64,000 nt of DNA from Lepidodermella squamata (taxonomy: Eukaryota; Animalia; Gastrotricha). Under the pieces are notes generated by a model. The model did not search any database. It was given only the letters and a program-made list of their open reading frames with translations, and was not told the origin of the DNA. This document shows, piece by piece, positions 1 to 64,000 of this stretch. The translations under genes were made by a program, and so were the position numbers. Location of the stretch: the NCBI GenBank assembly GCA_047495785.1, contig JBLDXI010000009.1:4960001-5024000 (forward strand), read 5' to 3'. Numbering within the stretch: position 1 is the first letter of the stretch; every line of letters begins with the position of its first letter.

Positions 1-530
1 CAGGCAAAAATCTCAAGCTAAGGCGACGTCATGCTTGAAGATTTAGATTGGATGCGGTTGGTTTCATGAAGGAATTAATAAAAGCATTAAAAAGTACATC
101 GCAGGTCGACGCATTTGGATTCTTCAATAACACGGGTATGCACGCTAGAACTACGACTCGATCCTCGAAATTGCCATCCATCAACTTCTCTTCCAACAAT
201 ATGAAATACTGAAAAACACCAAATACATGAAATATCTAAACCTGGGTTTACTAAATTTTATATTTTTTGGGATCTATCCGAATATCCGGCTTGAAATGCT
301 GCTGAAAGTTGAAGTGTTTACGTGCCTTCTATTCCCACCTGCTCAATTACAATCTTGCAAGAAAGGTGTTCCTACCAGCGATGAATAGAATATTTTTACT
401 AATCCTCCCCTTGAGCCATACAAGATTACTTCTCCAAAAAGATCAAATACAAGATTACTCGATGCCTTACTCAGATATACTACGAACGACCACGGAGGGA
501 AATATTTAAATTACCGAGGGGAATTAAGCT

Positions 531-2317
531 TTAATGGATAAAGCTTACCGTGATATATTTCAACAAAGATTTCGGTCGAGTTTTTCGGAGACTATCCTGC
601 GCTCTTTTGTTGAAATATTCTTTCGCTGCTTCTAGCTCAACGATGATTTGTTTAACAAGATCGTCGAGCTTCGATTTTTGTTCGCCGATTTCCTGTTTAA
701 GCTTCCCCAGGTCCTCCTTTGACACTTTCTTTTGATCGTTGAAATGTTTACTTTCACTCTCGAATTCATCATACCGTTCAGACTGCTCTGGATTGTATTC
801 GTAAAAAGACTTTGTGACCCACTTGAACATCCCGTTTTCGTGGGGATAACTGCATTTAAACTGGTTGTAGAGTTGTTCTTGTCTAGCTGTTGCGCCGACC
901 CAGTCCTCAGAAGTTACGCTAGCAACGACGGCGGCCGCATCAGCAGCGACGGCAGCAGTAGCCACGTCTTCATCTGTTCTCATATCCTCACACACTGTAC
1001 AATAGCCATTCTTGAAAACGCGGCAAAAAAGTGCGCGTAACACTGAAAATCGGCATTTGCAGTTTGTGTCACAATTATGCTTGTGAAAATCGCACACGGT
1101 GTGTGTGTTCTTTGAATCATCATAAACCTTGATCACATGAAATGAAACTCAATTATTATATCATTTATTAGAGCTTTCCTTCAAACCTTTTCTCTAATCG
1201 ACCTGTGTTTGAAAGATCGCTTCATCAGGTCCGCTTGTTGATAGAGCACATTGAGATGCTGGTAGTCGAGGGTTTGGAGCTCAGAGTCCTTCTCGCTTTC
1301 TATCCTAATCTTTTCCAGAATGTCCATGATTTTGCGGGTAAGAATATCAAGCTTCTGGCGTAGAAGCTCTTCCTTGGCTTGCAATTTTTCATCCGCGGCA
1401 ATCATTCTTTTCGTCGACAATAGCTTGATGTTATCTACTTTTTCGAACCACGTTAGAAAATTGTCGAATTGCTCCGCCGAGATTTCATAAGTCATCTCGG
1501 CTAGCTTCTGTAGCTTTCCAGTTTCCATCTTGAAAGCTGCTCCGTTCTCAAAGAAGAACACATTTCTTTTCGGGATTTGCAATCCGTAGTCTCTCAGTAA
1601 TATCTCACGTATATCAGTTTCGCGTTTGATGGAATGAGTGACAATGACAGAGATGTTTTTCGCGACGTCGAAGCCAAAACGTTTAACAAACCAAGTTAAA
1701 AAGTTATGAATCGCCTGTTTGACGCTGTCATCTGATTCGCGTATGACTAGGCAAACGGCCGTTAGGCTAGATGTATTTTTCAAATAATCAGCGATCAGGT
1801 ATTCTGTTGCCTTATCACGCTGCTGGCCTTCATCGTCCCCATAACCTGGCGTATCGACGAGAGCCAGCGAATATGCCCGAGACGTTTCCAGTAACTTGTA
1901 CTCAGTAACGTCCTTCGTTAGCGAAACATACTTTAGCGGAGCCCCCGCCGACGATTTGGCGTGAGTTTTTTGTCCTCCTTCGAAGGATTTCGGAATTACT
2001 TGAAATCGATATTTATCATAGCAGGAAATGCCGAGTAGGAAATTTATCAACGCGTTCAAAAAAGTGGTTTTTCCTGACCGTGATCCTCCAATAACTAGCA
2101 ATCGGCGGAATTTCCCATCTACATTTCCGGCTTCCGCTGAGGTGGGTAGACATAAAGATCTGATTGTTCCCGGAGTGAAATTTCCAGTAATGCGAGGTGT
2201 GTAGCCAGGTAACGGGGCGGGCTCGTTCGACGGTGAGTATAAGTGTAAGCCATCAATCTCCCCATGGTACTTGATATCTTTACCTATTTGTCCAGATATT
2301 TTAGCCGGAATCTCCAT
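531..2317 (-). CDS. Divergent AIG1/septin-like P-loop GTPase with coiled coil and Cys/His-rich C-terminal region (exons 2317-1187, 1127-531)
   Basis: G1 GGSRSGKT, G3 VDTPGYGD, AVCLV strand, then coiled coil and HTVCDFHKHNCDTNCKC...CTVC. A 59-nt GT-AG intron (1186-1128) joins ORFs 1181..2383 and 531..1136 in frame. First in-frame ATG is 2317; the ORF-track start is GTG. Confidence 0.7.
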
Positions 2318-3681
2318 AAGTAAAGCAGACCTAAAATTTAATGAACGAGTTGCATTACATGGGAGATGAGACTCAAAAGACACATTAGTGATTTTTAGAG
2401 CTGATTTTTAGAGCTGATAACAATTGTGTTTAACTTATATGGATGAAGAACGATTCACATCAGTGCTTCTTAACGCGATTAGCCATAAAATTACGCCATC
2501 AAAAAATGTCAAATAAACAGGGGTGTTTCGCAGTAACGATTGTGTTCAAGATGGCTGCAAAATAAAGATATTAGTACCCGAATCGCTTATCGGATCGCAA
2601 TCTCGTATTTCGTCTATAGATCTGTACTATATTCAGTTATTTACTAAATATTTCGCCTGAAAAACATTTAATTTTACGATATTTCACCGCGAATTTGATA
2701 ACGAAAGATTCATCTCAGTGTAATTTATTACTACAAATTTACGAGGCTGGTAAAATGTATGGTCATTTTAATGAAACCAAAGCAACCAAAGGAATTGCTG
2801 TAGCAAGAATGGGTTTGCTATATGTGGCGAAAAACTGTCAAAAGCCATAAGAAGTTGCGAACGGGAATAAACTAATGGAGACAGAGGCTCCTGTGTCTGC
2901 ATAAACTAGGTGGCGACAGCGAGTTCCATGGAAATTCGAGTATAATCTATATAATATGTTATAGATGTCTCATATATTATTCATAAGCGTCTATGTCAGA
3001 ATTTCGGAACAAACAGAGATAAGATAAAATATGGGCAATTCCTCAGAATTTTGTGAAAAATGTTCATCTTGTGGAACACAAAAAGTTTAGGGTAAATTTA
3101 CCTAAATATGGATAACGAAATGCCAACAATTTGTCGGACCCTATGTAGCAGCTTCTCGGGTCATGTTCGAGTGAAAAACATGTGTCAGCGAATAGCCAGA
3201 AGAATATAGATAAGAATACTTAAGAACTATGGCTCTCGCTCCATGGCATGCGGCCTTGAGGTGGCTGAATACCTGAAGTTCGTCGCGAAAATACAGCCTG
3301 CTAATGAAACAGCGCCACAGGTGCTTGAAAGCAAATGCCCTGCGTGGCACCTCCGAAACGCAGTAGGTAGCTTCCTCAGCCGCGACGATTGATAGCCGCC
3401 AATGGATTTTACTATAACGCTCTAAATACATTGAACCTTTTTACATTGCGAATTCTAATAGAAAGCTACGAATGGCATGATACCACTTTTACCCTCATTT
3501 TATATATTTTTACACTACATACATGATTGTTTTGATTTTTGATACATTTTACTCGTTATGAGGCTCGAGTCAACGCGCCGAGAGCGTCTATGACGGATGG
3601 TGGTACAAATAAAATCCTTCACATGGCCATAGATCCACCTTAAAATCGCATGTGATTACCATGCACCGTTCAAGTGAGATA

Positions 3682-4815
3682 CCGTAACGGTCCCTAACTT
3701 TGGACAAAACACGTTTTTTAATTTAAAAAAATTAACCTTTCGTCTGAAAAATTTGGAAAAATATTCGAAACCTCGGGGCGAATATTCTAGATCGACAGGT
3801 AAATTTTGAGAAATTTCGGAGGTCACCTTGATTTTTAAGAAATATATTAAGAAACCTCTAAATTTGGACAGAAAGCCCCAAATTTGGACACTTCATTTGC
3901 ATATGCTAATTAGAACTTACGCTAATTGTATTTCATGTTGCGCAATTTTTCTCGTGTTTTTAAAAGCGATTTTGCCAACGATTTTAGACTAGAATAATGC
4001 TACTACCGATTTTAATCAATTATCGTCAAAACTAATGCAGATAAACTCTATACATCCGGCTTTAATACCTTTAACGGACCATGATTTTTCTGAGAACCAT
4101 GATAAACCGGGTAAAAATGTCTCTTGCTTGAAAAGTAGACAGAGTAATATCAATCAGGGGTTAAACCACGGTTTGAGTGAGTAATAAAGTTTCTTTATCC
4201 CTGAATTCTACCTGAATCTACCGGACGGGGATTTTCATTTGTCCGAACCATTATCATGCTCTCTAGCCAGAATGATGAAGCAGCGTAATGTGCTAGGTTG
4301 CACAACCTGGCAGGCAGCAGACTAGGTTTCGTGCTTTAGCTAAACTTTCAAGGTTCCAGCAATGTCTAGCCATCCTTTTTAAAAACTCACCAAAAGCATA
4401 CGTTTCATTTGCATATGCATACAGAAAAAAATAGCATTAAAAGCGTCCAAATTTAGAGGCAAAATTCATTATCACCTGTATCGAAATTGGCTCGTTTATC
4501 CGCCGAGATTTTTTTACAGTATTTAGTTCAGGTAAAACCGTGTGAGCAAAACAATTTTCAGCCCCAACCGTTCACAGGTGAGCGTTTGGCAAGGGGGGTC
4601 CCAAAACACATTTCTGAGTGATCGAGCGTCGGCGATTTTTTCCAAATCGATGGTATATGGAAGTATTGCCAAATTTGGTACCGATGGAAAGCCCAAAAGG
4701 CGAGCTATTTTTCAGTGCGATTTGCCACTTTGTATCAGTTGTGTACAAACAGATATTCAGGGCCAAAGCTCAGAGCGTCCACATTTAGGGTGTCCAAATT
4801 TAGGGACCGATCCGG
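3682..4815. mobile_element. Non-autonomous Tc1/mariner-pogo-type DNA transposon (~1.13 kb)
   Basis: Imperfect TIRs CCGTAACGGTCCCTAACTTTGGACA / TGTCCAAATTTAGGGACCGATCCGG, flanked by TA on both sides. Internal copies of the AAATTTGGAC motif. No transposase ORF. Confidence 0.75.
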
Positions 4816-5224
4816 TACTGCTACTGCAAAAACACCAAATTTTATTATGCAGGTATAGCCTTGCCCTGTTCTTATTATTTGTTGAAAACGTGTTCCCCAA
4901 ATATGAGATGAGCTCGGTCTCATACGACTTCTTCTTCGTGGACCTGACGTAGCAAATCATGGTAACAGTTATTCATGAACTTATCTGACTGAAATAATGG
5001 CCAATCTTTACTAACATTTTTGAACATTTCGGCATTGGACTAATGAAATGCTGCCGTCGTTTGGGGTCAAAATTTGGCGCTTTGAGCGATTCGGCCGAAA
5101 ATGAGGTCATGACAAACCAGTATTTATAGGTGAGTGTTGGCTCTTGGCGGGTATAAACGACCCCTGTAAATTGAGTTATTTGGGAGTTGGGACCAGTCGG
5201 GAAAAAACTTAGAGGCACGAAAAA

Positions 5225-5468
5225 GTCTATAGCAGAGGCTCAAAAACCTTAGAAACTCAGCAAGGAACTTTTGTTGACGAACTGTAGGAAATGTTAGACC
5301 ATGAAGGACTATTTTAAAGAGCTCTTAGAGGGGTGCTGAACTTTTCCAGGAGACGAACCCCCAAATGTGGTTTCGAACTCAGATATAATAGGAATATCCA
5401 TCGATGAAGTTAAGAGCGCTATAGACCACATGAAAAACGGCAAAGCCCCAGGAATAGAAGAAATCGAC
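5225..5468 (+). mobile_element. Decayed non-LTR retrotransposon (LINE) ORF2 fragment
   Basis: Reads ...KDYFKELL...DEVKSAIDHMKNGKAPGIEEI, the motif preceding LINE reverse transcriptase. About 95 bp match 62692-62784 on the minus strand. Confidence 0.7.
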
Positions 5469-5524
5469 CCGACATGATTACTGATTCGTTATTTGCATGC
5501 TTCTCTTGGTAAAAGCATAATTAA

Positions 5525-5683
5525 AGGTGCCAAGTAGGTATAACTCATTTCGAGTGGTAGCCATTTTCATGTATAAAACAGACAATGCCATCGCGTTTCT
5601 CGCTCCGTATCAATACCGGATCAATTTAGAATAAATACTTGTTTTCTATTTCTGCGAAATTTCGAAAAAACCACTTGGCACCT
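5525..5683. mobile_element. Small MITE, possibly Kolobok-like
   Basis: TIR AGGTGCCAAGT / ACTTGGCACCT. TTAA on the left, degenerate TTAC on the right. Confidence 0.4.
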
Positions 5684-6057
5684 TTACTCGGGATACCAGC
5701 AAGCTGATAAATTCTTGAAAAAAAAATATTAAAAAAATCGTAAAAAAAACTCTTATGTTGACCGATTTCAAAATTGTACGAAAATTGTACGATTTCAAGC
5801 AAAGATAGTGCAGTTTTAAATAAGACTTTTACTCGAAAAAAACAGCGTTTATTGTCCTTTTCAGCAGACCAATAATATTTCGTGTAATAGGCTATGCATT
5901 TTTCACAACATCGATTCTCCTAAACTAGAATGAGAGCGTGGCTCACCGTGGAATTAACACACCGAGACAGAGAAAGCATCGGAATCACCAAGTTATAAAT
6001 TGCATTATTCTGGTTATTTTACGTTCGCGAAAGAACGGCAAGAAGACAACGTAATTT

Positions 6058-6820
6058 CTAGGTCGAAATCGTGTGCAGGTAGTCCTTGAGCTGGGCCGGC
6101 GTCAAGCGGCGGAAACCGGTCTTGTCACAAACGCCAACTTCAATGTTGGTCTCGTTCATCTGGCCCTCGAAGCCTTCCTTCAACGTCAAAATCGCCGTGT
6201 GGATCACGTCGTCGAGTTCAAGCGTGTCCGAGTAGCGTTTCTCGAGGAAAGTCTTCGCGTTGATGTAGTTCTTGCCCAACGCCGTCGCTTTCCAGGCGAA
6301 ATACGCGCCGGACGGATCGCACTGGTAGAGATGGGGCTTTCCGGAGTGTTCGTCGAATCCGGCGATGAGGAGCGAGACGCCGAACGGGCGCACACCACCG
6401 GATTGCGTGTACTCTTGCATGACGAAGGCCAGGCGCTGGACGAGCTGCAACGTCGGGATTGGCTCGCCGTACAACTGGGCGTACTGCTCGGCCTGCTTGC
6501 GAGCATTGCGGACGAGGACCCGGAAATCGGGGCCAAGGCCGGAGTACACGATGCCAATGTTCGGCGTGATGGGTTCGACCTTGCTGTATGAGCTCTCGTC
6601 GTACAGCAAGTTCTTTTGCTTTTTATCAGTGGCCAGAACCACGCAGTTCTTGGCTATAACCATGAAGTTAAAGTTGTAGTGGGAACGTCAGGGCGGTGAA
6701 CTTACTCTTGATAGCGACAGATTGCTGACCGGCAGCGACAGCAGCCAAGGCGTATTCGATTTGAACCAACTTGCCCGACGGGCTGAAAGTTGTCAGGGAG
6801 AAACTGTAACGCTCCGCCAT
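6058..6820 (-). CDS. PSMA2: Proteasome subunit alpha type-2 (exons 6820-6706, 6653-6058)
   Basis: [29 protein letters not shown]-terminus, [30 protein letters not shown]. 52-nt GT-AG intron. Confidence 0.97.
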
Positions 6821-7106
6821 TAAATTAAGAGAAACCTAGTTAAGTTGAAAAAGTTATAGCTATGTTGTAAAATATTGCTGAGTGACGGAAACGTTAAGAA
6901 AAGACCCAGTGTCTGCGAGTTTAACGCAATTCACAAACTAAGCAACTGAATTGATGGCCATTGATGCCTGAAAACGCATCGATAAATCATTTAAGCTATC
7001 ATGTACCGAGCCCTTAACAATCGCTACAGCAATACTGCAACCGAGTCCATCCATTAGACCAAAAATATACGGTTAACACACTTGCTATGAGCAAGTAATC
7101 TTCATG

Positions 7107-8344
7107 GGCACTCTTGCAGTTGTGGTATGGTCAGTTGCTCCTTCACTTGCTCCCGGTCACTTGCTCCCAAGTTCACTTGCTCCCTCTCTTGCTCCCGGTC
7201 ACTTGCTCCCGAGTTCACTCGCTCTCAAGTTCTCCTGCTACCGGTCATTTGCTCCCAAGCTCACTTGCTCCCAAAAAATGTTCACTTGTTCTTGAGTTCA
7301 ATTGCTCCCAAAAAATGTTCACTTGCTTCTAAAATTTAGCCGTTTCAGATTCCATACGCCCAAGCATTGTTTCCCAAGCAGCTGCTTCCTAAGCAAGTGA
7401 TTCCCAAGCATCACGCTTAGAGAGCACTGCTTCACAAGCATTGCTTCCCAAGCAGGCAAACCGAAATGGCTAAGCAATCACTGCTTCTGAAGCAGTTGCT
7501 TCCCAAGCAATCAGAGTTGCGCATTTTTCACCGCTGAACCACAAAAGCTATCATAGTAAATCGCAAGTAAAGACAATAATTATATTGTTTGGTTACCAAC
7601 TAATGCAGCTCGATCAATCGCACCCTTAGACCTCCACCCTAGCCGCCCTCTATCGTAAGCGACGCGCCAAAACAACCACTTTGACGACTCATTCGATTGT
7701 AATTCAAGGAAACTAACTAAATGATGCAGTTTGTTCGGCTTTATTAGCGTTGATCGCACTGATCGTAATCTGCATTCAAGGGCCGACCGTACTTCCCATA
7801 AAAAATCCATAAATAGTAATGTGATGGTTTTGGCGCGTCGCTAAGGACTAAGGAAATCCAGATATGAAAATGAAATATATTTTTCTTTAACTTTTCATTT
7901 TTACTGTTGAAATCATTGATCAACTGTCGATTGATCATGCAACGTGTTGCGCACCCGCGGTAACAGGGCTAAATAGCGAATTTCTTTAAAATCTAATTTG
8001 CTCGAATAGTATTGCTTCCCAATGAATTGCTTGGGAATCACTTGCTTGGGAAGCAGCTGCTTGGGAAACAATGCTTGGGAAGCATTTCATGGCGTATGGA
8101 ATCTGAAACGGCTAAATTTTAGAAGCAAGTGAACATTTTTTGGGAGCAATTGAACTCAAGAACAAGTGAACATTTTTTGGGAGCAAGTGAGCTTGGGAGC
8201 AAATGACCGGTAGCAGGAGAACTTGAGAGCGAGTGAACTCGGGAGCAAGTGACCGGGAGCAAGAGAGGGAGCAAGTGAACTTGGGAGCAAGTGACCGGGA
8301 GCAAGTGAAGGAGCAACTGACCATACCACAACTGCAAGAGTGCC
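7107..8344. mobile_element. Foldback-type non-autonomous DNA transposon with ~253-bp TIRs and 8-bp TSD (Merlin-like)
   Basis: Arms 7107-7359 and 8091-8344 are essentially perfect inverted copies built from CACTTGCTCCC subrepeats, with inner CCCAAGCA subrepeats. Termini GG...CC. TSD TCTTCATG at 7099-7106 and 8345-8352. Confidence 0.9.
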
Positions 8345-9046
8345 TCTTCATGTACTTATGTTCCTTTGTTGAAAAAGCGGAATTCAACTGAGAAAGACTT
8401 CTGTATTTAGTAGATACAATTTATCGGACATTGCAACTCATCATTATTATCATAACTATGCGCAAAAAACAGCCCAATGCTTAAGAAGTGGACTCTTCTA
8501 TATCACAACGCAAGCTTTGACTGAAGACCTCCTGAAAAGTATCGTATGAATTTGGGCATTTCACCGGTTATATTGAAATTATCAGTAATTATTTACTAAT
8601 GACGATTATAGTTATTCATCAAATTTCGAGTGAGAATGCGGGGTAGCAAACAATTTTAAAACTATTTATGCCATCCTGGTGTAATTTGCTCACAGCTTTC
8701 AGCCCATGTGCATTGCGAAAAACGTCGACTCTGCAGCTTTCTGCAATTGCAGGAATTAGTTCGGAATAAAAGAAAGCCCAGTAGTGACCTAGAAATGACT
8801 AATTTCATAACTTCTGAGAATAACTTCTTTTTGAGTCATGACAGAAAGCATTCCCGTATACATTAAACATTAAAAATGGGATGATTAGGGATTACTTAGA
8901 CATTTTAGCTAGACATCTCCCATGTGGCAAGTTTGAAGTTTTACGAGGTCAGACATGGAAAAAGCTTATCATTTTGGAGTAGTGATGAAGGCGCCTAGTT
9001 TTGTTAAGGAGAAACTATTGGAAATCAGTAAGATTGATGAGTTGAT

Positions 9047-9215
9047 GATGAGTTATGATGTTTTTGAATATTCAGTCTTCCACATTTTCCATGAATCTTC
9101 ATCTTTGGACTCGAGAGCTATTGCCAACCAACGTAACCTTCGAAGTCTCGAGTCCAAAGATGAAGATTCATGGAAAATGTGGAAGACTGAATATTAAAAA
9201 AAATCATAACTCATC
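9047..9215. repeat. Long hairpin/palindrome (~70-bp arms, ~29-nt loop)
   Basis: AATATTCAGTCTTCCACATTTTCCATGAATCTTCATCTTTGGACTCGAGA is followed by its exact reverse complement. Outer arms are imperfect. Confidence 0.9.
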
Positions 9216-9785
9216 GCTAAGACTGCGTTGCGAGCCTCCGACAACTTGACAACAGCTGTGAGCTGTGCGAGAAATGCTGTCTCAAGCCAAACATAGAAAC
9301 CCTTCGAACAGAAAAAGCGGATCGAAGATTCAGCTGATTCGTCAGACGCGGGTTTTTCCAAAATTCATACGCATTTGCTTTTCATGGTTTTTAGTTTTAA
9401 GAATTTCCATTACTATTTCAAAATCGTTTTTGTATATTATCCGTCATTGAGCAGAATTATTGTAAAATACAAGGATTTTTAGCGGGAGAGCGAGGGTATC
9501 TGATATTTCCGGTTTGGGGGAAATCACCCCACCAAGTCCATGAATCAATCATGAGGGCGAATCGGTTTCCCTGGTTGCTCTTGTAAGATACTTGGCACCT
9601 AATAGCATCGTGATAGCGTTGCTTTTTTGACCTTGAGAATGATTTTTAACAGGGCTAGTTTTTAGTGTTGACTACGTGTGGGATAAACGTCGCGATGATG
9701 AGACCTGGAGTTCCAACTTTCGTAGAATGAGCATTGAGCATACCCGATTCTAATTTCCTAGAATATTGCTTAATAATTGAGCCGA

Positions 9786-11201
9786 ATGACATTAAAAGCG
9801 GCACTGCTGCTCGTAGCATTGCATCTATGTCATGCGGAATATTTGCCAACTTGGGAATCAGTTGATTCTCGCCCGTTGCCTAGATGGTACGATGAATCGA
9901 AAATCGGAATTTTTATTCACTGGGGAGTGTTCTCAGTGCCCAGCTTTCATAGTGAATGGTTCTGGCATTATTGGAAAATAAATCGTACTGAATATGTGAA
10001 ATTCATGGCTGATCAATATCCACCTTCATTTACGTATCAAGATTTTGCCCGTGATTTCGACGCGTACTTATTTGATCCGAATTGGTGGGCTGAGTTGATT
10101 CGTGATTCTGGAGCGAAATATGTTGTTCTAACCACCAAGCATCATGAAGGCTTCACGCTATGGCCGTCGAATGTGTCGTTCAGCTGGAACGCTAAAGATG
10201 CTGGCCCTAATTGCGACTTGGTTGGAGACCTCGCTTTTGCTATTCGAAATACCACTCCCGAAGTAAAATTCGGCGTCTATCATTCAATGTTCGAATGGTT
10301 CAACCCGTTGCATACGCAGGATGAAGCGAATCACTACAAAACGAATAGATTCGCCTTGTTCAAAACGATTCCAGAAATGTACGAGCTGATTAACACTTAC
10401 AAGCCTGAACTATTTTGGTCAGATGGAGATGGCGGTAAACCATACACGTATTGGAACTCGACTGGTTTTCTTGCCTGGTTATACAACGACAGTCCGGTCA
10501 AAGATACTATCGTTGTGAACGATCGATGGGGTGACGATACTGCTTGTAAACACGGTGGATATTGGACCTGTGATGATCGCTATAACCCAGGTCACTTGAT
10601 ACCGCACAAATGGGAAAATTGCTACACTCTAGACAAAAACTCCTGGGGTTACAACAGAGCTGCCGCATTGAAAGACTACCTCACAGAGTTAGAGGTGATA
10701 ACCACCCTAGCCCAAACTGTCAGCTGCGGGGGTAATTTGTTGCTGAACATGGGTCCAAGAAAGGACGGTCGCATTGATCCGCTCATGGAAGAGAGATTGC
10801 GTCAAATGGGTAAATGGCTGCGAACAAACGGCGACGCTATCTACAAATCTCAACCATGGATTTACCAGCAAGAAGATTCTCAACCTATTTGGTACACAGC
10901 AAAAAAATCTGGCAAACAGGTCACGGTCTACGCGATTGTTCTCGCCTGGCCTGCAGATGATTCTTTGGTTCTATCGAAAGTTTCGCCAACTTCGGATACA
11001 AAAATCACGATGTTGGGCTGTAATAATGGACCGCTGAAATGGCGTGATAATGCTGAAAAAGCCGGTGTGATTGTTGATTTTAGCTCAATTTCGTTCGGTG
11101 ATATTCCTAGCACTGTTGCCTGGGTGTTGAAAATCGAGAATCTTGCCAAGTCTCAGCAGGTTATTCACCCGACTTACGTTAAAAACTACATTTTTCAGTG
11201 A
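9786..11201 (+). CDS. FUCA: Alpha-L-fucosidase (GH29), copy 1, intronless
   Basis: Signal peptide, [25 protein letters not shown] nucleophile motif, [17 protein letters not shown]. Single uninterrupted ORF from ATG 9786. Confidence 0.95.
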
Positions 11202-11286
11202 TCCTTTTTCTAAATTGTTTTTCATTTTCTTTTTCTATGTTGTTGCATTAAATGCATTTTTATCAAAAAAATTGATTGCGGTTAGA

Positions 11287-14200
11287 ATGCGCGGTTTTGG
11301 ATTGATAATCGCGCTTGCAGTGGTGGTTAACGCGCAATACGAGCCAGATTGGGCCTCGATCGACTCGCGGCCGCTGCCTAAATGGTACGATCAAGCGAAG
11401 GTTGGCATTTTCATCCACTGGGGCGTGTTTTCTGTCCCGAGTTTCGGCACTGAATGGTTCTGGGAAGAATGGAAAAGTAAGAAAATTCTTATCTTTTGAA
11501 TTGTTTTATGAACATTTGTTAGACTTATTGGCAAATGAAGTAGTTCTCAGGAGAATAGTTGGGGTTCTGGGAATATATTTGATCTGCTTTGCTGAAAATT
11601 CGGATTTAATGGGAATTATCGAGGGAATACTGAGCAAGAACGGGACGTCCTTCTCAAGATATTTCTTAAGGTAGTGATACGCATCCGGGAGAATTTCCCT
11701 CGCCGTATCTGGCTCGTTAGCATCGTCTCAAGCTACACGACGTGCCAGGCTTAATGTCTCGTATTCGGCGCTAGTTTCGTCGGATTGAAGGCCCTTCTTC
11801 GGCTCGCAATTATCGCAGGATACACGTGCTTTCGAACGCTGTTAGTGATAGTCTCGAATAGATTCCAGGGTTCGTACTTGACCAAAGCACTGAACTCCTA
11901 CAGCTTACTCTGTGCGTCGAAATCGTCATATTCCAGAGCGGACCCTTGATGTGAATAGGCCAAAGCACCCTTGCCGACGAAGGTTTCGATTCCGAAACGA
12001 AAAAGCTAGTCGTGCTATTGTTGTTGAGCTTCACCATGACCGCGCTATAATGGTATAACGAAATAGCTGCATATGACCAGCTTTATGCCAGAAAAACGCA
12101 GCGGAGACGAATTTTAGCATTAGCTGAAAGCGACACGATACCACCAGAATGGTTTGATATAGCGGAACTGTAGTGATGGAATGGGATAGTGCCATTCACG
12201 CTGCTCTCTCTGCGCATAGCGCATGGACGGAAACAGAGCGCCTTCGGGGTGAAGGATCGACGCTGCAGGTGCCTCTGGGTCTATTCGCGTTAGACCTTGT
12301 TCCGGTGTAGAATACTGAGATGATTCCACGTGTATTTGGCCAGAATACCTTTCGTTAGGATAGGAAACAGATAGCATAGGAACTGCATAAGCTGACGGAA
12401 ACAGATGAAAATTAGGCAACATCGCTTTCAACGAATGGCAGATCATCGAAATCCTCTCGCCTTGATGAAGTTGAACTGCTAGAATCCGACTCAACCTCCT
12501 GATCTTAGGGTGTTACTGGCGGGAACTCGGGCTCGCATCAGTAGGCAACCTCCTCCAGTAACGAGGACAACCCCCCACTGCACAGCTCAAGTTGTTGTTA
12601 TCCAAGTCATTGCCATGTTCATGCCAGCCTTTGCGCATTCATTATAGCTACCGGCTGAACCTTATGCTTGGCCGGAACCTTGATAAGGCTAAAGTTGAAG
12701 CTTTCTTCCTCGAAATGATCCACGAAAAGCAGCCTGAATAATTAATAGAAATGTCCTAAATTTTCCGAATTTGTATTGTATTTTGTTGAATAAGTATATA
12801 ATTTTAAATTGGTTGCACTCTGCACGAAAGAACTTATTTCAGTCTACATTAAGCATTGCGCGTTGATCAGCTTTATATATTTTTTTCCGGATGTATAATG
12901 ATAATTAACAATAATTTGTTCCTCTTTTCCAGCTAACAGCACAGCTTTCGTCAAATTCATGAAAGACCAGTACCCGCCGTCGTTCACCTATCAAGACTTC
13001 GCCCGCGAATTCGACGCCTACATGTTCGACCCTGATTGGTGGGCCGATTTGATCAAAGACTCAGGCGCTAAATACGTCGTCCTGACGTCGAAACACCACG
13101 AAGGCTACACGCTGTGGCCATCAAACGTCTCATTCAGCTGGAACTCGATGGACGTGGGCCCGAATCGTGATTTGGTGGGCGATCTCGCTAAATCAATCCG
13201 ATCTAGGACTAACGTCCGATTCGGGTTGTATCACTCGATGTTTGAATGGTTCAACCCGCTCTATGTCCAAGACAAGGCGAATCAGTTCGAAACGCGTCGA
13301 TTTGTCGACTTCAAAACCATGCCCGAGTTGATGGAGCTGGTCGAGACGTACAAGCCCGAGGTGATTTGGTCGGACGGCGATTGGGAGGCGAGTCACCAGT
13401 ACTGGAATTCGACTGGTTTCCTCGCGTGGTTGTACAACGACAGCCCGGTGAAAAATTCGGTGGTTGTCAACGACAGGTGGGGCGCTGGAATTCCGTGCAA
13501 ACACGGCGGCTATTGGACGTGCACTGACCACTACAACCCGGGTGTTGTCGTTCCGCATAAGTGGGAGAATTGCGATACGCTGGATCAATATTCGTGGGGT
13601 TACAGGCGAGAGGCGACGCTGATGGACTATTTGAGCGAGCTGGATGTGATTACGAAACTGGCTCAAACTGTTAGCTGTGGTGGCAATCTGCTCATGAATA
13701 TGGGACCGAGGAAAGACGGTTTGTCTATTTTTTCCTAAATCCACTCATTCCAGGGCGAAAAGTACAGAAAAAACGAAAAACAGAAAATTTGAGCAAAAAA
13801 TTGTTTTGGCGAATTATTTCTTCGTAGTGAGACTTCAATGCAGCTTTTCGATATTTGTGACTATAGCTCCGGCCCAAGCCTTTTTAAGGCCTTTTCGTAA
13901 GTGTGGAATATCATTTGATCAAAAATGGGTAACTACTTCAGCTAAGATCCATTTATTTAAAAAAAATCAAATGTTTTAGATTGAAACATTGGGGAAGGTT
14001 GGCCTGAAATCCTGTTTTAATTTGATATTTGAAATTTTTCCCAAATTAACGATCCTGCCTAGTGTAAAACATTTTGAATTCGAATTTCACTTATCATTGA
14101 AAAATTGATTTATTAATTATAAAATATTTAAATTTTAGGTCGTGTTGATCCGTTGATGGAAGAGCGCCTGCGTCAAATGGGAAAGTGGCTACGAACGAAC

Positions 14201-14614
14201 GGCGAGGCGATCTACGAAACCCAGCCGTGGATTCATCAAAACGAAACGAAAATCCCAGTTTGGTACACGGCTAAGCAAACCGCCGACGGGCAATTCTACG
14301 TCTACGCCATTGTCCTCGCCTGGCCGGCCAATAGCCAAATTTTCCTGAGCCAAGTCTCGCCGACTAAGAATACTAAAGTTACAATGCTAGGCACCGGCAC
14401 TGGTCATTTGAAGTTGAAACCGATTTCACAACAAGTTTTCAATGTGAAAGACGAATCTCTGAGCCCGGCCCCGGCTGGAATAATCGTCGATTTCAGCTCC
14501 TTGCGTTTCAGCGATTTACCCAGCACGGTCGCCTGGGTGTTGAAACTCGAGAATTTGGCTGCCGAGCAGCAGAAAATTCACCCAACTGTTGTGAAAAACT
14601 ACATTTTCCAGTGA
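11287..14614 (+). CDS. FUCA: Alpha-L-fucosidase (GH29), copy 2 (exons 11287-11476, 12933-13718, 14139-14614)
   Basis: Same GH29 motifs. Two GT-AG phase-1 introns restore a continuous frame collinear with copy 1. Confidence 0.95.
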
Positions 14615-14935
14615 TGGATTTTTCGACTAATCACTTATCTGACATTCGAACGAGTTGTGAAACAACTGAGCGTTTTTACTCGATTTTTCAAGTTGATGTG
14701 TTATGCTTTTGATGGATCTGCTTTAGCAATTTTACCGTCTTTCGTTTGATGAAGAAATTCACGTGAATTTCCGATTTTTAGTTACCATAATCTGACGCTG
14801 TTTCTAGGTTGATAAACCCCGTTTTTTAATTGAATTATTTTGTCTTATTTCTAGTCATTTTTATTGAGAGATTTTAACATCAAAAGCAGTGTCAATCTAG
14901 TCTCTTCAATCTTGTCAGTATTTGCGCGATTCAAA

Positions 14936-16876
14936 ATGGGAGGATTTCGTTGCACACGAACCTTTCTCGTTCTAATCAACATATTTTATCTGGTGAGTTC
15001 AATCAAAATTCGGTTCATTAGTATTTCGTTCTTGTTATTTTATTGGAAAATCGGAAAATTGTAGAAAGCGCGTAAAGAGGAAAAGAAGGGAAAAGACATT
15101 ATTAAGCATTTGAATTTTTTAAATATTTTCTCGAAATTATAACTTTTGAAATCGGCAACAATTTTTTATTTCCTCGGCAAGTGTAGACAATTTGCTCGAT
15201 TTTTAATTTTATTCGTGAAATTTTGAATAATTTTTTAATTTTTTAAATGAAATTTCAATTTTTTTCAGATCGTTTCGATAATTTTGATATCAGTGGCTGC
15301 TTACTCGCGGCTCACCTCGATAGTCGGCTCGCTAACAATAGTCGGCGGCATCATAGCATGCGGCGTGTTCCTGCTCATCATATCCGTGCTCGGCATCATT
15401 GGCGCCGTGCACCACCACCAGATTCTGCTCTTCTTCTACATGATCATCATTTTTCTGATTTTCCTCATTCAATTCAGCGTCGCTGTTGCGTGTCTCGCTG
15501 TGACAGACACGCAGCAGGAAATTTTGCTGAGCCAGTTATGGCGACAGGCTGGCAATGATACGCGGCAAGATGCTCAATATCAGGTGAGAACATTGAAATC
15601 ATTCATGAAATGGGCTCGGTACACGTACATTTGATTTGCGTTGAAAAATTGAGCAAAAAAATACTGCAATTTTTGAAATTTAATAGTACGAAAATTGGAA
15701 TATGTGATCGATTGAATCGAATTTCAAAGCAGGAATTTGAGCAATTTTCCTGTTCGAAAATTTCATTTTTTCATGTCCGAATTGACAAGGCAGTACAGAA
15801 TTTAATGGAATTTTTAAGATTATTCATAAAATTCTGGATCATTTGCCTAAGCATTTGAAATTTGAACTTTGATATTTATCATTTTTGAATTTTTATGATT
15901 TTCAATAACTTTGAATTTTGAAATTTCAGCTCGATTGCTGCGGCTTTGACAATAAGACCGAGACGGATGCGGGTCTTAACGAGCCGAAGTGTCAAAGCTC
16001 CGAGTGTTGCTCGAGTGCAGTGAATCGGACACACCCGTGCTGTGGCGGGTCGAATCCGCTGGCGAATAACGGCGAATGCCCGTGCCATACTTGCTTCAAG
16101 CAGATACTGCCGCGCGTGCAGCACGGCTTCAACCTAACCGGTGGCCTTGGCTTATTTTTCGCCTTTCTCGAGGTGAGAAATTCTGATTTTTTAGAAAATC
16201 GAAATTTTGGGATTTGAAGCAATTTCGACATTCAGCTGTAAAATGTCGAAGAGTCCCGAAGAATGCATAATTGAAAAATCGATGTTTAAAATTCAAGTTC
16301 AAATTTTGCAATTTTCGAAATATTTCTCAATCCTATTGTATAATTCTGCATTTCTTGAAATATTTCGAACCGTTAGCTTATGGGCATAATTTTGACGAAC
16401 CGCTATCGAAATATGCGCAACCCAGAAGCTGAAATTGACATCGACAAGTACCAGCCGGTCAAGCGAATGTTGTGAAAGAAAACGGCCCGAATTTTATTTC
16501 TGTATAAAATAATTAAAACGTAAATACTGTACATCTCGGATCTGAATACTTCGGTGGTAGCCTGAATGCTCGCCGCTGCGTCAACTAATTCATTTTTGGT
16601 GAAGCAAAAAAGCAATTCTAAAATTTATTTCATGAATAAAATTAATTTTGATCGTTTCAAGAAAAATTTGTTAACAAAATGAATTTTCGAATTGCTTCTT
16701 TGCTGAGGTTGAAGGGCAATCAAAGCTTGCATAGCGGTTAATTTCAGTTAATAGTCCTTTTCTAGTTTGATAATTAATTGTTTTATTTCCATTTTTTTTA
16801 GGTATTTGGTGTATGGTTTGCCGTTCGATTCCGCAATATGAAGGATCCATCACTTATTCCAGAAAACTTTCTATGA
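14936..16876 (+). CDS. TSPAN13: Tetraspanin-13/31 family (exons 14936-14992, 15269-15583, 15930-16172, last exon 16802-16876; alternative last exon 16377-16475)
   Basis: MGGFRCTR...; GAVHHHQILLFFYMII; LDCCGF; GGLGLFFAFLE|VFGVWFAVRFRNMKDP...FL matches TSPAN13/31. All junctions GT-AG and in frame. Confidence 0.9.
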
Positions 16877-17794
16877 TAAAACGAGTGAATGATGTTATGA
16901 TATGAAAGCCCTTATATTCAGTCCCTCAAGCTGTGTTAACATGATCGTCATTCTTGATAATATAGCGGATACAACATTTATATTCTTATAAAAAATTACT
17001 TTCAGTCAACATTCGGCCAGTTTGTCTACAATTTGAGTGTGAGAAAAATATGATAACGAAAATGTGCATAATATACCAATTGTAAATTAATCGGCGAAAA
17101 GTCATGCTGACAGTGTAGTTCCTGAGCTTATTTTGATTTAGATGAAGCTGAAGATCTGTGAAAATGACTAATTTTACTTTATTTATCGCATTTTTTCAAG
17201 AGTCACAGAAATTCCTAGTATTTTCAGTTCAATCAGCCATTTATCTCGCCGTGAATTATTCCTACTTGTGCTTTTTACCGCTTTCGGTGTTCGGTGTGAA
17301 TAATTTGATTAAAAACTAAAATTTGATGGCAAAAATCCGCCAAACATTGTGAATTGATTTCGGGACCGCGCTCGAGCTCAAAGTAATACGGGATTTGTGT
17401 TCGTATGACTGTAGATTATTCAACGTTGTTATGTACTGAAAATGTTGTTGATGGAAACAATCTGTAATTAATTAAATCGCGTTAAATTATATTATTATTT
17501 TTAAACCGAGACTAGCAATGGTGAGAAAGCTAATATTACTGTATAATTTAATGTGGTGGTTATGGTATTTTTTGACTGAGAAAAAGAAAACTATTATTTA
17601 CTGTGAAAATCCGGTGGATTGAAGCGAAATAAAAAAGACGAATAATTGTATCGAATTTTCTGTTATTATTTTAGATTTTTTGTAAATAGCTGCGCCTATA
17701 TTATGGATTGAACACGGCGGTGTTTGATTTGAATTGAGTGTGAAAAATAATTTGTATCGATACGCTTCCTATACTGATTTTTTTCGGCTTCCTC

Positions 17795-19014
17795 ATGGCG
17801 ATTTTTTTCACTAATCGATGCCATTTTCAAGCGTAAGAAAACAAAATTCATCTAATTTGTGAGAAAATTATTTTATTTTGAAGGTGTGGGCTGACTTTCG
17901 AAACTCTCAAAGATCTCATTCTGCATATTGAGCAAACTCATTTTGGTACGGAACAAATTATTTTTTTTGTGTTTTTTTTTGAAAATTTTCATTTTCAGAC
18001 AACCCAACGGCTTTGATTGATCGCACGACAGGATTCTTGCCCCTCAGTTGCGTGATCCGGTTCTATTCAGAGGAAGAAGCCGGCCGGTTGCCGATCCCCA
18101 TCCCGATCAACAACCAAAAACCGGCGACAATAACCACCGGGACTGTTCCTATTAATTCAACAAATTCCGCCCGGAACCGAGCTGGAACCGGGACTGGTAC
18201 CAGCCGGAAGGCGCAGCAAGCCGCCTTAATGGATGCCGAGGGCGGGGCGAACGGCGGTGAGGACACCTTAGACGCGCAGTGTAGATCGGTAGCCGCCGGG
18301 GTTTTAGCCGGCCTGGGCGTCCTCGGCACCCAGAATGGGAACCCGGGTAACCCGGTCGGGTCGCCCAGGTCCCAGTCGACGAGTCACGGTGTCCAGTGTA
18401 CATATGAAGGGTGTAATAAACGGTACAAGAATATCAACGGTTTGCGGTATCACATGAGGCACGTTCACCAAAAGGGCGCCGGGAACCCACCCGGGAGCAC
18501 CCAGCCGCCGGCGCCTCCTCCGACGGGCGGCAAACACGGGTTGAGCCAACAACCGCCGCAGTCACCCTCCGTCGCTCCGCCGACCCCGGTTACAGAGCCG
18601 CCGAGCAGCTACCAGCCGCGCGGCCGGGGCGGGGTGATCATGCGAGGCGGCTCCGTAGGGCCCCTGGGTTCTCACACCCTACAGGCGCACAGGTGTCGCC
18701 TGTGCGGCTACACGTGCCGAACCCTGGCTGAGTTGCACAACCACCAAACATCACAACACTCGGGCCAGTTGGTGCAGCCAGCTGCCAGCCCGTCGTCGGC
18801 GCCCTCGGATCTGCGGCACGCGCTGACCTCGGCGCCGGCCGGGTTCGCGAGGACCGCGTCGGCCGTGACCGCGAGCCGGCTGGCTGCGACGGAGCTGCTG
18901 CTGGGCGGGGAGCCGCCGTCGAAAACGCTGCCGACGACGTACGTGGCGTTGGTGCAGCAGGCGAACCCGAATTCGGAGCAGTTTGCCCAGCAGCAGCAGG
19001 TGATGCACCACTGA
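17795..19014 (+). CDS. JAZF1: JAZF1-like C2H2 zinc finger protein (exons 17795-17832, 17884-17945, 17999-19014)
   Basis: FFTNRCHFQACGLTFETLKDLILHIEQTH, LPLSCVIRFYS, CTYEGCNKRYKNINGLRYHMRHVH and a third C2H2 finger: the JAZF1/Sfp1 signature. Confidence 0.88.
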
Positions 19015-19490
19015 GAATCTTTCACGAGCTCTTTCATACGTACGGTTTAGCGTGTAGGATACATACCTTAGTTGTACGGCGTATGATGAGGTATAGATAA
19101 TAATACTGATTGCATGTTTTCTGTCTGTCTCTAGCTGTGTTTACTGCATACTGTACTTCACTTACTGAATATTTATTGGCTACTCTGTTTTTCTGAGTCT
19201 GTTGTTGGCGCGCACCTATCATGGCATGTCATTCGGTATTAAAAGCAAAAATGATGAAACGTCGAGGCGAAAAAAATGATCGGAAAATAAAACTTTTAAT
19301 TTCGAATTTCAACGAGTTTTGTTGTTTTTTGTGGTTTTGTGACGTTACAGTAGTGACTTTTCAACAAATCAAATCGTCAGGGACTTGTGACATTTCAGCT
19401 ACGAAAATTTGCGCAGAGAGAAAGATAAAGAGAGAGAATATCAGTTTCAGCTTATCAGAGATTTCTAAGGGTGTACATTTTCCTACCATC

Positions 19491-20015
19491 AATTTAATTT
19501 TGGGACTTTCACCAACAAACCGGAATATTCAAATTTCACCTTCAAGTCCGGGTTTTCCACCATCAGCGCCAACGAAACTGAAGCCGCCATCAATTTATAG
19601 GTACTTTCGCCAAAAAGTGGATCTCCAACAAATCCGAAAATACCGGAGAATACTGATTTAGTCGAAAGCTGTTCGAGACATAGCGAGCCACGTGCCATCG
19701 TTAGCGCAGAGGAATTTTTAGCCTGTCCATGCCAGTTTTAAGGCAATAATATAAGGTACAAAGTAACGATGACAAAATATCATGTGTTTGACATGACTCT
19801 TCAAAACTGACATGAAAAATCTGAAATTACGTCCGATATGGCTATTTTTTAAACAGCTTTCGACTAAAAATCAGCCGGTATTTCTCAGATTTGTTGGAGA
19901 GAAAATCCACTCCGCTGGCGAAAGCTCTAATTTGCAATTTGATGGTAGAAAACCCGAAATTGATGGTGGAATTTGAATTTACCGGTTTGTTGGTGAAATT
20001 CCCAAAATTGAAGTT
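19491..20015. mobile_element. Old MITE-like element with ~170-bp diverged inverted arms
   Basis: 19491-19673 is an imperfect reverse complement of 19852-20015. TSD not recognisable. Confidence 0.65.
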
Positions 20016-20053
20016 AAAAAGCATTTCCCCTTTTCTAATCAGACCTTTTGGTA

Positions 20054-20330
20054 GGTACGGTGGCTCAGCTGGGTCGTTGGGCTACTGTGTAGCTGACGGG
20101 TTATCACTCGGTACTGGGTTCAAGTCCTAGTGACGAAACCAGGATCGAGTCCTCGGCCCCGCCGTGGGGTTACCAATCCATCGCGTTACAAAATAGAAAA
20201 TTGGTACAGAGTCAGCCAGACTGCACTCTCAGTCGAATCCCGTCATCTCACCCACGGCAAGACCTAGGGCTAGTGTAAGTGGCAAGCAATTCTAGTCCAG
20301 TAGAGTAAGGACTTCTGGGATCGGAGAAAA
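20054..20330 (+). mobile_element. Probable tRNA-derived SINE
   Basis: Pol III A-box TGGCTCAGCTGG (20061-20072) and B-box GGTTCAAGTCC (20117-20127) without a clean cloverleaf, followed by a non-tRNA body. 3' end approximate. Confidence 0.55.
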
Positions 20331-20811
20331 ACGCCGTTTTCACAGAAAGATTCCTCTCGGTGATATTTTTCAAATGACAGCTTGAGCGCGGAAAACTATA
20401 ATGTCGCAATCGCGAGCTGTATAGTTACCTGAAATTTGCGAGGTAATTTGGCCGATTTTTCAACTTTCAAGATCATTTCAACCTCCGCATAAGAATTGAT
20501 TGTATCTGTTGTCGACCGTGTTTTGACCAATCGTTCAACGGGGATCATTTTGTTATAAAATTTGAAGCAAAAAAGTTACCAGAGACATAGGAGGTTCAAA
20601 AAACCACCAAGTTACCCCACACCACGGTAATTATATTTTATTAAATATAAGATAAGCTAACAGTATTAGGGTCCGTGAGATTAATAGTGATTTGCAAGTT
20701 CGCAACAAATAGTGATTAATAAGGAAAAATAGCATTTATAGCGGAAGCCATCTCTGCACTCGGCGATGCATCTATAATAGAAGTGCGGCTGCTCGGCATC
20801 GGTCGGCGGTT

Positions 20812-21154
20812 CTAGATCTTGGAGTAATGAACTGTGTCTGCCGGTATAGCGCCGCTATTGGCGCAGGTAGTGTAGAAGGCGCAAGGTTGAGGGACACGGT
20901 TGGTAGTGAAACTAAAAGCCTTGCAATCCGAAGTCTGAATGCATGTGGTGGCGCAACTTTGCAGCAAAGTGATTGATTGAGGACGAGCTTTCGACGGAGC
21001 TCCGCAGCTGAGGCTTTGCTTGTTGAATTTGGGAATTTGGGCTGTTGAATATTCAATCGTTATTATTATTTAAAGGAAACCAATTAGGAAACGAACCCTG
21101 AACTTGTGCAAGACCGATGATCACGGCAAGAACCAACAGCATTTTGACGGCCAT
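20812..21154 (-). CDS. Small secreted single PAN/apple-domain protein (exons 21154-21097, 21041-20812)
   Basis: Spliced product MAVKMLLVLAVIIGLAQVQAQIPKFNKQSLSCGAPSKARPQSITLLQSCATTCIQTSDCKAFSFTTNRVPQPCAFYTTCANSGAIPADTVHYSKI. Signal peptide plus C-x3-C-x5-C-xAF...C-x2-Y pattern. 55-nt intron. Exon 2 frame is absent from the ORF track. Confidence 0.75.
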
Positions 21155-23181
21155 GGCGATGAAATGAAGAAGTTTTGGCTTTGAAAAAACGAAAAATACA
21201 ATTATACTGAGTGCGGAAAACTGAAAATGTGGATGCAATTATTTAATTCATCGCTTTTTATTCCCTTCTTTCCTTCACTTCGTTTGTTCATCTGTCAAAG
21301 GCATCGTTTGAAGTCCTTCACGGCGTCAACTGCAGGCGTGTAAAAAACATGTTAGGTTTGATAATTATCAAGCGTGAAAATATACGGCCATCGAATTGTT
21401 TTATCTCCTATTTTATTTGCTTTGACTACATGCATTCAGCTTTCGAATGTACGCTGCCATACCGCATACCGCCAGATCACATGTTTTCCACCTCCAACAC
21501 AAATAATGCAGTAATTTTTCATCATGTGACATTGGCGCCACTTCTCCACTCATCTTCTTTCGGGCGTAATTTTTCGTCTACCGGTGAACCGATAGATTAA
21601 ACACATAATGCACCGAGCATTTTTCATCATATAATAAATTCTCATATAAGCGTATCTCCACGCTGTGAATCGCATCAACTCGGCGAAAACGGATAAAAAA
21701 TGAGATATGTTTGCTGAAAACCAGCATTTTTGAATGCCATTGTTCAGACGATGGCAACCTTGAGCTTTGGGGCTCTTTTCACGCGTGGTGCTGATTCGAA
21801 ATCTGATGATTGAGCATGCAGAGGGGCTAAAATACATGGCGGGAAACTGGCATGACACTCCTCGACGCGAATAGAAAATAGAAAAAAGTTGGTAAAACCA
21901 GTTGAAATGACGAAAATTATCGACCCAGTTACTATAAATCCGGGGAATTTCCGGTGAAAAGCAAAACCGACCATCTAAAGGAAAATCTTGCTCGTAATAA
22001 ATGACTTTTTATTGGATTTTGGATTTCTGCCCCATCGAGTCCGAGTTCGGAGCTTGAATCAGCTAGAAGGACTTTTCCTAAATCGGCGTGGTGAAATGAG
22101 CCAGGTTTTGAAATAAGAAACCTGCGAGGATTCCAGTAATGTAAAAAATTAGAAGCCAAGAATTGTCCAACAGCTCCTAAGAGTATTAAGCCATTTTTAG
22201 CTCATACTTTCCGTATAGAAAGTGAATAAAAATAACACAATTTAGTTAATTCGCCTGGCGTTGAGAGGCTGTTTGTTTTTTCTCTCCACGTCGGCAAAAC
22301 ACTTGAACGGAAGTGAAGGTTGTAAAACATTGTTGTTACACACATATTTTAAGCGCCTGCCAACCAGACCCACCGCAAATGTCGCTGCTTTTGTTGCGGC
22401 TGCTTAATTAACGCGCAAGAAATCTTGAAAACACACGCGCGTGAATGTTGTCGCTTTTTGCCGTAGTACTCTTGAGCTGCTGTTGTCACAAAAACACGTT
22501 ATTGTAACAAGACACCTGAGAGTTTCACAAGCAAGTTACTGCAGCGGCTGTTGTTAGGTTTCTGGCAAAAATAGGCACTGGAACGAATATTACGTAATCG
22601 AAACAAAAAATCAGCTTCACTTTGTTTGCATCTCGATTTCGAATTTCGTATCGCCATTTATCAAATTTGTCGTCTTCGAAAAATTTTCGTAAGAACTTTT
22701 TTACTGATACGCAGCGTGTCCCAGAATTGCGCAGCCATTTTGGCAAAAAAATTTCGAAATTCAACTATTTTATTTAATTAAACCTACCCAGAGAATATTC
22801 CAACTTTCATCCGCGATTTAACCAGAGAAATGACAAATTTACCGGAGAAAACCCGGAAAACCCCGATGGTAACTGGTTCGGTAATTTTCGGTATTTTACC
22901 CGGTTCGACCAAATTTCTCCGGAATTTTCATCCCATTAACAACTATTCTTGCGATTTTTTAATTTAATTTTTCTGGCCATTGATGTGACTTCGCCTGTCA
23001 TTTTAAAGTTTCTGAACCCTTTTCCGTGTATTTTCTTTGCTTGCGTTACTTATGGGACACGCTGTACGTCGCATCCAGATTTTTGTTTTTTAAATCCCAT
23101 CTTTCTCAATTTTGTTGTGAAGTTATATTTTCATGACGCCCAATTTATGTAGATGAATTCGGCGCTTAAAACAGGTTGAAA

Positions 23182-36200: not shown

Positions 36201-38049
36201 TTACGTAGTATGACATCTCATCATAATTCGCCACCATTTTTCCCGTCTTTTTCCTCTCCTACTTCTTCCAGGGCTGATTTTTAATGCCTTGAAAAAGCAT
36301 CGTCCTGTAGCCAATATTTAAAAATGAATATATATATATATATAAATTTCGCCTTTTTTCTGTTAATTTTTTTCTTACCTTTTTTCTGCGATTTAAAACG
36401 TGTTCATCTTCTTCTTTTTCTTCCGTGTAGCCAGTTCTCTTTTCGTTTTTTCGATGAGAAAAAAATTGATTTTAATTTTAATTAATTTAATTGAATATGA
36501 AAAAAATCGAGAAAAATTCAAAATCCCTGTGCTAGAGAATTCGAGGTAATTAGTAAAATGATGACGCGCATGAACGGTGCCAGTTTTTTGTTTTGTTTGC
36601 GGCGGACGACGCGAAAACAAATGCATGCCTTGTAATAAAATCTAATTAATTACTCGACTAATTAACTGCGCGCCACCGACCTTGTTACCACAATAATAAT
36701 ATTCTAAGATGTGATTGGCTGATTTTCTCGAATGAATGATGAGACATCTAAGGGTAAAACTGAGACATTGGACGATGGAAGAATGCACGTACAACAGATT
36801 GAAGGTCGTTGTCTTATTATTGTTTATTGTTATTACTACTTCTGATTTGATTGAAAAAACTATGATTTTTTGATGAATGTGTACTGTGTACATAGTGATG
36901 AAGTTGGCCGGAGATGCGTGTCTACTTTTTTCGTAATGGTAAATACATCAAAAAGTTGCGTTGAATATAACATCAGCAATTAACAGTGCGATTGATGCTA
37001 AAAATACAAAAATAAAACAAATTTTTTTGGTAAAAAAACCGGGCTTTTTGTAACCGAGGTAGCATGTAACCGCAATTTCAAGAGAGAAGTTACGGCTCAA
37101 CAATTTGTTACTGGTCATATCCGGTCGTACCGGTAATACCCGACATAGTACGCAGCTGATATTTTTCTAATTGAGATTGCATTTTCGAATTCCATCGCCA
37201 CAGTAAATATTTACAGCAGCTGGTTTGTCAAATCAAAAGCTTCAGATGTGTCCGAGATGATTGCGAACCAAATAATCAAGATGGGAAAAAGCGGATTTTT
37301 CCAAGTTTCCCAGCTTGACTATCCACCGCAGTTTAGCTTACCCGAGTTAAATTTTACCCTTTACCGATACGGCCTTGTTGTTTTTTGTTTTCATGATTCC
37401 TGTAATCGTTTATAAGGCGTTACCTGTGTCATAATTTAACGAAGAACCAACGTGTATACGTCCTCATGCGTTCGGACACGCATCAATTGCCATGCCGACG
37501 GCTCGGTACTGGGGAGGTGGAACAATAGGAGGCATAGCGAGATGTACAGTGACTTTAGTGTTGACACAACTATGGTGTATCTGGGTTTCGAGAAATTTTT
37601 CCCATGCCCGCGAAACAATCATCCGCCAACGCCTAAATGCTGGATATGGCTTTTTCGTTTCCGAACGAAATGTAACAGTTCCCAGAGTGAAATTTTCCCA
37701 GCAATTAGCTGTGAGGCAGAGCCCCAACCGATCTATCTAGGCCGATCAAAACGAAAAACTAGTACCCAGAAGAAAATCAATGGCCTAGTTAGACCAGCGC
37801 ATCAATCAAAATCACAATCGCCGAAATAGTTGAAAATCGACAATCGAAAATGGAAATTGCTTTTTTCCTCAGGAACTAATTTTTTTGATCTTTTGAAGTT
37901 CTTCAATTTCAATTGCTGATACCCAATACCCTGATTCATGATTTCTGACTCTTCTTCTCCGATACTTCTGAAGATTGAGTCGCTCTTGTTATATCATATC
38001 ACCGTTTTATTGGATAGAATGTTTTCTATGAGCGAACTGCGAGCAGATT

Positions 38050-38097
38050 TCTATGAGGGCTACGCGAACATCGCGATCAAAAAATCTTTGCTGCCAT
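38050..38097 (-). pseudogene. Frameshifted signal-peptide remnant of the PAN gene at 39096-39463, inside a segmental duplicate
   Basis: ATG GCA GCA AAG ATT TTT TGA versus ATG GCA GCA AAG TTG CTT CTA ATC GCG ATG in the intact copy. Upstream 38086-38408 is nearly identical to 39452-39774. Confidence 0.65.
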
Positions 38098-39095
38098 TTC
38101 AAATTGAGTTTTTAAATGTTTCGCGAAAGAATAAAATAAAATGGAATGAATGAGGCAACGTCGAGCGAGCGAAGTCATACCGGACTGCGTTGCCAGAAAT
38201 TGCAGCTGCCGCTTGAATATATCGCCACGTAGAAATTTTCCAGCTACAACTTTGCAGTAGTGTTGAGAGAATCATATGATCTAACGCCTTCAAAACAACT
38301 AAGCAGCTTGGTTGTTTGCAAAGTATCTTGCCGCTTCTCGTCTCAGTACATTTGGCGTTATGACGAATTATTGAAAATGTCGTAAATGCTTTCGGCAAAA
38401 ACGAGGGAAATTGCTGAATACTTATTGGGTAAACAGAACAGCTTCATAATGACAATATGCCTCAAAATTGGAGGCAAATTGGCTGCTGAACAAGGCAAGC
38501 AGTGTGCGAAGCCACGGTGGTACCGGGGGTACCGTACACCCACCTCGAGAGGTCCTGGCAAAAAATCCAAAATAAAACAACAGGGTTCCCTTTGGTCAGA
38601 TAAATTCGGGGCTTAAACTACCCACACGTGCCTCCCACTTCGATGATCCTACTTCGTCCACTGAAGCCAAGACGCAAAGATGCTCTCACCTCAGAGATTT
38701 CATGCGGATGAAGTTTTTCCAGCATGTCACGTTATGCCGTAGCTGGATCGGACGAGGACGGGCATGAACCGGAACATGGGCTACTACGTATTATTTTGCT
38801 TCTTGGTTGCCGGAGAAATCTATCACAGTCGAGAAAAATGGAAGATGGGCCTGCTGGAAATGCAACTCAGGTGAAACAACAACAGCCGGCTTGAAATAAC
38901 TGCTCCTTAAGCTTCAACTTTGTCCTTTGAATCAGTGGTTCAGGGAAAATTAAAGTACAGCAACCTTCTTGCGCAGTGCATTTTATTCATTTTATTGTTC
39001 AACCTCGACCTTCACTGCACATTTTAATAGCTCTCATCTCTCATCCTCACCAAATTGGTCGAATTGCTCGGTCATCGACGATCCTTCGATGGCCA

Positions 39096-39463
39096 TCAGT
39101 TCCTTTTGTACAGCAAGTATCTGGTGTCGCTGTTAGGCTTGGTTTGGCACGAACTGTACATGTTGCATCGGTAGCCAGTGGTGCCGCCGACTGCTATCCA
39201 TTGGAAATAACGGCAGACATTCATGTGGATGCCACAATTATAAGCGCAATCATCAATAGTCTTGATTTTTACCACTGTGGTAGCAATATCAGTAATAGCA
39301 CAGGTCATGCTTGGCAATGCCGTGTAGCTTGACAACTTGTACTGAGCCGCTGTAAAGGTGAAATCAATCGTTTGTTTTAATCAATGTTAGGATGATTAGT
39401 CTTACTCGTATAAGCGACGCAGGCAAATGCGACCATCGCGATTAGAAGCAACTTTGCTGCCAT
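39096..39463 (-). CDS. Small secreted single PAN/apple-domain protein (exons 39463-39406, 39349-39096)
   Basis: MAAKLLLIAMVAFACVAYT signal peptide spliced to ...MTC...TIDDCAYNCGIHMNVCRYFQW...YRCNMYSSC...YLLYKRN. Six Cys in PAN spacing. Same phase-1 intron architecture as 20812-21154. Confidence 0.75.
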
Positions 39464-40147
39464 TTCAAATGGAGTTTTAAAATGTTTCGTGAAATAATAA
39501 AATAAAATGGAATGAATGAGGCAACGTCGAGCGAGCGAAGTCATACCGGACTGCGTTGCCAGAAATTGCAGCTGCCGCTTGAATATATCGCCACGTAGAA
39601 ATTTTCCAGCTACAACTTTGCAGTAGTGTTGAGAGAATCATATGATCTAACGCCTTCAAAACAACTAAGCAGCTTGGTTGTTTGCAAAGTTTCTTGCCGC
39701 TTCTCGTCTCAGTACATTTGGCGTTATGACGAATTATTGAAAATGTCGTAAATGATTCCGGCAAAAACGAGGGAACTTTTCAGAAAATATTGGGTGAACA
39801 GAACAGCTTCAAAAATCACATTATGCATCTAAATCGAAGGGAGATTGAACAGCAGAAAAATTAGCAATATTCCGAAAAGCAGCGTTTTTAATTTTTAATT
39901 TTTCCGAACAGAAATGTCGTTGGGAAACTGAAATGCTGCAAGCAGTTAGCTGTGGGGCCGTGCAAACTGCTAGATGTCTTCCATCCAGGCCGATCAGAAC
40001 TCAAAAGGTTAGTAGCTGGACGCAGAATCAATAATAACGGCCCACCAACAACATAAAAGCGCATCGGTTATACTAAAGCCTTTTCTTACAAAAGTAAAAT
40101 GAAACTTTAGGTTATAGTAAAGATGTTTCGATTTCTTTGTATGTATA

Positions 40148-40645
40148 AATAAGGCCCTAGGGAAGGCTAGTTTCGAGGAAAAACTCACATAATAAGGCGA
40201 GGCGAAGCCGAGTCTTATTATGTGAGTTTTTCCGAGGAACTAGCCGTACCGTGGGCCTTATTAGACATATTACTCAAGGCGAAGCGTTCACCGTTCCTGA
40301 TAAAACTGCAATTTAAATGGAAAAATGTGACATAATAGGTGATTTTCTGGTGTGAAATGCGACTTTAAAAAATCAACCTTAAAACTGTACGATGAAAACG
40401 GCATTTTTGAACGAATTTCATGCTGAAACAAGAAAAGTGATCTCGCTTCGCTCGAAGAGTTTCAAGTGCTTTTTCTCGCTTCGCTCGATGAAATCAGCGT
40501 CCCCTCGCTTTGCTCGGGCGAAAACCTTGCCCCGTGATGCTCGCTGCGCTCGCGTTTCACGGCGGGGCAAGGTTTTCGCACCTTCGGTGCTCACTGTAAA
40601 AATTAAAAAATCCCCCTTAAATAAGCGGTTTCTTATTATGTTATT
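40148..40645. mobile_element. Non-autonomous element with a 115-bp terminal palindrome and TCGCTTCGCTCG repeats (family unassigned)
   Basis: 40148-40262 is an imperfect palindrome centred on GGCGAAGCC. Tandem CTCGCTTCGCTCG motifs and a second hairpin (GCGAAAACCTTGCCCCG / CGGGGCAAGGTTTTCGC) at ~40518-40580. Confidence 0.6.
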
Positions 40646-41261
40646 CTAAAAAGGTTGCTCCTCACTGATTAAATTCCTAACTCAGTCGGTTGATAGAGAT
40701 ATAATGAAGCTTTCCCAAAGCTCAAGCGCCAAAAACCGACAAATAGATCAACTTCTGTGGAAAAAAGGAATCCGAAATGTCAAGCTAGGTGAACCACATA
40801 CTAGAACTGGGGAATTAATCTGTTACCGACTCGGGTGTTCATTTCCTCACTAGAACTGGGGAACCGGAAGTGAGACTGCTAGTGTTGACAACCTTTTAAG
40901 AAAATAAGTTTGAGTATTATTTGAAATGTCCAGCCATTAATGCCGAAAAATGATAATAAGTAGAGAATAAATTGAAAATACCGCGATTATCGGTCATCGA
41001 TGTATCGTTTTGGGAAATTATTATTTTGGGAATTATAAATTTGCTTAAAAAGTGGATTTTTAGAGCAATTTCTCTTTAGGGTAACCCAATTGCCAATTGG
41101 GGCGGATTGCTCATAACGGTACGACATATAGCAACAGTCAATATAGTAATAGTTTTTTTTTAAAGTTCATCATTATGAAATATTGCTGATCGTAAAATAT
41201 AAATTCAGTAAAATCAAGGACGTAAAACAGGAAACAGTAATTTCTCTTAACGAGTGCGTTC

Positions 41262-41411
41262 TTTCTCTGTGAGAAAGTGAGAGACCCGGGGACAACTGAG
41301 CGCATAGCTAAGGAAGCCCGACAACATAAGGCTCGCGCTAGACAACCGGCTGACAACGAGAGCCTCTACGGACCGCTCACGCCCCGGAACGAACACTTTC
41401 TCAGAGAGAAA
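41262..41411 (-). ncRNA. Candidate structured RNA of unknown family (nested stems, 4x GUUGUC)
   Basis: 18-bp closing stem with one mismatch; nested CCGGGG/CCCCGG, TGAGCG/CGCTCA and GGCTC/GAGCC. Strand inferred from G-U pairs. Confidence 0.45.
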
Positions 41412-41658
41412 TTTGTCTTTTTTCATTTCTGCTATTCGTTCACATATTGCAATTCAAGTCCAAGAATAATATGACTCGTAGCATGATGGCGCATTCGTCA
41501 TATTTCAATTAGGTACAAATTTTAACAATTAGCATTGAGTTATAACTAAGGTTACAGATATATAAACATGGCTCTAAAGGATCTCTACGAGATAAGCTCG
41601 AATCAAATCAAGCGGCGCTATGACAGTCGTTTTATTTTCACGCGGGAACCCTAATATA

Positions 41659-41838
41659 CAGTGTGGCCAAAAAAGCCGCAAAAGGCGAATTTGATGCGCA
41701 TCAATTTCATGGGGGATTTTAAGAAATTGAAGAATTTCAAGCATTCTTTTCACGATGGAACTCCTCAATAATTTCGTGAAACTCAAAATCAAAATTATGC
41801 GCATCAATTTCGGCTTCTGCGGCTTTTTGGCCACCCTG
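41659..41838. mobile_element. Tc1/mariner-type MITE (180 bp)
   Basis: ~45-bp imperfect TIRs CAGTGTGGCCAAAAA... / ...TTTTTGGCCACCCTG with TA on both sides. Confidence 0.85.
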
Positions 41839-43765
41839 TAGACGTTAGCATGATCGCGCTAACAATAGAATGTCTTAACACCGTCGGAATTAAATCAGGG
41901 CTTGACAATATGCGAACTGAACGATCAATAGTGGGTCGTGTTGCCTGCACCTTGTGCATAAGATGTCTAACAACCGTCGGAATATTCAAAACCGTGCCCG
42001 CGCATCAATCTTCGCATGAAATCAACATGATATTTACAACCTTAACAGCGCAAAAAATGTTTTCGATAGCAATAAATTTAGACCCGCCAAGCGATTTCGG
42101 CCCTATGTCTATCCGCAGCCATTCGAAAATAGGGTGTTGCTACTACTTCATTGATATAAAGCGTCACTTGCAACTTGCAACACGTGCCATCTATCATAGC
42201 CGTCATCGGAAGATAAGGCAGCATCAACTTTCTCAAATTCCGAAAAAACGCCTCACTGCTCACCCGTTTTCATCGCAACTTCAAAGTAAAATGGGGCTCG
42301 TTCTCTATTAGACACTATTTCCGTTTCACACATAGAAACATTGCTAGAAAGGCAAATTGTATGCACTTCTCCTAGATCCTAGAATACTCAGCCCTCGTGA
42401 GTGAAGTGATATTTAGCTGATGGTTTTTTCTATTGTTGCACGGGAAATGGTCTAAAGAGGCATCACAATTTCCAGATTTTTGGCTCCTCGTCTACGACGT
42501 CAGATTCTACGCGTATTACTGCCATTAGAATGGAGATGTCTTCCGATGAAATGTATCAAAATAAGTCATTCCGATGGAATAATTTACTTTTCTAGCAGTT
42601 TTTGTATTTCCTGCGATTTAAGTCAAAATGGTACGAGAAAAGAAAATAAAGGTTCGATAATATAAGCCGAGTCCTTTTTACATATTATGGGTTGGCAGGA
42701 AAAGGTGCCTTTTTGAAGGCAACTTTTCCAATAAGCAGTCGACTCACTAGGCGACTTGCATGATTTCTGGCAATTCTTCTCCGAAACAATAAAGTAGTTT
42801 TTTTATTTCATATCACCGATTTATTGGACAGAATGTTTTCTATAAGCGACCACAACATATCATCGCAGCAATGTGATTGTTGAAGACATCGTTTTTGTTG
42901 CCGGTTACGCAGTTCCACGAACAAATTCTTGAATAAATATAAGAATGACAATAATAATAATAAAAGGTAGTAATATAATGACAATAACAAAAAAATGACC
43001 ATTCGTCACCGAAATAATGTGCCGAAATTTTTTCCAAGAATGTATAAGCAAAATAGGAATAACAACCACATCGAGCGAGAGAGAAAAAAGCTGCAGGTTG
43101 AATTTTCTTCCATTCTTTTAAGAATTTTGAGAAGACAGAAAACGGTGCAATTTTAGGGATACTTGAAAGGAGAGATGGACTACATTCACAACATCAAGAC
43201 AATGAAATTTTGCAATGGATTCACGGCCCATTCAAACAAGCACCCGAGACAAGTTACTTCTACTAGACAGAACACGAAATGATTACAAAAAAATGGAAGA
43301 GAAAAACTATAATAGCCACTTTTTCGGAAATTTTCAAAACTTTCATTTCCCTCAGCAGAAATTGGTCGAAAATGATGTATTTTCAAGGCGGTAACGAGTA
43401 CATAGTTAGTTCAAGGTCAAAATTATTGTCAGGAAAATTCACTGAATCAATTTCTTAATATTACAAATATTGCGGTTGGTAATAATTGATGATTAATTAT
43501 GAAAAGAAATTGAACATCAGCAGAAAATAAGACACCGAATTTATATATGACGAGAAAATCTTCACAAAAAAACGTCAAAATAGCCACTTTCAAAACCAAT
43601 GGAACAAATTTGAAATTTAATGAAATTCAATTTTTTTCAAAAAATTTCAATTTGAATTTCAATGGCCTAATTTTGACTTTTTCATTCAACAGAAAATTGA
43701 CGTTAACCAGTAAATAAAAAGTGTGAATTTTTCAATCGATTTTCGATCAAGTTCAGTTTCGCCGA

Positions 43766-45132
43766 TTAACTCGAGCTGCGAGATCCGCCGACTACGCTCA
43801 AAATCATGAGGAAAATGTAGACAACATCCAGGTAGATCTGAACCGCGCCGTAAACGTATTCCTCGGGCGACAGTTCGTACTTGCGGCCGCCAATCACCGT
43901 CTGCACGTCGTACATGAGGAAAACGGAGAAGACGAGGGCGCCGACGCCGCCGTAGACGACCATGATGACGCGATTCCACCCGCCGATCAGGCCCCAGATC
44001 CAGCACGCCATGCCGGTGAGGAAGAGGACCATGACGAGGCAGAAGAGCAGGCCCGAGCACATCGTGAAGTCGATTTTCGTCTGCCACGCGAAGATGGTCA
44101 GGGCGATGCACAGGCCGACGGTGATGCCGAACGCGATCATCACCGATTCGATGTCGTAGAACGCTGTTATCGTCGCCACCATGTACGACATCGCCAGAGT
44201 GAGGATGGCTAAAAAATTGAATAAAAAAATTAATTTTGAAGGAAACTGAAATTTTGAGCTATTTCAGTTGGGTATTATTACCAATCTGGTCGAATTCGAA
44301 AAATACCAAAAAAATTACCGAGTCTCTATTTCAAATCGGATTTTTCAAGTTTCCCTAAAGAACAATTCGAACTGACTATAAAGTCGCACGAAATTTACAT
44401 TTGTCGAAAAGAACAGATAATTTTTTTCGAAATCGCCTGACGCCTCCAGCTCCCAATGTTAATACATATTTTCTCATTTTTCGCCGATTTGTTTTGGAAA
44501 ATTTGAGCAGAAATATCACTGCTATATTTCTATTATTCTTCTAATCGCTAACACTATCGATGAATTCACAAAATGGGTTGTTTTCAAATTTCTTTCTAGA
44601 AAATCGCTCCCTTTTTCCCTCTTCAATCGAATGATACAACATTAACATAGCCTTAATGGAACTTACTCAGTGAAATGTAGTTGAGTGGCGTTTTGCGCGA
44701 GCACGTCTTCGAGCAGACGAGCGCGATGTAGGTGACCAGAAACACGGCGTAGCCAATGTAGTAAGTCCACGAATTCTGCCGCACAAACCTCTTCAAATCG
44801 CCGACAAAGTAGAAAATCGCGCATATGCCAGTTGTAACAACGAGTTGCAGCGATAAAATCATAAACACCTTGCGAATAAACGCCATTCGGATGCGTTTAT
44901 CCGAGAACAGAAACGTCGCACCCTCGACGCCGTCTTCCACGGCGTACCCGCCCGCATAGCCGGGTGCTGGGGCGTAGCCACTGGGCGCCGGTTGCTGCCC
45001 GGCGTAGCCACCCTGGTCGTAGCCACCCTGGGCCGGCTGAGCGGTGCCGTATTCATTCGGCGGCTTGAAGCCTATCGGCTGCGTGGTTGAATAAGCCGGC
45101 GGCTGGTCGGGATATGGCGCTGTTGCTGCCAT
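43766..45132 (-). CDS. Lifeguard/TMBIM (GRINA/FAIM2-like) protein, copy A (exons 45132-44667, 44208-43766)
   Basis: Pro/Gly/Tyr-rich N-terminus with PPAY, FSDKRIRMAFIRKVF, QTKIDFT, YDVQ...LSPEEYVYGAVQIYLD. Confidence 0.92.
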
Positions 45133-45651
45133 TGAAAATTACTTCTCCAATCACAAAAAAATCAGACAACAATATTCCTATAAAAAATTATTAAAATATT
45201 ATGAATTTTATTTTCCGGATGACAAACGACCAAACAGAGGCATAAAAAACAGGCAGATATCGTAAAATTGCCACTATTCAATTTTTTCGCAGAAGAGAAG
45301 TCCCTCAACCGGAAAACTGCATGAGGCGTGAGAAATATCAAAAATAAATAAATAAAATTAAGCATAAAGGAAGCCAGACAGCTAAAACCACAATAAAAAT
45401 CAGCAGAAAATTTACTCTTCATCAAGTTAGAATTCCAAAAAAATTCGAAAGCGACTAATAGATCTCATGATCTCAAACAATTAAATCTTATCATTCTCAG
45501 CAGCCCAAACTAAAATGTAGATTTCTTAAAAAAAAATCCCAAAAAATGTTAGTCTTGTTGATGAAAAATGAAAATTTAACTTTTTTTGAAAAAAATTCGA
45601 ACAGAATTTTTCAGTAAATTTCTTGATTTTTAAAGGCATTTTGCCCTAAAA

Positions 45652-45878
45652 CAGGGCTTCTCAACCCTAAACTCATGGAGCTACAAATTGTTCCCTTTTT
45701 ACCGATTACAAAACGAAGCTCAAAAGTCTGCAATTCTGGATTCAAAATATCAATCATTTTGTAAAGTTTTCACATAAATTTTAATTTCAATTGAACTGGC
45801 AGTTTAATTGTTGAATGTAGCAAGAAGCGAGGTATAGCTAAATGAAATTCCCAGGCAACCCCAGTTTGAGAAGCCCTG
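45652..45878. mobile_element. hAT-type MITE (227 bp)
   Basis: TIR CAGGGCTTCTCAA / TTGAGAAGCCCTG with a perfect 8-bp TSD CCCTAAAA (45644-45651, 45879-45886). Confidence 0.9.
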
Positions 45879-45956
45879 CCCTAAAAACAGCAAGGCTATC
45901 ATTAATATCCAGAATAAATAATGAATCAATATATCAAGTCCCTCTGTGGAGCGCTA

Positions 45957-48900
45957 TCACTTTTTGCGTCCGAACATCTGTAGCACTCGCAGGAAGATGA
46001 GAACCACGTCCATGTAAATGGCAAGGGCGCCGAAGACGTAATTTTCCGGCGACAGGGCGTATTGCCCGTTTCCGATGACGAGTTGCACGTCCCAAACCAG
46101 CAGGCACGAGTAGACCAAGGCCCCGGCGCCGCCGTATAAAATGTAATGCCACCGCTGGAAGCCGAACACAAGGCCCCATATTGCGGTTGTGAGGCCGGTT
46201 AGCAACAGGCTGAGTAAAGCGCCGAAGATGAGGCCGTTCATCAGCGTGAAATCGATGCGCGTTTGACACGCGAACACCGTCATCCCGGCGGTTATGCCCA
46301 CTGTGATGCCGAAAGCGATGAGAACCGATTCGATGCTATAGAAACTCGTAATTGTTGCGGCCATGTATGAAACAGACAGCGTGATTATAACTGCAAAGAA
46401 ACATTTCATATTAGAAACAAAAAAACCATTTTGACTCGAAAAATTCCGCAAAAAAAGTGAAAATTCGAATTTCCAATTTATCTTTCACCAGTTTTGGCTG
46501 GCCGAACTGTAATCAGGGGAACTGTCTATCCAACCCCCAGGCTTTCCTGGCAACGTAATTTCGTTGTCCCCAGTGCAACACAAAAAGGGAGATCACTTAA
46601 TAAACTGCCGTATTTTCCGTAATAGGTTCAGGGGCCATTGTAATTTCAAAGCTTGGAAAAAGGGCGGTTGTAAACGGGACGCGCTGCAATTGCGAGCATG
46701 CGACTTTATTGTTTCAAAGCAAATTTTCAAGTGTTAAAGTTGGGTAAAAATTAGAATACATTGATAATTTTTTAACTGAAGTCAACAGCTTGTCATCAAA
46801 ATCGAAAACTTCATCGTTAGATAACGAGTTTTCAGCCATTTTTATGCAAATTTTGGAAATTTAACAAGAAAATTAGCGACTTCGATTTTATTTTCAATTT
46901 AACATGTGACGTTTCGGAAAATTGAAAATAAAATCGAAGTCGCTAATTTTCTTGTTAAAAATATCTACCCAACCCGGGTGCTTATTTCGCCAATTTTGGA
47001 AAATTTTAAATTTTAGCTTTTTTTCATGATGGATGCTAGGTAATCGATAGCTACTTTTGCAATTTTCGTTGCTTAAATTCTCTCACTCAGCTATGTTTAG
47101 CCATTTTCTACCAAACATGCCCATCAAACCCCTCAGAAAATGGAAGGACCATACTTTAATATTCATCTAATTCATTTTTTTCTGCATCTAATATCTTTTT
47201 TCCACATCTAAATCTTTTTTTCGCATCTAGGCCTTTTTTCTACAGCTAATTCTACTTTTTCTCACATCTAATTTAAAAATAGCTGGAATGACTTCAAAAA
47301 AATTGAAAAATGATTCAGCGCGTTTTTCTCGGTAAGAAAACATATGTTTTGTTGCCAGAACATAGGTAAATCGCTTTATTTAGCGAAAAGAAAAGAAAAG
47401 AAAAACGGAAAAATGAAAGAAAAACATCAATTTAAGGCTTTTCCAAAGCCATATAATGATTCCCAGTGTAGAGGAGCTTCGACGCGATGATGAACTCTTT
47501 TCTACAGCGCGACAGTTGTAGATCATCGATGTCCTTCTTTTTCCGGCGATAAAGCTTGGGGTGCTGTTTTCCGGCCCACCATTCCTTGACATGTTTCTTC
47601 ATGCGCTAAACATGACTATTGCACAATTTATTTACTACGCCTTTCGCACGTGCATTCTTCTATTAACATTTTCCCACGTGCATTTTTCCGCGCGCCTGAT
47701 CTGGCAACGAAACATATGTTTTCCTATCGAGAAAAACGCGCTGAATCATTTTTCAATTTTTTTGAAGTCATTCCAGCTATTTTTAAATTAGATGTGAGAA
47801 AAAGTAGAATTAGCTGTAGAAAAAAGGCCTAGATGCGAAAAAAAGATTTAGATGTGGAAAAAAGATATTAGATGCAGAAAAAAATGATTTAGATGCCAAT
47901 TAAAGTATATTTCAAATGGAATATCAAAAAGTTGTGCGCAATTATTTTTAAATGCGATTTTCAAAGTTTGATCTAAAATTAAGATCGCGGGTCGCTATTG
48001 CGAGTACGAGGCTTTATTTTGTCAAAGGCCTTAAAAAGTGGAGTTGTAAACGGGACGGGCAGTAATAATGGGTATATGAAGCTATTACGGAATATACGGT
48101 ATGTAAGCCGAGCCCAGCTCAGCGCGAAAAATGGAACGTCCAACTGTTCTGCATCATCAAGCAAAGTCTCGCTATGCTTTGCCGTCTTCGTGGTAATATT
48201 TTTTCATGTAACTTCTCTCATATACAACTGCTCTACGTCGATTGGTTGTGGAGAACAAATCATATTAAATAGAATTTTGTTACTCTTCATTCTTTTCAAT
48301 CGCATGTTTCGAGGTTGCGGCATTAGACACAGCCTCAACCCAGATCAAATGTTGGAGGGCTAAATCCACCCTGAATCGACGGCTAGGATCGATTCACAGA
48401 ATTAAATAACCAAGGAGTCAGACGTCATGCCGATAAAGCCGCTTTCGCTCTGGACCATAACAGCGCCTGTCCATGGCGCCGTGGTGGTCATTCCTGTCCA
48501 AAGCGTGGAAAACAGCCGAGCTGGGTGAAATAATCATTCCATCGTTAGCTTGGCAATTTGTTGTCATACTCAACGATTTCATCGAACAGCGCCTAGTTGA
48601 TATGGACAGCAATGGCCTCAAAATTAACCTTAATTTCATTCCTTTTTCGGTTTCGAGCTCGTACGACCGAAAATAATACGATATCCCCGTCCCAAATTGT
48701 TGAAATTAGTTAGATACCAGCAAATCAGGCAAATATCCAGTTATCTAGTCATCTCTAGTATATTATCTGTGGCAAAGAGCACAATTTTCTGCCATGCTCT
48801 TCAAGCTGCGGCGGCCATCTTAGTAGCTGCGCACTCTTGGGTGGACCTTTTGTTTCGGCTAGTCTGACATCAAGTGCTCCGTTAAGTGCGATTGCAAGTA

Positions 48901-49578
48901 GTTTACCGTTACATCAAGCACACACGGCCGGTTTTTATTACATCCACATGGCAAATATATGGCTCTGAGCTATGAAGAATAAGTCTAAGATACCGCAATT
49001 TTTGAGGCGATTAAAAATGAAATTTTTAGAAGGAAAACTGTCAACAATTTCGACTTACCAAGTCCGATAAAATTCCAGGGCGTCCTTCTGGCGAATTTCA
49101 TCGAGCAAGTAAGCGGAAAGTAGACGAGCGCAAAAATGATATATGACAGGTAGTAGAAGTACCAGTGTACGGATAAAAACTGGTGAATTTCGTCCACCGC
49201 ATAGAAAACGCTGCAAATCGCAGTCGTAACCAGCAACTGGCAGGTTAAAATGAGAAACACCTTGCGAATGAAGCCGAGCCGGATGCTGCGGTCTGTGAAT
49301 GAAAACGATTTGTTATCTTTACCAGTAATTTCAATTTCAGCGGGGTGAATGAGAGGCTGCTGAGCTTGTTGCTGAGGCAGTTGCGGCTGCTGTGGTTCTG
49401 GATATATTGAAGTGTCTACATTCCACCCGACAGGTTGAGTCAGAGGCTCCGAATTTTCTTGAGATCCATCCTGAAGTCCTTGAGATATATCCTGTGGAGG
49501 CTTTTCTAGGCTACTATCGAGAGTTGCAGCATTGGGTTCCAAAGAGTATGGAGGTGGCGATCCAGTCGTTGAAGCCAT
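45957..49578 (-). CDS. Lifeguard/TMBIM protein, copy B (exons 49578-49059, 46390-45957)
   Basis: PPPY, FTDRSIRLGFIRKVF, QTRIDFT, WDVQ...LSPENYVFGALAIYMD. Same intron position, expanded to ~2.7 kb by transposon relics. Confidence 0.88.
46860..46959. repeat. Perfect hairpin, ~41-bp arms
   Basis: TTTAACAAGAAAATTAGCGACTTCGATTTTATTTTCAATTT followed by its reverse complement after a short loop. Confidence 0.9.
47151..47908. mobile_element. Foldback MITE with ~209-bp near-perfect arms made of CATCTA subrepeats
   Basis: 47151-47359 is the reverse complement of 47700-47908 with few mismatches. Confidence 0.85.
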
Positions 49579-50023
49579 AGCCTAAGACTAAGCTAACTTA
49601 AGAACTAGAGCATGATTTCCCAAAAATAAAAAAATCGCAAAATATCAAAACCGACAGCATTTCCAACCAATCGAGTATTTCGTTTAAAAAACCTAAAAAT
49701 ATAAAAAATATACGCGTAATTAATTTCAATCACACGGGATTATTTTCCAATAATATCGAATAAAATTCAGAAAAAATAGCAGGTCTGTTTTGCCTCTGGA
49801 AAGACAGCAATAATAATAATATTTCAAATTTTGATTGAGATTGAACAACCTTTGAAAATACTGATTGTATAATACCGAGAAAAAGGTAATTTCGCACCTC
49901 ATAAAATATCAGGATGGAAGATATGAAAGCAGTAAAAGGTCAACAAGAATAGAGATTGCACAAATTTGAGTAAAATTGTTCAGATTGTCACCGAGGTATT
50001 TGTCACTTTTTGATGCGCATTTT

Positions 50024-50918
50024 CTAGCCACGTCGGGTTTTGATGTTGAGAATCGCCAAAATTACGTAAATAATATCAAAATAAACTTGAACAGCTCCAA
50101 AAATGTGGTGATCGGGCGACAGTTCATACTCGGCCCTGCCAACAATCACTTGAATATCGAAAACGAGGTAAAAAGCGAAGATCAAGGCGGCCAAAGAGCC
50201 GAAAAACACAACGTAAATTCTGTCGAGGCCAAACACGTAGAACCAAAGTGAGCAAGCAGCGATGGTTAGAACCAGCACGACGATTGAACAAGAAATTAAC
50301 GCTGTACGAGCGGTAAATTCGTGTCGAGTTTGAGTCGCTAAAACAGCAAGAACAACCGCGATAATTGTATCGATTCCAAAAGCGATCATTATCCATTCTA
50401 TTTTACATAGACCAGTAATTGCAGCCATCAAATAGGAAAATGATAGGGTAAAAAGACCTGGAAACATATTGTCACTATAATTTGAACTTCTTGTCAATTT
50501 TCTTAGAATACTCACCAAATGCAACGTAGTTTGACAAAGCCTTGTGAAAGGAGTGCCGAAAACGCATCAGACCGACATAAATGAGCGAAAATCCGACAAA
50601 CCCACCGTAGTAAAGGAACATATTGTTTCTCAAAATATCCCCGTAGATGTCAAATGCGTAGAACATTCCACAAGCCACAGTTGTAATAAGCAACTGAGCG
50701 GCCAATGTCAAAAGAACTCGTCTTACAAAATCCAGCTTAATTTCATGAGATGGAAAATAGGATATTTCTCTTGGCCTCATCTCGGCTGCCTCAGCGCAAC
50801 CGGGTGATAGCAACTCATGTCTATCCAGCGAGTGATCAGCCTTCGTAGTCTTGATTCGAGGGTCCGCCAATATTTTAAAATTGACTGGACGTGGCATTGG
50901 CACAATTTTCGCAGCCAT
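50024..50918 (-). CDS. Lifeguard/TMBIM protein, copy C, divergent (exons 50918-50516, 50457-50024)
   Basis: IKLDFVRRVLLTL, QTRHEFT, FDIQ...LSPDHHIFGAVQVYFD. 58-nt intron at the shared position. Open frame intact. Confidence 0.85.
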
Positions 50919-51304
50919 AAAAGGAATATTTATAAAATCCTAAAAAAAAACAAAAATTGAATTAACACAGTATAAAAATTTACTCATGGTGGCACAAGTT
51001 TTGTCAAAACGACATAGAATATTTTCCGGTAATAGCAAAATATATCGACTAGACTCGCGTGAAAACAACCGAACACTTTTTGAGAAAATACTTTTAGGTA
51101 AAATAAAGTTAAATCTACTTTGATGATGAAAATAGGTAAAATCAACGGATCTCATGTACGGGCGACAGATCGTCACTTCACGATATTAACGGAGCCACGC
51201 ACGATCGATTTTTAATCGAACGAACGGCTATTAACAGCCGATTTGAGACAAGCAAACTTTGAAGCTGGGGTCAGAAAAATAATCATATCGCAATTTTTCA
51301 TTTC

Positions 51305-52344
51305 TCAATTGCGGCGACCAGTAATATTGAGAAGCATGAGGAAAATGTAAACAACATCTAGATAGATCTGAACAGCGCCATAAACGTATTCTTCGGGCGA
51401 TAATTCGTACTTCTTTCCGCCAATGACTTTCTGGACATCATAGACCAGGAAGCATGAGAAAACAAAAGCGCCAATACCGCCGTAGATGACGAACATTGCT
51501 CGGCTCCAGCCGGCTATCATGCCCCAGATTGAACAAGCCAGGCCGGTAAAGAATAATACCAAAACTAGGCAGAAAAGGATTCCCGAGCACATTGTGAAAT
51601 CGATCTTAGTTTGCCATGCGAAGATTGTCAAAGAAACTGTTAGAAGAACCGTGATTCCAAAAGCGATCATAACACTCTCGACGTGGTAGAAGCTCGTCAC
51701 GGTTGCCATCATGTATGACATCGCCAGTGTCAAAATAGCTAAAACAAAATTACTTATACCACAACAATTTAAGACATAGGTATTAACTTACTCAAGGCTA
51801 TGTAATTCCCTGGCGTGCGTCGAGCACATCCACGGCAGCAAACCAGGCAAAAGTAAGTAACAAGAAATACGGCATATCCAACGTAATAAAGGTACGAGTG
51901 GCGGATCAAGAAGTATCGCACGTCATTAACCGCATAGAAAACTCCACAAATCAACGTTGTAACAAGGAGCTGCGCTGTCAAAATCAGGAACACTTTGCGA
52001 ATGAAAGCCAATCGAATGGCTTTGTTAGAGAAGGCAAACGATGCGCCTTCGCCGTTCTCCGCGTTAACAATCAAAGCTTGCCCAGCCGAATAGTTGACGT
52101 TGTGACCTGGATAGCCGCCACTATTCTGGTTTGGATAGCCACCAACATACGGAGCTTGGGGCTGTCCAGAACTAGGATATCCCATGGCGTAATTGGAGTT
52201 ACCTTGCATTGGATAGCTTTGAGTTCCAGAATGCATCGGGTAAGCTCCAGGTACAGGTTGCCCCATTGTTTCGGGACCTTTCCAGCCGATTTGCGGAGCC
52301 GCTGAATATGCGGGAGGCACTTCGTCTTCGTTCTTTGAATACAT
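51305..52344 (-). CDS. Lifeguard/TMBIM protein, copy D (exons 52344-51792, 51738-51305)
   Basis: PPAY, FSNKAIRLAFIRKVF, QTKIDFT, YDVQ...LSPEEYVYGAVQIYLD. 53-nt intron. Confidence 0.92.
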
Positions 52345-53091
52345 TTTCAGATCTATCGCTCCTATCAGTGAAGTAAAAATAAAATAAGATAAATCAGTAG
52401 GAGAAAACGTTAATCATGAGAAAACGCCAATCATGAGCCAACTACATGCAACTCGTGATAATCAGGTAGGATTGAGCAAAAAATAAAATGCAGCGGTTCC
52501 AAATCAATTAATAACATAACAGAGGGATAGATAGTAAGTGACGCAAGGCTATATAGAATTTCTAAGTTGCGTGGTCAACAGTAAGCACTTGCTTTCGTTC
52601 TCGATTTCCCGTTCGATTTCTCGTCTTTTTCAGCTTTTTTTAGGGCTTTCCGATGATTCATCCAATATAATATGTGTCGCCTTTTAATTAGCAGCTCGCC
52701 GTTTATCTGAACATGATATTTTGCATATTATTATACGTGAAAAGCATTTTGTCGAGAATTTTCTGAATCGCTGACGTATCTGATCATCCGCCGTAAGGGA
52801 TGCGGGATCGCCTTAACTACAGCTTCTGCCTTTGCCTCCGTTTTCTGCAGTCTCGCTTCACGGCTAGATGGCTTGGTGAATGGCTTTTTGAGCCCTAGCT
52901 TTGTCATTGGGAATGAGGAGCTATTCACGAAAAACGAAGATTTCTTGTATCTAGTGCAAGGTGCAAGCCTTGCTGAGTTTTTATGAAGCCTTCTCAATTT
53001 TAATTTCTTTTTATTTAGATAATTAACTCGGTTCCATTGCCGCGACTCTTATGTGAGTTCTAGTGATCAGTGAAGTGACGGCTCGTATCGC

Positions 53092-55209
53092 ATGGGAATG
53101 CTTGTTTTTGCGGCCCTGCTCGTAGCCCTGTTTTTCGGGCATTACTTCCATCTCCAGTACCTCGCCGAGAAAGACAAACATTTCTCTCACCTGTCATCTC
53201 TTGAGCGAGAACTATCGTTTCGCTCCGAAATGGCAATGTATTACTCTTACTTCAAGGATCTCATCAGCACGCCTAATTTTGATGAAAGTTTCGGGAAAGT
53301 TGTATATGACAATATTACCGAATATCCGGACACGATAAACGCAATTCAGCGATTTAATATCTACCCAGAAATCGCCCTTGCTCTTTTGTACCGGTCGTAC
53401 ATCTGGCTTTGCCAAACTTTCAACCTGCCGCTTATGGAGTGCTGGCAAGTTGAGCGGGGAGGCGACATGCCACCTGTTACAAGCTGCGAAGGATTTGGAG
53501 AACCGAGTTATTTCTATATTACCTTGGTATTCTTCGTCAATGGGTTCACCCCAGTCATAATCTTTCTATTCGGATATTTCTTGACAAATGGATCCAAGTT
53601 CGGAGGGTTGATAGCTGCAAGCAGTTTCTTCTTCAATCACCGAGAATGCACTCGAGTTATGTGGACTCCTCCATTGCGGGAAAGTTTCGCGTTTCCCTTC
53701 ATTCTACTACAAAACTTGTTGGTCGAACGGTGCTTGAGAGATCTGAATCGCCAATCGAATTCGCGAATATTTGGTCTTATAGTTTGCAACGTGGTTTTAC
53801 TAATTTGCTGGCAATTCTCACAGTTTGCCTTATTGACACAAGTTTTTGCCTTGAGTTTCCTGTACGGTGCTGGTTTTTTCGACAAAAGTTTTTCGACACT
53901 ATTCACTATTTTATCAACTCATTTTGCTGGAATTATTATCGCTGCAATTCTACTTTTCGGGAATCGGCTATTGCTGACGTCTCTATACACGGCTTCTTTG
54001 CTCAATTTTTTGTTTCTACTACTGGGACACAATCATACGAAAGGTCTTGGATTCCCACTCAGTTTCTTGTTTCGCTGCAGTTTGATGCTGGCTGGAACGT
54101 TTTCAGCTCGTCACTTCTTGGCGTCGAAAATATTCGCTGGAGTTGAGGACGATTCACATATTTTGGATTTATTGAAAACGAAAATAACTCCTTCGTACAA
54201 AACGTTCCATTCTCAGCTGTACACTTGCGCTCCTGAATTCGATTTTTTGGGGCTTAATGCGATTTTATCCATGTCAAAGACGTTATTATTACCTCTTGGA
54301 GTTCTAATAACGATTCGATTTTTGTTCAAATCAGCGATTGAGAAGAAAGTTGAGCCGTTTTTGGTTTATCATTTCCTTCAACTTGGTGCATATTCTGTTA
54401 TGGCAATATTTATCATGCGACTAAAACTGTTTTTCACGCCTTTTCTATGCATAACTGTCTCAACTTTGTCCGAATTTTGGGCGAAAAAAGACAGTGAAAA
54501 GTCGAAACTTTCCATACGTCGTGGTGCTGTTGTTTTGCTATGCATTTCTATGATCGCGTTGGGTGGTCACAATTTACGAGACGAATTGGCGGCGGAGAAT
54601 GAGTTCGCAAACTGGCCGCTTGAATCGCTAATTAATTGGATTAGCAGTCATACGCGTGCGACGGACGCGTTTGCCGGCGCTATGCCGACAACGGCCGTGA
54701 TCAAACTCTCAGCACAGCGGCCTATAGCTAACCATCCGCATTATGAAGATGCGAAAATGCGTAATCGAACGATGGATGTGTACACAATTTACAGCAGAAA
54801 GCCTCTGTCTCAAGTAAGTCGTTGATTATTACTTGAATCTTTGCCTTGCTATCACTTATCTCTAGAGTAAAGTAAAGATAATTGAAAAATTGACCAATGA
54901 GATTTTTTATTAATTTCACGAATTGATTGTAAATTTTATCCTCAAATTTTAAAAATATTAAATTATTTTTATTAAATCTAGGTTCATTCGATTTTTCGGA
55001 GAATCGGCGTGAAATATGTTGTAGTCGAGACAATATGGTGCGAATCTCACCGCCGCGGCTGTGCTATAGCCGAACTCTACGATTTGATTGACCCTGTGAA
55101 TCGCGAATACGAACCGGCCTGTTTCAAGCTTCTCGAAGGCAAAGCTGAGCCGTATTTCAAACTTGTTTTCAAAGAAGACCCGTATTATTTGCTCAAAGTT
55201 ATGCCTTGA
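53092..55209 (+). CDS. DPY19L1: C-mannosyltransferase DPY19 (exons 53092-54813, 54982-55209)
   Basis: FSHLSSLERELSFRSEMAMYYSYFK, RFNIYPE, ECTRVMWTPPLRESFAFPF, FAGAMPT...NHPHYED. Confidence 0.93.
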
Positions 55210-55371
55210 ATTGTTATTGCAATTTTTCCATTTTTATCGTGCCATTTCTTCCGTTTATGATCTGTTTTTGCATGTTTTGCTCAATTTTATGTATCGCTTT
55301 TGATAGTTTTATTATTAAAATCACGCAATTTTCAAGAATTATCACATTTTTTTTAGAATTTAATATAAAAA

Positions 55372-57797
55372 ATGGCATTGCGTGGGGTTCGAGTGTTAGA
55401 AATGGCTGGCTTAGCTCCTGTGCCATATTGCGCCATGGTTCTGGCTGATTTTGGAGCCGAAGTCATCAGAATCGACAAGGCTAGAGATACCGAGGTTGAT
55501 ACGAAACTAGGCCGAGGCAAGAAGTCGATTGCTGTCGATTTAAAACACCCGGATGGGCGAAAACTTGTGACAAATCTCGCGGCTAAATCTGATGTTTTAA
55601 TCGAACCATTTCGAGCTGGAGTTATGGAAAAATTGGGTAAGCCATCAATATTCTGAAAATAAAAAAAAATGGCTTCACTGTTATTAAATTATCGATAGAA
55701 AATTCGTCTTGAGTGCAAATTTAGCAGTATAACGAGCTAATTGAATATTCCACGCCTCGTTTCCCGTGGCGTAAAAATTGACGCGTTCTGATTTTATTTC
55801 TGACAGCTCTTTATAAATCGAGAGTTTCTAAAAAATTTTGGGACGACCTCTAACCTAAACCTGATTGATTTACTTCAAACTTTATCGTTATTACTGACAG
55901 GTCTGGGCCCAGAGCCGTTGATGAAAGTTAACCCGCGATTGATTTACGCCCGGCTAACTGGTTACGGCCAGACCGGCCCATTGAGCAGTCACGGTGTGTT
56001 GATTACTACATACCATTCATAGATAATCGCTTAATTACATTCATAAATCAGCCGGCCATGATCTGAATTTCCTCGCGTATTCCGGCCTGTTATGGGCGTT
56101 CGGCTCGCCGCAACACCGCCCTAAGCCACCCATCAATTTAATGGCCGATTTCGCTGGCGGGGGTCTGTTGTGCTCGTTCGCGATTGCTGCGGCGCTGTTT
56201 CAGCGAACCAACTCTGGCCGCGGTCAGGTTTTAGAGCTGAGCATGACGCAGGGCGCGGCTTATGTCGGCAGTTGGCTGTGGCGGTCGCGGCAATCGATGA
56301 GTTTTGTATGGCCGCAGCCTGACCAGCCGGGTACGAATTTGTTGGACGATGGTCAGGCGTTTTATACGACGTATAAGACGAAAGATGGGGGTTATGTCGC
56401 TGTTGGCGCGATCGAACCGAGATTTTTCAAGGCTTTATTGAAAGGTGAATCATTGAGTCAATGAATTCAAAAAATATGGACGGTACCTTTGTCCGCAGCA
56501 AATTTCTATTTTTTTCAATATGGACGTTTGATAAAAAGCTAATCACAGTTGATAGCTTGATTCGAGAGCTATCGTTTGGCGCTAATGTTGCCAAACGAGC
56601 CCTTTTAAAGTTTCACCAACAGTGTGACTTGTGAGACAAAAGTAAGATGACTTCAGAATTTCCATCATATCCCCAAATGAGTCATTTTGAAATTAATGAG
56701 TTGGGTTTTTTTTCGACAGCCCTAATCCTCATCTATCAGAATAAGTAGGAATCCCAAGATTTGGAGAAAAATTGCATATGCTAGAAAGAAACTAAAGAAA
56801 TTTTCTGTGGAAAAGAGTATGAATTTGCTGCGGGTAGGTATTTTTCAGAAATATTATTACGAAAACGGAGAAAAATCATGTGACATATATGGAAAATGGA
56901 AAAACAGGGTGTCTCTGTAACGATAGGGAGTAATGTGATAAGTGAAAAGAAGAAATTCTGCGACGATGTCTCATTTTATGGCCTGAGGCTCTTTTTAATG
57001 CCATGGAAATCCTAATCAACGATAAAAAAAGTCGTAATTTTCAACTAAAAAACGCCGAAAATTGCGGATCATCAAACTTGGGGATTTTTATAGTTAATCC
57101 GTTGTTTTGAACTTTTTTTAGTTAAAATTTTGAGGAATTAACTTTTGCTTTTATTGGTCAATACTTTGATTGTCCATCTTCAATTCATGAGCTCATTCCA
57201 TAGGGACATGAAATGCTAGTTTATGAAAAATTAAATTTAGTCAAAGTTTTAGAAGGCTCTGAAATATCATGGAGTAAACGCCTGTAATATTCCAGTTAAT
57301 TACCTTTCTAAAGCTGAGGAGATCTGAGAAAATTATCTAAATATTTTTGTTATTTTTCAGCTCTCAAAATCGAAAACCCTGACGATTTCGATCAATTTGG
57401 CGATCAAAAGCAGCTTCGCGACCGATTTGCGGCAATTTTCGCGCAAAAAGACCGCGACTACTGGGCTCAAATCGCGAGAAACAACCCAAATGCCTGCCTA
57501 TCACCTGTCCTAAGCCTCGACGAAGCGCCGCATTTCGACCACGCTAAAGCAACAGGTGCTTTTATGAAACAGCCCGAAGATTTGGGCACTGGCTATGAGC
57601 CGAGTCCTGTGCCTAGAAATCTGGCTAGTTTTGGCCCAGATTCGTTGGAGAAATCGCCCGATGACCCAGTTTTAGGGCAACACACTCGAAGTGTCTTATC
57701 ATCCATCCTTGGTCTTTCGAATTCTGAGATTGAAGATTTAAAATCTAAGGAAGTTATCGAATGCGCTGATTCTTCAACTGCCCAAGCCAAACTTTGA
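55372..57797 (+). CDS. AMACR: Alpha-methylacyl-CoA racemase (exons 55372-55636, 55901-55993, 56052-56444, 57361-57797)
   Basis: [55 protein letters not shown]-terminal PTS1 AKL. Confidence 0.95.
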
Positions 57798-57862
57798 TGA
57801 AATTCCAAATAATTTATTTTTATTTAAATTTTCATTATTTTAAATAGATTTTATTATTATAA

Positions 57863-58186
57863 ATGGGATCTTGTTTATGCCCATCTGCGAGTCGAACGCC
57901 TCATGTAATGTCGAGAATTTACGCCCCGGCCGGTATGAACCCGCCGCCTTACCCGGTCCAACAAGGCCCAGTGCTGCATAATTACTACCCAGCATCAGTT
58001 CCAGGTCTCATGTCGACTCAAACCTACATAGTCCCACCGCCTGTGGTTTCATACAGCAGCTATAACGGGTCGGGTTTTTTAGAAGGCGCTCTCATAGGAG
58101 GCGCTCTAGGCCTCGGAATGGGCGATCATTGTATATCTTTCGGCAGTCTGTCGCTCAATAGCGTCGGATCGATAGGCTCGTTTTGA
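57863..58186 (+). CDS. Orphan 107-aa Pro/Tyr-rich protein with MGSCLC acylation motif, PPPY and Gly-rich hydrophobic tail
   Basis: GC-rich ORF in AT-rich flanks, AAATGG start context, upstream acceptor at 57847, coherent motif content. No family recognised. Confidence 0.55.
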   Translation: MGSCLCPSASRTPHVMSRIYAPAGMNPPPYPVQQGPVLHNYYPASVPGLMSTQTYIVPPPVVSYSSYNGSGFLEGALIGGALGLGMGDHCISFGSLSLNSVGSIGSF

Positions 58187-58827
58187 TACTCGACAACGCC
58201 GGGACGAAAAATATTGCGATAATTATCGACTAATTGATCAAATATCCGCTGTGCCTCACTAATAGAGCTAGTCGGCCATCGAAAGAGCCATCTCAATTTT
58301 TCCATTTCATGTTTTTTCCATGCAAATAATATTGAGCGAGCCAAGGATATTCGGTAACGATGAGACTAAATTGTACCTAAAAAATTGTAGAAAAATCAAA
58401 CAAAATTCTTGAAAAAAAATGAATATTGAATTAATGCTTGAGAATAGTTTTGCATTTGATGGATCTACCATTCCAATAATTAAATCGATAACCCAATTTT
58501 TACCGTAACTTTTTCTTCCCTTGTTCGGCAATATTTTGCCGCGAATCTTCGTTTTTTTTACAGCATTCGAGTTCTCATCTTATCAAATGCGAATATTTAA
58601 ATTACTTCCTCAGCCTTTGGGCTCTTCCGTTGTTTTTCAAACTCATTCCTCTTTCTTAATTTGCGCAATTTTTTATTCGGGCTAAAACTGTTTGCTTTAA
58701 TTGTTGTATTAATTATGCCTCAATGGATCTCGTCAGTATTTTTCAATGAATTTTTTGGTAATTTTGATTACATTTTCTTGCAATTTTAGGTGTTTTTTAA
58801 TACTTTTTTATTCGTTTTTTCCGAAAT

Positions 58828-59139
58828 ATGAGTACAAGCGATGACCCAAAATCAGATGAATGTCAATTGGTTAAAGTTCACTTTCGGCTATCAGACGGTT
58901 CCGGCGTGATGCGAAATTTTGCCGCCGCCGAAAAGTTGCAAAGCTTGTTCAATTTTGCGCTCACCCTGCGAGCTGGCGCCCGCTCTTCGCCGAATTCATT
59001 TACCCTAGCGTCGATGAACCCGAGGCGCAAATTTACGCGAGCCGATATGAATTACAGCCTAGCCGAGCTGGGCCTTGTCCCCGCTGCCTTGTTGCTCCTT
59101 ATTCCAGCCACGCCCGAGCCGCAAAAATCGGTCGACTGA
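58828..59139 (+). CDS. Stand-alone UBX-domain protein (103 aa), paralogous to the UBX domain of the adjacent UBXN4
   Basis: VHFRLSDGS...F...EKL...NPRRKFT..DM..SLAELGLVPAALLL aligns with IQFRLPDGS...TPRRIFT..DM..SLAELALAPSAVLL. Confidence 0.8.
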   Translation: MSTSDDPKSDECQLVKVHFRLSDGSGVMRNFAAAEKLQSLFNFALTLRAGARSSPNSFTLASMNPRRKFTRADMNYSLAELGLVPAALLLLIPATPEPQKSVD

Positions 59140-59756
59140 TGCGAATTTCAGCTCATTGGATGCGAAAATTTCAAAAATATGTAGCATTGGTTGTTTTCTA
59201 CTCGATTTTTCATGTGTTTATTTGTGACCCCTTTTTACCCTGAAAAATGTGCCAAATTTTGCTCACACTTTATGATCCTTATTATTATTATTATTATCAC
59301 AATTTATTGAGTCAAAAAACGCCTGTTTGAGCGGTGCTTTATAATATTTTATTAAATATTAACTTCCTAATGATTCGTGGCCAAAAATTCAAAATGAGTG
59401 TTAACATTTTGCATATCAAAAATTTGTTGTTCGGACACTATATTTAGGCAATATTCTTTCACTTTCACGGCGAATAATCTCCAATTTATTGCACACAATT
59501 TTCAATTTTTCATGTGTGAGTGAGTGTTTTTTTTGCGGATAATTTTGACATTTTACGATTGAACTGGTGAGGTACAACGGAGTTTCTTGAAATATGCTAG
59601 TCTCTGATAAATTGTGATTATTTATACATATACGACGATAAATTTCGAGTTTTTTGTGTGAGTTTTTTGCAGCACTTGACTTGGGAGAAATAAAATTCAG
59701 TGTTCAATTTTGTTTTTTCAATTCTTAGCTATTTTTTGTGAAATTATTTGATAAAT

Positions 59757-61311
59757 ATGAAGTGGCACGCCGGTTCAGTTGAGGAAGCAATTCGTGATAA
59801 AAATGCCAGTAAGGCCCTGCTCGTTGTTCATATATCAGGTACGAAAAATGAAAATTCTTCATAAAATGCGGAAAAATCATGTTATTCTTAAAATTAGACG
59901 GTGGCGCAGATTCGGTTGCTATGGACGCGCTTTGGGAAGCGACCGAAGTCTCAGACATTCCAGTTGTCGCCCTTCGCCTCACTGCTGGCACTCCGAGCTT
60001 TCAACAATTCGTCCAATTTTGTACGTCAACAATTTGTTATATTATAAAAAATAATTCAAAAATTTGGGAAAAATCCCTAATAAATATATCATTTTTGTAT
60101 TTTTAGACCCGGTCGTTGTCATTCCATCGGCGTATTTCATCGGTCTCGACGGCAAGGTGATTGAAATTGTCGTCGGTAAAAAAACGCCCGAAGAACTGCC
60201 AACCTTCGTCAACCGAGCCGTGGACGCGTTCAAAGGCGCAAATTCAGCACAACCCGCCCCATCGCAGCCTAGAAACGACCCACCACCGCCCGCTCGGTCC
60301 AGCCCACCTCGAGAGACTCAACCTGAGCCGGAATCTTCGAGCCAACCATCTGGTAATAGAGTGAGCTTACAAAATATTGAGCAGCGGCTAGAACGGGCTC
60401 GTCAAGTCGTTGCGCAGCGTGACGAAGAACGCGAGCGGCAGGACGAGTTGCGCCGGCGTAATATCGGCTCAGAAATGGCGAAAGCCCGCGAGGAAATCGA
60501 GGCGAAGCAACGCGAGGCGGAGAAGGAGGAGAAAAAACGGCAGAAGGAGGCGGATAAAATCTACATGGAAAAACTGCGCAAACAAATTGAGGAAGATAAA
60601 ATTGAAAAGGCGGCGCGTTTCAACGCTGAACGGCAGAAGGAGCGCGCGGCTCAGGAGGAAAAGGCGCGAAAACTGGCTGAAATTGAGGCGGAAAAACAGG
60701 CGCGAGATCAAGCTGCCCGCGCTTCGATCGCCAAAATTCAATTCCGCCTGCCCGATGGGTCGAGTGTTGTTCGCCAGTTCGAACCTAGCGATAAGTTGAA
60801 GCTAGCCCATGATTTTGCGAAAACGCTACTGCCATCTCGGAGTGGCGTAACTTTGACATCAATCACCCCGAGGCGAATTTTTACGAATGAGGACATGTCG
60901 CAGAGTTTGGCTGAACTAGCCCTGGCACCGTCTGCGGTGTTGTTGGTGCTGCGGAGCGGGGGTGACCCGTCACAGGGGCCGAGTCACTCGAGCGAGTCGC
61001 CTAATTTCATCTCGATGTTTGTCGCGTCGTTTTTCACCTTTCTGGCCACAATTTGGGCATTTTTCGCCAATTTCATCTGGGGCCAACCGGCGGTTCAGCA
61101 GCCGCCTGCTGCTGCTGCTGGTGCGAGTAACCCTGCCCCGCAAAATCGAGCGGCTCCAGGCGCTGCGTCTGGGTCCTCGCCCCAGAAACGGACAAGTTCG
61201 GGTGGTGGCGAGCCGCGATCGACTGGTAAGGTCTACCGACTGCATGATCTGAAGCGCGACGATGATGCTGATAAGGCGACGTGGAACGGCAATTCGACGA
61301 ATCAGATGTGA
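59757..61311 (+). CDS. UBXN4: UBX domain protein 4/erasin (exons 59757-59838, 59898-60020, 60107-61311)
   Basis: MKWHAGSVEEAI N-terminal thioredoxin-like region, coiled coil, UBX domain, hydrophobic hairpin and conserved C-terminal WNGNSTNQM. Confidence 0.93.
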
Positions 61312-61992
61312 AGAAAATGAAAAAATGAAATTTCACAGCTTAGTTACCAAATTTTGTTAAATCACTCAAGCGGAACGTTCTCAGAAAAATTCATAAACTT
61401 GGAAAAAAATTGAATAAAATAATATATTACGCGGTAAAATTGGAATTTTGTGGAATATTTGAAAAATTGTGACGTCATCAAGGAAATATTGCTAATTGCA
61501 AAAATATTTGTTGCAGCCAAATTGAATTTTTGAGAAATTTGAAAAATTGGAATGCTGTCATGTGTTGGAATTTTTCTGCGGAATGTTCGAAATAGATGCA
61601 ATCTGATAAGATTTATTGTGAATTCTGCAATTTGTCAATGTACCGCTGATGATAAACTGTGTTGAAGAAAGCGATCAGTCTTCATATTGTATCCATAGTA
61701 TTTATTCTCGGCTTCTTTTGCGAAAAATCGCGCTTAACATGTGAAATTATGTCCGCTTTTCTTGCCATGTTGGGCAAGGAACTTGATGTGGTTTCGAGAT
61801 GTGTCATATGTAAATCTTACAAAACTATGTAAAATGGATTTTTAAACAAACTTTGGTTCATCTCTCTCATTTTCGATCGAATAAAATAATTGAAAAATTT
61901 GTTGATTTAATTCGATTTTTTTCGCATTTGTTAAATAGGTGGTTTGGGCGAGTTTTGAAGAGAGGTTTTTTTTGGTAATTTATCCGGTGAAA

Positions 61993-64000
61993 ATGGCTAC
62001 CGCTACGGCTGCTGCGACGGGTTCGAAATTTGTGAAACTGGAGCGTATGAAGAATGTCTTGCTAATTGGGCTGAACCGAGCCGATAAGCGGAATGCAGTC
62101 AATCAACAGGTTGCAAGCGAGCTGACCGCCGCTGTTGAACAGCTGGAACGCGATGATGTCAGTTCGAATTTTTATCTGCTTTGAAACTAGGATAGGCATA
62201 GTATACTTAAAACAGTGGAGTACCCAACCTGTATTATTAAGGCCTCGGATCTTGCGCAGTATCTCGCTGGCTTCAAATCTAACCTTGTTTCCTAAAATTT
62301 CAAGTACGAGAAATATCTGTGTTTCCGAATGTAATTTTTTCTGCCGGTTTCCACTTTTTCCTCCTTTTCACAAGAAATTTTCACAAAATTCTGGCGACTA
62401 AGGAAAAATCAGTTTTGAAACAGGGTGGCTGAGCTAGCAGGTAAAATATAATAAAAGAGAATAATAAAAGAGACACAGTCTTAATCATCATAATCACCGG
62501 GGCCAAAGGTTATGAAGGTATCATCTTCGTGAATTCCAGCAAATTGAACGGCAGCAAATTTTCCTTGCGGGAGGATAGCCAATCCACGGTCTCGGCCCTA
62601 GGACGCTTGCGGTCATCTTGTGCACAAAAAAGCACATCAACACAGGAATTCGGTTTGCCCAGGTTTTTTGAGCGGCGATTATTGTGAATTTGTCGAATTT
62701 CGTCTATTCCTGAGGCTTTGCCGTTTTTTATATGGTCTATAGCGCTCTTTTTTCATCAATTGATATTCCTATTACATCAGAGTTTATATGCGTAATCTGC
62801 GAGAGGAAACGTCTGACTTCGATTGGGCCTTGCACGGTCGTAGCCCTCTTTACCGTTAAACCCTTGTAGCCTGATTTTTCAATTTTCAATTTTTCGTTTC
62901 ACTGAAATTTCGTTACGTCTGTCATGTGACCTGTTGTCCCTTGCGAGGCCGTTGGTTATTGCGGGGCTCGATTTTAACACAAGATATTGAAGTTGTTGTG
63001 CGGAAGGACGTAGAAACGGTGATGGAAGATATATTGGCCTATTAGGAAAGAGATATTTACAATACCGTTAGCGACTATCTGAGAGCCATTCGGAAGATTG
63101 ATAATGATCGTCGAACTAGCGTCGGTATTTTCTTGAAGCGTTATTCAAGAGGCAACCTCAGCTAAACCGGTGATTTTCGAGATGAAGATTTCATTGCTGG
63201 ACTTGCTTCTGAATACGCAACTTGGGGCGGTGACTTGGTCGAAGGAGTGGAAAACCACACTCGCAGCAGTATGAGTGACGATGACCGTTAGGTGTTGATT
63301 TATTGGCTTGCAAAATTTTCAACCCGACCCAGACCTGATCGCCATTCTTGAAGAGGACGGAGCTAATACCAAAGCCGAATTCGCCGAAAACAACAGAGGC
63401 ATTATTCATCTCTTCTGCTAAAAGGTAAAGGCCATAAGGGCAAAGCATTTTTCGATAGACGTCATCTGGAGGTTCTACTAACCCACGTACACGTATCGAT
63501 GTAGCACGAGAAATAATCATCTATAATAGAAATGTTAGGGTAGCAAGCCGATATTAAGCAGCCGGTCGCCGGTCTTCAAGAGTTCTGTCATCAACTCTGC
63601 GTTCTGGCCATTGCTTCTGAGTTTGAAATATGGTCAATAAGCGTTAGTGGTATCAGCCTTGGAAGGTTAGGTTAGCATCAACGAGATTAGGGTATGATAA
63701 CCGGAATCGTAACCCGTCGACTACAACTGATTAGCAAAACATGACTTCCTGTTCAAAAGTGTTGACATTCGCGGCCCAAATTCTGATTGACATGATTGAT
63801 TACAGCAATTCAAGGAACGCTAATAATAGGATTCGACAGAGTGATGCAACACGCCACCCATTCGGGGATGGTTTTTAGAGTTAGCGATCTGTTTTAATGC
63901 TCTTTAGATTTGTGTGATGAGCTTATGTTTCCTTTTTTAGGAATTGTCTGTCGGCGTGTTGTACGGCGAAGGCGGCAATTTCTGCGCAGGTTACGATCTG
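61993..64000 (+). CDS. Enoyl-CoA hydratase/crotonase family protein, 5' part (exons 61993-62157, 63941->64000)
   Basis: LIGLNRADKRNAVN...ERDD spliced in phase 0 to ELSVGVLYGEGGNFCAGYDL. Runs off the window. Confidence 0.88.
62692..62784 (-). mobile_element. Decayed LINE fragment, same family as 5377-5468
   Basis: Reverse complement reads SAIDHIKNGKASGIDEI and aligns to 5377-5468. Confidence 0.7.

Follow-up and report, generated by a model that had tools for sequence, protein, structure and literature searches.

The window, that is the whole stretch of DNA that was analysed, comprises 64,000 nucleotides of the gastrotrich Lepidodermella squamata (positions 4,960,001 to 5,024,000 of the forward strand of contig JBLDXI010000009.1, from assembly GCA_047495785.1, 121 Mb in 151 contigs). 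At positions 41262-41411 of this window, two closing arms, 41262-41279 and 41394-41411, are complementary at 17 of 18 positions and enclose a segment with a GC content of 0.55, compared with 0.32 and 0.37 in the 300-nt flanks. The original prediction had described a GC-rich island in AT-rich intergenic DNA; the GC contrast was confirmed, but the surroundings consist of transposon debris. RNA folding of the segment gave a minimum free energy (MFE) of -58.6 kcal/mol for the plus strand (z -3.8) and of -66.9 kcal/mol for the minus strand (z -4.1), and none of the 200 shuffled sequences folded as well, so that the rod-like structure of about 150 nt proposed at these positions is real. We found that this rod is not a free-standing RNA gene but a structured RNA domain, situated midway along the 3' UTR in a family of LINEs (non-LTR retrotransposons). 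The sense strand of the LINE is the minus strand of the window. The features of the locus are listed below in the sense direction, with the evidence for each of them; R1 denotes a covariance model for which nine rods were used, and other copies are designated by C or L numbers.

41574..41627, minus strand: remnant of the ORF2 C-terminus, last 17 codons with the TAG stop (41576-41574); from translation and DNA homology
41412..41573, minus strand: AT-rich 3' UTR from the stop codon to the rod; from alignment with the C33 and C50 copies
41262..41411, minus strand: rod-like RNA domain of the LINE 3' UTR, window copy, subfamily 1; from folding, an R1 score of 131.5 bits and the alignment of copies
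41131..41261, minus strand: portion of the 3' UTR that follows the rod in sense orientation; from alignment with the C33, C29 and C15a copies
40148..41130, no strand assigned: younger insertion of about 980 bp that splits the LINE 3' UTR; from C33, which is continuous across this point
40106..40147, minus strand: LINE 3' UTR resumes; homology ends at 40106

The LINE copy of the window is a dead relic, truncated at its 5' end, deprived of its 3' end and interrupted by repeats. The minus-strand translation of 41627-41574 ends with ...TVIAPLDLIRAYLVEIL, where the intact LINE ORF ends with ...KAPLDVIRDFIVDIV, and the 5' truncation was placed at about 41627, the point at which the DNA homology to the C50 copy stops. 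On the other side, the LINE homology ends at 40106, and this copy thus has neither the 3'-terminal module nor a poly(A) tail. The rod itself lacks 11 nt of the 5' arm which are present in every other full-length rod. The insertion at 40148-41130 consists of two repeats, one at about 40148-40645 and the other at 40646-41130, whose families are unrelated and each found in at least 15 copies elsewhere with up to 99% identity. The first of these repeats, of about 500 bp, opens with a 56-nt foldback whose arms are 40148-40203 and 40207-40262, and occurs in at least 16 near-full copies at 91-99% identity; the second, inserted back to back with it, has at least 15 copies at 83-94% identity. Another repeat family begins exactly at the truncation point of the LINE: the segment 41627-41700 matches at least 10 loci, and 41657-41840 forms an imperfect palindrome of about 184 nt with sub-threshold Rfam matches of plant-miRNA type (E 0.11). 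The repeat at 41627-41840 looks like a foldback or MITE-type element.

The family that carries the rod was characterised from the other copies in the assembly. BLAST with the rod retrieved 11 places at 79-90% identity, and R1 recovered at least 12 rods in three subfamilies (10 good rods, the divergent C26 and the fragment C24b), a number that is a lower bound since only part of the candidates was scored. C26, with 73.6 bits, represents the third subfamily. All the readable flanks of the rods are LINE 3' UTR, and in all three subfamilies this UTR joins the end of a LINE ORF. The copies form two groups, each with its flanks conserved; one of them comprises C24, C17, C36, C2, C15 and C54, which are 96-98% identical over about 529 bp. 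The left end of this unit, on the plus strand as oriented in the window, is a run of T9 to T14 joined to unrelated DNA, which reads on the other strand as a poly(A) tail of A9 to A14. A perfect target-site duplication of 8 bp, AAATCTTT, borders the C24 copy, for which five uninterrupted copies of the host repeat provide the empty sites, and the C54 copy is bordered by a duplication of 11 bp. The partial copies C4, C15b and C24 retain the poly(A) end only, which is the pattern of 5' truncation, while C36, C17 and C2 extend past the 529 bp for 2-3 kb at 98.5-99.85% identity. The repeat that hosts the C24 copy is itself a high-copy sequence, present in at least 25 places at 83-93% identity (L005 1120-1206 and 1720-1800; L027, L030, L031, L034 and L037).

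Upstream of the rod, on the poly(A)-ended strand, the subfamily-2 copies exhibit an ORF of 769 amino acids with a reverse transcriptase domain (RVT_1, 7.5e-32), of which the nearest solved structures are human LINE-1 ORF2p (1e-14) and R2 proteins. Two sister copies, L071 and L073, match the start of this ORF at 97-99% identity and contain in addition an apurinic-type endonuclease domain N-terminal to the reverse transcriptase (Exo_endo_phos_2, 1.4e-12, and Exo_endo_phos), and the end of an upstream ORF (ORF1) is visible in sister copies of this ORF. The element is therefore an APE-type LINE that ends in poly(A) and has an ORF1 and an ORF2, the latter with both endonuclease and reverse transcriptase. 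In a large protein search, the relatives at 38-46% identity were all unnamed, and the one relative with a name was the reverse transcriptase of an insect 'X-element' at 29%; the clade is possibly Jockey-like. In an intact copy, the 3' UTR is composed of 254 nt of AT-rich sequence, the GC-rich rod of 158 nt, 209 nt of AT-rich sequence and a terminal module of 84 nt followed by poly(A), which places the rod about 290 nt before the tail. The copies L065/L068 (C36) and L010/L070 (C17) are 99.85% identical over 2 kb and have an open frame of 769-818 amino acids. The sequences suggest that subfamily 2 was active very recently, although all the copies examined are truncated or devoid of part of the endonuclease region.

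With the original prediction in mind, for which a high-copy transposon flanked by target-site duplications would have spoken against an RNA element, we note that the carrier is indeed a transposon with such duplications, but a low-copy LINE and not a MITE. Searches for the rod outside this family were negative within their scope: R1 found no rod in the other LINE families of this genome, no short high-copy carrier of the rod that could be a SINE partner was found in the assembly (where counts are lower bounds), and a metagenome scan with a conserved core of 20 nt gave three chance matches, none of them with a rod. In one subfamily-3 copy, L024 (G000:C54, about 2274728-2275500), the rod is cleanly deleted except for its first 15 nt or so, in an element that otherwise retains the end of the ORF, the UTR, the terminal module and poly(A). 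This copy, the only one of its kind seen, is either a natural rod-less variant or the product of a deletion after insertion.

The fold is conserved among the three subfamilies. The domain measures about 158-172 nt and forms 56 base pairs in a single unbranched helix with small bulges and internal loops. Folded alone, the intact rods chosen for the three subfamilies, C36 (-90.3 kcal/mol, z -7.4), C33 (-75.4 kcal/mol, z -4.9) and C26 (-96.1 kcal/mol, z -7.9), each gave the same unbranched rod. In an alignment of 10 distinct sequences, which was fitted to the model and therefore leans towards the structure, and which represents three independent lineages, standard pairs occupied 93.9% of the cells, compared with 31-48% when the partners were slid by 1-3 columns, and 15 of the 56 pairs were changed on both sides, compared with 4.6 ± 1.5 in shuffles and 1-7 after sliding. 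Compensatory changes, whose absence would have told against a functional RNA, are thus present in these 15 pairs, the comparison being one of copies within a single genome. Relative to the subfamily-2 reference, the rod of the other subfamilies shows 64-80% identity and their terminal module 87-92%, compared with 44-64% for the remaining UTR, which is largely unalignable. The rod and the 84-nt terminal module are thereby two islands of sequence kept among three otherwise diverged subfamilies. The tip of the rod is variable, with 11 nt deleted in C15a and an expansion in C26, so that the conserved part corresponds to the lower and middle stem.

The same alignment was examined for the strand on which the pairing is maintained. 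We counted 69 G-U cells, which pair in the sense RNA only, and 9 A-C cells, which would pair in the antisense RNA only, four of these nine being located in the degraded fragment. When the count is restricted to pairs that are Watson-Crick in their most frequent form, the departures amount to 25 G-U versus 4 A-C. The folding energies go in the same direction, the sense and antisense MFE being -75 versus -58 in subfamily 1 and -96 versus -77 in subfamily 3. Since the decay of a neutral palindrome would be symmetric with respect to the strands, the large excess of G-U over A-C points to a selection that acts on the sense-strand RNA of the LINE, the minus strand of the window. The earlier proposals that the structure is formed by RNA rather than by a DNA hairpin, and that the minus strand is the relevant one, both agree with these results.

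The motif GACAAC starts on the plus strand of the window at 41291, 41320, 41341 and 41352, and the presence of any hexamer four times or more in a shuffled rod has a probability of 0.003. Comparison of the copies gave a different status to each of the four sites, which read GUUGUC in the sense RNA:

41291..41296, minus strand: GUUGUC, invariant in all three subfamilies; from copy comparison, the nearest to the rod base
41320..41325, minus strand: GUUGUC in subfamily 1 only, UUUGUC in subfamily 2, lost in subfamily 3; from copy comparison
41341..41346, minus strand: GUUGUC in the window copy only, GUUGGC or GUGGGC in all others; a mutation specific to the window
41352..41357, minus strand: GUUGUC in subfamilies 1 and 2, GUUUUC in subfamily 3; from copy comparison

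At the invariant site, the GU lies in an internal loop, the following UG is paired, the next U is bulged and the C is paired. Two GUUGUC sites, both of the 3' arm, have an identical bulge and loop context. The repetition of this module on the 3' arm is compatible with a protein-binding module, although it is not kept family-wide. All four motifs first noticed do exist in the window, but their number is not conserved and varies from one to three by subfamily; by comparison of the copies, the fourfold motif of the window rod appears to be partly an accident of this relic.

Several explanations were considered for the maintenance of the rod. The one that we favour, and which in our analysis is somewhat probable, is that the rod would be a cis-acting docking platform carried by the LINE transcript for a protein on which the element depends. 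The partner would most probably be the element's own ORF2p or ORF1p. By docking on the rod, the protein would ensure that the RNA which encodes it is also the RNA which is packaged and reverse-transcribed, and the terminal module would position this template at the nicked target. Given the variability of the tip, the part recognised would be the stem in its lower and middle portions, together with the U-bulge and the GU-loop. Several observations weigh against such a docking platform. About 290 nt separate the rod from the poly(A), whereas the stem-loops by which LINEs are known to be recognised are short and placed at the 3' end, and the terminal module alone could suffice; the lineages are few (three subfamilies and about 12 copies); and L024 exists without a rod, which would make the rod dispensable if it was deleted before insertion.

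Two known systems come near to a docking rod of this kind. The R2 elements are site-specific, have a restriction-like endonuclease and possess a multi-helix 3' UTR. The LINE studied here resembles them by a large structured domain in the 3' UTR, and differs from them by its APE endonuclease, its poly(A), its dispersed insertions and its single unbranched helix, with no similarity in sequence. In Bombyx mori R2, the 3' UTR is bound by the element's protein, and what determines this binding is partly distinct from what positions the template (PMC11194090), a split to which the layout of rod and terminal module is parallel. The second system is that of the stringent LINEs, such as ZfL2-1 and ZfL2-2 of zebrafish and UnaL2 of eel, in which stem-loops of the 3' tail are strictly recognised by the linker region of ORF2 (PMC4176376). 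The known LINE 3' stem-loops are short, of about 8-10 bp, and conserved 3' stem-loops have been proposed for L1 and Alu (PMC5135761). [quoted passage not shown] Those stem-loops occupy the 3' terminus itself and frequently recur in a partner SINE, whereas the rod has 56 bp, precedes the poly(A) by about 290 nt, is accompanied by a separate terminal module and had no SINE partner among the carriers searched in the assembly.

A smaller but appreciable chance is given to the recruitment of a host factor, in which the rod would act on the nuclear export, the localisation or the stability of a retroelement mRNA that has no introns, in the manner of the retroviral constitutive transport element (CTE) or of the interaction of L1 with NXF1. 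The position and the conservation of the rod fit this role as well as they fit the docking of a LINE protein, and the two GUUGUC sites of the 3' arm with their common bulge and loop context speak for it. The CTE has two loops on opposite arms. The rod is comparable to the CTE and to the NXF1 element of L1 as an RNA of the 3' region of a retroelement with two similar bulge/loop modules (in subfamily 1), a likeness of shape and position only; it differs from the CTE by the lack of a sequence match and by having both modules on one arm. Export elements are documented in the 3' regions of retroelements: the CTE is located 3' and binds NXF1 (PMC4829213), and for human L1 an NXF1-binding element has been reported where the 3' UTR begins (Lindtner et al. 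2002, cited in PMC3045867). Against a host factor, the rod has no sequence similarity to any known element and the repeated module is kept in one or two subfamilies only; a host partner and an element-encoded partner are indistinguishable on the present evidence.

We regard as doubtful, and as slightly less likely again, the broader proposal that the rod represents an undescribed class of LINE cis-RNA. Such a class would consist of a long helix in the middle of the UTR, of which the U-bulge and GU-loop modules would dock host export or localisation proteins or the ORF proteins, separately from the module that primes reverse transcription, and the recognition of the template would then be bipartite. 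Poly(A)-tailed LINEs are usually thought to depend mainly on their tail.

It is improbable that the rod is a hairpin diced into small RNAs (of endo-siRNA or miRNA-like type), or a neutral palindrome inherited by descent with no benefit to the element. Dicer could plausibly cleave a near-perfect hairpin of 56 bp, and the small number of copies share a common descent; but a hairpin that is neutral or harmful would be expected to decay, and the pairing survives the 15 double changes with 69 G-U against 9 A-C, the rod is better conserved than the UTR around it and no miRNA family was matched. Very improbable is an independent ncRNA gene on the plus strand, for example a Pol III gene ending at a T-run, with multivalent protein sites. 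Conserved flanks, and the T-run that every copy has after the rod when read on the plus strand, are what such a gene would show, but these flanks are LINE 3' UTR running into the ORF and the poly(A), the pairing favours the minus strand, and neither an Rfam family nor a tRNA-like promoter was found. This T-run is the complement of an A-run of the LINE UTR, and neither it nor the conserved flanks represent a terminator or a promoter. A MITE or DNA transposon with the arms of the rod as terminal inverted repeats is hardly credible, for although the rod is an inverted repeat, multi-copy and near target-site duplications, these duplications flank a poly(A)-ended unit of 0.5-3 kb and not the rod, the copies are truncated at one end only and they number about 12. 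The original prediction had left the choice between an ncRNA and a protein-binding cis-element; the cis-element is the best reading, and the free-standing ncRNA gene is abandoned, its flanks being LINE 3' UTR.

More specific identities were also rejected. A Pol III gene family of snRNA type, with a promoter and a T-run, does not agree with flanks that are LINE UTR. A SINE of about 520 bp with the rod near its 5' end was discarded since the copies extend into a 3-kb element bearing an ORF, and a hAT-like MITE, considered for its 8-bp duplication, since the unit has no terminal inverted repeats and ends in poly(A). Hammerhead, HDV-like and twister ribozymes gave no match, and the unbranched rod is unfit for them. 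The rod had been said to belong to no recognised RNA family, which was borne out by Rfam: a search of the whole window at gathering scores returned nothing on the rod, a search of both strands at E <= 10 returned nothing on the window rod, and only chance partial overlaps (E about 8) on the intact L005 copy. ARAGORN detected no tRNA-like gene at five loci. Across the window, the Rfam gathering score was reached only by a tRNA gene of 56 bits at 23797-23878 on the minus strand.

With the docking of a LINE protein as the favoured role, a candidate for a new ncRNA gene is explained away as transposon sequence, and what takes its place is an RNA structure supported by covariation in the 3' UTR of a LINE that was apparently active recently, in a poorly studied invertebrate. 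The two separable conserved islands of the UTR, together with the rod-less copy, would constitute a usable test of how the proteins of a poly(A)-tailed LINE choose their own RNA, a matter of interest to specialists rather than a broad surprise.

In the same genome, a different and abundant LINE family (L076-L079, on G000:C39, C58, C79 and C69) also carries a GC-rich segment in its 3' UTR, but it is another family, with 26-31% protein identity, its sequence differs and it has no R1 match. This family has an intact ORF of 933 amino acids and nearly identical copies, many of them on small contigs, and its 3' UTR is long and GC-rich, with a segment of about 70 nt repeated twice.

Follow-up and report, generated by a model that had tools for sequence, protein, structure and literature searches.

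A probable conserved operon-like run of genes from DPY19 to an enoyl-CoA hydratase in Lepidodermella squamata

In a 64-kb stretch of the Lepidodermella squamata genome (assembly GCA_047495785.1, contig JBLDXI010000009.1, positions 4,960,001-5,024,000, forward strand; hereafter the window), we found a run of genes that is probably a conserved operon-like unit. We give about an even chance (probability roughly 0.5) to the fuller reading that DPY19>AMACR>(orphan ORF)>UBX>UBXN4-like>enoyl-CoA hydratase constitutes an operon-like transcription unit that is old, conserved, and resolved by spliced-leader (SL) trans-splicing. An initial annotation had proposed such an operon. A five-gene order kept at ~60% identity without its flanks, the acceptors, the poly(A)-signal-like hexamers, and cDNA cover of one long spacer speak for that proposal; the short spacing on which it leaned is confined to the first two junctions.

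RESULTS

Six co-oriented genes are separated by unequal spacers

All six ORF sets of the run lie on the plus strand (Table 1), as had been annotated, and Pfam backs five of them, the exception being an orphan ORF. The DPY19 gene has 650 codons with a single terminal stop, and its best named matches, in molluscs, arthropods, and vertebrates, are only 40-46% identical. The AMACR-type gene has 396 codons, and the UBXN4-like gene 470 codons with a single terminal stop and both intron positions in common with a relative, R1. The small UBX protein has relatives that are 62% and 68% identical; an exact-protein look-up returned no record for it or for the orphan ORF. Exon 1 of the hydratase matched Pfam ECH_1 weakly, and a tblastx comparison with the ECH_1 gene of R1 matched both exons.

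Table 1. Coordinates of the gene run and its spacers (window positions)
Feature	Position	Strand	Details
Candidate trans-splice acceptor (TAG) of DPY19, the first gene	53017..53018	+	73 nt before ATG; 12/15 pyrimidines upstream
DPY19-like C-mannosyltransferase gene	53092..55209 (exons 53092-54813, 54982-55209)	+	Pfam Dpy19, E 2e-157
Spacer 1, 162 nt	55210..55371	+	ATTAAA 55314-55319; acceptor AG 55355-55356
AMACR-type CoA-transferase gene, four exons	55372..57797 (55372-55636, 55901-55993, 56052-56444, 57361-57797)	+	Pfam CoA_transf_3
Spacer 2, 65 nt	57798..57862	+	AATAAT 57808-57813; acceptor AG 57846-57847
Orphan 107-codon ORF (initially annotated as a "PPxY microprotein")	57863..58186	+	GC island; cDNA contig
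Spacer 3, 641 nt	58187..58827	+	ATTAAA 58479; AATGAA 58745-58750; cDNA contig end 58767; acceptor AG 58788-58789
Small UBX-domain protein gene, 103 aa, one exon	58828..59139	+	Pfam UBX
Spacer 4, 617 nt	59140..59756	+	ATTAAA 59351; AATAAA 59689-59694; acceptor AG 59727-59728
UBXN4-like gene	59757..61311 (exons 59757-59838, 59898-60020, 60107-61311)	+	Pfam UBX, C-terminal part
Spacer 5, 681 nt	61312..61992	+	AATAAA 61413; TGACGTCA 61470-61477; AATAAA 61880-61885; acceptor AG 61937-61938
Enoyl-CoA hydratase gene	61993..64000 (exon 1 61993-62157; 1.8-kb intron; exon 2 from 63941, continuing past the window edge)	+	Pfam ECH_1

The gaps first reported between the DPY19 stop (55209) and the AMACR ATG (55372) and between the AMACR stop (57797) and the next ATG (57863), 162 nt and 65 nt, are correct. 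The accompanying description of very short spacers fits only two of the five junctions, because the remaining stop-to-ATG gaps are 617-681 nt. From stop codon to acceptor, the first two junctions span 147 nt and 50 nt, and here the upstream 3′ end necessarily lies very close to the next acceptor; in spacers 3-5 this would be so only if cleavage uses the poly(A)-like hexamer at the distal end of each spacer, 34-53 nt ahead of the acceptor. Two minus-strand ORFs (58126-58344 and 58307-58531) were considered as a gene interrupting the run and rejected because they have neither a family nor a codon signal. Elsewhere nearby, two Bax-inhibitor-like paralogues are separated by a same-strand gap of 386 nt.

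The original argument that the spacers leave no room for promoters therefore holds for DPY19>AMACR>orphan ORF, where the stop-to-acceptor gaps are so small, and fails for spacers 3-5, whose ~600 nt could accommodate them. Co-transcription of DPY19, AMACR, and the orphan ORF is likely. A possible but rather doubtful alternative to one unit of six is that only these three genes form a true polycistron, and that UBX, UBXN4-like, and the hydratase have their own promoters in the ~600-nt spacers. Trans-splicing would there merely remove an outron, and the gene order would reflect an ancestral operon or slow rearrangement. Consistent with this, spacers 3-5 are similar in size to other gaps between same-strand genes in the vicinity, such as that between the Bax-inhibitor-like genes, and TGACGTCA is present in spacer 5. 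Each of spacers 3-5 also carries a canonical proximal poly(A) signal (AATAAA or ATTAAA) 102-293 nt past the stop; the 300-500 nt beyond it could accommodate a promoter. Furthermore, the rule by which chaetognath operons are called, under 250 bp (PMC12460157), would admit only the first three genes.

Five of the genes keep their order in a relative while the flanks do not

In R1, the order DPY19>AMACR>UBX>UBXN4>hydratase is retained on a single strand; from stop to ATG, successive genes lie 131, 230, 419, and 190 nt apart, and the R1 proteins are 60% (DPY19), ~62% (AMACR), 62% (UBX), and 61% (hydratase) identical to those of the window. By contrast, R1 sequence on either side of this block (6.5 kb on the upstream side, 1.5 kb on the downstream side) gave no match in all 64 kb of the window, which places the start of the conserved block at DPY19; the order of five genes has been kept while the surrounding synteny has decayed. 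A second relative, R2, keeps UBX>UBXN4, 210 nt apart. The junctions corresponding to spacers 3-5 span only 162-210 nt in relatives, apart from the 419 nt at UBX>UBXN4 in R1, which argues against a polycistron limited to the first three genes. In R1, the counterpart of spacer 1 carries an ATTAAA, 44 nt upstream of a TAG immediately next to the ATG.

A scan of JGI metagenomes with a DPY19 alignment yielded 80 loci, none with AMACR, UBX, or hydratase. One Logan transcript (L006), with a DPY19 46% identical, was set aside as coming from another organism; it has no AMACR downstream.

Acceptor motifs and poly(A)-signal-like hexamers recur at the gene starts

The T-rich AG acceptors annotated before each start were all recovered as pyrimidine-rich TAGs, at 53018, 55356, 57847, 58789, 59728, and 61938. 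Across the window, R1, and R2, a TAG lies 0-73 nt before the ATG at 13 of 13 gene starts, and 12 of these have at least 10 pyrimidines in 15 positions. We scored acceptor strength by this simple pyrimidine count, which replaced an overfitted 24-position matrix built from 12 introns. A lone motif of this kind is weak evidence, because 71 comparable pseudo-acceptors occur in ~5.6 kb of local non-coding DNA (both strands) and 19-30% of control 80-nt windows are equally strong. The acceptor signal is significant only jointly, across 12 of 13 starts in three lineages.

A poly(A)-signal-like hexamer ends 34-53 nt upstream of every one of the five internal acceptors. For AATAAA or ATTAAA alone, the count is three of five, versus 7% of the 71 pseudo-acceptors (Fisher P 0.007); when ten common hexamer variants are counted, it is five of five versus 22% (P 0.001). 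The same hexamer test was positive at 2 of 12 cis-intron acceptors. Neither in the window nor in R1 did we find such a hexamer upstream of the DPY19 acceptor, as expected if DPY19 is the first cistron. The hexamers could instead belong to the branch-point region. As poly(A) signals, their presence ahead of every internal acceptor, including those of spacers 3-5, speaks against a unit that ends at the orphan ORF.

cDNA contigs cover a long spacer up to the next acceptor

We identified the RNA data set, X1, as cDNA because its contigs skip four of four introns, the GT..AG intron of DPY19 (54814-54981) and all three introns of AMACR, and because depth is zero in the DPY19 intron and at 56791-57190. 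X1 was examined as contigs, which carry no strand information and cannot prove a single molecule across cistrons. Holes occur even within DPY19 exons, so that a hole in X1 speaks for neither presence nor absence.

One unspliced contig (57906-58767) extends from the orphan ORF across the proximal ATTAAA of spacer 3 and ends 17 nt beyond AATGAA, leaving 22 nt to the UBX acceptor. This cover weighs against a separate unit beginning at UBX. The UBX gene itself has cDNA depth at 58791-58990, and the AMACR contig stops precisely at the acceptor position, 57847. At spacers 1 and 2, none of the X1 contigs listed bridges the gap, and the depth bins fit a single thin contig across it as well as two unconnected ones.

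We did not observe a shared leader among the contig loose ends listed at 55356, 57847, and 58789, with a hole at 57848-57905. The sole 5′ loose end among those listed, at 53061, is a library adaptor; it marks the start of the DPY19 contig, downstream of the candidate acceptor at 53018. A search of 52.3-64 kb with Rfam at a permissive threshold returned no SL RNA or snRNA, and the sole Rfam match in the window is a tRNA. Published leaders of chaetognaths and of the ctenophore Hormiphora do not occur in the window, which says little. We dropped an element in intron 1 of AMACR that had been suspected to resemble an Sm site, as it has no repeat elsewhere in the window.

The lack of a leader and of bridging RNA among the contigs listed, the DPY19 contig start, and the abundance of acceptor-like motifs would fit a compact genome without any operon, with one promoter per gene (at the short gaps inside the upstream last exon or 3′ UTR) and with TAGs that are chance or ordinary 5′ UTR intron acceptors, but we consider this improbable: the 50 nt from the AMACR stop to the next acceptor is too small for a 3′ UTR end, promoter, exon, and intron, the TAGs are kept at all starts in three lineages, the block is conserved while its flanks are not, and the X1 joints listed include no cis-spliced 5′ UTR joint to 55356, 57847, or 58789.

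An orphan ORF lies between AMACR and UBX

The orphan ORF coincides with a GC island (52-57%) that is AT-rich on both flanks, lies within the unspliced contig described above, and has a codon score that is weakly best in its own frame. It has no Pfam family and no homologues in a word search or in Atlas (best 0.84), and a full HMMER scan gave a single low-complexity match (E 5e-4) that is not a homologue. The ORF is absent from R1, where AMACR and UBX are 230 nt apart.

DISCUSSION

We favor a single operon-like unit, for which we infer one primary transcript that would be resolved by leader addition. Transcription would most likely start in the short divergent region directly upstream of DPY19. 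Each upstream message would then be cleaved and polyadenylated ~15-35 nt before the TAG acceptor of the next gene, and a spliced leader would subsequently be trans-spliced onto that acceptor. Spacers 3-5 show the same signal layout behind ~560-580 nt of presumed 3′ UTR; UBX, UBXN4-like, and the hydratase would likely be fed by read-through, with internal promoters possibly helping.

A more elaborate version of this reading is unlikely to hold in full. All six genes would be one polycistron in a lineage without described SL operons, with a poly(A) site ~15-35 nt before every acceptor despite ~570-nt 3′ UTRs. The orphan ORF would be a young cistron that arose between AMACR and UBX, in an intercistronic region of an ancient operon of five genes, and that borrows the transcription and trans-splicing of this operon.

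In C. elegans operons resolved by SL2-type trans-splicing, the intercistronic regions are ~100 nt long and contain a U-rich element, and SL2 serves as a dedicated leader. Our run resembles them in its co-oriented cistrons, in a poly(A)-signal-like hexamer ahead of a candidate trans-splice acceptor, and in an order conserved between species, although the DPY19 homologues point away from nematodes. Tunicate (Ciona and Oikopleura) and chaetognath operons are resolved by one non-specialized spliced leader. The run shares with these a head-to-tail arrangement of unrelated housekeeping genes and, as predicted from the hexamers, a short poly(A)-to-acceptor gap of ~15-35 nt; it differs in that three junctions lie behind ~570-nt 3′ UTR-like stretches, and leader addition is here a proposal. 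For comparison, the distance from upstream poly(A) site to downstream acceptor has a median of 1 bp in Ciona and is 31-57 bp in Oikopleura (PMC7986045), and it is 3 nt in the RPS14-PCNA operon of the chaetognath Spadella (PMC2481426); chaetognath leader genes are located in the rDNA (PMC12460157). In Trichuris-type operons, the median distance from one cistron to the next is 517 bp (PMC7986045), which resembles spacers 3-5, though ours are counted from the stop codon and theirs between gene annotations. Unlike in Trichuris, the distal poly(A)-like signal near each acceptor suggests long 3′ UTRs and not long intercistronic RNA.

An SL-resolved operon is in itself a well-known mechanism. Few animal groups have evolved such operons, whose origin, persistence, and uptake of genes are debated. 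Here, a five-gene unit has been kept over ~40% protein divergence in a lineage without close annotated relatives. The junctions of this unit grew from ~130-230 nt to ~600 nt, and an orphan ORF appears only in this lineage. If co-transcription holds true, the run would offer a compact locus in which to study how operons are conserved, how their spacers grow, and how a gene is born within one.

A run of six co-oriented genes, five of them in conserved order

Pfam assigned a family to five of the six coding units on the plus strand between 53018 and 64000, as the initial annotation had proposed, and the exon models of DPY19, AMACR, UBX and UBXN4-like translated cleanly. The "very short spacers" claimed for the whole run held for two junctions, where the stop-to-ATG distance is 162 nt (DPY19 to AMACR) and 65 nt (AMACR to the next ORF), exactly as described, but not for the other three, at 641, 617 and 681 nt. 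Spacers 3-5 are nearly equal from stop to acceptor and share no sequence similarity with one another.

Features of the run and its surroundings (window coordinates)
Feature	Position	Strand	Size	Hexamer upstream of proposed acceptor (nt, hexamer end to acceptor)	Remarks
Bax-inhibitor/TMBIM-like paralogues	48985-52344	-			tandem, two exons each
Candidate divergent ORF	52731-52997	-	88 codons		lysine-rich; 54% GC island; no Pfam family
DPY19	acceptor 53018	+	650 codons	none	Dpy19 C-mannosyltransferase; Pfam E 2e-157
DPY19 intron	54814-54981	+			
AMACR	acceptor 55356	+	396 codons	ATTAAA (37)	family III CoA-transferase type, Pfam; several exons
AMACR intron 1	55637-55900	+			
Repeated element, AMACR intron 3	56490-56990				inverted-repeat arms 56493-56516 / 56810-56833
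Orphan ORF	57863-58186; acceptor 57847	+	107 codons	AATAAT (34)	no Pfam family
Spacer 3	58187-58789		603 nt		stop to acceptor
UBX	acceptor 58789	+	104 codons	AATGAA (39)	UBX domain, Pfam
Spacer 4	59140-59728		589 nt		stop to acceptor
UBXN4-like	acceptor 59728	+	470 codons	AATAAA (34)	UBX domain, Pfam
Spacer 5	61312-61938		627 nt		stop to acceptor
TGACGTCA site	61470-61477				in spacer 5
Enoyl-CoA hydratase, first exon	acceptor 61938	+		AATAAA (53)	Pfam
Hydratase intron 1	62158-63940	+	1.8 kb		
ORF in hydratase intron 1	63191-63520	-	109 codons		no Pfam family found

A word search of ENA metagenome assemblies with the UBX protein recovered two relatives, R1 (loci L001/L007, L002/L003 and L008) and R2 (L005). 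R1 carries DPY19 > AMACR > UBX > UBXN4-like > hydratase on a single strand, with stop-to-ATG gaps of 131, 230, 419 and 190 nt, even though its proteins are only about 60% identical to those of the window. In R2, the UBX protein is 68% identical to that of the window, and UBX > UBXN4 is kept, 210 nt apart. The R1 genes upstream (a glycosyltransferase, a KH protein and a Tudor protein) and downstream (a fucosyltransferase) had no match across the 64-kb window; the conserved block thus starts exactly at DPY19. The best named DPY19 matches, 40-46% identical, were scattered over molluscs, arthropods and vertebrates, and the lineage is without close annotated relatives.

In both the window and R1 lineages DPY19 is the plus-strand member of a close divergent gene pair, the partner in the window being a candidate ORF. 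Just 21 nt separate this minus-strand ORF from the proposed acceptor of DPY19, and should the ORF prove to be a gene, the two start codons would lie 94 nt apart.

R1 lacks any counterpart of the orphan ORF, and its AMACR-UBX gap is too small to contain one. A word search, Atlas and a full HMMER scan of 1.84 billion representatives returned no homologue of it. It forms a sharp GC island (52-57% vs about 25-30% in the flanks), most of it lies inside a cDNA contig, and it is probably a lineage-specific insertion that is likely to be coding.

Acceptors and upstream hexamers

A pyrimidine-rich TAG was present at every acceptor that the initial annotation had named. A single motif of this kind carries little weight: 71 similar pseudo-acceptors occur in the non-coding DNA nearby. 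Across the three lineages, a TAG lies 0-73 nt upstream of the ATG at 13/13 gene starts, and at 12 of the 13 at least 10 of the 15 preceding bases are pyrimidines, a count reached by 19-30% of control 80-nt windows. Against a control rate of 0.3, a chance origin of 12/13 strong acceptors is very unlikely. The only upstream ATG between an acceptor and its start codon belongs to a two-codon ATG-TGA, in the leader of DPY19.

All five internal acceptors of the window are preceded by a poly(A)-signal-like hexamer. The two canonical hexamers occurred at 3/5 of them vs 5/71 pseudo-acceptors (Fisher P 0.007), and ten common variants at 5/5 vs 16/71 (P 0.001); 2 of 12 cis-intron acceptors had one. No such hexamer precedes the DPY19 acceptor in the window or in R1, which is the expected look of a first cistron. 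The same hexamer-then-TAG layout recurs in the 386-nt gap between two of the Bax-inhibitor-like paralogues upstream of the run, where AGTAAA lies about 38 nt before the acceptor. Alternatively, these A/T hexamers may belong to the branch-point region.

cDNA across the junctions

Two public sequencing runs contain this stretch: X1, which behaves as cDNA, and X2, which is DNA. The DPY19 intron and the three introns of AMACR, each with GT..AG borders, are spliced out in X1 contigs, and X1 depth is zero inside the DPY19 intron and across 56791-57190. A contig of the AMACR 3' end stops precisely on the G (57847) of the acceptor proposed there. Another (57906-58767), free of joints and mismatches, takes in the greater part of the orphan ORF and almost the whole of spacer 3, so that no untranscribed stretch is left between that ORF and UBX in which a conventional promoter could lie. 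It ends 17 nt past AATGAA and 22 nt short of the UBX acceptor, which fits a poly(A) site just 5' of that acceptor.

Among the X1 contigs listed, none joins a spacer exon to the acceptors at 55356, 57847 and 58789, and no leader occurs at these acceptors among the contigs and loose ends listed; a further 88 contigs, those of the AMACR and UBX starts included, and one loose end lie outside that list. In spacer 1, the mean X1 depth of 6.58 (55191-55390) fits a thin DPY19-AMACR bridging contig and two separate contigs equally well; depth bins show zero-depth holes even within DPY19 exons (e.g., 53407-53430 and 54270-54351). The DPY19 contig begins at 53061, joined to a 24-nt sequence that is not a leader and that we take to be a SMART-type cDNA adaptor. 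Its printed orientation is opposite to that expected of a template-switch 5' end. This start could be a true 5' end or a truncated cDNA, and does not imply use of the candidate 53018 acceptor.

Introns compared with R1

The DPY19 intron (window 54814-54981, compared with L001 6447-8366) and AMACR intron 1 are missing in R1, and both UBXN4 introns are shared, which indicates intron gain or loss between the lineages. AMACR intron 1 has cDNA depth (mean about 26 over 55636-55790, 12.2 at 55661) where the other introns have zero, suggestive of intron retention or of a transcript arising within it. The intron holds an AAATTTTGGG stretch, is not repeated elsewhere in the window and matches nothing in Rfam. 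In AMACR intron 3, the depth of DNA-run contigs rises from about 97 to 575-745 over a repeated element with opposite-strand contig joints and several loose ends; this element explains part of the growth of the intron to 916 nt, and the R1 intron at that position is far shorter. Hydratase intron 1, 1.8 kb in the window against only a few tens of nt in R1, contains a minus-strand ORF and GC-richer stretches here, and may represent either an element inserted at this place or a nested gene.

Discussion

The best reading of the run, to which we give a probability of roughly 0.5, is an old operon-like unit. From DPY19 through AMACR to the orphan ORF, the acceptors follow the preceding stops by 147 and 50 nt, too little for a separate promoter past the upstream 3' end; the simplest explanation is co-transcription combined with trans-splicing. 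For the three junctions after the orphan ORF, the same conclusion is favoured by their poly(A)-signal/acceptor layout and by the cDNA that covers spacer 3.

An operon limited to DPY19 > AMACR > orphan ORF is less probable but remains a serious rival, because spacers 3-5 each carry a canonical proximal poly(A) signal 102-293 nt past the stop, the 300-500 nt beyond it could house a promoter, and spacer 5 has an TGACGTCA site; the layout shared by all three downstream junctions and the transcribed spacer 3 argue against it. That every gene is monocistronic is unlikely: one gap is only 50 nt, the TAGs are conserved and synteny is confined to the block.

If the run is such a unit, the poly(A) site would lie about 15-35 nt from the acceptor, a distance similar to those in Oikopleura (31-57 bp) and Ciona (about 1 bp; PMC7986045) and in an operon of Spadella (3 nt; PMC2481426), and closer than in C. 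elegans (roughly 100 nt). Chaetognath operons have been defined by gaps under 250 bp, and chaetognath leader genes are located in rDNA clusters (PMC12460157). Published chaetognath and Hormiphora (ctenophore) leaders were absent from the window, an absence that is uninformative. Spliced-leader operons are an already known kind; the present run contributes a well-documented example of conservation, junctions of consistent layout and, within the unit, an orphan ORF.
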